DNA from: Macrostomum lignano
Taxonomy: Eukaryota
Direction: 5' to 3'
Assembly (NCBI GenBank): GCA_002269645.1
Contig: NIVC01001595.1
Location: 1-64,000, forward strand
Length of the DNA: 64,000 nucleotides
Shown: positions 1 through 64,000 of the stretch, in pieces
Layout of the letters: the number at the start of each line of letters is the position of its first letter
Position numbering within the stretch: position 1 is the first letter of the stretch
Notes under the pieces: generated by a model
What the model was told of the DNA's origin: nothing
The model's database searches: none
Seen by the model: only the letters and a program-made list of their open reading frames with translations
Made by a program: the position numbers and the translations under genes

Positions 1-238
1 AGTGGAGGAGGGCTCAACATGAGTGGGCACGAAAGGGACAGGGGAGGTGAAAAGTACAGTACGAGCCAATACATTAGATCAAACACCACATTATTAAAGA
101 CTTACCTACCAAATTCTATTGCTTTAGCTAAGCGTTTCAGATGACTATACTCACTAGCATTGAGACTTGATGCAGACTCGATTTTTTTACACACAAAAGT
201 TTATGCAATTTCCACAACTTTACTACCAATGCATACAG

Positions 239-3200
239 ACAAACTCAAAGAGTGGATCTTCGAAGTCAACGGCTCAGGCCTGATGCCGTCGGCCCAGAAT
301 CCAGTCGCCATCACGGCTCCAGCCGGCAGCAATTCCACGCTGATTATTCCGTTCCACAATCCGCTGGACGTGCCCGTCATGTGCGACATCCTGCTGACAG
401 ACAGCGGCAAGTCAACCAACGACGGCATCAAAGAGCTCGAGAACTCCCCGTTCTCCTGCTGTTGAAGCACTGCAAGAAATCCGCCTGGAACCCAAGGCTC
501 GATTGGACATTCCTGTCAGCTTCGCGCCCGAGAACATGCAACAGCACGAGGCCGTCTGCGTGGTGATCATGCGCCGACGCGACGGCAAAGGCTGGCATTA
601 TTGCCCGGACGAGCCGAAAGCACTGCCGCGATCCGACAGCGGTGGCATCGCCGAAATTCGCTGGCGATTCCGCGTTGTCGGCGTGCCGGAGAACAAAGCG
701 GACCGGCCGGAGGTGCCCGCGCCGCTGGTGTCGTGTCCGCGCGCACCGTGGCGAGGACCGGCTGGAGGTTTGGCTGGGCCGGGTGGCGCCGACCCGGGGG
801 CGCCGCAGGTGAGCTGACGACTGGAAGCTATAGAACTAATCGGATGCATACAACCTCCAAGTAGCCTAATTTTATCTTGAAGCAGATTTTTCACCGGCAA
901 GGTTATAAATTTGAATTTTAGCAACAAAAGTATATGGAATTAGCGAAATTTTGTTGCAATGTTTACTAGCCGAACGGGCTACTAAAACAAGTTCGGGGCT
1001 TTTTCTGAGGAATATTGGAGACTGCATGGTCAGCAAAATTATTGTGGTTGTTGCTGTTTCAACTTTCTTCAATGAATTGATTAACAATTAAACTTCTGGG
1101 ATCCTCCTCTCCTTTCCTCCTCCTCCTCCTCCTACCCCCCTCCTCCTCCTCCTCTCCCTCCTTCCCCCTCCTCCTCCTCATCCTCCCCCTCCTCCTCCTC
1201 CTCCTCCCCCTCCTCCTCTCCTCTCCCCCTCTCCTCCTCCTCCTCCCCCTCCTCCTCCTCCTCCTCCCCCTCCTCCTCCTCCTCCTCCTCCTCCTCCTCC
1301 TCCTCCTACCCTCCTCCTCCTCCTCCTCCCCCTCCTCCTCCTCCTCCTCCCCCCTCCTCTCCTCCTCCTCTACCCCTCCTCCTCCTCCTCCCCTCTCCTC
1401 CTCCTCCTACCCCTCCTCCTCCTCCTCCTCCCCCTCCTCCTTTCCTCCTCCCCTCCTCCTCCTCCTCCTCCCTCCTCCTCCTCCTCCTCTCCTCCTCCTC
1501 CTCCTCCTCCTCCTCCTCCTCCTCTCCTCCTCCTCCCTCCTCCTCCCCCCTCCTCCTCCTCCTCCTCCCTCCTCCTCCTCCTCCTCCTCATCCTCCTCCT
1601 CCTCCTCCTCCTCCTCCTCCTCCTCCTCCTTAGGATGACACAGATGTTGCATTACGAAGTAATCCTCGCTCAGTGTCTGCTAGGCTTATCTATTTATGAT
1701 TGATATCAAACTGAGCTAAGCTAAGCTAAAACTCTGTTTTTATTCGTCAAAGCGACGTCAAAAAAGAGGGCGAGATCTAAGGCACAGGGAGGAAAGAGGG
1801 GAGAGAGGGAAGAGTCCTCAAATCCAGTTTTTGCTTAGTTTATTCGTATTCGTACGGCCAATTGTCGCTTAATGCGATGAGTCCAACGTATTTTCGGACG
1901 GAGAATAAGCCTCTAGCCGATTCTAAGTGCATGGTAATCTTCTACTGTATAGCTCGCACTAAATAGTAGTCCTATTCAACGCTTGCATACCCTTCCTTGC
2001 AGACGCTGATCCGCGCAAGGACTCGAACTCCGGCTGGCAACCAGCCAGCCCTCCCAGCTGGTGTCGAAGAAGCCGCCGACGTGCCTGAGCCGTTCACCTT
2101 TGGCCTGGTGTCTCTGGACGACAGTTTGGCGGGATTGTTGTCGCAGAGCGTGAAGCTTGAACTGCTCCGCCAGGTGCGCGACTCTCGCACCGGCATGGTG
2201 GTGCTCACCTTCGCGCTCCGGCTGCAGCCGTACAAAACCTTCCGAGTCAAGACGCACCTGGTAATCAAGTCTAACGCTGGCGGTTTTTGGCGCTATCCGC
2301 TCACGGTGGAGAGCACGGATCCCGAACCGGATGACGTCATCACTATTAACGCGGCTGGATTGGACAGAGCTAGTAAAGTGATGTTCCGACTGACTAGCAA
2401 GGAACTGTGAGTTCTGGGTGACCAGTTATCCATATGAACAGATTCTGCGAATCTCAATTTTTAGTTAAGATGACAATCGATAGTCATGTCCATCGCTGGC
2501 TCCTGAGCTGAGCTAGCGGTCTCTATCGCACAAGTTAAGATGACAATCGATAGTCATGTCCATCGCTGGCTCCTGAGCTGAGCTAGCGGTCTCTATCGCA
2601 CAAGTTAAGATGACAATCGATAGTCATGTCCATCTCTGGCCCCTGAGCTGAGCTAGCGGTCTCTATCGCACAAGTTAAGATGACAATCGATAGTCATGTC
2701 CATCTCTGGCCCCTGAGCTGAGCTAGCGGTCTCTATCGCACAAGTTAAGATGACAATCGATAGTCATGTCCATCTCTGGCCCCTGAGCTGAGCTAGCGGT
2801 CTCTATCGCACAAGTTAAGATGGCTGCGCTTGGATTTGAACCACGGGAATAGAACCACATGTAAATTTTAGCGAAAAGTCAAGCTCTGCTAATCAAAATT
2901 GATTACACCTGCTCTAATTGGGCAGATGTGCAACCGACAGCTCAACCGCAGCTATTACGCGGCGCATCTGAAGGCTGCGAACGGCTATTTAGTCAAGGAT
3001 TTCAGGGGGAGGGGGTCGCCACTCAAGTACCCTCACGCTGTAACCGCTATTAGTTGAGTTATACAAACTCTGCTGCATCTCCTCTTCTCCTGAGCTCATT
3101 AGTTAAATGGGCTTGAATGACTATTACCTACGAAAATTTTGTTTCATTGAAGTTAATAATTATTGTCCTGCTTTTCCCCATGCAGTCACCCAGTGAAGTT

Positions 3201-4319
3201 CCGAGCCTACTTCGAGGAGAACCACGACTCTGGCGACTTCCACGTTGAGCCACAGTCGGGCGAGCTGCCGCCGCACGGCACGGACGGCCTGCCGTTCACC
3301 GTCACTTTCTTGCCGTCTTATTACGGCAAGCCGAAGCGAGTCCGTCTGGTGATTCGAGTGAGTTTTTGGCTGGTTGTTTTTCGCGGAATAATATCACACT
3401 GGCCTCTCAATTAGACTGAAATATCACGACGACGAAAAGTCGTATGAACGACACTACGTTTGGAATTTTTATTTCATGTTAGCGACCCGAACTGTGTGTG
3501 AGTAATGTGAATGGGAATTTAAGTACTGGTTATTAGGACAGTAACGTAAAGGCCTAAGAAACGCGCTAACTCAAGAGACAGTGGCGCCCGCCCAGAGAGA
3601 GGGACGCCCACCAAAAGACAGGGGCGCCCACCAAGAGACAGGGGCGCCAACAAGAGACAGGAACGCCCACCAAAAGACAGGGACGCCCACCATGAGGCAG
3701 GGGTGCTCACAAAGACACCAAGTATTGAAGCCCCTTGGGGTTGCACAACCCCCTCCTATGTACTTACAATGTAAAACTCCTGCGTACGCCACTGTAGTTT
3801 CTATACGGTAGGTGTGTGACGCATTTTGAACTTAAAATCACACATTAAAATTAAATTGTTACCAATGTGGAAATTTAGCACTGTACATATATGTCTAGCG
3901 AAAGACTTCACATACAAAGGAAGGTCGCTAAGCTGTTTCTTACACAGCAACTATTTCGTATACTTGTAAATACGCTGCTTTCTCGGTGCAACCCCGGTTG
4001 AAGAGTTGCAAGTTGCAACCTACATGTACACCGACATTCATTATGATGATTCTATTGCCAAACTAAAGCGCTCTATCAACAATTGCAGACTGACGACATG
4101 GAATGGACATACATCATCGTTGGCGAGATTCCGGAATACCAGCCGCCCCAGGGCCGCTCCCTGCCGCCGGTCAGCGGTCCCCACCCCAATCCGATCGTGC
4201 GCAGCGGCCGAGTGAAGAATTATATCCGTGAAAATATGCGAATGGAGCACACTGGAGTGAGCTCGCCGATTAAGCTGGCTCCGCTGATGTGCAAGAAGGA
4301 GCAGGTGCCGCTGTTCTGA
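239..4319 (+). CDS. CFAP47: Cilia- and flagella-associated protein 47, 3' exons (gene begins upstream of the window)
   Basis: Exons 239-808, 2003-2406, 3186-3357 and 4089-4319(TGA), all with AG/GT boundaries; the last two junctions are in compatible phase. Translation (KEWIFEVNGSGLMP..., LDIPVSFAPENMQQHEAVCVV..., GGFWRYPL...EPDDVITI, VEPQSGELPP...FTVTFLPSYYGK, MEWTYIIVGEIPEYQPP) recognised from memory as the CFAP47 C-terminus. The first exon needs at least 2 frame corrections near 455-485. Confidence 0.85.
1102..1630. repeat. (CCT)n-rich low-complexity polypyrimidine tract in a CFAP47 intron
   Basis: Degenerate CCT/CTC repeat read directly; it produces the spurious poly-E/R/G ORFs in the track. 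Confidence 0.97.
2464..2822. repeat. 70-bp minisatellite, 5 copies (intronic)
   Basis: Unit gttaagatgacaatcgatagtcatg...ctctatcgcacaa starts at 2464, 2534, 2604, 2674 and 2744, with a partial copy at 2814. Confidence 0.97.
2899..3024 (-). mobile_element. tRNA-derived CORE-like SINE, 3' fragment
   Basis: Matches the 3' half of the full copies at 14764 and 41593 (gcagatgtgcaaccgacagctca...gcggcgcatctgaaggctgc). Confidence 0.85.
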
Positions 4320-6133
4320 GTCTCTGAAAAATTAACTCTTGCGTGTGTATTTTTGCTGACTCTGTCTTTTTAAAGAACACCGTGAACTTCTACTTTGTTC
4401 AAACGATTTATAACTAAAAACTACCAGGCTCAACTACAGAAATGCCATGGATATTTGCTTAAAATCTTCAAAGATTCTGAAGGTTTCACTGACTTGCAAG
4501 TGATCTAAGTGTGTATGTTTTGTTCGACTAAGATAACTATTGATCAATTCCTCGAATCTCGATGTTAAAATATCGAAAAATTTACCCATTATTCTATTTT
4601 TACCTTACACATATTTTTGAATGCGACATTTTGATCTTCCGGGGGCCGAACTGTGATTGATGTACATGTACATTGATGTGCCTTTGTCTAATTCTTACCT
4701 TTTCTTCCTATCCACAAGTTAGATTATACGTATTACAAGCTCAATGATGTTCAAATCTTCCTCAATTCGAAACCAGCAGCTTGGGAGTTGCACCTTGTGC
4801 TACTAAACTAATAATATTCTTACCTGTAGTTAACTACCCTTACCTTACTATTGTAGTTCCTATTTTTTGACAGTATATTTATTAATTTGTTAAGATTTAC
4901 TTGAAGGAACAATTAATTTTTAATGCAACGCGATAGATAATAGTTTAAATAGCCTCTCGCTTGCAAACTTTTCCTTTTGTCAGAATTTATTCCTTTGATA
5001 AAATAATTTTTTATACATCAGTAATTGTGTCCAGTACAATCCTAAGAAGCACTGACGCCTGTCTAACCGGATCGCATATATATTTTTATTGTTTCTTTTA
5101 ATTTTTAATAGTGAGGTTTGAATTTGTTTAGAAAATAAAGAATATTACACCGATATGCATCGAAAATATTCTAATATTAGAAAGCCTCCGTACGCGCTAC
5201 GTTTTAAAACGGCTTTCTTGAAAAAGATGCAAATTTATTGCGCGATAATTTCTTAAAACTTTCCTGAAGCTTTGGGGACGAATATAACCACAAAAGAAAT
5301 TGATGTTCCTAGAAGACCTTGATAAGACGGTTAAAATTAAAAAGCTATTGTAAAAATAAAAATTCATGTTACAACAGCACGTTGTGACGCAAACTCCCAA
5401 GCGATTAAACAGAGACAATTTCATCTAAACAAGAAGGGGTCATAGATGCCCATGCAGTAGAAATTATAGCAAAAACTGCGGCTATCATATTATCATCATT
5501 CTAAGATATAATTAGTTGTCCTTGGAGCAGTAAAGCGCACCGACAACTCATTCTCTGAGACAGGAAATCTTGGATAAATCTTTGTGTTTTACCGGTAAAA
5601 ACCTCACAGCAAAGGATAAAGTATTTTACCCAATGACGCAAGAAGGCAGCAAATGTTTTCATTGTTAAGCTTTTTGTATTTTTTTGTATACCTTAAATAA
5701 AAGAAATAAAAACATGTACAGTCGATTACAAAAGTCTATAAGCCAGTAGGCAGAATCACAGATGCTAAATACACTGGTTGTTTCACTACTCAACCACATT
5801 TAGCAAGACTGTACTCTCCTTTCGGTAGTATGAGCGAAAAAAGCAACAGAGAGTGGCAAGTGCAACTTGATGCCTAAAGTGTTAAGTGAACCTTCCAATG
5901 TATTCAGAATCTGTGAGGTAGCCTGTGGAAATGAATTTGAGCCAAAAATACAGTCGGTCAACATTCTTCTAAACATAAAAATCCACAAAATCCCAACTTT
6001 CAAAGCTGTTGTCCAAAAAACTGGATTTTAGTCGTGGTACACACAACCGAATTCCATCTCAGATCATATTGTAATTATCAATTTATTGATTTTCAAAGGA
6101 AAATGATTTTAAAGTTAATCACATTCCCATTAT

Positions 6134-8241
<2,108 letters not shown>

Positions 8242-9824
8242 CTGAAATTGGCAATTTAAGCATTGCTTCCTCACAAGGTTTACAGCGGACTCGACTTTCT
8301 AATCGTCCGTCGTGTACACTCTCTGTGCGTTGGGGAATTGCACAATTCACGGGCACAATTGATTGCTTCTTGGAGAAAACAACCAGCTTATAGTCAAATG
8401 TGCCCAAAAATCGAAAATTAATTTGTCAAAAAAACGAAAGGGACAGTTGATTGACTGAAAACTGGGGAAGGCTTGGAGAGTGTACACTCTGGGTCTGAGT
8501 TTGTCTTTGTTCTAACATAAGGTCTTTCCTAATGTACGCTTGTAGCAAAAAAATCTACGAATTTGTATTACTCATCAGTCTTTTATGCCTAAGCGGGAAA
8601 ATAAAAGAGGAAGTTCCTTTTTATCAAGGAACACACAATAATAACGATATATTACAACGTTAGTTTCTTTTTAGAAGCTTCAGAGCCAAAAGTGCAAACG
8701 GATGCCGGCCCCGCGGGGTCCCGCCATTTCAGCCTGAAAAGGCCACAGAAAATGTCTCCGTAAAGGCCATGGTAGAAGGATGTACCGCGTTGACGGGGAA
8801 GGAACTAAAAGTACTGTGAGGGTCAGCTCAGATGCCAGGGACAGCCGAATCTAACGCTTCGCCATTGCTAGTCTAGTGCTTTTATTGGTGCTGAACTTTA
8901 TCAGGGGCTGCATCCTAGGCAGCTATCTGGGATTTCTGTCAATTTCCGACCAAGGGAAAACACGTAATGTTACATGGACGTCGTACGACATCTGTCAAAG
9001 ATCGGTGTTAGCGTCGGTGCGACGTCGGATTGTTGCAAGAGCCTCACTCCAAACTTTGCGTATGCGTACCGTGTAAAGGTTATCCTTCTATTCCAACTTG
9101 AAGGAGAGGAATTTTGGAATTAACAAAAATGAGGAAGCAGATCGCTAGACTCTCTCTCCCTTCCTTTCTCTTCTCTTCTTCGTGTTCGAGAAAAATAAGA
9201 ATTTAACCATGCCGTAACATTGAAACAATTATAGGGGCGTGGCCAGTTTACGCCCCTATCAACTGCATGAGCCATCGATATGATATCAAACCATGCACAG
9301 AACTGATGTGAGAAGCACAAAAATGGCCTCGTTTGACGGCTGTATCAGAAACCTGAAAGTTCAACAACCTGAAGGAATATGAATTTCGTTAAGCTACAAT
9401 TAAATTTCACTCACCTGAGATTCGCAAGAATGAGATTTACGAAACCTAGGAACCGTCCAATGTAGTAGTAATTCATTAACCTAGAAGTAGTGTGTCGTAT
9501 ATGTCTAGCAGGCCTTTTATCTATATATGGCATGTGCGATTAAGCTTACGTATACACATGCCACTAAATCGAATTAGTGTCTTCCTTTTTGCAATTCCAG
9601 AAGTCAATGTTTTTGGCGCATAGTTACGCCAAGCTTTATAGAACCTTGTATCATATTCATAATACCACACATTAAAACTAACACTATATTTCAAAAAGTT
9701 TTCAAAGTTGAGATTATTTTATCTATGATTTTCCAAATATGTTTTAACGGTATGTTATTCGCAAATTTGAATATATACTTTTCAAAGAAACTATTTTCTA
9801 AATGCGACGTTTTGACTAGGTATA

Positions 9825-11637
9825 TACCCGGCGGTAAAAATCACGTCGAAATGACGTCGATATTCGCCTTTCAAAAACTTGCGACAAATGAGTAGTCGTT
9901 TGAACCTTCATTCGACGTCGAAATTTCGATATGAAATTTTTATCTTCGTTTTTGCAGAAATGATTATTAGTGATATTTAAGAAATATTTTTTTCAACGTG
10001 ATTTTCAGTGTATTGAAAGGATCAATAAGTTCAGTAAAACGGACACAATATTTTTTTGTTTCAACGCATCGCGAGATACACCTTTTTTAAAATATCGCCA
10101 TGCTGAATGTCGATCTATTATTTGTCAATTGCAGACTTCCAAATTATTTTACTGCGATCCATACGTAAATCTTTAACGTAAATTTTCTGTAACACACATG
10201 GAAATTCTTATTCTTTCATTGCGTTTCATTTTTTTCGCTAATTAATTAATCTGATATACAATTTATGCGTTTAAAGTTCGATGTTTTATAATACTGTTGC
10301 CTATAGGACGGATAGGTTTAACCGTTTAACCTTTTATACAGGATAAGCGAATTAATAATAAAGTAGCCATAAATTAGCAACTTTTTACGTTTTAGTACAG
10401 CTTATTGGAAATAAATAATAGTGTAATATTTAATAAAGAATAATATATTAACTTTTATAAATGTAATAAGAGCACAATTCTATAGCTAAAAGAATATTTT
10501 GTTTTAGGAAATTTAAGACGTAAGTATAATTTTAGCTTAAATAGTATATATAATTATCCCATTTAAGCATTAACTATTTCATTATTCATTCTAATATATG
10601 TTTGTTACATTCTAAATAAAAGCATAGCCCAACCCATAGCTGCTCATGAAATAGCTAGAACAGCTATAGCATTTAAGTACCTTATCACCAGCATCTAGAG
10701 CATGAAATACTACTCATACAGTCATACTATAATTATCTATTTTTTCTATGTAATGAAAACAGGATATACTATGTAACTATGCTATAAAAACTTTTATAAA
10801 TGCTCTATATGGCCCAGGAATATATAGAACATTGTATAGTATTTTACTTGTTTAGTAAAGCCGCTGCTTACTCTACCAAAAATTCCAGCAAATGCCCCTC
10901 TGTCAACTCGGCGGCTGAGGACGTCCTATGTGACCGCACAAGACGCTTTTTAAGGGCCACTAAAAAGCTCAATTTCCGTGTGGAGTAACCGCGCAGACGC
11001 CGTTGATTTTCAGCGTTTCCCTTTCACGATTCCAATTTGTTGAATTAATGTAGTTGCATTTGTTACCATTGTTGCTCCTCATTTTTCCATCATCGTCTAT
11101 TTTCTATTCTTAATAGCTTTGATGCTATTTCCATGATCGTTTCCATAATTGCTGGTGAATTGAATACACTGTTTTTCATGGTTGCGGGATAATAGGATCT
11201 GGTTTGGATAGCAAATGAAACGTCATACAGCCTTGCTTGGCATTTTATGCTTAAATATTTCTTTCCTATTAAGGTAGATTAGTGACTTTAGTGTATGGAT
11301 TAACATTTATGTTTCGTCAGCTTAGTTCGTTTGTAGTTCGTACATGTAGTTCGTCAGTTTATGACTATTGTATAAAAATAATGCACTACAGTTATATTAT
11401 TAATATTAATTAGTATATGTAGATAAAAAATCGTCAGTTTGTCGAAAATCGCCATCTACTTGCTGTCATCAAGAATATGAACGACGTCGACTTTTCGCCA
11501 TCAATAGTGGAAAACGCGACGTCGCACACTCTACATCTGATGGCGAAAATTTCGACGTCGAAATCGTGGTTCAAATCGACATGAAATTTCGACGTCGCTT
11601 TTCGACGTCATTTCGACGTGATTTTTACCGCCGGGTA
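9825..11637. mobile_element. Non-autonomous TIR DNA transposon (~1.8 kb), CMC/EnSpm-like
   Basis: Perfect 36-bp inverted repeats tacccggcggtaaaaatcacgtcgaaatgacgtcga / tcgacgtcatttcgacgtgatttttaccgccgggta. Flanked by ATA on both sides (or a TA TSD with CCC...GGG ends). Subterminal (T)TCGACGTCG repeats; no long ORF. Superfamily assignment is inference. Confidence 0.85.
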
Positions 11638-11653
11638 ATAGTAGCGCAACCTT

Positions 11654-11766
11654 GGGAATCACTCAGCCGTTTCTATTGGCAACACACACACACATGTAAG
11701 TCGCTATGGGACGGAATAGTAGTCACGTGTTGAAGTGTTGCCAATAGAGACGGCCGGGTGAATCCC
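11654..11766. mobile_element. Short hairpin/MITE-like element
   Basis: gggaatcactcagccgtttctattggcaacac is near-complementary to gtgttgccaatagagacggccgggtgaatccc. Confidence 0.55.
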
Positions 11767-12699
11767 TAGTGCGCCCAAGCATGGATATACACTCGTATAG
11801 ACAAACGTATTGACTATTGAACACAATATTTGGTAAAGTTAAACGTATACACTTCAACCTAAAGTTAGCAAGTGTACGAAAATTCAGTTTGTATTTTAAG
11901 AAGAGGAATGATGCTTGGTCTTTACTCTTTCACACACAAAAAATTATGATTGAGTTAGCCTATTCGATTTTTTTCCTTTAGTTTCAATGAACCTTAAATT
12001 CTAATATGATTATGATTTAATGATAAAAAAAGAAAAACCTTACGTTATCTTGATTTTCTTATAAATCCAGAGTAGCTTGGTATAGACTAGGCTCATAGTC
12101 GATTTTAGTGGCTTTCCAGGATTTCTAGGATTTTCAAAGTAGTAGTGGGGAGGGCCCAGAGGGGCAGATTGGCCCCCTTATACATATGCAAGTCCAGCTA
12201 TGGCAAAAGATGGGGTGGCCACCTCACTGACCACTGCCCCCCCCCCCTTAGATCCATCATTGACATTGTCAATTTTAGAATATAGACCAAATTGTTATTA
12301 AATTAGCAATAGTAATAGTAAATAAGTAATAGTAAATACTAAAATCATATTCATACTCTGTTATTATAAACTATAGTAAGTGGTTATAGATGGCAAATTT
12401 TAAAATCTACAATTTATTATCTTACTATTATATATCTAGTATAATTAATACAATATATATGCTATAAATATTGTACAAACATTAATAATTTTTTATTTGT
12501 TTACAAAAACAAAAGTAAAATACTATAAGTCATAGAGGTCTAATGTACAAAATATAGAATTATATCAATATATTGACTCAAAAATCAAATAATGTTTTAT
12601 AGGGCTTGCTATATAAAACATTATTTGTTTTATAATTCCAACTGAAATAATCTGCCTTACAGCTTTATTTGGTTGTAAGTGTGACAAGCATCAAAATAA

Positions 12700-14705
12700 A
12701 TGAACTTCAGAAAGCTTAGAAAAACATCATTGGCCAAAACTACTCCAACAGTTCAATATTTGGTAAGAGTTTTTATAGGCTATATGTTTAAAATATTTTG
12801 AATGGCATTGATTGTGAAAAATCTTTGTGCAATATAAAAGTGATTGATTTTTTGCTTGCTTTGTAAAATATTTATAAAGGTTCACATTATTTCAGGTTTT
12901 AATTTTTAAGGTGTTTAATTTTTTATACAAAATTCCCTTCATGGTCCTTGAAATCTAAGCAATTCTCTCCACAAGCTTTGAAGTCTTAGAAATTTTTTTC
13001 ATAAGCCTTGAAATATTAGCAATTCCCCCATGAACCTTAAGCCTAAGCATTTCAGCAACTCCATGATGAGCCTTGACATCTCAAGTGATTCTCACCACTA
13101 GAATTTGACATGTCAGCAATTCTCCCCCCCAAGAGCCAAAGCATTTCAGAAATTTAGAGTACATTTATCCAAGCTTGTGATATGCTGTTATACAATTGTA
13201 TATTTTTCCACTAATCATAACTAGGTGCAACCAGGGGACACTCTGTGCAGCCTCGCTGTCCGATTCAACACCAGCACTGGCTGCCTGCGCTCACTGAACT
13301 ACCGTGTCGGCTCCGAGCTGCCTCTGCTGCCTGGCACAGTGCTGAATGTGCCAGCTCCAGCTGTGGAGCCGCTTCCAGCGCAGGTTTGTCGGATTAGATT
13401 GTGGATTAGCTTCAGCCTAACCTATCACTAACTATGGTTTCTACAAGGACTAATCAAATTTAATAACACACTTGATTGAAAGTCCCAATCGATGTTTAGC
13501 CAGGCTATAAAGGTGGGTAAAAAATGCAAACTTTTAAAAGATTTTCAGTTTCTATTGTATTAAGTGATGTTTCGAAGTTTTTCTATTAAGAAGGTGTTCA
13601 ATATTCTTTGGCAAGTAAAGGTCCACTGAAAACGGCACAATATCGCACTGCTAGACATCAATTGAGCTGTAAGAGTCGCACAGCTGATTTACAAAGCGAC
13701 GAAAAAATTTCAAGTCGTGTGATCACGCAAATTCGCTAGTTGTCTAGTCACTTCGAATTTTCCGGTATCTTCCGGTATCAGCAGCAAAAATACTTAAAGA
13801 GGACCTTTCAAAGTGAAATTTATCCATCGTCTTTATCTGTCAATCTTCAGAATGGGTCACCCAACGGACTGCAGCGTGAAAATAGCCAGCCAGATCATCC
13901 AAATGTCCAAAGCGATGAGCAGAACACTTCGCAACAGGCTGCTGAACTTTTTAATCTGCCATTAGCAGAGCTTCAGTGTCCTCGGCTGCGCCACTCACCC
14001 GAGTCACTCACAGAGCAGTACTGGTCGATAATCTCCCAGCCAGACTCCCTGGACGATGACTGGACATTTCTCGATCCAGACGCTGAGCAGCGAATCCAAC
14101 CAGGTCGATCCAGTCTCCCACTTCCTCGCCTTTTGGTGCCGAAATACGCGCCTTCCGAAGATCCAACGCCCGAAGCTTGCTTGCCAGACGAGCTTCTCCT
14201 GACGTCCAGTCGTCTGCGCAGTCTTGTAGAAGTGCTCCCGCCGCGGGCCGAAGGTCTCGACCTCTGCCTCCTGTTCAGCACCAGACGACACGGTCACTCA
14301 TTGCGCTCTCTTTACGAGCTGTCGCACTCAGTCCAGCTGGATCCCGCAACCTGCTGCCTGTTGTTGGCATCAGTTGCCAATAGCGACACTCTGCTGGGCG
14401 CATTTCTGCCTTGCCCGCTGCGTCTACCGTCGAACGGTTGCTATGGTACCGGGGAGACTATGCTGTTGCGTTGGTTTGACAATGATTTCAAAGTCTATCA
14501 GGCCACTAACACTGATGGTTTGTTTTTGCGCAGCTCGCGTCACAGCCTGTCGGTTGGCGCAGGAGCGCTGACGCTGAGAGCAGATCTGCTGTCGGGCTGC
14601 TCGGAGTCAAGCGAAACGTTCAACTCGCCTGCACTGATTGACGGCTCAGAGTTCGCGTTGGGCAGCGTGCAGCTGTGGGCATTTCAAGTTTTTGACAAAG
14701 ACTAA
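12700..14705 (+). CDS. LysM + TLDc domain protein (OXR1/NCOA7 family-like), ~358 aa
   Basis: Exons 12700-12762, 13225-13383 and 13851-14705, all phase 0. The first junction rebuilds a LysM start (TVQYL|VQPGDTLCSLAVRFN). C-terminal TLDc motifs: LLFSTRRHGHSLRSLY, LLGAF, YGTGETML, SETFNSPAL, QLWAF. The start codon is tentative. Confidence 0.88.
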
Positions 14706-14763
14706 TTGCAAATCTGTGTTGTTAGATGTACATGTATCAAACCTATTTGACCAAGTTTTGTAC

Positions 14764-15073
14764 GTTGTAGCCTAGTGGTCAAAGCGTCGGACTCACGACT
14801 TTATGGTCGGGGTTCGATTCCCGATCCACTCGGAACAATTTGTGTCCTTGAGCAAGACACTGTAACTCTGCATTGCTTCAATTCACCCAGCTGTAAAATG
14901 GGTGCCAGCATTAGCTGGGGTAATTGAGGGTGTGTGTGTGTGGCGACCCCCCCCCCCAGTCCTTGGACTGAACAGCCGTATGCAGCCTTCAGATGCGCCG
15001 CGCAATAGCTGCGGCTGAGCTGTCGGTTGCACATCTGCCCATTGTGGCAGGTCTAATCAATTACTAATGTTAT
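14764..15073 (+). mobile_element. tRNA-derived CORE-like SINE, full length
   Basis: 5' tRNA-like head with A box (tagcctagtgg) and B box (ggttcgattcc). Central gtgtccttgagcaagacactgtaactctg...ctgtaaaatggg resembles the MIR CORE. AT-rich tail. Confidence 0.9.
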
Positions 15074-15670
15074 TTTTTGCGCGTACTTTCCGGTTAAGTC
15101 CAAGGAAGCCTCTTTATTCGCTTTGCTTAGCTAGCGCAGAAACTACGACGCTTACCTGGCTCCAAATTTTATGCAAATTTAGGGCACTACAGTCGCTTTT
15201 GTTATAAATCAGCAGGGTAAGGAACCTGTATTCAGCACACTAAAATGCACTGGCGATACAAGAAATGTTGGTTCATTTACCGGCTGATTTGTAAGAAAAT
15301 CAAGAGTGGCGTCCTTGTACATTAGTTGTCCATTATTTATTTAATCTCGGCTATTTTTTTCTTTAACTACGCAAAACGGATTTCCGTTCCATAAACATAT
15401 TATGTGTATGATTTAGAGTCGCTAAATCTATATTTATCGGCTGACAACACGGTCCACATTCATAGTTGCTTTCGCGAGAGTCAGCTGCCTGTATTCCATA
15501 ATATTATTATTGTGTATTTCTATAGCTTATGTGCATATAGTACACGGAAAATCTAGAACGTACTTTGATTTTTAATCAGCAAAAGTTTCTAATGCAGGCA
15601 ATTGTCGATATATAGCTACTCAACAACAGTAAAAAGTGCCACCCCGTGCATTTCATGCTTAATCAAAGAG

Positions 15671-15972
15671 CAGGGGCGTCGCCATGGATTTTATGGTGGG
15701 GGGGGGGACAAAGCCAAGAATTCTACATGTACATGTACATGACTAAATTCCTACATGCACATCATTTTCCGAATCGGTGTTGTCAGCGATCATTTTGGCG
15801 CCGCAGGCACTCATTTTGGCGCCGCAGCCGCAGGCACCATTTTGATGTTGCAGGCGCTATGTTTTGTAGCCCTGAAGCAAAAAATTATTGATTTCCATAA
15901 CGGGTCAACAAGGTGGGGTGGGTGGGCAAAGCATTGACTGGGGACATGTCACCCCCGGTGGCGACGCCCCTG
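15671..15972. mobile_element. MITE with 14-bp TIRs (hAT-like ends)
   Basis: caggggcgtcgcca ... tggcgacgcccctg; flanks tcaaagag / tcagagac match only imperfectly. Confidence 0.7.
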
Positions 15973-16396
15973 TCAGAGACAAACTTCTCATTCAAAATTC
16001 AACCCACTAGTTATGCAGCAACGCCTCAAACTGAAAGGTGGGTGACAGTCAGTCACACTAGACCGCAACAGTTTATATCTAATTATTAGCGATGAGTGCG
16101 AAACATTGTCTCCACAATAATTTTTTAAACATTGATTGAAAAACCTCTATAGTATTTATATTGCTTACTTTTTCTGTGTTACACTAACTGTCCAGTTGTA
16201 ATTGTCTCTTATATCATTATTAATATCGATTCGATTCTTTAGATGGAAGATACAAGTTTAATCTTGAAGTGATTTGAAATGATTGAAAAGTGCTTTCGAA
16301 TAAGAATTCGTTTTACATCAAGCACCAGATACGTTTCTTTGTGTGGCTTGGTTTGGTGTGGTTCATTTCATTGAATATTCAGCTTTGTACCAAGAA

Positions 16397-16576
16397 GTTC
16401 TACAATTAGCAATCTGGAGCGGAAACGAGTTTTACTCCACGAGGCCACGCCAATTGTAAAGAATAAGGAGCCAGCACTGAATGTCTATGGCTCTGTCTGA
16501 CTCTGTCTATGCTAGTCTGGCCTCATGAGGTAAAACTGAAAGACTCGTTTCCACTCCAGGTTGCTAATTATAGAAC
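16397..16576. mobile_element. MITE-like inverted-repeat element
   Basis: gttctacaattagcaatctggagcggaaacgag is near-complementary to ctcgtttccactccaggttgctaattatagaac. Confidence 0.6.
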
Positions 16577-17593
16577 TCGTTGTCTTTACAGTCTGTTGTT
16601 AGGTTGTAAACAAAGGTTGAGGCCATAGACTATACCATAGTTTTGGCTAGTCTATGATTCTGTGGCAGTAGTTGCTGCTCCGGTGAATAGAGAGTCTATT
16701 TGATCGGCTTGAATATCAATTTAGTTGACGGAAACTATAGCTACGACAGGAGCAGTTTAGAAGCATTTTATTTTACCAAGATACTTTTCATCACGCGATT
16801 AAACAACATACATTATGCAGTCTGAGGTTGTAAGCAGAAAAACGTTTATTCGAATATTTTCAACTTGGAGATTTCACATCTACATGTAAATGGGCTAGCT
16901 GTGAATACTTTAAAAGTTTCGCTAAAGTGCTCGGTTTTTCACCCGAAGTCCTAATAAGCTAATTTTGACAGCTAGTAAGCTAATCAACTTCACTTTTTAA
17001 CTCGACGTTGCATTTACAAAGTTGAGTTGGAATCTGTTTATCAGTATTTTCTTAAATCTTAAAATCTGACGCGTGAAAATTTGGCTGTTACTTGTATGAA
17101 TTTTTAGGCGTTCTACATGTAGGCTAGTGCGAGCGTACAAGAGAAAGTGGTGACTCGTATCTTTTAGCTAAAAATAGTATATCAAATGACTAAATTAGTC
17201 ATAAGCGCTTTTTCCGACACTTCTTGCAATAAAGTTGATCCTAACTCACAAAATCGCCAGATCTGATTTCGCGGTCGTGGCGTTTTGGTGTGTAAATTTA
17301 TATTTAAATGTACGTGTTTATGTTTAAGCAACGTAAATATTATAGTTATCATGAACTTGTTCGAATTGTTATTATTAAGTCTCTTTAGGGTTTCTAAAAT
17401 CGAAGTTCCACTATTCACACGTCAATATTGAAGTCTGCGGGATTGCAGCGTATAACAGTTTCGAATACATGCTACATGCATGTACAACTAACGTAAGTAG
17501 CGAGTGTAGAAAATTGTGTGAATCTTAAGCCGTGTCATAAGATTTAGCATCTGCGCTATAGTCAGAGTTACGCATTTTGTTACCAAATAAGGT

Positions 17594-18427
17594 CTAGAAT
17601 GGTGACAGACACTTGCAAAGAACGCCATTAACATCGCTAGAGTCTTCCGTGACATCAAAGATCCCCATTGAATATTGTATAGCGGTGTAATCCTCGTTGG
17701 AGAGAAAGTCGTTCGGCTGTCCGGTGTTCCAGTAGGCTGGGTTGAGGCGAGTTGAGTTGGAGTTGGTATAACTGCAGCTGGCCCAATAAAATAACTCTTT
17801 ACCGGGCTCTGGGCTGCCAGCAGCTTGTACGCCAGATACGAAAAAATATGACGACTCTTTGCCAAGCCGATTGACGCAATTGAGCTCCGATTCGCTAGCT
17901 ATATCCGCCATGATGACTAAACCGAAGTCCGTGTTGCACTTTTGCTGACCTAATTTCCAACTAGCCGGCGACATATCGTAGATTCGATATCGCTGGTCGC
18001 ATAAAGTGAGTAGAAATTGCGACTCGGGGGTCACATAGTCGGCGGGACACAGCTGGCCGGGCGGGAGGCCAGACTGCTGTCTCAGGAAAACGGTCATCTT
18101 CGCGAGAGAGCACGAGCACATTCGAACGGCTTTGCTGCACTTGTCGAACACGAACAGTTGACAGTAGACGGGACAATTCGTCGAGTCCAGCTGCTGCCGG
18201 AATGTCCAAGCCTGACAGTTGGGATTCTTGGCGCACGCGAAGGCGCATTCGGCGCTTATCTTCGCGCAAAATTTCTGCACATACTGGTCACTTATGCACG
18301 CTTCGGAGACGATCGGATGGAATTTAACATTAGACGACAGATGCTGGCCGCAAGTAGAAGCGAAAGCCGTTTGAACTGTTGTTGCTGCTAGAAGCAGTAT
18401 TAGGGTCTGGACTTCGGCTAACTTCAT
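17594..18427 (-). CDS. Secreted PAN/apple-like + C-type lectin protein, intronless, 277 aa
   Basis: ATG at 18427 begins a signal peptide (MKLAEVQTLILLLAATTVQTAFA). PAN-like Cys pattern ECAFACAKNPNCQAWTF...C; CTL motifs SWKLGQQKC, MADIASESELNCV, YWNTGQPND. Confidence 0.85.
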   Translation of the reverse strand: MKLAEVQTLILLLAATTVQTAFASTCGQHLSSNVKFHPIVSEACISDQYVQKFCAKISAECAFACAKNPNCQAWTFRQQLDSTNCPVYCQLFVFDKCSKAVRMCSCSLAKMTVFLRQQSGLPPGQLCPADYVTPESQFLLTLCDQRYRIYDMSPASWKLGQQKCNTDFGLVIMADIASESELNCVNRLGKESSYFFVSGVQAAGSPEPGKELFYWASCSYTNSNSTRLNPAYWNTGQPNDFLSNEDYTAIQYSMGIFDVTEDSSDVNGVLCKCLSPF

Positions 18428-19422
18428 CTTAGATTGACAATAGCGACTGTTTCTAAGACTGCAAGCTATAGTTTCCGTGAGGAGTGAGGACTCAGAGCCA
18501 GACATTTATAACCGCATGTGCCAATCTGCTGTAAAGCAAACGCCATTTCTTCCAGATTTTTGTCTTTGTATTTGACGATTTACTTTGAAAGTCAAACAAA
18601 AGATTGACAGCTGGATGAGAATTATAATGGGGTAATGCTGTCTATCCGCAAAGCTTTGCAGGAAATCACAGGCGACTTTTCTTTCACTTTTTAGCAGTGT
18701 GATGACAATGTTTGCCTTGACATGACGGGAATAAGTTTTTTCCGAGCAAACTCGCGAGAAGTTTGTTTGGCTTTGCTAGAATCACGTAGAGGTGACATAT
18801 GTTTTTGCATAGAGATGGCGTAGCTTTTTGGGCGACCATCATATTATACCAGCCGTTAAGGTTGTTAACGAGAAGCGTAGTTTAATATAACGATTTGTTT
18901 ACGGCTGTAGCACCCCAACAACTATACTTTTTCAACACGGCTACTGCTACTCCCTTGGTGCTGGAGCCCTAAAGACGCCATTGTCACCATTCAATACGGA
19001 ATTCAAAACGGGATGAAATACGTCGTAGTAAGAAAGTACGCTTTGGACACCCTGGACCCTGGACAACTGGGTACCCTGGACCATATTCTGTGCCCTGGAC
19101 ACCAATAATAACAACAAAATACGTTGTCAGCCAGTCACAAGCGTATTAAGAGAGGCAAAGACAATGTCACAGGGCGCGTTTCAGGGCCTGGGCGCGAACA
19201 TAGGCCGCACCGCTGGCAGTATCCGGGGCGTCAGCATCAGCATTGTTCCGCAGTGGCGAAATTGACACATGTTAACCAATAGACTAATTGATAGACTAAA
19301 TTGACCAATTAGCACCAGTGGACACCGGATGTTCACAGATTCACTATCCTAGCTATCACAAATGTCCACCGCAAGCCATTTTGAATTGGTTGACGCTTAA
19401 ATTAGCTCGTACAATGGTATAA

Positions 19423-19695
19423 ATAACAATTATTATTAATAATTATTAATTGATTATACCTGCTCCAATTGGGCCAGATGTGCAACCGACAGCTTAGCCG
19501 CAGCTATTGCGCGGCGCATCTGAAGGCTGCCGTCAATTACCCCAGCTAATGCTGGCATCCATTTTACAGCTGGGTGAACTGAAGCAATGCAGAGTTAAGT
19601 GTCTTGCTCAAGGAAACCTATTTTTCCAGTGGGATCGGGAATCGAACCCCCGACCTTTAAGTCGTGAGTCCGACGCTCTAACCACTAGGCTACAA
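19423..19695 (-). mobile_element. CORE-like SINE with internal deletion
   Basis: Reverse complement of the 14764 element, lacking the ctgttcagtccaaggactgggggg segment. Confidence 0.9.
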
Positions 19696-20280
19696 AAAAT
19701 GCTATTAAGTCTACCGACTTACACGTAGCTTACATAACCACTCTAAAATATTAGCTCACTTCTTAGTAAGATTTTTCTACGATTTCTCTTGTTAAAAAAG
19801 AAAAAAATTAAAAAGTGAAGAGTGCCTTTAGATTATTTTACTATTCGAAGAAAATGCTTAAAGTTCAATAAGCCGAGTACGGTAGACAATCGGGCATATC
19901 GGAATTAATGGTGTATTTAATTTTTATTAAATTTTCGCTCAAATCAACGCAAATGATAACCATTAAAACTAGAGGTCTACTGCATCATAAAAACTGCTTT
20001 TAAGAAGCTGCCACGGCTTTGCTTGACGTTGATTTTCTAGGCCGACTGGTTCCGATCGTCTTTTTTCGACCTGCAATACGAACAAATAACTAGCATGTTA
20101 GACGGAATAGAAAGATGAGAGGTGAGATGAGACTTTAACATCTATGACTCATGTGTTATATACTGTTGACATCATTTTAATTTTGGCTTTTTTGGTTTGG
20201 CTAAGATGTACGAAACAGAAACTGCTATTAAGTTTTCCTGCCTACGCTTGTAAGATATCAACAGCCCCCTTTTGAGCCGT

Positions 20281-20492
20281 GGCATCTCAGCAACTCCCCA
20301 ATACGGCATCTCAGCAACTCCCCAATACGTCATCTCAGCAACTCCCCAATACGTCATCTCAGCAACTCCCCAATACGTCATCTCAGCAACTCCCCAATAC
20401 GGCATCTCAGCAACTCCCCAATACGGCATCTCAGCAACTCCCCAATACGGCATCTCAGCAACTCCCCAAGACGGCATCTCAGCAACTCCCCA
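20281..20492. repeat. 24-bp minisatellite, ~9 copies
   Basis: Unit ggcatctcagcaactccccaatac. Confidence 0.95.
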
Positions 20493-20598
20493 TTGAGCCA
20501 TAGCAAAATCCAAAACAACCGCATGCATCTAGCAAACAAGGGGTCTCCCATTGCTTCTAGTTCAGATAGACATGTACGGCAAGAACAATAACACTCAC

Positions 20599-23500
20599 CA
20601 GCCATGGGCACCAACTGATCCAACGAGTAAGCCACCCGTAGTTTGTCCTCGCCAGCAAGCTTGGCAGATCCACGCAACAGTTGAATCCGCGCAGCCGAAG
20701 CGACAGTTGCAGTCTCAAAGTTAATTAACGCCAAACGACCATCTGAGGCCATACTAAGGCGTTTTGCTTTCAATCCATTATCGGCTAGAAACTTGAGCAG
20801 AGTGGATTTCTTTGTGCCCTGCAGTAAGTTGGCTACAATCAGTCTGGATTTCGTTCCACTCCGTTGCATTTCGCTATCATTTGATGAAGCCACCTTCCGG
20901 TGCCCGTAGGTCACCGTGGGCCAGTCGGGGTCCTCGGCAGCGGCTGGCCAAGCGGCCAAATCGGCTGCGCATGCGGCTTCGGTCTCGTAGGCGGCCACGG
21001 CAACACCGGAGCCGCGACGCTCCAATTTGGTGCAGCGGGACAGGGCGAGCAGCAGACGGGAGTCGGTCATGGCTTTGTTGACGCCTGTCAGCACCAGGGT
21101 GCGCCTGTCAACCTGTGTCGGGAATGACATTGTGGGCGGCAGGTTTTATAAAATTACTGAAAGCTCATAAAGAATTGTATCTGGGGTTGTAGCCTAGTGG
21201 TCACGACTTGAAGGTCGGGGGTTCGTTTCCCGATCCTACTCGGAACAATTTGTGTCCTTGAGCAAGACACTTAACTCTGCATTGCTTTAGTTCACCCCAG
21301 CTGTAAAATGGGTGCCAGCATTAGCTGGGGTAATTGAGGCTGTGTGTGGCGACCCCCCCCCCTCCCAGTCCTTGGACTGTACAGCCGTGCACAGCCTTCA
21401 GATGCGCCGCGCAATAGCTGCGGCTGAGCTGTCGGTTGCACATCTGCCCAATAAGGCAGGTGTAATCAATTATAATTATTACTATTACTACAATACCTAA
21501 CGCCAAAACCTGCACTTCTGAAGCTTTATTCGCAACTTATCTAAATAAGACACAATTGAGACTCTGAAGACACTTTCTACAAGCAGAAAGTCACAGATTG
21601 ACACAGAGAGTACTTCACAGCCAAATTTAGACACTTGAGCATTAAAATAAGCACTAACCAGATGCTTAGGCTTCGGTTTGCCAGGAATTTTCTCCAGCAT
21701 CCACGAAGTCTTGCCGCCGCCAACAACGGCGCCCTGACAGCTGAGCACGGCGTCTAAAGCTTGACGCGCATCGGCAAAGGTGATTACGGCGACGTTTGGC
21801 GCGTGTCGTCCCCTACCAGCGCCGGCGCCAGCTTCCGGGAAGCGAACTCGCTGAGCGCCCGGGGCCAGCTCCAACAGCTGACTAGCGGCGATGCGACCCT
21901 CCAGAGAGGAGACAACAACGCGGCGAGTATTGTACTGGCTGGCAGATATGGAGTCCGGCTGAACCGGCGGAATTGAGGTCGCGAGTTCGCGCGCTCCGCC
22001 TAGAGCTCGACTGCCCTGTTATTGGTTTGGTTGAATAAGGCATCCTGAATAGTTAACGCTGGTACTAAGACGTTTCAACTAATAGACAATTCCTGAGAAA
22101 AACTGTATAAAAATACATTAAGAATTTTTCTACTAACAGTAGTATTATTTGACATTTTGACAGACCAATAGCAGGGAAGTGTACTAATTTGTACTAAGTC
22201 TACTACAAAACAAGAGCAAGAAACTGCGTGGATTACCATTTATTATTAGCCAAATATAATGTTGGAGCCCAAATAGTTCTGGAGACCCCAGCTAATGCTG
22301 GCACCTATTTTACAGTTGGGTGAACTGGCAATGCAGGCAGAGTTAAGTGTTTTGCTAAAAGATACAATTTTTTATTTATCGTATCTCCATAGTGCTTTCA
22401 GGAAATTTCGTTTTTGACGCATGATATCTATAGGGTTTTGCATCGCTTCTTATAGATAAAAAACTGAAGTTAAAGCTTGAAGTTAGCCAGAAGCAACACA
22501 ATTCAGTTGAATCCGCACACACACTCACCTGCAGAACAGCCGCATGCTTCGCAGCAATCTCTGGATTGGCAAATTCGAGAAAGGCGACACCTTTATGGCG
22601 GCACCGAGCCCGGTTCCACGGCAGCCGGGCGGCCACAGCCGACGGGCACAGGGCGTACAGGTCAGCTAGTCGGCAGCGATTCGGTAGCGGACGAATTCGC
22701 ACTGTGCTGCGAAGTCGGCGAGTCACGCAGTCAACAATGGCCTTATCTAGACTCGAATTGTCAACTGACTCAGCTTGATTCGTAGCTGCTGGCAATGCTG
22801 CGGCGACAGGCTGCTATGGAAATCAATCGAAATTGAACAGTTTTCAGGCCTTGAATAATGATCGGCTGTCACGAGTGGCTGAGATCGCTCAATATTCTAT
22901 GGCCTAAACAAGTCCCGCGATCATTGCGCACCGCTTAGAATTGTCTCAAAGGATTGGCCAGAGACAATTTTAGAGCTTGGATAGAAAGACTAAAGTGAAG
23001 AGTTAGAGGCTATATGGTCGACCATAAGGCAGGGCCTTAAGGCAGGTTTTCTAAGGCAGGGCCAGATTATACGCATATTTTATATTTACATGTATGTACG
23101 AACATATTCTCAATTGCCTAGTGTATTTATCGTCACTTCTGTTTTGTCTATGGTTGAAATGCACGTTGGAAGCCTGGAATAATGGCGTTCCTTGGACAAT
23201 AATTAAGGCTCGGGTAGGCCATGTCTTGTGCCTAAAACCATTAAAAAATGGCACAGCTCGGCTCATTGGCTTTATGAATCTATTATCATTCTTAGCTAAC
23301 TGCCTAACAAAATGTGTGACAGAGATGATAAGAAAGTTTAACAAAACCAAAGAGTCGAGCTGTGCCATGCGTTTTTATGATTTTTAGATACAAGAAATTT
23401 ACATAGATTAAAATTGGGTCTGCCACCAATCGAAATCAATAAAAATTTTTGGGCTAAAAAGGAAAACTTTCTATTTCCATAGTGTATTTTTTGGCAAAAA

Positions 23501-23754
23501 CCTGCCTCTAAAACTTTTTTTTACAAGAAACAAGGTTTCCCATTTTTCTAATTAATTTGTCCTTGATTTAGCATGAATCTTGAATCCATAAAAGCAGATG
23601 TTATATTCACTATTGAATCTTACAAAGCTTTGACAAACATAAGTGTTGTTTAAAGAATTCAAATATAAGTTAATAAGGAATTATAAAATAAGTAGAATTA
23701 GCTCACCTTTGTCTTTGGAGATGCAAGCTTTCTTTTCTTTGCCACTACCTTCAT
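20599..23754 (-). CDS. Multi-RRM (4 RRM-like domains) RNA-binding protein, nucleolin-like; last exon uncertain
   Basis: Exons 23754-23707 (MKVVAKKRKLASPKTK), 22813-22529, 22015-21659 and 21112-20599, with phase-0 junctions. RNP-like motifs: TVRIRPLP...HKGVAFLEFA; RRVVVSSL...VAVITFAD; RTLVLTGVN...VAVAAYE; RLIVANL...LALINFET. The phase-1 donor at 20598 implies a further exon. Confidence 0.78.
21186..21490 (+). mobile_element. CORE-like SINE, intronic in the RRM gene
   Basis: Same family; head partly deleted, CORE-like segment intact. Confidence 0.9.
22284..22352 (-). mobile_element. CORE-like SINE fragment (core region)
   Basis: ccccagctaatgctggcacctattttacagttgggtgaact...agttaagtgttttgct matches the family core. 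Confidence 0.75.
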
Positions 23755-25828
23755 ATTTGCTGCTATAAGCTTTTGATAAAGCACATGAAAGATTAATAAT
23801 TTAACCAACTGTCAAAAATGGCTGGTACTAATATTAATATAAAAAAATTCTTTTAAAAAATTTGAAACCTCTTAAAGATAATCAGATAAGATAAACCAAT
23901 CATTATTAATGTTGGTGAGCATAAAATAAACAGTTCTATATTAACTGCATATAATACACTCAAACTAAATTCTATTACTATACATAACAGATAATGTAAA
24001 AGTTTCTAAGACTAGAGTTTACTAACACTTTGGTTTCAATTGCTTTTAGTGATTATACATTAGGTTGGATTATTGAAATCTGATGCAACACAAATTGGCT
24101 GAAAAATAGCTAAGAATATTAATATTCTATAGACTCTAGGCTTTCATCTATGGTACAAGATATATCTTATAAGTATAATGGATTCTGAGATATATACAAA
24201 TGGAAATATGATGCAAATTATGCACAATTTATGTCAAGTAGTTTACAATTTAAACAATTAAACAAAAACAAACTTTTTTTTGTTTTCAAGGTATATAAAA
24301 TGATAGTAATAGTACTATACTTTGGGCTAAGCTTTAGAGTACACACTAAGTATCATTGAAAAATAAGCCCATCATTGAAGTAGCAGCCTGGCCCTCTCAA
24401 ATAGTTTTCCTATACATTAATTTGCTAACTATATTTGCGCATTATAGTTTCTTTAACAATATAATCAAATTGCTATATTTACCTTTATCATTTATAATTA
24501 AAGTAAGCATTATTTTGACTTATTAATAAAACATTACTTAGTTACATAAATATTAGGCTATGATATTTTGTTTAAATGGATTTTTTTCTATACCCAGGAC
24601 AACTTAATTAAATGCAAAGAAATATTGTTTCAATTTTTTGCTTTTTTTTCTTTGTAATAATTTGTCTAGCATACCCACCTCCCTTGAATGACTATAAATA
24701 AAAGCAATTTTAGTTTGTTTAGGTTTTGCTTATTATTTTACCAAGTCAGTTTAACAAATTTAGGAAAAAAATAAACATTTTGACTCAATTATTCTTAATG
24801 AAAAAAAGCCCAACTAATAGCAAAAAAAGAAAATAGACACCTAGAGGATAGTAAGAAATGTGATAGAGGGTATTTTTCTGTCTTTATGAATGATCCCATA
24901 GCTGTCACCAGGACACCAGCTATGATAGGGGTCTTTCCTGTGCAATAAAAAATTCTACTGTTAAGCCACTAGCTATGATAGGGCTGCTTTTCTAATTCCT
25001 CTTATTGAATATCCTAAAGCTGCCACACCAATTGTTCTAAGATTTTATTTCTCTTTAGACTCTATAAAATGTACTAAATACTAGTAGCTGCCACTAAGAC
25101 TATTCTATTATGAAATTGTATTTCCTAGAATAAGTCTAAAAATATTTCTTAGGATAAGTCTAGTTATATATTTGAGTATTTGTCTAAATATTTTATCTTA
25201 GCTTGGATCTAGGTATTTGCCTGAGTATTATTATTAGAATACAAGTAGCATTCATATCATTATTCTAAAGTAATTATTATTATTTTGGTAGCGTTTACTA
25301 TTAATTTGGCCTGAGTGGTATATTGGTCTATTGGTATATATACTTTATGTATTTCTAATCCTGGGCATTACTAGGCTAAGATCAGGGGGTCACAGCCTCT
25401 GTAGTTTTTTATGTATTGCTAGGATCTACTTTATCTTTTTCTACTGCTTTTATTTCTTATGAGTATATAGGGGCCTACTATATATGCTCTCTGCCACTTC
25501 ACTTCTTTTCTGCAAATGAATAACTTGGAAAACAGCTTCACTTATAATAATTTGCTTAAGAACACTCCTTTCAATTTCCTAACTAGTAGGTCTAGTGCGT
25601 AAAACTATATGTTCTAAGAAAATTTTCTTTAAAGCCGCTTGGCAATAATTATTCAATAAAATTATGTATTGATAAATAGCTAAATGAATATGAAAGACTG
25701 CTAAAACAGATAGACACATAGGCCTAATTAGTTATCTCTGTTATTAGCATTACTATCAGAGATGCAACTTAATTAGTTTTGTTTATTGCTAAGAGATCGA
25801 AGATGCAGATCATAAGATGCATTTTCAC

Positions 25829-26469
25829 GGGAACCAGTTAATTCGGCGACAGGTTAACTCGGCGACAGCCAATTCGGCGACAAGTCAATTCGGCGACAGT
25901 CAGTTCGGCGACAGGCTTTTTACCGGTTTTAAATGTCAAACGTATTTCAGTAAAACAAATTTTGAGATACAAGTACAAGAATTTCCCTCTTGAAAAGCCG
26001 CCAGCAAATCGCTGGCGATCGTTAGCAATTTAGTGGCGATTTTTTCTTGACAAATGCTGCGAACCAACCTAGTATATTATAGTTAATATAAAATATAATA
26101 ATAATCCTAAATAACCAACCATCAAACTATTTAAGCCCATTATGTTGGGTCAGGTGGGAAAATGGTATACATGGACATGTATCCCCCCAGCATACGCCAT
26201 GCCTAATGTCTCTGTGGAAAGCATAAAATGTTATAAACTTTTTTGAAAATGTGCGATTTGACATAGTTAAAACAATTTTTCTATAATAATGGTCAGGGGC
26301 GAATGGCTATGCGTATACATATGTAAAATTCAAAGACTTGTAGTAGCTTTATGCAATGATCTGCCTTAATTCGCCTTAATTAGCATTCGCCGAATTGGCT
26401 GTCGCCAAACTGACTTGTCGCCGAATCGGTTGTCGCCGAATTGGCTTGTCGCCGAATTGACTGGAAGCC
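25829..26469. mobile_element. Foldback/MULE-like non-autonomous element with modular TIRs
   Basis: Five tandem ~13-14-bp aattcggcgaca modules at the left end are mirrored by tgtcgccgaatt modules at the right end. 9-bp flanks cattttcac / aattttcca partially match. Confidence 0.75.
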
Positions 26470-26792
26470 AATTTTCCAATTTAGCCAATTTTCACTACAT
26501 AGCTACACAACTGATCGAAACGATCGTACTGAACAAAAATTAGATCACGACATCCACAAAAATTTCGGCCTACAAGTAAAAAAATTAGGTTTGCTACAAT
26601 TACAATGATGTGTTAAAATGTGCATATGCATTCCAAGGACTACACATGTTAAGGAGGCCATGGTTTTCGCCGAAAAACACACTACGGAGAAAGAAGTTTT
26701 TTTCTGATGAAAATTGTTTCGTGTCGTTTATCACAATTATAAACAGGTGAATCTCTTTATTAAGCCTACACAGTCGACCCGCGGTTCTCCTG

Positions 26793-28355
26793 AGTTGTTG
26801 TTGTTGTTTCCGGTCGGCAGTCCGGGGGGGGGGACGAGACCCGACCTCCTTCAGAAAGTCCACCACCCATCTGAAACTGTCGCTGAGCGCTTGTAGGCTC
26901 GGGTTATTGCCAAAGTGCCGGGCTCTGGCTTTTTGATGTGCGCGACAGATCTTTATAAGATGTTCCAGGTCCTCGTCGGCTTCGTCGCAGTGCGGGCACG
27001 CTGGGCTGTCAGCTTGGCCGATGCGGTGGCGCGGTACTTACTGCCGGAGCAAGGGAGAGTGACCGGTACGGAGCTGAACGAGTTTAATCTCGTCTTTTCT
27101 GGTGAGCGTCCTCTAGGTATGGCACTGCTGCTGGTGGTAGGCGGTGCGTAGTGCAAATGCGGGTCCGTGATGTAATCTGCTTTGAAACGGGACTTGGCGG
27201 AGCGGTCGATCGCCGCTTTAGCCGCAGCCAGGCTGATTTCGCGTAGGACTGAGATCAAGAGTCGAGCCGGCTTTGGCTGTCACGTCCGCGTATTCGTTAA
27301 AAAGGAGTCCAGCATGGCCAGGCACCGATTGAAGGTCAATGTGCGTCGAGGTCGAGTAGAGGAGAGGAGCTCCCAAATCGCGCAGCAGCCCAGAGAGCAC
27401 GCTTTCGCAGGGCCTTGTTGGAGGGAGCAAAGGAGCGATTGGGAGTCAGTGAGGCACCTGATGCGGTTTGGCATTTGAGCTGGGTAAGTCGCGAAGGACC
27501 GCAGAGAGGCCGAGGCGAAGGGATTCCTCTTCGGCCTGAAAGGAGGAAGTGATGATCCCGGCTGCATGGGCCAGTGATCTTTTCCACTACGATCCGGTTC
27601 CGTACAATGCCCCGGCGCCGCCACCATAGGTGCCGTCCTTAGCCGAGCCGTCCGTCCAGATCTCGACACCGTAAAAACCGGGAGCTGGTCGAGCGCGTCT
27701 CGAGGGCGGCGAGTTTGCGGATGTGAGGCGGGTCCTCCTGGTTCGTACTGGTGTTCGGGTTCAGTAGATGTTCACTCTGGACGTGTCCGTCCATGACGGC
27801 GGTGCGAGGGTGTCTGTGACGCTCGGGGCGTTGAGAAGGCCGGCGGCCGTGGAGACGTTGATGGCCGTGTTGCGCCAGTCTTGTCGGAACGCGCTTTGTT
27901 GTCCGTGAGCCTGTAGGCGCGGTCGCGGCAGCAACTTGCTCGCAAGGCGAGAGAGTGGAGTGGGGCTGTCATTGCCGGGCGGCCATTTTGAATAGCTTGG
28001 CGGCCGCGGCCTTCGCGAGGGTCGTCAGGGGGAGCAGATCCGCTTCAGTGAAAAGAACGTTGGTCGGCGTGGAGTGGCAGCATCCTGTGATGACTCTGGC
28101 CGCCGAGTTGTGGACGGTCGCTGCTCCCCTGCGACAGCTTTCCGATGCGATGGTCATCCAGGCACTGGCTCCGTAGAGGGCGACTGACTGAACATAGTTC
28201 TGGTAGAGTCGGCTCAGCGCTTCGGCGTTTTGATCCCAGTCACGGCCAGTGAGGCAGGGATCGCATTGAGGCGCTTCTGCATGGTGCGTTTGGTGATAGT
28301 GGCGTGGTGGCGGAAGGTGAGCTGGGTCAATGTGGACTCCGAGTAGGCACGGATT
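26793..28355 (-). mobile_element. 5'-truncated RNase H-containing non-LTR retrotransposon (I/Ingi-like group), frameshifted
   Basis: RT C-terminal LGVHID, LTGRDW, SVALYGASAW, HNSAARVITG...TP. RNase H IWTDGS, SSFQAE, LTDSQSLL, VPGHAG...NEYADVTAK. C-terminal CPHCDEADEDLEHLIKIC; (CAA)n tail. Confidence 0.88.
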
Positions 28356-29640
28356 TTCGCCCGCGTCGCCGCTGCCTGCCAGCTTTGTGCTCCAACTGGA
28401 CACGCCGCTCCCAGCTGAGGAGGACTTCTGCACCAGCCCAGTCACCACGGAGGACGTTGTGCTGTTCGCTCGAAAAACAACAGGCGGCAAGGCGCGATCG
28501 GCCCCGACGAAGTTCCGGTCGAAGCACTGCAGCTCCCAGGTCACAGGCGTCGTGAACCGCGTGCTCACCGGTGCCCCTGCGCCCACCGAGTGAACCGTCG
28601 CGCACATCGTACCGATCCCGAAGAAGGCAGGGACAACGCGGAAAGAAGACCACCGCGAAATCTCACTGATTTCCTGCACCTCGAAGCTCTTTAACCGGCT
28701 GCTGCTCGATCGTATGCAGTCGGTGCAGGACCCATACCTACGGTACGAGCAGAACGGATTCCGGCCGCCAAGCTGGAACACAGACAGATCCTCACACTCC
28801 GCCGTGTCATCGAGGAGGCGCACGACTGCCAGTATACGCTGATCATTGTCTTCGTTGACTTTGCGACGACTTTCGAAAGGCGTTTGACTCTGTGTTGAGA
28901 GCCGCGCTTCCCTTCGTCCTTCGACCCTATCCGGTCCCGCAACAGCTAATCGACGCTGTCATGTCGCTGTATTGCGATACTCGAGCTGCTGTGGTGACGG
29001 TGGACCGTCTGTCTGACCTGTTCGACACCTCATCAGAAGTTCTGCAGGGTGACACACTGGCGTCGTTCCTCTTTGTGCTGCTGCTGGACTGGGTGCTTAG
29101 GACCGCACTCCCCTCGGCTGACGACGGCTTCCTGCTGCGTCCTGAATGTCCTCCAGTCCGAAGCGCTGCCCGACCGCGACAGGGCTCGGCTGTGGCAGGC
29201 GGTGGTCAAAACCGTCCTGCTATATACATGTACAACGCCGAGACGTGGACGTGGACTATGCTGGAGCGGCAGTTGGACTCGGCGCACTCAGGGCTACTCC
29301 GTGTGGCCAGCTTTCGAGCTGACAAGAGCGTCGGGACCGAGGCCCTGTACGATCGGGCCTAGCTGCAGCGGCCGTCCATCAAACCTGTGTTATGGAGCTA
29401 TTGCCTCCAACCTGTGTTCAGGACGTTCTGATGCTCACCTTGCAGGGCCCGTTCCGGTGGGGTCAGGCCCGAACCCGTTGATACGCGTGGACTGCCTCCT
29501 ATGCGATGCCGAGGCACCCGAGACTACCAACGGGGCGGACTTCGTCCGATCTCAGGCTCTGACGCGCCGACGCGCCCTGCTCTCATAGTGACCTTGTATG
29601 CGAGGCTGCGTACTTGTTGTTGTTGATGTTGTTGTTGTTG
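28356..29640 (+). mobile_element. 5'-truncated, internally deleted RTE-like LINE
   Basis: Frame-broken RT motifs: GPDEVPVEAL, IVPIPKK, HREISLISCTSKLFNRLLLDR, EQNGFRP, QILTLRRVIEE...FVDF, VLQGDTLASFLF, VLLY..AETW. Ends in (TTG)n. Confidence 0.85.
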
Positions 29641-29843
29641 ACATGATCAAATTCAATTAACTGTACACTGTTCTGGCCGTGTTCCATGTACATGTGAAAT
29701 TAAATCGCTGGGGCCAGCCAGCCAGGTTTTCACATCTGCACATCAAACTGTACATGACGCTGACATACAGGCGAATGCATGAACTTAAGCGACAAATATC
29801 AACTAGCAGTCGCGTGAACGTCTTCATGCATGTACTGCCTGTA

Positions 29844-31056
29844 CCCCCTACAGCAAATCCGACGTCAATGGCAAATTATTTGCTTTTATGTATGTACATC
29901 AATGAATATCGACGTTATACCGTTGGCTGAACGGCGGTGTAATTGTTAAAGTATGTACACATCTGTCATCGATGTCGGATTAATTTGCTGTACGGGTACC
30001 CCGGCGGTCTTCGGTTTCCAAAATAACCCAAAGGGTCCGTACTGTACGATCGGCACTGTGAGATTCAACTTTACGCTCGTAGACTACTGAGATAAATAAC
30101 TATCTAATCGTTTAATATCTCACATAACCTTAGAAATTATGTCACCGTTATGTAGATGTAGTACTTTAAAACACAATAAATTGCTAAAAAAATTTTAACA
30201 ACATGACGCTGCAGATGCGTCAACCAGGCCCTGCATGAAGACTAATGGCAGGATACAAAAGAAAACTTCTGCGAAGACTGAGAGTTTTGGGGGAGGACGG
30301 TCTGTGGCTGTGCCTGTCTGACAAAGGAAAACAAACCAGAATTATCGCGGTCTGCCTGCGCGAACTTCGAGAAGCACTTTTAGTGTCTCGCAGCCACTTG
30401 CTCGATACGTCTATGTATTTTCTGCAGTTATTTTCACTCTTGTACTGTCATGGCAGAACTTGCAGTTCGAGGCCAGGAGAGCTATAGCGTCGCATGATGG
30501 CTTACTGCGCCGACTCCAAGATCAGCGGGGACTATTTAGCGAGTTACAAAACCAGTACAGTCTGGCCGGCGTTCCTAACGTCTATCGAGTATACATGTAT
30601 GACGTACTTTTACATGGCACTAACGTTCAGCTGACGTATGACGTCGTGGTTAAAGCCCATAACATTGTCATCGATGTCAATATAGTCGGGCGGCGTCGGA
30701 TTGCTGTACGGGAAGCGTGGTACGTACAGTGTATAATTATCGCTCAGCGACCTCCAGGTATCATATGTACCGGTAAATGTACGGCGACTCATGCCCATTT
30801 GTACATGCAGGATGAGTTGCTGTAAACGCTGGCAGACGTCTCGCGCCCAAGCCTAGCTATGTCTGAGGCTGTTTATTTTTTAAGACTTTTCTGGCAGCTT
30901 GCTATACATATTAGCGAGTTTTGACATGAGTTTTTACACTAAATTGATGGATACCGACGTCATGCGTCGGCTGAACAACATGTAAAAGTACAAATTTGTC
31001 ATCGACGTCGGTACATCGGCCAGCGTCGCGTCGCCGACGTCGGATTGCTGTACGGG
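29844..31056. mobile_element. Cluster of CCCGTACAGCAA-ended MITEs or fragments
   Basis: One left end (ccctacagcaaatccgacgtc, ~29845) and three right ends (cgtcggattgctgtacggg-like) ending at 29996, 30712 and 31056. Confidence 0.7.
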
Positions 31057-33837
31057 AAAAAATGCAACAACCAAGCAATAGTTTTATGCAACTACATGTA
31101 CAATGTGTGAGCTATCGAGCTCTTAGCTATAACTGAATTTACTTTGTGGCTGTACGAGTATGTCTATGGTTACAAACTCGTTCCGTTTGATACAGACCAC
31201 GACATCGAGAAGCATAAGCTATGCGCGTAAGCGGTATAAAATAAAATGTTCAAAACACCTCGCTTATAGAGCGAGCGAACGCTATAGAAAGTAGCAAGCC
31301 AAGGGCTGCTCATAAAAGTTTTCTTTGAATTTGTTATCATTACTCGGCCAAAAAACTTAACACAATGTATAATCACTGATCCTTGTTAAGACTCTAATCA
31401 ACCGATACATCGCAGTTTTATTTGCTGGTAGATCAAATTAGTTATAATCGCTTGAAATTTGATAAAGATTAAATAAACAACCATGCAATACGATAGCAAA
31501 AAAATTGCATGCGAGAATCTATAGTAGCCAGCATAAGCCTCTGGGGTGAAATCTAGTTGTTCGAAGCAAGCCATTACTATGTACACTTCGACTGCGTCTA
31601 ATCAATTATTACATTAATTTAAAAGTTAATTTTGTAATTGTTTTCGATCAGCAATGCTTGAACATTAGCGAGCTACAATGATAAGGCACATGCATGCATA
31701 CCATTTAAGGCTAAGCTGCAGATCGATATAAGGGTTCATCCAGATATTATAAACACATTATAAAGAATCAAGAGAATAACATCTGCATGCAGTTACCATA
31801 TCCAGTGAGCCAGTTTGCATTGACAAGTAATGCTCAAAGGTATTGAAATTGCATCAACTTAAGGATGACTTAAGTAGACAGTTTGGAATGGAAACCTCGC
31901 TTTCTTGGAAAGCATTTAGGTTGCTGGTTTTGCTTTACAGAAAAACTCAAGAGAGACATGTTATACTAAAGAACGAGCTTTTGATTGGCTTCCAATGAAA
32001 ACTAAAACTGTCTTATTTTTGTGGAAAAATCAACCCGGAAAGATCCTACACATCTCCGTAGTGTACTTTTATTGCAAACTCAACCTAAAAATCGAATCGA
32101 AGTTTCCCGTCACACTTAAATTGTCCTTTTAGTTTGAAACTCCACTGGTGGTAAAATTTCGCTCGTAAAAATCTATCAAAATCAATGATCATTTACTTTG
32201 GGGAAAACAGTTTGCTATAGTTCACCGAAGGAAGTGAAATGGGACAATTTTTCATGAATAATCCCACTATATAGTAAGCTATCTGCATCGCCATTTAGTT
32301 GACGTAAAAGTGCGAATCTAATCTAAATATACACAAGTTTAAAAATAAGCTGAGTATTTCTGAGACGCAAAAAGCGGAGAGAATTAAATCGAGAAAAAAA
32401 GATAAAGTGCAGTTTGTGTACATTAATTAATCGCTCATAAATCCGTTTGGAGCAATTTAATTTTGTCGAAAAGTTGAGCACACTAGTCTGTAGAGGAAAA
32501 AATCAGAATCAGAAAGAAGCAATTTATAAGTTGCATGTGATTGGCTGAGGAATACACGGTTATTAAATATAAAGTCGAGGCCACTCTCACATCGATACCG
32601 AATTCATCGCTAGGGCTTTCTTCTCCAGTTCGGAAAATTCAGCATGCCCGGCTACCATTTCACTGCAAAGTGTAAAGGAGTTTGATATATCAAACCAATT
32701 TCTTGCCGCAAGTTTACCTGGTGCTAAGGCTCCAACACCAAACTTGTGATCTTGAACAAACTAAAAGTACTGTGGAAGCACGTAAAAATTTCTTAGAAAT
32801 TAACTGGCCTGTAAAGAACGTATATTTGTGGTACCGCTGGGTGTATTGAGTGTGCTCTCTAGAGAACGAACATAGAGCTGAATGAGGTTTTGCCATAGAC
32901 AAAATCCGTCGAGTAAAAGACGATCTCTTACGAGCATACAACAAATATCCGTTCCTTTCTGACTTTCAGCTCATTTCTAAGAAAGTCGAGTGCATGCAGC
33001 GTACTTCTACTTTAGTATTCTATGTCTGGTGACCATCCGTGATGTGATACATAGTGTGATGATAATTTTTATTGATATTACGCTCATAGTGTTTAGAGTC
33101 AACTCAGACCACAGATCCTATATAATAAAAGAATACTATAGAAGATGTCTCAATTCATTGTAGAAGAAAAGTGATCACTTTTTATATTCAGCTGACACAT
33201 TCAGTCTTTTTAGGATTCAATGTTTCAGTGTTATTACTGTTTTTTATGAAACTTAATTACTTTCCAGCTATTTATGTCTAACTGAAGTCTAGGGAATCGG
33301 AACATTCATAAAATAAGTGTACGCTGGATTTGTAACTCTTTGTAACCAAATTTGAATTCGCACATCAGTTCGATTAAAGATCGAAAATAGTAATGAAAAA
33401 AAAACTATAGATTCAGTCTTGATGATTTAGCAAATAAAGTCATGGTGCGCGCGCAAATGTAATTCATACATGTACGTGTGCGTATTCACTGATAGCTATA
33501 TATGAGAGTTTCAATTCAGAGAATTTGCGATAATAAACATAAAATGAACGATTGAAGTGAGCTTTTAATACATAGTTGGTTTTGACATAAACAACACCTT
33601 TTGTAACACGATATAAATGTGTAAAATCGTGCATTAAACGCTAAAAGCATGCTTAAATGGCTAGTGATCGCGTATTGGCTGGAGTCATTTAATGCACGAG
33701 AAATATACATCGTTCTACAATACTATTCATTGTCTATGGCCAAAAAGCAATCCTTCACCAATAACGCGACTGTGCAGTAAATCCCAAGCCGTGCTGTAAA
33801 TTCCCGCACGTATTCAACTTATTAAATTTATTTAAGT

Positions 33838-34478
33838 CTGAGCTACTGGTCTAATTCTACCTGAGCTAATGAGCTAATCCTGCCTAAGCTACTGTCTCAG
33901 TACCTGAGCTACTGAACCAATTCTACCTGAGCTACTGAACCAATTCTACCTGAGCTACTGAACCAATTCTACCTGAGCTACTGAACCAATTCTACCTGAG
34001 CTACTGAACCAATTCTACCTGAGCTACTGAACCAATTCTACCTGAGCTACTGAACCAATTCTACCTGAGCTACTGAACCAATTCTACCTGAGCTACTGAA
34101 CCAATTCTACCTGAGCTACTGAACCAATTCTACCTGAGCTACTGAACCAATTCTACCTGAGCTACTGAACCAATTCTACCTGAGCTACTGACCCAATTCT
34201 ACCTGAGCTACTGACCCAATTCTACCTGAGCTACTGAACCAATTCTACCTGAGCTACTGAACCAATTCTACCTGAGCTACTGACCCAATTCTACCTGAGC
34301 TACTGACCCAATTCTACCTGAGCTACTGACCCAATTCTACCTGAGCTACTGAACCAATTCTACCTGAGCTACTGAACCAATTCTACCTGAGCTACTGACC
34401 CAATTCTACCTGAGCTACTGAACCAATTCTACCTGAGCTACTGACCCAATTCTACCTAAGCAACTGAACTAATTCTAT
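33838..34478. repeat. 23-bp minisatellite, ~27 copies
   Basis: Unit ctacctgagctactgaaccaatt (a/c variant). Confidence 0.97.
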
Positions 34479-35758
34479 CAGCCGAGGTACCGAAATTTAG
34501 GACTGAAACTTACATGTTCGCAGGCAAAAATATTTTCCATTGCTGTTGTCACTTAATTAAAATAAATTATAAAGCCCTCTTATCCCTCTTATAGTCCATG
34601 CGTGCGGTAAATTCCAATCGATCTATGTCTATGGCTAAAACCAGAAGAATGCTTTGCCCATAAATCTACCATTTAAGCACTCAAAACCAAGTATTCAATC
34701 CTATAATTCACAGTTAAAATCCTAAAGTTACATAAAGATAGGTTGGGCCATAGACAGCACCATGAATTTCCATGAATCACCGTCAAGCGTGACAGTTCTT
34801 TTCATTTCAAATTTCAATCATTTCTTTTCTTGTCATTTCATTAAGATTAATTTTCATTTTAATCTTATAAGCCGCTCTTAATGCTTAGGAAAGTTATAAA
34901 TTAACTGTGACTGGTGATCCTGTTTGTGAATTTATTAAGCAAATTTTTTTACCCAAAAATTACATGTATATAGGCCTAAATTACAGGCACACAAATGGCT
35001 ACTGCTGCGGTCACAGACTCGACCGCAAGCTGTTTCCCTCTCAGCATCAGCAGCTGCTGTCTCCACTCCTGGTAAACTCCTTCATCAAGCCAATGTAGGA
35101 CCAGGCGAAAGTGGCTGACGGAAAGTATGAACAAAACAAAAATGATGCAGTCATAACTATAGGAAAAAAACTGAAAAGTTAAAATTTAACTACGGTACAG
35201 TGCGTTGAAGCAATTCTAACCAAAAATAAAGTAGCTGGAAAATTTCTAAAAACTAAGGCAAGAAAAACATGAATTTTGCTTTACTCTGTGCAGAAACAAC
35301 TGGTGCGTGTATTTGGTTGCATCCAAAAACATGGTTTGAGAGCTCGCAAAACAAACTCGCGTGTTGTGATTCTGATAAGTGCTGGTGCACTAATCTGCAG
35401 TTAGTTACTGCAGTTAAATTCACTGCTCTATCTTTGGAGCTAAAAATAAAAAAGAGATATTGATTAATAAAATTGAATCTGAATTTCAAAATCAACAAGA
35501 CAAGTCTGAATTAAAAATGTGAAACGCAAAATGAACGCACGATCTTCAGTGACTAGCTAGAGTGCTGCGTGATTGGGCATTGAGGAATGTGTAAGGAACT
35601 CAGGTTGATCGTCTTTCATACGCTGCAAAACAATTTTTTTAATTCAGAAGTCTTTCATATTATGAGCACTGCGATTCCTGAGCCACAAAAATATACTTTC
35701 TAAGCATACTAGCTATATTTAGATTTTTTCTGAAATATTTGAGATCTATGGAAAGTAA

Positions 35759-35914
35759 AGGTACATCATAAACCCGAAAAATCATAACTCCGAAAGGATT
35801 TCCTATCATAACCCCGAAAACAAAAATAGCGTTGGACATTGCTAGCACTTTTGAAGTTATGCTAATTCGGGTTTATGATGGAAAGCGCTTTCGGAAGATT
35901 TTTATGATGCTCCC
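35759..35914. mobile_element. Small foldback-like MITE
   Basis: catcataaacccgaa modules are mirrored by ttcgggtttatgatg modules. Confidence 0.55.
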
Positions 35915-36756
35915 GACACCTTTCAGTGAGAGAGTTCGGCGCAGATTGTACCGCTTAATCACGAAGAACCAGCTTAATCGTATTTTATAAGGTGAGGAAT
36001 TGCGGGTAATATGTTTTGTTTATTTCGTCAGAGTAAAAAAGCATTTTTTTAAGTTTGATTGGTGATAATAATTATAGGCTGAATACAAGGTGGTTAGGAC
36101 ATTTTTCTCTTTGAATAGACTTGTTGAAGCTTTTTCAAAATTGCAGGAATCATTCGAGCAACCGTACTGACAAGGTACAACCCACTTCGAGTGGGATATG
36201 GTTAATTTTTTGTTATAATTTAAACAAGGATAAAAGTGTAGGATTTGGCAAAGGTGAGTTTTAATTGTTTGTCGTTGGATAGTAGACTAGCGATATACAG
36301 TACAGGGACAATGAGTGCATGCAGAAGTTGCTTACTGCTCCAAATAACAATGTTTACACAGTAAATGCTATATCGATCTAATCTATCTTCAGGAAATTAT
36401 ACCAGAAAGGAGAGTAAGTCATAAACTGAATTTCAATAACACAAAAAGGAATAGAATTTGGACTATATTACTACACAATCTCTTGTAACAATCAAGAACA
36501 TTCTACTATTTCTACTGGGGAGAGATCTCTATATGTACCTTAATCTTTATCAATGAAAATAGTAGACTATCTTTTTCTACTGAAAACCAATGAAGGATAT
36601 TAAGAGATTAAATCAATTTGATCAAGGAATAGTTGGGATAGAATACTCATAAGTTATGGTTAAATTTTATACAGTTGAGGCATAACACAACGGAATAAAA
36701 ACATAATTTGAGCAATAAATATTAAATTAACTTGGCCAAGAAGAAATTTATATATA

Positions 36757-39700
36757 TTAGGAATTACCCTTTCTAGCAGAGCTCAGGTCATTGTCTAGAA
36801 TGATCTCCAACATCTCCCTGTAGCATGCAAATCGCCGCAAAAAATGCATTGTAAATCTGTTCTGATTAATGTTGAACTACATGCTGGGGGTGCTTCCCGT
36901 TATATCATGTACTTTGGGTTGTTTAGAAATTGAGCTGAGATGACATTGTAGCGGTTTTAGTCAATTAGTTTTCGGTTGTTCATTGATTCATTAATAGATA
37001 CCATTGGTGTAAAAATAATTAGTATGGAGAAAAATTATAATGGTCGCACTTTAATAATTAGTGGGAAAAAGGATGCAAGCTGAAGTTAACAAAATGCACA
37101 GATGTCGATGTCAAAGCGAACAATCATAGAATAACTTCTAAACATCCAGCTAGACATCAAAAAGCTGGATTTTGTCGTAAGCTCTCAATTACAGCAGCAT
37201 TCGTAATTCACTAAACTCACAGAATATACACAGAATGCTCAATCACGCATTTTGAGAAAATTTCTTTCTAATTAGAAATTAAATTCTATACTACTGGTAG
37301 CTACTCTTGTTGTGAAGAAAAACTAAGTAGGCCGAATGGCACTTTTCCATGTTTGTCCAACCCAGACGGACCATAGATGTATTTTAGCAGAGCATATCAC
37401 TGAGTAGACTGGGAAGGGTATGCGTATGAGTATGAGTCTCATAATTGTGTTGTTGAAGTGCAGAGGCAGCTTCAATGACAGACGGGAGTGCCGAGAGGCC
37501 GTGACGAATCTTGCCTGTCAACCAGTTGTTGGGCTGTCAATTGCAGACCAACAGCAACTGCGAGAACGATGACAGCACTTTGCTGCGCGAATTTCGGGTC
37601 CAGGTAGCAGCCAACTGCAATTGCGCATAGTCCTGGGTTGCAGGGCGATGATCTGATTTCAGCAAACCCATTGCATCAACTGAGGAGGCTAACAACCTGC
37701 TTGTCGGTACCTTCGGCATCATTGATAGCGAGAAGTGCGTCTACATTGGGGGCTGGCTGCTTTTCAAGCTCTTCAAATATGAGTGCAAGTGCGACGAATG
37801 CCAGCAGACGTTGAAAGTCGATGGTTCGAAAGCGACGCGCTTTCTGCAGCTCAAAAATAGACAGGATGGAACTGGAAACCTGGTCATCTCCAAAAGGGCA
37901 GTTGATCATATCTGCAGTCTGTCAGATGGAGCGCACCTTCACGACAACAGACAAAGAGTTGTGTGTTCTGAAGGGTGTGGGTCAACGGCTGCAAGAAAAG
38001 TTCTTTCCTATTGTTCTTGCTAACATTCACACACACAGCTCGGATCACAGTGAACGCTGCGCAAGGGCGGTGGCCAAGTTGTTTGCCTGAATTCGCCTGC
38101 ATCGCTGGTGAAACAGTCAGAGGGAGCTCGCTCAGTAGAGAAAGCAGCGCGAGGGCGCACGACAGGAATGAAGAGAAGTGAAGAGTAGAAGAAACTGATG
38201 CGAATGAATGCTGTTTGACTTGATTTTTTAAGATTCAATTTTTGACTTCCTAAATAAACTGACCGGTTTTTAAATTTGATCCTTGTAGTAGGATCGTTAC
38301 TGCTTTTGATACTTTTTGCTAAATTATTCTTTGCTAGTTTATACTACTGGCCATAGACTTCACCACAAAAGTAGTACGCATGAACTTTAATTCGGCTTCA
38401 TGGAAAATGCTTGATTGAGCATTCTGTGTATATTCTGTTTACTAAACTTCTAAACTTGACCAAAGCAGCCATATCTCATGAGATTTTTTTGACATAAATT
38501 GTTGATTATTCTGAATCTATTGTTTGCTTGTTAACTACTCGTTTGTTAATTTTAATTACAATATAGTATGGATAACGAAATATTTATTAGTTATATGAAT
38601 TCGTACATTTAGAGTCCCATGGTGAACATTTAGTATAAATATGGCATAAACAGCATCCATTTAAACTTACGGGTCGTACTACGAGAAAGAAGTAAAATAA
38701 AACTGCTTCACGGCATGGCAACTCGTAGCGAAATAATTTCGTATTTTAGTGAATATAAATAAATAAACAATTAGCAGTCACAAATACAGGCTGAACGTCA
38801 CGCATAAAAAGGAAGAGTAAACGTTTCAGTTCAAACAAATGTTGACAAATTTCACTGCATTTTAGTCTGACGTGTTTTACCTTCTGAGTTCCCATGCGAT
38901 CAAAAAATATCTTGAAAACATCCTGTTTTTTGTACGACGCGGAGTACAGTTTGTTTCTTGTTAAAGCTTACTATAACAAAGAGGTTTTATATTTAATATG
39001 CTCTTAAAATATTAAATTAGGTACAATTTATTATTTCTTGCTGATCAGTTACCCCGATTACATTGACATTATTCAAAAGGGGATCGAGCTTTAGATGATA
39101 ACAAATAGTACATATAAATTCTATTCCTTACCTGTAGTTAATCTCCCCATCTCCGTCTTTGTCCAAATCGTTGATCAACCATTCGACCTCTTCGTCCGTG
39201 AGGTTAAGCCCGGATTCCTGAACGGTTTGAGTGGGTTTTGACAGTTTATTTAAGTGCAAGTCAATTGTAATTACTATTGACGTTATTAGAACTGATGCAA
39301 GTTCTGCCCCTTTCTGGAACAGGCAAAAATGTCAATTAGGTTTTAAGGCACTTCAGAAAAATGAGAAAGATAACTCGATTAAGCTTTCCCACGGAGAAAT
39401 GTGTTCTTCCTTCAAACAGGTGCCGTAATAGATAGAATATTCAATTTCAATATGTGACAGACGCATTCCATCTCGCTTGTACAAATGACTTCAGAAAAAG
39501 AGGAAGCACTTTCTGTGTGGCGTGTTAGGGCGGGGGAAATGCGAAATTACATACATTTATGCTAATATAATTCGAGCGAAATGCCACACAGCACAGCAAA
39601 CCGCACAACTTGAAACAAAACTTGGTGCATATGTTATTGTCGAACAGGTAAAAATTAGCCAAAAAGGATTTGTTAACTATTGTCGGCACTCGCGTCGTGT

Positions 39701-42700
39701 CAGTTGGCAGAGGTAAATAGGAATGATAAAAGATTACAGAAAATGCTGAGACAAATCTGGTGTGTTTTACCTTTCGGAAAATCTGAAATTGTATGCGTTG
39801 TTTGATAAAGTGTACGACTAGAATTGTCTTTAATGTTTCGCCACCCCTACCTTTTTGTAATTTTGTTTTGTAAAAACATATCAATCAACCTCGATCAAAT
39901 TCAATTACTCTGGAGTGTTCATACTTGCACAGTCGTAGCGTGTGACTATAGTGTAGTACGCTTAATCTCACTGTCCTACCATCTCACTCCCACTGAATCT
40001 AAAATGTACACTGGGCAACCACCTCACTCCCACGGAATATAAAATGTACACTGAGCCAATCACCTCGCTCCCACTGAATCTACACTGGGCCAACCACCTC
40101 ACTCCCACAGAATCTAAACTGTACACTGGGCCAACCACCTCACTCCCACAGAATCTAAAATGGACACTGGGCCAACCACCTCACTGCCACTGAATCTAAA
40201 ATGTACACTGGGCCAACCACCTCACTTCCACTGAATCTAAAATGTACACTGGGCCAACCACCTCACTTCCACTGAATCTAAAATGTACACTGGGCCAACC
40301 ACCTCACTTCCACAGAATCTAAAATGGACACTGTGCCAACCACCTCACTGCCACTGAATCTAAAATGGACACTGTGCCAACCACCTCACTGCCACTGAAT
40401 CTAAAATGGACACTGGGCCAACCACCTCACTGCCACTGAATCTAAAATGGACACTGGGCCAACCACCTCACTGCCACTGAATCTAAAATGGACACTGGGC
40501 CAACCACCTCACTGCCACTGAATCTAAAATGGACGCTGGGCCAACCACCTCACTGCCACTGAATCTATAATGTACACTGGGCCAACCACCTCACTCCCAC
40601 AGGATCTAAAATGGACACTGGGCCAACCACCTCACTGCCACTGAATCTGCAATGAACATTTGGTCAAGCACCTTTCTCCCGCTGAATCTAAAATTTACAC
40701 TGAAACAAGCAACTCATCCCCACTCAACCATTTCCTTGAATGTACGCAGGGCTTGAACTGCGCAATTTGCAAACTAAGCCAACCTCCAAAATTTTAATAA
40801 AATCCATTTTTAGGTGGATGTAAATAAAAAAGTGATTTTCTAAGACAACCTAAAACTTACCTCGAGTCCTTCCAGAAACTCTTCTCGCGTCACCGACATG
40901 CTTCGATCTTTGTCAAAGGTGTTAAAAAAATCGATCATCTTCATACCGCGTTTCTCAACAAAGTTTCTCAGCTTCATCATTGGATGCACTTTGGCCTTCT
41001 CGCGATGCGGCACCTTGACACCGACTTCCACCTTGAGCTCAGGCATTGTCTCCAGGAGTTGATGGTGCAGATCCTTGAAGTCGTCGTTAACCATGATGTC
41101 CTGCATTATATTTTTTTCATTAATCATCTTTATTTAACATTTAGCATGCCAAGAACTATAGATAAAAAAGCTTGTATAATTTTAGACTACTTTTAGTAAG
41201 AGGACGCAAGCTGAGACCCGAACGTCTCAGACCCGAACCTACATGTATGAATTTAATACGGCCGTAACTGCTAGTTATGGTGCAGCTAAACATTCGTGTC
41301 TCGCTCAAAAAGTTAAAGCGAAATTGGATTTATCTATTTAATTGCTACGAAGTTCCGAAAAAAACACGGAATGTGCCGACGGTATAAAAATAATAAACCT
41401 TCGTTTCAAGGGGGTTTTGAGACCACTGGATCAAAGCCTTCGGCGACATCGTCCCACTACCAGAGGCTATAATCTAGCCATTTCGATTACTTCTGAGCAC
41501 ATTCATACAGCTTGGTATTGTACGCAGACACGCGCTCGCACAGGGCTTAAAGTGCACTTATTTTATAATCACTATGCTATAGGAAGTCATATAAATAACA
41601 GTAATAATAATTGGCTACACCTGCCCCAATTGGGCCAGATGTGCAGCCGACAGCTCAGCCGCAGCTATTGCGCGGCGCATCTGAAGGCTGCGTACGGCTG
41701 TTCAGTCCAAGGACTGGGGGGGGGTCACCACACACAGCCTCAATTACCCCAGCTAATGCTGGCACCCATTTTACAGCTGGGTGAACTGAAACATGAGTTA
41801 AGTGTCTTGCTCAAGGACACAAGGACACACCCCGACCTTCAAGTCGTGAGCCCGACGCTCTAACCACTAGGCTTCAACCTCCTAGGAAGTCAGCATGTAA
41901 ACTCTCTGCGCCACCAGGGTTTGCCTTCATGGATGTGAATTGCATGACGGCATAAAAGACAATTCACCGGCACTTACACAAGCCCCGATTCGAATTGACG
42001 TGGCTGAGCACAGATTTCATATCTCGGACACTTAATATCTCGGACACTTAATATCTCGGACACTTAATATCTCGGACACTTAATATCTCGGACACTTAAT
42101 ATCTCGGACACTTAATATCTCGGACACTTAATATCTCGGACACTTAATATCTCGGACACTTAATATCTCGGACACTTAATATCTCGGACACTTAATATCT
42201 CGGACACTTAATATCTCGGACACTTAATATCACGGACACTTAATATCTCGGACATTTAATATCTCGGACACTTAATATCTCGGACACTTAATATCTCGGA
42301 CACTTAATATCTCGGACACTTAATATCCCGGACACTCAATATCTCGGACATTTCATATCTAGGACACTTCATATCTCGGACACTTCATAACTCGGACACT
42401 TCATAGCTCGGACACTTTATAACTCGGGCACTTCATATCTCCGAAATTTCATATTCATTTGTATAGAATGCAGGTGATACCGCAAATTGTTCAGAAATCG
42501 CATGTGACTCTAATTGCACAGACTGTTTGCCCCAATTTAGCTGGCATCGCCGAAATATGTTGAAAACGTTTTTTAACCTAATTGTTAAGAAGGAATACCG
42601 CAGTACAAGACAGCAAGCTTAGCTTGGATTTGTGAAGGTTGAAACAGTAGTTCTCTAAATACGAGCGTACCACCCCTATAGCTACTCAGCAGTATGCTTC

Positions 42701-43020
42701 TCTCTTTTAATGGCCCGCCTCTCAATTGATATTCTCTCTTCTCAACAGCCGACTGTGGATAGCCACTCGTGCGAGCTTCTCTCCAAGTTGCAGCATAATT
42801 CAAACTATGAAGACTCGTTTCTCAGTTGACTGGTTGCAACGATTCAACACAGCAGTTGCTGGCTACGTACTACAGGCATTGGGTTGAATAGATTCTTGAG
42901 ACAGCCACCCGGGGCAACAAAAGCAACCATGCAGCTGTATGTGGCGCTCTAAAAAGAATTATACTGAGTAACAGAAGAAGTGGCAGCCTGAGAGATGAAG
43001 AATCACAATAAGACAGAGCC

Positions 43021-43061
<41 letters not shown>

Positions 43062-46000
43062 GGTGCAGATTTTACAATGCACCTGAAGCACGAAAGCATT
43101 CTCTCAACAAATTGCACAGTCGAGCAGCGATAGAGAATGGGTTTTAGACACAATAGATTGGTCTAAAGCTCGAAAAAATTGGTAGCTTTTATCTGCCGGA
43201 TTTTTCGCCAGTCGAGAAGGGACCGCGAGTTGGGAGGGGTTAAAAGGGCTGCTTTAGCTACTCAGCATGCGTTCGTGCCGCCGACACGGGAAGCCTATTC
43301 TATAGAGTTGAATAGCCGGCCCTCGGAGCGTCTGAGCCACAGAGCCAGAGACAGAGGGCAGAGTGAGCAAGCCATCTTTTATAAAGAGTCGCATTTCTAA
43401 CAGAAGCGGTACAGAGCAAAGCTGCTACCGCAATTTAGAAGATGGATCGTTCGAAGCGATCAGCCCAGGAGGCTGGACGGCGTGGTCGGGTTATCCTGAC
43501 CAGCGACCCGCTGCTGCGGGCCTTCTATGAGAACAATGTGGAGCGCATGGGCGCCATCATTCGCGAGGACCCAGCCGAGCTAGAACGCTTGCTAGACCAG
43601 GTGCATCCGTTGGCCTGTCTGGCAGCTAAGGAAGACCGAGATGATGTACTGGGGCTGGTGAACTCACTCGGTGGTAGGCTCGATCTGCGCAATGCCGAAC
43701 AGATGACGCCGTTGCATTTGGCCGTGATGCACGGCTGTATGAAGGCTACTAATTTTCTCACCTACCTAAAGAGTAGCGACCTGAACGAGCCGTATCCGAA
43801 TGGTGACTACCTACTGCACAGGGCGTGCGTCACTGGGCAGCCCGAGCTGGTGCTGCAGCTCATGCGAGTTGGCGCCGATCCCAATAAGACAAATGCTCAG
43901 GGCCTGTTGCCGCTGCACAAAGCCTGCGAGGAGGAAAGCGTCGCCATGGCAGCCGCTTTGCTGCCTAAGACCGAGAACGTGAACGTGGCCGGGCAGCAGG
44001 GTCGAACTGCGCTGCATATTGCGGCTGCCAACCAGTCGCTTGCCCTCATCAAGCTGCTGTTGGCCTACAATGCCGACATTGACAAATACGACCGCAACAA
44101 GGAGTCGCCAATGGACATCATCATCCAAATGGGCAACAAGAACATCCTGGTTGGTCTTGCCAACTTCCTTGATCGTTCAGTCACGGGAAGCTTCCTCTCG
44201 TTCAAAGAGCTGGACGATAACGCCGAGTTTTCAAGTGTCCTTCGCTTCATCGAAGCCATAGACAACGAAATCACGCATCCGACAGCGGCTAAGAAGTTGG
44301 AGGTGCCCGAAGAAGAGGCCTCAAGAATTATCGGCCGAATCGCGACCGAGGAGAAGACGGATTTTATGGAGTTTCGCTCAATGCTCAAGACAATCGCCTA
44401 TGGTGGTCTCTCGCAGAGGATTATTGATCACAAGATTGTTGACAAACTTGCCGTTGCCGTCTGCAAGCAAGTCCTATTTCGTGAGGATGCCGAAATGCTG
44501 CGATTAATTGTCTACAACACCGGATTGTGGCCCGCCATCCGCTCCGCTCTGGAAGAGGATGTGTTCATACTGTATGAGACCTGCCAAGAAATCGGCTCGA
44601 CCGGCATGGTTGGCCTCATTAAGCACGAAACCTTCGACACGGAGGACGAGATGAACATTGAAGATTTCTGTCGCTTTGTCGCTCAGGTATCCAATCTGCC
44701 AGCGTTGGACATGAGCAGAGAAAAGGAACGGGACGAGTTTCTAAAGGACCCGCTGCAGTCACTGACTCTCTGGTCGATTCTGACTGGCCGCTTTGATCTT
44801 ACAGAAGATCTGCTGAAAACCGAACAATTCGACATTATCCCAATGGGCTTAATGTGTGCGGGAATTCTGCGCAACATCCGCTTCCGACCGGAGATTCCGT
44901 CGCCAACAAAGAAAATCATGGAAAACGTTGCTGACAAATGCGAGAGCGTTGCTGTGAAACTACTGCGAAGCATCACCGAGTACGACACATCCGATAACAA
45001 AGTGGTCAGTATCCAGTACATGCGCTGCCCGTTGCATCCCTACAGCAACAAATCTGCTATTGATCTGGCTGCATCTGGTCAATCGGAATCGTTCATCACT
45101 ATGCCGAGTGTACAAAGCGCCCTCGACATGGAGTGGTACGACCGCCTGTACAAGCTGCCCTGGCTGCTGCGCCAGTTTCTTGTGCTGATGGCCCTCATTC
45201 CCTACAACCCAATTGTGGCGTTCATTCTCATCCGGCTAGAGAAGAAGAAGGCAGAGGAGCGCCGGTCTAAAGCCGCCACCGAAGAGGAGGAAGAAGATAA
45301 AGAAGTGAATTTGCTAATATTTATAATGCTTGTGAAGTTCCTGATCTATTTAACGCGTATTTTTCGATATTTTCCACGAAATTACGGCTCGTAATTCATT
45401 TTCTTTCCAGGTAATCGGCGTTACCCTGGGTTCTGAAGCGCGCAAGCGCAATACAAAGGACAAAAAGGACGAGGATAGAGTCGGTGCAACCGACCGGCGC
45501 AAGAAGATGCGCCGTCACCTAACTATGCAGCAGTCGGAGGAGGCCCTGACAGATGACAAGCCTGACCAACAGCAGGCGGACATGGAGTTGGCGCGTATGG
45601 ACTCACGCTCCACGCTACTCTCCACGGACAGAAAGAGCCGTGGTAGACCCGGACGCTCCGACGAAGAGCCAACAAAGGCCGAGAACATTTTTAAGCAGTC
45701 TTTTGACGCTATGAACAAACTGTACAACACGCCGTGCGTTAAGTTCCGCTTTCACGTCATGTCTCACATCATCTTCGTCCTTATCTTCTCAATTGTGATG
45801 GTCGCCCAGTTTCGCTACCATCCAACGCCGCTAGAGATAATCGTTTATCTGTTTCTGTGCGGCTTTCTGTTAGAAGAGTTGCGCGAAGCTAACATGGCTT
45901 TAAACTCGGGAACAATGTCGGAATACATATCGGACGGTTGGAACATCATCGATAACACAGCCATCCTATTGGGCCTTGCTGGATTTGTGCTACGTTTGTT

Positions 46001-49000
46001 CCGTATCAACACAAAGATGACGACAAGTGATCTTTACACTTTCACTGACAGCTTCTGGTGGTGCGCTCACCTCACTTTGGCTCTCAGCTGCCTGCTGTTC
46101 TGGATTCGATTGCTCTACATCAGTACGGTGCTTGAGAGCCTGGGCCCGAAGCTGAAGATGATCTATATCATGATCATACGCGATTTCCTACCGTTTCTCA
46201 TCATCTTGTCCATCGTGATGTTCGGCTTCGGCATAGCTATTCACGGCCTACTGTTCCCTAACGGCTACGCCAAAGACAACAAGGTTCCATTGAGCGGCGC
46301 CGAGATCTTCCAGCGGATGTTCAAGATCACCTTCTACGCCATGGTTGGTGACTACTCGCTGGATCTGATCCAAGGCAGCGATTGCAACAATGAGACAACT
46401 ACTAAACCGTGCCCCCATCCGCTCGGAAAGATTGTGGTGCTCAACATGATCATGGTGATTTACATCGTTATCACTAGCGTCCTGCTGCTAAACCTCATCA
46501 TCTCGCTGTTCAGCAAAACAGTCGAAGAGGTCGACAGTAAATCGTTCGCCCTGTGGCAGTTCGAGCGTTACAACTTGGTGCACGAGTTCCACATCCGGTT
46601 TCCGCTGCCACCGCCGTTGAACATCCTTGGAAGCGTCTTCAAACGAATCAGCGGTATCTTCCTGCGGTTCAAAGCCCGCGGCAGGCAGGACAGCCAGAAG
46701 TTGACTCGCGGCTTTGAGAAGGCCTCCGTGTTCCACTTCCTGCTCTATCAGGCGTTTAGTCTCCGAAGGAAGCGCAAATACCTTGAGGGCGACGTGGAGA
46801 TCGAAGACATTGACAAGATCATCGGCGAGATCAACACCAACGTGAAGCTGATGAACACCGAGATCGGCAACCTCACCAGGAAGGTGGCCGAGCAGCGAGA
46901 TGAGTGCGAAGAAGATGAAGATTGATTGGCTGTTTCGAATCAAACTGAGGACCATATTAATGGATTATTCAGATTTTGATGTTTCAGTAGCTACAGTTAA
47001 AACTCTCACATCAGAAAAAAGTCGCAAAACTTATATTCGATTTTTTACTTTGTAATAATTTTTCGCAAACTTTTACTATACTCATTTTGTTTAGTTTATA
47101 TTAACAACTCGTATAGTTAATTAAACTGACTCGTACTTGTACGCCACGTGGTAGCCCTATTGCTGTTGAACTCTGCATATTCATAAGATGATATTTTTAG
47201 ACGTAATTATTTAAACAAAATAAATTCTACAATTGCATCATCCTGTTTTAAGCTGAAATTGGCCAATAAATTAAGCTCATTAGAAGCTATGGAATTAGTA
47301 GGATCGCAGCGTTTGTACATGAATTACTAATTTTTGACAACAATTTAATAATATCGTACGAGCGTAATTCTCTTGCTCACCTGAAAGTCTAGCAGACAGA
47401 TCTGCGACTGTGGATTCTTGGAAACGGCAGTTAGAATTGCATAACAACCGGAAGTTTGCATCGGATTTCGGCCCATCTGACGAAAAGTGATATCGGTTTT
47501 GTCAATGCTAGATTAATTTTTTTATTTTCCTTACATTTTTACTAAAATCTTTACAAGTTGTCACTCTGTTTGCACTCTGTCACTCCTCAACCTACTCACA
47601 TCTCTGTCTGTCACTCACCAACCTGCTCACATCTCTGTCTGTCACTCACCAACCTGCTCACATCTCTGTCTGTCACTCACCAACCTGCTCACATCTCTGT
47701 CTGTCACTCATTAACCTGCTCACATCTCTGTCTGTCACTCATTAACCTGCTCACATCTCTGTCTGTCACTCATCAAACTGCTCACATCTCTGTCTGTCAC
47801 TCACCAACCTGCTCACATCTCTGTCTGTCACTCATCAAACTGCTCACATCTCTGTCTGTCACTCATCAAACTACTCACATCTCTGTCTGTCACTCACTAA
47901 CATGCTCACATCTCTGTCTGTCACTCACCAACCTGCTCACATCTCTGTCTGTCACTCACTAACATGCTCACATCTCTGTCTGTCACTCATCAAACTGCTC
48001 ACAACTCTGTCTGTCACTCATCAAACTGCTTAAAACTGTCACTTCAAATACGAGTTTGCCACCCAGAACTCACCCGCAGAACCTTGAGCGTACTATTTAA
48101 TGTAAGTCCCTTTCCAAACAGTACGGCGCCTTCAGTAGTGATTCGATTGTTCCTGAAAGCAAATCAGATGTTTGAACCAACTGACTAGATCTAACAACTT
48201 CTTGATGGAGTTCTTGCACAATATATTGCATTCAACAAACATTTTCTGTGCAGAAATCAAGATTATTTTGTTCAACAAATAAAAAACTAGACAAAACAAT
48301 TTAGCTCATACTTTAACTAAATTCAACGATCTCATATGCCTACTGAGAGAGTAGAAAAGTAAGTAAAATTATATGTATTATGCTTGTACACGCGTGTACA
48401 ATATTCATTTTGGGAGGCCGTCCGAGCAACTGAGGATCTGGGAGGCTGGCTGCCCAGCAACTGAGGATCTGGGAGGCTGGCTGCCCAGCAACTGAGGATC
48501 TGGGAGGCTGACCCAGCAACTGAGGATCTGGGAGGCTGGCCCAGCAACTGACACTCTGGGAGGCTGGCCCAGCAACTGACACTCTGGGAGGCTGGCCCAG
48601 CAACTGAGGATCCGGAAGGCTGGCCTAGCAACTGAGGATCTTGGAGGCTGGCTCAGCAACTGAGGATCCGGGAGGCTGGCCTAGCAACTGAGGATCTTGG
48701 AGGCTGGCTCAGCAACTGAGGATCCGGGAGGCTGGCCAGGCAACTGACAACAATTGAGGATCTGGAAGGAACTCAAGCTAAGTGTGGTAGAAAGCACTCA
48801 CGACAGGTTGAGCTCCTCCAGACAGGTATTGACTTTGATGGCTTTGCTAAGCTCCTGAAGGCCGTAGGTGGGTCCGAAGCCGTTGAAACTCAGGTCCAGC
48901 ACTTTCAGCCCGTTGTTTGCCTGAACAGTAGGAAGTTGTTCAAGTTAATTACACTCATCACAATGAAACATGAAGTTTGCTATTTGCCCCTCGCTACTCA

Positions 49001-51907
49001 ACACCTTAATTAGTAGTTGATGCCAAGCCAACTCACCGCAAGCCCTTCGGCGACGCCCTTGGCGCCTTTGGCTCGGATGTGATTCCAGCTGAGATTGAGC
49101 TCGAGCAGGCTGCTGTTCTCCATCAGAGCTTTGCCGATGGTGAAGCCGCCCAACTCGGCGAAGTTGTTCTGCGACAGATCCAGCCGGTGCAGAGTGGCCG
49201 TGTTCTGCCGGAGTGGGCCGCGTTTGGGATTCGGGCATATTTTGCGATTTGGGATCTTCGGGTTTGGGATTCAAGGATGACTTGGGATTTGAGGAGGGTT
49301 TAGGATTTGAGGAGGGTTTAAGATTCGAGAAAGGTCTGGGATGTGGGGAGGGCTTGGGATTTAAGTAGGGTTTGGGATTTGGGAAGGGTTTGATATTTGG
49401 GAAGGTCTTGGGATTTGGGAAGCGTTTGGAATTTAGGAAGAGTTTGGGATTTGGGAAGAGTTTGGGATTTGGAAGGATTTGGGATTCAGGAAGAGTTTGG
49501 GATTTGGGAGGATTTGGGATTTGGAAGGATTTGGGATTCAGGAAGAGTTTGGGATTTGGAAGGATTTGGGATTCAGGAAGAGTTTAGGATTCAGGAAGAG
49601 TTTGGGATTTGGAAGGATTTGGGATTCAGGAAGAGTTTAGGATTCAGGAAGAGTTTGGGATTTGGAAGGATTTGGGATTCAGGAAGAGTTTGGGATTTGG
49701 AAGGATTTGGAATTCAGGAAGAGTTTGGGATTTGGGAAGAGTTTGGGATTTGGGAGGATTTGGGATTCAGGAAGAGTTTGGGATTCAATGATGATTTGGG
49801 GTTTGGGATTTGGGAAGGGTACCCGAAGAAAGTATCTGAAGGAGTGCAGATTTAAATGGCTTGAATCTTAAAGAATCTTAATAGGATTGAGATCGGAATG
49901 AAGGATAACTAGGGATATTCAAGGATTGGGGATTTAGAAGCTATCAGCCATCCCAAGCCTCTCACGGTGATCAGATCCGCAAAGAACTGGCTGCTCCTGT
50001 CATCAAATTCGTTGCCGCGCAGGCAGACGCTGGTCACCTGCGTGTTGGCCATGAGAACCTCGCACAGCTGCTTGGCAACATCCAGGCCCATTTTATTATC
50101 AGCCAGATTCAGCTCAGTGATGAAGCAGTTCTCGCGCAGCATGTGCACCACCTGCAGGCCACCGGCCGCTCCAAGCCAGTTGTCGCCGAGGTCCAGTTTA
50201 GTCACGGTGGAGTTCGAGGCCAGCGAAGCGCACAGCGGCTTGATGCCGCCGGTGCCCAGGCCGTGGTGCCGCATGTCGAGCTCCGAGTCGGCGATGTGGC
50301 GCAGATAGTAGCTGGCCGGGACCACGCCAGCCGATTTGCACAGGTCGATGTACAGAGTGCGGCCTGAGTGGTCGTAGGCCGCGTGCTCGGCTGTGGATTA
50401 CGATTTAAGGTTCGGGAGTTCCTGATATAAAGAGGATTTGGGTAAGAAAGACAGAGAGGAGAATGACAAGGAGCGAGGGAGTAGTAGAATGAGTAGAGAG
50501 TGATCTCTTCATCCTTTTCTCACAAAGTTTATAGCGACAGCGACAGCAAAATCAACAGAACTGATTACACCCGCCCCAATTAGGCCACATCTGCAACCGA
50601 CAGCTCAGCCGCAGCTATTGCGCGGCGCATCTGAAGGCTGCGTACGGCTGTTCAGTCCAAGAACTTGGGGGTCACCACACCCACCCTCAATTACCCCAGC
50701 TAATGCTGGTACCCACCCATTTTACCTATGTTTCTTGCTCAAGGACACAAATTTTTCCACTGGGAATTGGGAATCGAACTCCCGACCTTTGAGTCCCGAG
50801 TTCGACGCTTTAACCACTGGGCTGCAACCCCAGCCTAACAAACACAGCCTGTCAACGAGTTACCAGCCGCTCTGAGCCAGATCTGTAAAACTGGGCATTT
50901 TTTTCATTTTTCGCTCCTCATCGGTTGAGAAGTTTTTGTCTATCAGATACGGAAATTTCTAGAGATAAAGTTAAACACAGCCAAAGTTATAAGCAATCAA
51001 AGCCAAAGAGATCTTTCTGGATGACATGATTATAAGGAGAGAAGCCGAGAGAGGGTAGTGAGGAGAATGGAAGAGGTAAGATGGGCTGGAGAGAGTAAAA
51101 AAGGTAAACTTTGAAATAATTCAGAATACACAGTGGGAGAAACCTTGTACAAGAAAAATACATTTTTGAACATAAGAATAATATTGTAAAAACTTCGACA
51201 AAAATAAGTAAGGATCATCGTCATCGTGTTTAATAATCGAAAATATTAAATACGCAAAGAATTCTACCAAATCGATTGAAATACTATAGCGATTATTGAG
51301 TCTTTATCCAATATAAAATAATTTTTAAACATGAAGGTGCATTGTGCAAAATAGTTTCGATGTGACTTTAGCAGAATGCAAAATAAATTTGTGCATGGTG
51401 AAGGTGTGCATTACAAGTATATTTAAGTCAAATTTTGATAAATTCAATAATAAAAGCAGGAGACAACATGGCACCTTTTAAGATCATTTGTTGTCGCTTA
51501 ATTGAATAGGAAAAATCTATTTGAAAATACTTACGAACAACTCGGACTTGGGCTAGAAATTTTATGTTTGTTTTTCTTTTAGATTATCAAATTGACATCA
51601 TAGGGGAATATTGGATTTTAATTTGTTTCAAAATTTGAATGATTTTACCCCTGGACTTACTTTTCTCTTCCAGGTCGGTGTCATACCCGTTGTCATCGGC
51701 AATGTCGTCAAATGCAAATTCTTGATCCTCCTCAGGCGAAAGAACTGCTCCAACAGCCTGCGGCTTCTTGATGGACTTTCGGATCTGCTGCTCCTTTTGG
51801 ACTGCCTCGACCTCTGTGGACTCTTCAGCTTCAGCCTCGGGTTTAGAGCCTTCCCCACTGGCCTCCAGTGGGGCCTGCTTTTCTTCCTCTGGCATAGCAC
51901 TTTCCAT
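36757..51907 (-). CDS. LRRC74: LRRC74A/B-like leucine-rich repeat protein with C-terminal EF-hand pair, 506 aa
   Basis: Nine exons: 51907-51661, 50390-49966, 49204-49037, 48920-48802, 48152-48074, 47476-47381, 41100-40861, 39217-39132, 36817-36757. All GT-AG and phase-consistent (1521 nt). RNI-type LRRs (LDLGDNWLG, LNLADNKMG, LDLSQNNF, LNLSWNHIR, LDLSFNGFG); EF hands DKDRSMSVTREEF and DKDGDGEINYREM. Confidence 0.88.
37218..38440 (+). mobile_element. Internally deleted P-element-superfamily transposon carrying a pseudogenised transposase 3' end
   Basis: ~35-bp TIRs (cacagaatatacacagaatgctcaatca...) with the 8-bp duplication ACTAAACT at 37210-37217 and 38441-38448. Decayed motifs RGSFND, NSNCENDD, YIGGWLLFKL...CKCDECQQTL and IRLHRW resemble P/THAP9 transposase C-termini. 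Confidence 0.8.
39985..40720. repeat. 41-bp minisatellite, ~17 copies (intronic)
   Basis: Unit ctgaatctaaaatg(t/g)acactgggccaaccacctcact(c/g/t)cca. Confidence 0.96.
41593..41878 (-). mobile_element. CORE-like SINE
   Basis: Near-full reverse-complement copy with (AAT)n tail. Confidence 0.9.
42017..42445. repeat. 16-bp minisatellite, ~26 copies
   Basis: Unit atatctcggacactta, decaying at the right end. Confidence 0.96.
43024..43058. repeat. (GA)n microsatellite ~400 bp upstream of the channel ATG
   Basis: Direct reading. Confidence 0.95.
43442..46925 (+). CDS. Ankyrin-repeat TRPM-type (TRPM/TRPS-like) cation channel, 1125 aa
   Basis: Exons 43442-45304 and 45411-46925; the 106-nt phase-0 intron joins two long ORFs. 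About 6 ankyrin repeats, then TRPM-like motifs: LTLWSILTGRFDL, PCVKFRFH, RLLYISTVLESLGPKLKMI, YAMVGD, VLLLNLIISLF, WQFERYNLVHEF, LPPPLNIL, and a C-terminal coiled coil. Confidence 0.92.
47575..48030. repeat. 31-bp minisatellite, ~15 copies (intronic)
   Basis: Unit ctcacatctctgtctgtcactcaccaacctg. Confidence 0.95.
48420..48750. repeat. 27-29-bp minisatellite, ~12 copies (intronic)
   Basis: Unit gggaggctggcccagcaactgaggatct. Confidence 0.93.
49225..49815. repeat. G/T-rich degenerate tandem repeat (tttgggat-based, ~18/36-bp periodicity; intronic)
   Basis: Recurrent ggatttgggattcaggaagagtttgggattt. Confidence 0.93.
50561..50828 (-). mobile_element. CORE-like SINE (diverged copy)
   Basis: Same 3' half; B box reads as ggaatcgaactcccgacc on the + strand. 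Confidence 0.88.
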
Positions 51908-54217
51908 ATTTATTTTTACTGAAAATTTATTTATAAAATAGTAAATTAAAAGTCTGTTTTTTTTCTGGTCTACCAATTTCTTAAATAGCTATTATTTCAT
52001 TAGCTATATATATATATATCAGTGGTAACATATGATACTGAAATTTGGTCTCGTCATGCACTTCTAAATGTTTAGAAGTAAATGTTTGTACTAAATGTTT
52101 GATCTACATTTTTAAGTATATAAGACTACACGATAGGAATCTACCTTTATACCTTTGCACTGTTCAAAATGCTTCTATTTTCTATTCTTTTCAATGAATA
52201 TTAGTTTTACATATAAAAAACCAAGCATATGACATAATAATGCAAAATTATTATTTTTGAAGTTACTGCAAAATACATATTTCCTCCTGGCCACATATCT
52301 ACTCCTGGCAGTTCATTAAGTTTGGTTCAGAATAGTGCACATATGATCAAATAATAGGAGTGGTCAAGAATTTAAAGACTAGAATAGCTAAAAAAATTAT
52401 ACCATAATTCCGAGTTAAACTTACTCTAAACGTTTCACAATGCCTGCTAACAATAAGAAATCGGAGAATACAAGCGATAATTCTCGTACATTTATATTAA
52501 TGCATAAAGTACCGCATTCATTATTGCTTTTGTAAGCCAACATTAATTTTTGGCTGAAAAAGATCAAACTTTAGCTCAGTCAAATTAAGCTCAAAATAAA
52601 AGAAATGCCATGGTATTATTTTATCAAATATATATTTGACTCTGACTCTTCGCGAAAAGAATGTTTCATTCTTAGTTAAACCACTACACTACTCAATAGA
52701 GTTTCTAGTTTCCAACAGATTTTACGCATAAAATTTTATTATATTTTTAAACAAATACATAATTAGTGGGTTAAAAAAATATTTTAAAATGTACTGCATA
52801 AGTCAAAGCAGTTCCTTTGTTAAAATGTGAACAATTCTCAACACCGTATCCGATCAGTCCGATCGAAATACATTATAAGCCTGAGATACAGAAACAATTT
52901 TTTGTAATAGCACGTAAATTAAGTTATGCATTAGATTGAGTAATATCGAGTTTATTGTTAATATTGAATTGCTAAATTTCAAACTAGCAATGCATACAAT
53001 GAAAATTGTAAAGCGCATTAAAACTTTGTGGCACTTTTCCGCAAGATGTTCCGCAAAAAGTTCTGCAAAAGCTTTTTGTAATCTATCGATTTTCACTGTG
53101 CCTGCCTAATTACATGGACTGTACAATAATTTAAACAACCCAGTCATTCGTTTCTGTTAGCGTGTAGTATAAGAAAGATAGAAAACGGTATACCTAGCTG
53201 TGACGCTATAGTGAAAGAAAGTCGAGCTGTTAGGCGTTTGGTGTGGCTCGGTGCGAGACTCTGGCTGCTTCAGAAAAGCTAGGCCAAGTGTCTCTTGAAG
53301 CAGATAGCCAGCTAGGACTCTAGCCGTATTTGACTTTTTTTATACTCAGTTGCGAGTGAACTAGTGAGTACTACATTACATGCATAAAACTGGTGGAGGA
53401 GCCGATGCGGATGTCCAAGGCGGAGAGAGCGGTCCGCAGCCAAGGTGGAAGCCACGTGGAGACCATTCTAAAACAAATATGATAAAGGCCACATAATTTT
53501 ACATGTAGATCGATCCTATCTCAACACAGCATGCGTATCCAGTTTGGGGGGGCCGGGGGCGTCATTCGTATAAGTACATGTGACTGGCTGGGCTGCAATC
53601 AGGGGTGTTCTTGCCAAGACTACACCGCGGTCGATAAAGGATAGGTCATCAGTGTCGAGACCAGAAATTTCTTCGCTGTCAATTTTCGTGTAATTAATCA
53701 TGGTGTCGCCTGCTGTAGTTGTTGCTTGTTGCTTTTGTTGCAGATGGAAATTGAAGTCACTTCGAAAGACAACATTTCTGCTCTGACGGCTTGCTAAAGT
53801 CTGACAAGAATCAATAATCAGACTGTTTAAATTTTGATCATAGACAAACCATATGGGCCAAATCTACCCTTTCAAGTTTTGCCCATAGACGAAACAATAG
53901 GGGCTAGAATGAGAAGACGAGGGCCAGAATGCTCGAGTTACTCGATTCACAAAATAAGGATCGCGAGTTTTGGCCACATACAATTTCTTAGATTTTACCA
54001 TAGACAGTCTCAGCGGGCCGTGAAACGCGGTTTCTCGCCCGCTAACTATATAACACTAATATTGGATGGGCTGCATCGGGCCAAAATGTGGTAACACGCC
54101 TAGGCGCTATACGCGCCTCGGAATTATACCGGTAACTCGTTTCTGCACATCAATATTGGCATATTATTAAGCAGTAATAAGGTTTATTTTCGAAATATAC
54201 AAGTTGTAAAACACATT

Positions 54218-54345
54218 AACTAGATTAGAACTAGCCTAGACTAGACTAGACATAAACTAGATTAGAACTAGACTAGACTAGGCTAGGTTAGACTAGACAT
54301 AAACTAGACTAGATATAAACTAGACTAGATCAGAACTAGACTATA
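54218..54345. repeat. (ACTAG)n degenerate pentanucleotide repeat
   Basis: Direct reading. Confidence 0.9.
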
Positions 54346-55067
54346 AGATTTAGTATACTGTGATTATATTTCAAATCCGATTGGATTTGACTTGAACCCA
54401 CTGGAAAAACCCTTTGGGAAAATCTCGACGGGAAAAAATCTCACGGTAAATTCTCGTAGAGCCGTTGCAGGTTACTGCATCAAATTAGCAACTGGTTTAG
54501 TTAGTGAGACGGCATTGTGAGCAATATAATGTGTCTCAATTAGTATAAAGACAGTAAAAAAGATTTTGAAGAGATCGATTTTATCAAACAAGTTTGCTGG
54601 TAAATTTAAATTTACAATTTCTTGCTGACGTGGCCATTCCCGCCCGCAGGAAGCAAAGTAATTTTTACCAAACGTACACTGCATCAGCCTATGATTACGG
54701 GATATAGCGAATAGAATGGGGGTTCTTGAATCCGCGGCGGCAACGGCTCTCGCTAAAACAAAAAAAATTGATGCGATGAGTTGCCCTGTGATTCTTTCTC
54801 TTGCACGTCCTGCAGCGCGCAGTCTCTCTGAGCTCAGCGAGGCCTCCCACCCCCAAATTCAGCTCTCCTATCGTTCTGTTGCCAAGGGGAAGCTCTATGG
54901 AGCGGAGAAGGGGGATGGGAGCGCTGGGGGCCCATGGGGGGCTGAAGCAGAAAGTTGCTCTTGGCTTCTGCCAGCAGTGCGAGGGCCGCGGGGAGGTCCT
55001 CATGGTCCGCTCACCTCATCCACCCGACAAACTGCTGGCTGGCTACCCCCACTCTACCTCTCCAATG

Positions 55068-55081
55068 GTTGCCATGGAAAC
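55068..55081. promoter_or_regulatory. Candidate RFX X-box upstream of caveolin copy 1
   Basis: GTTGCCATGGAAAC fits the palindromic X-box pattern; it lies 186 bp before the ATG. Confidence 0.45.
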
Positions 55082-55266
55082 CGCGGCGTCCCAGCCTCTA
55101 CACCAACCCCGACCGCCACCTCCGCTTCACGGATGGGGATAAAACCCCGGCCGCCGAGGCGACAGGAGGGCTCCCATTCACTTGCTGGAGGTAGGCAAAG
55201 CCCCATTAGTAGAACTTAATCTGCAAAGTTTGCACCTGTTGCACAGTGGCTGAGACAAAGAGCCTA

Positions 55267-55762
55267 ATGACTGAGATCGATCTTGTCAACCGCGATCCCA
55301 ATGGAATCAACTCCGGGATCCAGGTGAGATTTCGAATACTATTGACATTTTCAAATTAAAAAAAGATCGCTTTAGACAACAAGACTACTCACGCTTTTTC
55401 CGACTCAAATCTTAAATTTCCAGGTGAAATTCGAGGATGTTCTGGCCGAGCCGGATGGCGCGCACTCCATGGACTGCGTGTGGCAGAACAGCTACAAGTG
55501 CTACACCTGCGGCCTGTCGCTGTCCTACAAGATCGCCACCCTGCTGTGCGGCATCTTCATCGCACTGCACTGGGGCTGCACTTTCGGCTGCTTGGCCTTC
55601 AACCAAATCTGGATGATCACGCCCAAGTGCAAGGTGTTCGAGATCCAGATGTCCTGCTTCAGGCGTTTCTTCACCACGATCTTGGAGTGCTGCCTGGGCC
55701 CGTGCTGCGCCACCTGTGGCATGTTCTTCAGCAACATCACCGTCACGAACAAGTCGGGCTGA
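55267..55762 (+). CDS. Caveolin, copy 1 (131 aa)
   Basis: Exons 55267-55323 and 55424-55762. NRDPNGIN...VKFEDVLAEPDGAHSMDCVW contains the caveolin signature (FEDVIAEP-like), followed by a hydrophobic intramembrane segment. Confidence 0.93.
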
Positions 55763-56452
55763 TTTCAATAGTCCAGCTCTCCTGGGCACTCAGCAACTGT
55801 GCAACAAGGAACTGAAGTTTAGCAAAGTTGAACAATGCTTTAAGTTGACTTTATCGATAAATAACAATATGCATATAAAATTACTGTTTTTTATTGTGTT
55901 CGATTCCGCTAAAAAAACTGTTTTGATTTTTATTTTCCCAAAGTTTTCCTTAAGTTTATTTTTATCTGAATAATAGATTTGGAAGGATTCACTGACGCCC
56001 AAACTTTTTCTTTGCAAATCTCTCACTTATAAAATAAACTGCGTTTTTCGCCAGTTTATTATTTTCCCAGCACTCCAGCGAAGAAAGTTATACTTGTTAT
56101 ATCTATTTGGTAAAACAATACTGCGGACCACTGAAAATCGGCTCAGTGATTCCTGCAGATGGCCTTATTATTAGTGTGCTTGCTTAACCCTTTGTGCACC
56201 GCTTTCAGGTAGACAAGCGAACCATTTGGCAGAAATTTTAATACCGCCCTGTTATCTGTCGATACACCATAATCTTCATCTTTTTCTGTCCCATGCAACA
56301 GCCGGGACCTGCAAGCTGACGGTTCGACTCGAAAAGGGTGACCATTTTTACAGTGTTCAATACAAACAATATAACGAACTGGATTGCTGTCTTGCTGTGT
56401 TAAATTCTCTAATTCTCAACAAGGATATACTCCATTGGATGGATAGATACCA

Positions 56453-56678
<226 letters not shown>

Positions 56679-57479
56679 ATGGAGGAACTCATCTATGGAG
56701 GCTTTGTGGGATTAGAGGAGGAACTCAGGTCGCACAAGAAAAAGATTTCAGAAATTAAATACTAAGGATCTTTCAATCTAATTTTAATCTCAGGTAAAAC
56801 ATTAGTAAGCAAAAGACTTAGACAGCTGCTGATGGAGAACAGGGAGAGAGCTGCTGCTTGGAAGAAGCGCCATTGTTTACCATCCTCTGCGCTCCCAGCC
56901 TCTCCGGTTTCCAAGGCTCCGTTTGAGAGACGTGGAGGGGAGGGGAGGTCGGTTGGAGGAAGGCAGGGGTCGCGCACGGAGGAATCCAGGGTTGCCTTGG
57001 AGACCGGGGAGAGATGTCGGGGGAGACAAGCAAAGTGAGGACGGAGAGTTGAACATTTCCCCCCCCCTTAGTAACCCTCCCTCAGCGAAAAACAAAAGAT
57101 ACGCTTTTCCCCCTTCCTCCATTGTGGGCTATTCATTGTCGAAATGCTTTGTACAGAAATAGCCGTATATTCTAGCAGGGGATATAATTAGGGAAGAGCT
57201 TGTTTCAAAAGCACGTTGTACATTGCACAGCTGCGGCTGCTGCTGGGAGGCTTCCAAATCATTTCTTTCCTAAGCCCTCTATCCCGTTGGCCTTGGCAAC
57301 CGAAACTTAAGAGAAGCTTTAGTTGCAATATGGGGTTGGGAATGCTTGTATTCCCGTAGTCTCAGCTGAGGCCAGAAATTTCTATAGGAAATTCATAGGC
57401 GCTTTTTGTAGTGCATTTATTGCTGGTGTTCTGGGAGGCACTAAAGAGAGACCAGTCAATCATTATTAAGTTTTGTGTT

Positions 57480-58530
57480 GGCCCAATTCGAGTGTCAGGG
57501 GTGTCAGGGGGACTGGCGCCAGCTCGGGTGTCAGAGGGACTGGCGCCAGCTCGGGTGTCAAGGGGGACTGGCGGCAATTCCGGTGTCAGGGAGGACTGGC
57601 GGCAATTTGGGTGTCAGGGGGACTGGCGCCAATTCGGGTGTCAAGGGGGACTGGCGCCAATTCGGGTGTCAAGAGGAATGGCGCCAATTCGGTTGTTAGG
57701 GGGGACTGGCGCCAATTCCGGTGTCAGGGAGGACTGGCGCCAATTTGGGTGTCAGGAAGGACTGGCGCCAATTCGGGTGTTAGGGGGGACTGGCACCAAT
57801 TCGGGTGTCAGAAGGACTGGCGCCAATTTGGGTGTCATGGGGGACTGGCGCCAATTCGAGTGTTAGGGGGGACTGGCGCCAACTCGGGTGTCAGAAGGAA
57901 TGGCGCCAATTCCGGTGTCAAAGGGGACTGGCGCCAATTCCGGTGTCAAGGGGGACTGGCGCCAATTCGGGTGTCAGGGAGGACTGGCGCCAATTCGGGT
58001 GTCAGGAAGGACTGGCGCCAATTCGGGTGTCAGGGGGGACTGGCGCCAATTCGGGTGTTAATGGGGACTGGCGCCAATTCGGGTGTCAGAAGGACTGGCG
58101 CCAATTTGGGTGTCATGGGGGACTGGCGCCAATTCGAGTGTTAGGGGGGACTGGCGCCAATTCGAGTGTTAGGGGGGACTGGCGCCAATTCGAGTGTTAG
58201 GGGGGACTGGCGCCAACTCGGGTGTCAGAAGGACTGGCGCCAATTCGGGTGTCAGGGGGGACTGGCGCCAATTCGGGTGTTAATGGGGACTGGCGCCAAT
58301 TCGGGTGTCAGAAGGACTGGCGCCAATTTGGGTGTCATGGGGGACTGGCGCCAATTCGAGTGTTAGGGGGGACTGGCGCCAATTCGAGTGTTAGGGGGGA
58401 CTGGCGCCAATTCGAGTGTTAGGGGGGACTGGCGCCAATTCGAGTGTTAGGGGGGACTGGCGCCAATTTCGGTGTCAGGGAGGACTGGCGCCAATTCGGG
58501 TGTCAAGGGGGACTGGCGCCAATTCCAGTG
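57480..58530. repeat. 21-22-bp GC-rich minisatellite, ~47 copies
   Basis: Unit ggactggcgccaattcgggtgtcagggg with variants and repeated higher-order blocks. Confidence 0.96.
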
Positions 58531-59009
58531 TCAGGAATAGGCGTCAGGTCCTTTTGCCTTTAGCTCCCGAAGTGGCCGGGATTATTTCCCAATTTCTAGC
58601 TAATAATGCTCAACAATATAACCCAAACACTATTATATTACCCTTCAGTCCAAGTCACAAGGCAGCTGTAATTATTGAGTAACTAATCGAAAAGTACATG
58701 CGGCAACAAAAAGGAACAAAGCAAATAAAGAGCCCAAAGAGCAAAGGAAGAAATGCAATATTGTTGGGAGTGAGACCTGGAGCTTAAGGCAGAGAGAGCC
58801 CTGCTTAGCCGTGTAAGGGAAAGGATGAAGGCGAACGCGCTATGCAAACAGGTCCTCGGGCCTCCAGAGCCTATTAAGTCAACCAAAAAGTCATATTTCC
58901 AAAACCATAAGGTATTGGTCATTGACATGGGAGTGGACGCTTGCTGCACCGTCAAGGCTTAATCCCACTTCTTCCCCCAACCGCCCCCCAGAGAATCAGC
59001 CCAGCTAGC

Positions 59010-59023
59010 GTTGCCATGGAAAC
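59010..59023. promoter_or_regulatory. Candidate RFX X-box upstream of caveolin copy 2
   Basis: Identical GTTGCCATGGAAAC, 766 bp before the ATG. Confidence 0.4.
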
Positions 59024-59788
59024 CACCCAGCTCGCTATATGTAGAAAGCTCCAACTCCAACCTGCATTGAGCCAGTCCTATAGTCTCTTTCTGGAGAGGG
59101 ATGGGAGCCGCGCATAGGGTTGAGCACGCGAAGATAGTATCCCCATTGTTCTGAGTCTGCTTCTGGGAAGGCTTCCGCACAGGACAGGAAAAGCAGTGGA
59201 AGCGGACTTCAACTGGGGATAGGGGTATGGCCAAGGTATGGCCAAGGAGAATTTGGAGCAACCAACTATGTTTTGTATTTTTTGCAAGAGTTGTCACTCC
59301 AGACTCTCGTTCTATAGGCCTCCTTGGTCAGGCAGCTTATGATTTTGAGTAAGACAAGGCGAGAAGTAATCAGTTAGGAAAGTGACAGAGCGGCACCGGA
59401 TGAGTTGCCTAGCAGCCGTCTGTTGTATACTGAATTATACAGTTGAAGGCTTTGAACAAAGGGACTGGCATACAATAGGTCTGTGTGCGTAGACTTTTTA
59501 TTTACTTATATACAGGTGCGTGCAGTTGCAGCTGTGGAGATTTTGGGAAAGTGCAATACAACCTGTTTGAATTTGTGGCTGGCAGAGGCCACCTCCGAAG
59601 CGCAGATGTTGCACTTAAGGAAAGACATTGAATGATTGAGAAATGGGTGCGCCATGAGGTTAGAGAGCAAATAAAGTTTAGGACAGGGCTGGGATTAATT
59701 CATATATTCTTAGAATTGACTTAACGGTCTGCTTCCCGAAAGCCCTAAACAGCTTCAACTCGGTTCTCAATTCTTTTGAAATCAGATA

Positions 59789-60890
<1,102 letters not shown>

Positions 60891-61264
60891 TCTTCTTTTC
60901 GGGATCGCTATAGTCTTTGGGAAAATTTCGATTTGCTATCTGATCAAGCTTAGGCAATTTGGTTGGTTTTTAATACTGGTTTCTTGAAAATTATCTTTGT
61001 TTTCCGAAATTCCCGTGAAATACATGTAGATGACCTGATAAACTTTATAAGACGGGCAACGCCATTTATCTGTTGTTTTTTATCAACCTTGCGTAAAATG
61101 GTTGCTATAGTCAAGATAAGTTACTGTTATTTCTAGTAGTGATGCTGAAATTGTTGGAAATATTTATTTCAAATGTAAAATTAATATTATTTTCAACCGT
61201 CTTGCAATAAATAATAAATAAGACAGCTCGACGAGTACACGTAAGATAAACCTAAAAAAGTATA

Positions 61265-61336
61265 TTCCCTGACCGGGAGTCGAACCCGGGCCGCCTGGGT
61301 GAGAGCCAGGAATCCTAACCGCTAGACCATCAGGGA
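61265..61336 (-). tRNA. tRNA-Glu (anticodon CTC)
   Basis: The reverse complement TCCCTGATGGTCTAGCGGTTAGGATTCCTGGCTCTCACCCAGGCGGCCCGGGTTCGACTCCCGGTCAGGGAA folds as a canonical 72-nt cloverleaf and is followed by a T6 Pol III terminator. Confidence 0.96.
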
Positions 61337-61632
61337 CTTATTGAACTGCTGGCTCTAACATTAGAGTTGTTGCTATCTGGGAAAATCCTCTGCTTTTGAA
61401 ATATGCATGTCCCACTCCGAGCTTCCATTGATAAGAATTGTTCCTGTGAAGTTGACTTGCTGCCAAGCGATATTAGCAGAACTGTTCTCGCATTTCTGAT
61501 AGCTTGCCTTTAAGATTTGAGTTCTGAGCCTGAGGTTCCAAGCATAAATAGTTCGTTTGTTTATACTTGAGAATGCCAAAATAGCTGACTCTCTCCTATT
61601 ATAGCTCGCACTCGTATCATTGAATTCAAAGC

Positions 61633-63015
61633 AGCTTGAGTTCCAATCAGCTTGAGTTTCAAGCAACTTGAGTTCCAATCAGCTTGAGTTCCAAGCAACT
61701 TGAGTTCCAATCAGCTTGAGTTCCAAGCAGCTTGAGTTCCAAGCAACTTGAGTTCCAAGCAACTTGAGTTCCAATTAACTTGAGTCCTAAGCAACTTGAG
61801 TTCCAATCAGCTTGAGTTCCAATCAGCTTGAGTTCCAAGCAGCTTGAGTTCCAAGCAACTTGAGTTCCAAGCAGCTTGAGTTCCAAGCAACTTGAGTTCC
61901 AAGCAGCTTGAGTTCCAAGCAACTTGAGTTCCAATTAACTTGAGTTCCAAGCAACTTGAGTTCCAAGCAACTTGAGTCCTAAGCAACTTGAGTTCCAATC
62001 AGCTTGAGTTCCAAGCAACTTGAGTTCCAAGCAACTTGAGTTCCAATTAACTTGAGTCCTAAGCAACTTGAGTTCCAATCAGCTTGAGTTCCAATCAGCT
62101 TGAGTTCCAAGCAACTTGAGTTCCAATTAACTTGAGTTCCAAGCAACTTGAGTCCTAAGCAACTTGAGTTCCAATCAGCTTGAGTTCCAAGCAACTTGAG
62201 TTCCAAGCAACTTGAGTTCCAAGCAACTTGAGTTCCAAGCAACTTGAGTTCCAAGCAACTTGAGTCCTAAGCAACTTGAGTTCCAATCAGCTTGAGTTCC
62301 AAGCAACTTGAGTTCCAAGCAACTTGAGTTCCAAGCAACTTGAGTTCCAAGCAACTTGAGTTCCAAGCAACTTGAGTTCCAATTAACTTGAGTTCCAAGC
62401 AACTTGAGTTCCAAGCAACTTGAGTTCCAATCAGCTTGAGTTCCAAGCAACTTGAGTTCCAAGCAACTTGAGTTCCAATCAGCTTGAGTTCCAAGCAACT
62501 TGAGTTCCAAGCAACTTGAGTTCCAAGCAACTTGAGTCCTAAGCAACTTGAGTTCCAATCAGCTTGAGTTCCAAGCAACTTGAGTTCCAAGCAACTTGAG
62601 TTCCAAGCAGCTTGAGTTCCAAGCAACTTGAGTTCCAAGCAACTTGAGTTCCAATCAGCTTGAGTTCCAAGCAACTTGAGTTCCAATTAACTTGAGTTCC
62701 AAGCAACTTGAGTTCCAAGCAACTTGAGTTCCAATCAGCTTGAGTTCCAAGCAACTTGAGTTCCAATTAACTTGAGTTCCAATTAACTTGAGTTCCAAGC
62801 AACTTGAGTTCCAATCAGCTTGAGTTCCAAGCAACTTGAGTTCCAAGCAACTTGAGTTCCAATCAGCTTGAGTTCCAAGCAACTTGAGTTCCAAGCAACT
62901 TGAGTTCCAATCAACTTGAGTTCCAAGCAGCTCGAGTTTCAAGCAACTTGAGTTCCAAGCAGCTCGAGTTTCAAGCAGCTTGAGTTCAAAGCAGCTTGAG
63001 CTCAAAGCAGCTCAA
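61633..63015. repeat. 16-bp satellite, ~86 copies
   Basis: Unit aagcaacttgagttcc, with recurrent variants aatcagcttgagttcc, aattaacttgagttcc and taagcaacttgagtcc. Confidence 0.98.
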
Positions 63016-63492
63016 GTTTTAGCTGTCATGTCTGTCTATAGCTACTTGTCTAAATGCATCTTTCCCCAAGTTCACTAGACATTTGAAAATTTTAAGAAGA
63101 CATTCGGGTTGCTTTGGATTTAGTACGAGGCTTGATCTTAGCAGTGCACATAGCCTTGTCACTATTGTATTTAAAAAAAACAAATTCTGACCTAATTGTC
63201 ATAACTTTAGTTGATGGACTGTTCACTCCAGTTGCAGCATAAATTTACGTGCATCTGCTACAAGAATACATGCATGCACGATGTATCAACAACAACAAGA
63301 AGAATAATTAAAAACACTTTTGGTGTTTTCATGGTGAACATATGCTGTGAATGAATTCTGAATCCACTCAAATAATTCTATTCGAGTTAAAACAGAGAAG
63401 TACAAGTCCTGTGCAGTATGACTAACCTATTCTAATGGAGTACAAAAACTACTTATTGTGAACTTCATTCGATTTTAAATTTTGATTTCAAG

Positions 63493-64000
<508 letters not shown>

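What the first reader, a model, noticed from the sequence alone, without database searches (positions are those of the whole stretch)
43442..46925. Chimeric TRP channel: ankyrin-repeat N-terminus on a TRPM-type body, with no SLOG/MHR1-2 domain
Seen in sequence: about 6 ankyrin repeats start within ~30 aa of the Met. They are followed by an MHR4-like helical region, a TRPM-type S1-S6 and a TRP box (WQFERYNLVHEF..LPPP), then a short coiled coil. There is no kinase or NUDT9-H tail. The pore loop has two Cys and an N-glycan sequon (GSDCNNETTTKPCPHP). A ~120-aa highly charged insert precedes S1 and carries the only intron. Established knowledge: canonical TRPM channels lack ankyrin repeats, while TRPA/C/V/N have them. 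As I recall, some members of the TRPM sister family TRPS carry ankyrins, but alongside a SLOG domain. Inference: this may be an uncharacterised lineage-specific TRPM/TRPS derivative whose N-terminal sensor has been replaced by ankyrins.
Basis: partly seen in the sequence, partly recalled or inferred. Interest (0 to 1): 0.72.

Follow-up and report, generated by a model that had tools for sequence, protein, structure and literature searches.

The report
Flatworm ankyrin-headed TRPM-like channel gene

Summary
The gene has two exons (43442-45304 and 45411-46925) and encodes 1125 aa. The protein has about 6 ankyrin repeats, an MHR3/4-like helical region, a charged disordered insert, a TRPM-type S1-S6, a TRP box and a C-terminal helix. 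It has no SLOG, Nudix or kinase domain.

The product is 100% identical to a 'hypothetical protein' annotated in Macrostomum lignano. At least 13 divergent paralogue clusters in that species share the architecture. So do single-copy orthologues in trematodes, cestodes and monogeneans.

Those orthologues are TRPM_MCLZ. Accessions CAH8438365.1 and CAH8481013.1, named in Park et al. 2023, fall in this group. The literature describes TRPM_MCLZ as lacking MHR1/2/SLOG and carrying N-terminal ankyrin repeats, and as a Ca2+-entry channel activated by meclonazepam.

Profile searches in both directions, and a 200/200 bootstrap split on MHR4+TM+TRP, put the window protein with TRPM_MCLZ and away from all SLOG-bearing TRPMs. 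TRPA and TRPN are far more distant.

The claim that the kind is uncharacterised is wrong, and so is the recollection that TRPS channels carry ankyrins. Verdict: a new member of a known kind, of modest interest. The large expansion in a free-living flatworm, and the family's position relative to TRPS, remain open.

The parts
43442..45304 (+). Exon 1 (codons 1-621): start ATG, ankyrin array, MHR3/4-like region, and the start of the charged insert
   Evidence: ORF. An in-frame TAG lies 6 nt upstream of the ATG. The donor AAGAA|GTGAAT is at 45304/45305. The product is identical to the deposited 1125-aa protein.
45305..45410 (+). The only intron, 106 nt, GT..AG, phase 0
   Evidence: Sequence. Splicing restores one open frame of 1125 codons. 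Without splicing the frame stops at 45392-45394.
45411..46925 (+). Exon 2 (codons 622-1125 plus stop): rest of the charged insert, S1-S6, TRP helix, and C-terminal helices
   Evidence: tblastn of paralogues and TRPMs aligns here.
43502..44194 (+). Ankyrin-repeat array, residues 21-251. There are seven 33-residue units: five clear repeats with cap-like units at each end.
   Evidence: Pfam Ank_2/Ank/Ank_3/Ank_4/Ank_5 hits. 33-residue register and repeat HMM hits. Helix-pair pattern with pLDDT around 90.
44195..44695 (+). Helical linker between the ankyrins and the MHR4-like region (residues 252-418). It is conserved among the Macrostomum paralogues only and may be MHR3-like.
   Evidence: All-helical with high pLDDT. 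Profile positions 1-200 match only Macrostomum family members.
44696..45241 (+). MHR4-like / TRPM2-like domain and pre-S1 segment (residues 419-600), including the invariant W565
   Evidence: PF25508 match at 419-552. The alignment to nvTRPM2 structure 6co7 starts at residue 429. W565 is invariant in 50 sequences.
45242..45707 (+). Highly charged, disordered insert (residues 601-720). The genomic span includes the intron.
   Evidence: 49% charged. pLDDT below 50 for 623-687. It aligns poorly with the paralogues, and about 45 of its residues, starting at the exon-2 boundary, have no counterpart in them.
45732..46511 (+). S1-S6 transmembrane channel domain (residues 729-988), with VSLD residues E777, E780, N799, D802 and S4 residue Y857
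   Evidence: Ion_trans hit. All 60 listed PDB matches to the TM segment are TRPM. Helices in the model. Residue mapping.
46347..46418 (+). Outer pore loop between pore helix and S6 (residues 934-957): filter motif G934-D935, then C946, the sequon N948-E-T and C955
   Evidence: Alignment to nvTRPM2 'yGE..LD' and TRPM5 'pCP'. C946 invariant and C955 at least 90% conserved.
46521..46616 (+). TRP helix with the TRP box WQFERY (1003-1008) and the LPPP motif (1020-1023)
   Evidence: Aligns to WKFQRY..PPL of TRPM2/TRPM5. W1003, E1013, P1022 and P1023 are at least 90% conserved.
46809..46919 (+). C-terminal long helix (residues 1088-1124), a putative tetramerising coiled coil
   Evidence: Single 37-residue helix in the model. 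The coiled-coil role is inferred by analogy with TRPM structures.

Best explanation
The locus is an intact Macrostomum lignano gene for a TRPM-like cation channel of the flatworm-restricted ankyrin-headed group. The characterised member of that group is schistosome TRPM_MCLZ.

Shown:
- One exon encodes, without interruption, an ankyrin array followed by MHR3/4-like helical repeats.
- Exon 2 encodes a TRPM-type voltage-sensor-like domain, pore, TRP helix and terminal helix.
- The SLOG (MHR1/2), Nudix and kinase domains are absent.

Inferred:
- It assembles as a tetramer through the TM domain and the C-terminal helix.
- It conducts cations including Ca2+. The filter has an acidic residue (G-D), like the G-E of nvTRPM2, and Sm.TRPM_MCLZ mediates Ca2+ entry.
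- It is gated through the S1-S4/TRP-helix cavity.
- It retains the TRPM transmembrane Ca2+ site. E777, N799 and D802 are conserved and E780 replaces the Gln.
- The cytosolic ring that binds nucleotides in SLOG-bearing TRPMs is replaced by an ankyrin scaffold. Regulation is therefore likely to come from protein or lipid partners or from VSLD ligands, not from ADP-ribose.
- The family most likely arose once in an early rhabditophoran flatworm from a SLOG-bearing flatworm TRPM. It stayed single-copy in parasites and expanded to at least 13 divergent paralogue clusters in Macrostomum.

The natural activator is unknown.
For: - Gene structure and identity to the deposited protein.
- Domain content.
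- Body is TRPM-type: best solved-structure matches to the body are nvTRPM2 (135 bits over residues 429-1035) and TRPM8/2/3/5/4 (about 105-124 bits), against 44.5 bits for the NOMPC TM region. For the TM segment alone, all 60 listed PDB hits are TRPM.
- Exhaustive profile search without the ankyrins: full-length hits are Macrostomum paralogues plus Opisthorchis, Schistocephalus and Dicrocoelium proteins.
- Shared architecture: all seven proteins scanned with Pfam have Ank repeats and no SLOG domain. Six have Ion_trans (not P0132) and six have the TRPM2-like domain (not the Opisthorchis P0131). Among all 150 hits, the ANK-bearing ones have no SLOG, and no hit combines a full ankyrin array with SLOG (two SLOG proteins give one isolated repeat hit).
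- Link to TRPM_MCLZ: the Dicrocoelium orthologue group contains CAH8438365.1 and CAH8481013.1. These are the S. turkestanicum and S. bovis TRPM_MCLZ used in PMC10788528. Residue numbering reproduces the published H946, Y940 and F952.
- Reciprocal test: a TRPM_MCLZ-orthologue HMM scores the window protein's body at 293 bits, against at most 196 for any SLOG-TRPM.
- Phylogeny: NJ bootstrap on MHR4+TM+TRP gives {all ANK-type | all SLOG-TRPM} at 200/200. Flatworm SLOG-TRPMs are the next neighbours at 147/200.
- Shared pore-helix signature: F-Y-[SA]-[IM] in both ANK groups, against Y-[FWL]-[QH] in the four SLOG-TRPMs compared.
- Structure: AlphaFold model with pLDDT 82.6 and pTM 0.77 has an all-helical N-terminus with no alpha/beta SLOG fold. 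Foldseek top hits are TRPM2/5/4/8/3/7.
- Ca2+-site alignment to zebrafish TRPM5 E768/Q771/N794/D797.
- Function of the kind: Sm.TRPM_MCLZ gives Ca2+ entry and inward currents in HEK293 cells (PMC10788528).
Against: - With the TM-TRP region alone and a TRPN outgroup, the Macrostomum and neodermatan ANK groups form an exclusive clade in only 99/200 replicates. The outgroup joins Macrostomum in 55/200, so monophyly depends on the longer alignment and on rooting.
- The two ankyrin arrays resemble each other no more than generic ankyrins do (about 20-26 bits). A single acquisition is therefore inferred, not shown.
- No transcript, expression or functional data for this gene could be examined.
- The PF25508 hit is only 1.3 bits above its cut-off.
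- Only distance (NJ) trees could be built, and no TRPS or TRPC sequences were included.
Confidence: 0.88

Rival explanations
1. An ancient, separate TRP family. On this view the ankyrin-headed channels never had a SLOG domain and keep the ancestral ankyrin N-terminus of group-1 TRPs. They would branch below TRPM+TRPS and survive only in flatworms.
For: In the TM-only tree rooted with TRPN, both ANK groups sit at the base of all SLOG-TRPMs; the split {ANK groups + outgroup | rest} has 126/200 support. Himmel et al. infer that ankyrins were lost before the TRPM-TRPS split.
Against: - Every named member found among 1.84 billion representative proteins is a flatworm. This would require loss in every other sampled phylum.
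- Flatworm sequences are long-branched, and the basal position is what long-branch attraction would produce.
- With more columns, the nearest neighbours are flatworm SLOG-TRPMs (147/200).
- The proteins share the MHR4/TRPM2-like region with TRPM.
Confidence: 0.07
2. Convergence. Macrostomum and the parasitic flatworms each replaced SLOG with ankyrins independently, so the window gene only resembles TRPM_MCLZ.
For: The exclusive Macrostomum+Neodermata clade gets only about 50% support on the TM region. There is no specific similarity between the two ankyrin arrays, or in the linker at profile positions 1-200.
Against: The 200/200 split separates all ANK-type from all SLOG-type bodies. Profile scores are reciprocally best. 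The pore-helix signature is shared. Both genes are intron-poor, with 2 and 3 exons. Two independent identical domain swaps are less parsimonious than one.
Confidence: 0.05
3. Incomplete gene model. The real transcript has upstream exons that encode a SLOG domain.
For: An AG at 43437-43438, preceded by a T-rich run, lies just before the ATG and could be a cis- or trans-splice acceptor. No RNA data were available.
Against: - An in-frame TAG lies 6 nt upstream of the ATG.
- tblastn with six SLOG-TRPMs, three from Macrostomum and three from parasitic flukes, finds no SLOG-like coding sequence anywhere in the 64 kb.
- The 3.4 kb upstream holds two minisatellite arrays.
- The ten full-length paralogues analysed and the cDNA-cloned schistosome channel start with ankyrins and lack SLOG.
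- The deposited model has the same start.
Confidence: 0.02
4. A TRPN/TRPA/TRPC-family channel misread as TRPM.
For: It has an N-terminal ankyrin array. NOMPC is the top whole-protein PDB hit by summed ankyrin score and ranks 4th in Foldseek.
Against: The NOMPC TM region scores 44.5 bits against about 105-135 for TRPMs. A TM-TRP HMM detects TRPN only at 29-41 bits over S6-TRP. It misses ten of eleven TRPA1-type sequences and gives the eleventh a partial 13-bit match. TRPC was not tested directly, but no TRPC structure appears among the 60 best PDB matches.
Confidence: 0.01
5. A decaying or non-functional paralogue in a large expanded family.
For: Its closest paralogue is only 41% identical. It has a unique stretch of about 45 residues within the charged insert. 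No expression evidence was seen.
Against: The frame is open for 1125 codons. All residues that are at least 90% conserved across TRPM-type channels are retained: W565, P729, F733, E776/E777, W798/N799, G866, C946, C955, N982, W1003 and the PP motif. The model is confident.
Confidence: 0.05

Closest known systems
TRPM_MCLZ (Schistosoma mansoni Smp_333650 and its trematode, cestode and monogenean orthologues), the meclonazepam-activated 'TRPM-like' channel
   Same: - N-terminal ankyrin repeats in place of MHR1/2/SLOG, a TRPM-type VSLD, pore and TRP helix, and no Nudix or kinase tail.
- An intron-poor gene (2 exons here, 3 in S. mansoni).
- Reciprocal best profile matches, and a 200/200 split from SLOG-TRPMs.
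- A shared F-Y-[SA]-[IM] pore-helix motif.
- Conserved E/N/D Ca2+-site residues.
   Different: - Only about 22% identity overall.
- Shorter (1125 against about 1380 aa), with one compact ankyrin block where the parasite proteins have two ankyrin-scoring stretches about 70 profile positions apart.
- The linker between the ankyrins and MHR4 is not alignable.
- The filter is V-G-D, against I-F-E.
- The Gln of the Ca2+ site is Glu.
- The S4 position equivalent to H946 is Tyr (the low-sensitivity state) and the T1121 equivalent is Phe, so meclonazepam sensitivity is not expected.
- It is one of at least 13 divergent Macrostomum paralogue clusters, whereas only one orthologue per parasite species turned up here.
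Canonical TRPM channels (TRPM2/4/5/8-like, including flatworm TRPM_PZQ-type SLOG-TRPMs)
   Same: MHR4-like region, pre-S1, S1-S6, the pore-loop Cys pair with a sequon between them, the TRP box W-x-F-x-R-Y, the PPP motif, and a C-terminal helix. These are the best sequence and fold matches among solved structures.
   Different: There is no SLOG/MHR1-2 domain, so no N-terminal nucleotide site, and no Nudix domain. Bona fide 33-residue ankyrin repeats are present. A 2026 survey states that all TRPM/TRPS members have MHR1/2, MHR3 and MHR4 (PMC13143021), but that survey did not sample flatworms.
TRPS (soromelastatin; C. elegans ced-11 type)
   Same: A TRPM-like transmembrane body and TRP box 1.
   Different: TRPS channels carry SLOG and Nudix domains and have no detectable ankyrin repeats (PMC7306681). 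Phylogenetic position relative to TRPS could not be tested here.
TRPN (NOMPC) and TRPA1
   Same: An N-terminal ankyrin array ahead of a six-TM TRP channel.
   Different: The transmembrane similarity is weak or undetectable. There are far fewer repeats (about 6, against 29 in NOMPC as I recall, not tested here). An MHR4-like domain is present that these families lack.

Membership tests
TRPM (canonical melastatin family) | N-terminal MHR1/2 = SLOG (LSDAT_euk) domain | tested here: not met
   No PF18139/PF18171 hit. A local SLOG HMM is negative for this protein and all ANK-type relatives, but positive for nearly all full-length SLOG-TRPM hits. The model's N-terminus is all-helical. There is no SLOG coding sequence elsewhere in the window.
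TRPM (canonical melastatin family) | MHR3/MHR4 helical region before the pre-S1 | tested here: met
   PF25508 TRPM2-like match at 419-552, 28.3 bits against a cut-off of 27. The phmmer alignment to nvTRPM2 runs over 429-1035. Paralogues score 29-46 bits. MHR3 equivalence of residues 252-418 is not shown.
TRPM (canonical melastatin family) | TRPM-type S1-S6, pore-loop Cys pair, and TRP box followed by a PPP motif | tested here: met
TRPM (canonical melastatin family) | Absence of canonical ankyrin repeats | tested here: not met
   Five Pfam Ank families score 44-82 bits. 33-residue register.
TRPM_MCLZ-type ankyrin-headed TRPM-like channels of flatworms | Ankyrin repeats at the N-terminus and no MHR1/2/SLOG (as defined in PMC11731825 and PMC12861061) | tested here: met
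.
TRPM_MCLZ-type ankyrin-headed TRPM-like channels of flatworms | Channel body groups with named TRPM_MCLZ orthologues and not with SLOG-TRPMs | tested here: met
   Reciprocal profile ranking. 200/200 split on 492 columns. Accession identity with the published orthologues. Caveat: the TM-only tree with a TRPN root gives only 99/200 for an exclusive clade.
TRPM_MCLZ-type ankyrin-headed TRPM-like channels of flatworms | One-to-one orthology with Smp_333650 | tested here: inconclusive
   The Macrostomum sequences form their own 200/200 clade of at least 12 sequences. The window gene is therefore at best a co-orthologue (in-paralogue) of TRPM_MCLZ.
TRPM_MCLZ-type ankyrin-headed TRPM-like channels of flatworms | Activation by (S)-meclonazepam through the VSLD pocket | not testable with these tools
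   Sequence only. The position equivalent to Sm H946 is Y857, and the T1121 equivalent is F1018. Published H946Y mutants lose sensitivity, so low sensitivity is predicted.
TRPS (soromelastatin) | SLOG plus C-terminal Nudix (NUDT9H) domains | tested here: not met
   Neither domain is found. The protein ends in a helix at residue 1124.
TRPS (soromelastatin) | Phylogenetic placement in the ced-11 clade | not testable with these tools
   No TRPS sequence could be retrieved.
TRPN / TRPA | Transmembrane domain homologous to NOMPC or TRPA1 | tested here: not met
   NOMPC TM region scores 44.5 bits against about 105-135 for TRPMs. The TM HMM gives TRPN 29-41 bits, partial matches only. Ten of eleven TRPA1-type sequences are not detected at E <= 1e-3 and the eleventh gives a partial 13-bit match.

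The most novel reading that the evidence does not exclude
The ankyrin-headed flatworm channels, meaning this gene, its at least 13 Macrostomum paralogue clusters and TRPM_MCLZ, may not be degenerate TRPMs. They may be a distinct TRP lineage branching at or below the TRPM/TRPS split that kept the ancestral ankyrin N-terminus. Under the weaker version of this reading, they are a single ancient domain swap that free-living flatworms then expanded into a large, still unexplored sensory channel repertoire.
Probability: 0.1. Interest if true: 0.7.

Novelty: new member of a known kind. Interest (0 to 1): 0.3.

Why it matters
The architecture that looked chimeric is that of a validated anthelmintic target class. 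TRPM_MCLZ is the receptor for meclonazepam in schistosomes. Three points go beyond the papers read here.

- **Age of the family.** The family is not confined to parasites. It goes back at least to the common ancestor of Macrostomorpha and Neodermata.
- **Expansion in a free-living species.** Macrostomum lignano carries at least 13 paralogue clusters that differ by more than 50%, whereas only one orthologue per parasite species turned up here. M. lignano is transgenic-tractable and free-living, so it could be used to find the natural activators and physiological roles of this channel type.
- **Gap in the evolutionary surveys.** Himmel et al. 2020 and the 2026 MBE survey of TRPM/TRPS did not sample flatworms. 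They state that TRPM and TRPS lack ankyrins and that all members have the complete melastatin region. This family is a clear exception that should enter those schemes.

For this particular gene the result is mostly tidy annotation. A 'hypothetical protein' can be named a TRPM_MCLZ-like, ankyrin-repeat TRPM-like cation channel.

Tried and rejected
- **Whole-protein homologue search.** It was swamped by generic ankyrin proteins. It was useful only for identifying the organism and one paralogue. I repeated it without the ankyrins.
- **Upstream SLOG exon.** tblastn with three mollusc TRPMs and six flatworm SLOG-TRPMs (three from Macrostomum, three from flukes) found only the TM region of this gene. 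An 11-residue match of the SLOG 'GTGRAAD' motif at 21025-21057 has E = 2.4 and I treat it as chance.
- **TRPA/TRPN as the source of the body.** Rejected on scores.
- **Biopython NJ with bootstraps.** It timed out and was replaced by a numpy NJ.
- **TM-only tree with a TRPN root.** It gave an ambiguous basal arrangement: Macrostomum+Neodermata 99/200, Macrostomum+outgroup 55/200. I read this as long-branch attraction, because the 492-column alignment gives a 200/200 ANK|SLOG split. I could not run ML or Bayesian methods.
- **Obtaining TRPS sequences.** The supplements of PMC7306681 and PMC13143021 hold no sequences as text.
- **Identifying unnamed relatives.** I tried to identify the organisms behind P0134/P0136 (Logan DRR639838) and P0141/P0157 (MetaClust). 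Only a run accession was obtained.
- **Specific homology between the two ankyrin arrays.** Scores are no better than for generic ankyrins.
- **Neighbouring ORFs.** A Pfam scan of ten other large ORFs in the window found nothing related to the channel.

Full report
**What is there**

The + strand carries two long ORFs, 43442..45394 and 45507..46925. A 106-nt intron joins them. Its donor is AAGAA|GTGAAT at 45304/45305 and its acceptor is ttttctttccag|GT at 45410/45411. Exon 1 is exactly 621 codons, and the spliced CDS is 3378 nt = 1125 aa plus stop. An in-frame TAG lies 6 nt upstream of the ATG.

The product is 100% identical, end to end, to the deposited 'hypothetical protein BOX15_Mlig012389g1 [Macrostomum lignano]'. 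The window is therefore from this free-living flatworm, and the public model uses the same start and splice sites.

**Checking the observation**

- Pfam finds five ankyrin families over about residues 60-237. It also finds PF25508 (TRPM2-like, the MHR region) at 419-552, just above threshold, and Ion_trans at 739-998. There is no SLOG/LSDAT, Nudix or kinase hit.
- The N-terminus falls into an exact 33-residue register from residue 21/54 to 251.
- The segment 601-720 is 49% charged. It contains the intron, and residues 623-687 are predicted disordered.
- The TRP box WQFERY, the LPPP motif, and the pore loop with C946, N948-E-T and C955 are all present. C946 is invariant and C955 is at least 90% conserved in a 50-sequence TRPM-type alignment.

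**What the body is**

- Against all PDB chains, the body matches Nematostella TRPM2 over residues 429-1035 (135 bits) and TRPM8/2/3/5/4 at about 105-124 bits. The NOMPC transmembrane region gives only 44.5 bits.
- With the TM segment alone, all 60 listed PDB matches are TRPM.
- A TM-TRP HMM detects TRPN only partially, at 29-41 bits. It misses ten of eleven TRPA1-type sequences and gives the eleventh a partial 13-bit match.
- An AlphaFold2 model (pLDDT 82.6, pTM 0.77) has an all-helical N-terminal half with no alpha/beta SLOG fold. Its Foldseek hits are TRPM2, TRPM5, TRPM4, TRPM8, TRPM3 and TRPM7, with NOMPC at rank 4 because of the ankyrins.

**Could a SLOG exon be missing?**

tblastn with mollusc TRPMs and with six flatworm SLOG-bearing TRPMs, three of them from Macrostomum, finds only the TM region of this gene in the 64 kb. 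The 3.4 kb upstream of the ATG includes two minisatellite arrays. The ankyrin-to-MHR4 junction lies inside one uninterrupted exon, so it cannot be an assembly or splicing artefact.

**Relatives**

An exhaustive profile search with the ankyrins removed (alignment A2) gave 941 proteins at E <= 1e-10.

- The full-length top hits are further M. lignano proteins, plus Opisthorchis, Schistocephalus and Dicrocoelium proteins.
- All seven scanned with Pfam have Ank repeats and no SLOG domain. Six have Ion_trans (not P0132) and six have the TRPM2-like domain (not the Opisthorchis P0131).
- Local HMMs over all 150 listed hits give a clean dichotomy. ANK-bearing hits lack SLOG, and from P0143 downward nearly all full-length hits have SLOG and no ankyrin array.
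- Macrostomum has at least 13 clusters of this type at the 50% identity level. The closest paralogue to the window protein is 41% identical.

**It is already known as a kind**

- Park et al. (J Biol Chem 2023, PMC10788528) cloned the S. mansoni channel TRPM_MCLZ (Smp_333650). [quoted passage not shown] They showed meclonazepam-evoked Ca2+ entry and inward currents in HEK293 cells.
- Sprague et al. (PMC11731825) state that it 'lacks the NH2-terminal MHR1/2 or SLOG domain', and that its N-terminus instead contains ankyrin-repeat-like modules.
- A 2026 paper calls the group 'TRPM-like' for this reason (PMC12861061).
- The Dicrocoelium hit's orthologue group contains CAH8438365.1 and CAH8481013.1. 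These are the exact accessions Park et al. used for S. turkestanicum and S. bovis TRPM_MCLZ.
- My alignment reproduces the published residue numbers: H946 (checked in S. guineensis, 1380 aa), Y940 in S. turkestanicum and F952 in Echinococcus.

**Is the window gene in that family?**

- Forward search: TRPM_MCLZ orthologues are the best non-Macrostomum matches (about 270 bits, against at most 246 for the next-best proteins).
- Reverse search: an HMM of eleven neodermatan orthologues scores the window protein's body at 293 bits and other Macrostomum ANK-type bodies up to 304. The best SLOG-TRPM scores at most 196.
- NJ with 200 bootstraps on the TM-TRP region (295 columns, TRPN outgroup): each ANK group is recovered at 200/200. 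The two form an exclusive clade in only 99/200 replicates, and the outgroup is pulled to the Macrostomum clade in 55/200.
- On MHR4+TM+TRP (492 columns, 101 taxa): the split {all ANK-type | all SLOG-TRPM} is 200/200. The next neighbours are flatworm TRPM2/PZQ-like SLOG-TRPMs at 147/200.
- Both ANK groups share the pore-helix motif F-Y-[SA]-[IM], where the four SLOG-TRPMs compared have Y-[FWL]-[QH].

I conclude that the gene is a Macrostomum in-paralogue of the TRPM_MCLZ lineage. The limits are that only distance trees were possible and that no TRPS or TRPC sequences could be included.

**How it most likely works**

*Shown:* domain order, conserved residues and fold.

*Inferred:*
- It forms a tetrameric cation channel.
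- The residues that form the transmembrane Ca2+ site of TRPM2/4/5/8 are retained, with one change. P0001 E777, E780, N799 and D802 align with zebrafish TRPM5 E768, Q771, N794 and D797, so the Gln is replaced by Glu. That those TRPM5 residues form the Ca2+ site is established knowledge. D797 and Q771 mutants also appear among the PDB titles.
- The filter has G-D, comparable to the G-E of nvTRPM2. Sm.TRPM_MCLZ mediates Ca2+ entry. Ca2+ permeability is therefore likely.
- With no SLOG or Nudix domain, ADP-ribose or nucleotide control is unlikely. The ankyrin ring probably acts as a scaffold or partner-binding module.
- The S4 position that sets meclonazepam sensitivity is Tyr (Y857), the low-sensitivity state, and the T1121 equivalent is Phe. 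I predict poor meclonazepam sensitivity.
- The natural stimulus is unknown.

**Comparison with the evolutionary literature**

Himmel et al. 2020 found no ankyrin repeats in TRPM or TRPS. The 2026 MBE survey states that all TRPM/TRPS members contain MHR1/2, MHR3 and MHR4, but it sampled no flatworms. The flatworm ANK-type is thus a documented exception in the parasitology literature that the evolutionary surveys have not absorbed. I found no mention of free-living members or of the Macrostomum expansion in the TRPM_MCLZ papers.

**Verdict**

The gene is a new member of a known kind.

Noticed in passing
window 40000-40702, 42019-42441, 47576-48030, 48411-48747, 49262-49805: The channel gene is flanked on both sides by minisatellite arrays with periods of 41/123, 16, 31, 28 and 18/35/53 nt, 10 to 30 copies each, at 74-95% match. 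Several of them produce long spurious ORFs.
   Followed up: partly
window 43033-43060: A (GA)n microsatellite of about 28 nt lies about 380 nt upstream of the start codon.
   Followed up: no
window 13740-14702 (+): An ORF of 321 aa has a clear TLDc domain (PF07534, 78 bits). It is probably an exon of an unrelated OXR1/NCOA7/TBC1D24-like gene.
   Followed up: no
window 43437-43441: An AG preceded by a T-rich run sits 3 nt before the ATG. It could be the spliced-leader trans-splice acceptor or a 5'-UTR intron acceptor. This could not be tested without RNA data.
   Followed up: no
protein P0131 (Opisthorchis viverrini KER32702.1, 1906 aa): This public gene model carries two Ion_trans stretches, while another protein in its cluster (O. 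felineus) is 1321 aa. It looks like two tandem channel genes fused by annotation, which may mean a local duplication of TRPM_MCLZ in Opisthorchis.
   Followed up: no
proteins P0134/P0136 (Logan run DRR639838; locus L001 1001-4219) and P0141/P0157 (MetaClust): Unnamed TRPM-like sequences group with the neodermatan TRPM_MCLZ clade at 191/200 and 166/200. P0136 clearly carries ankyrin repeats, while my repeat HMM found none or only one in the other three. Their source organisms could not be identified, so the true taxonomic range of the family is not fixed.
   Followed up: partly
window 45411-45545 (residues 622 to about 666): The first 45 or so residues encoded by exon 2 have no counterpart in any paralogue. 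They start exactly at the splice junction and lie in the disordered insert, so an alternative downstream acceptor or isoform is conceivable.
   Followed up: no
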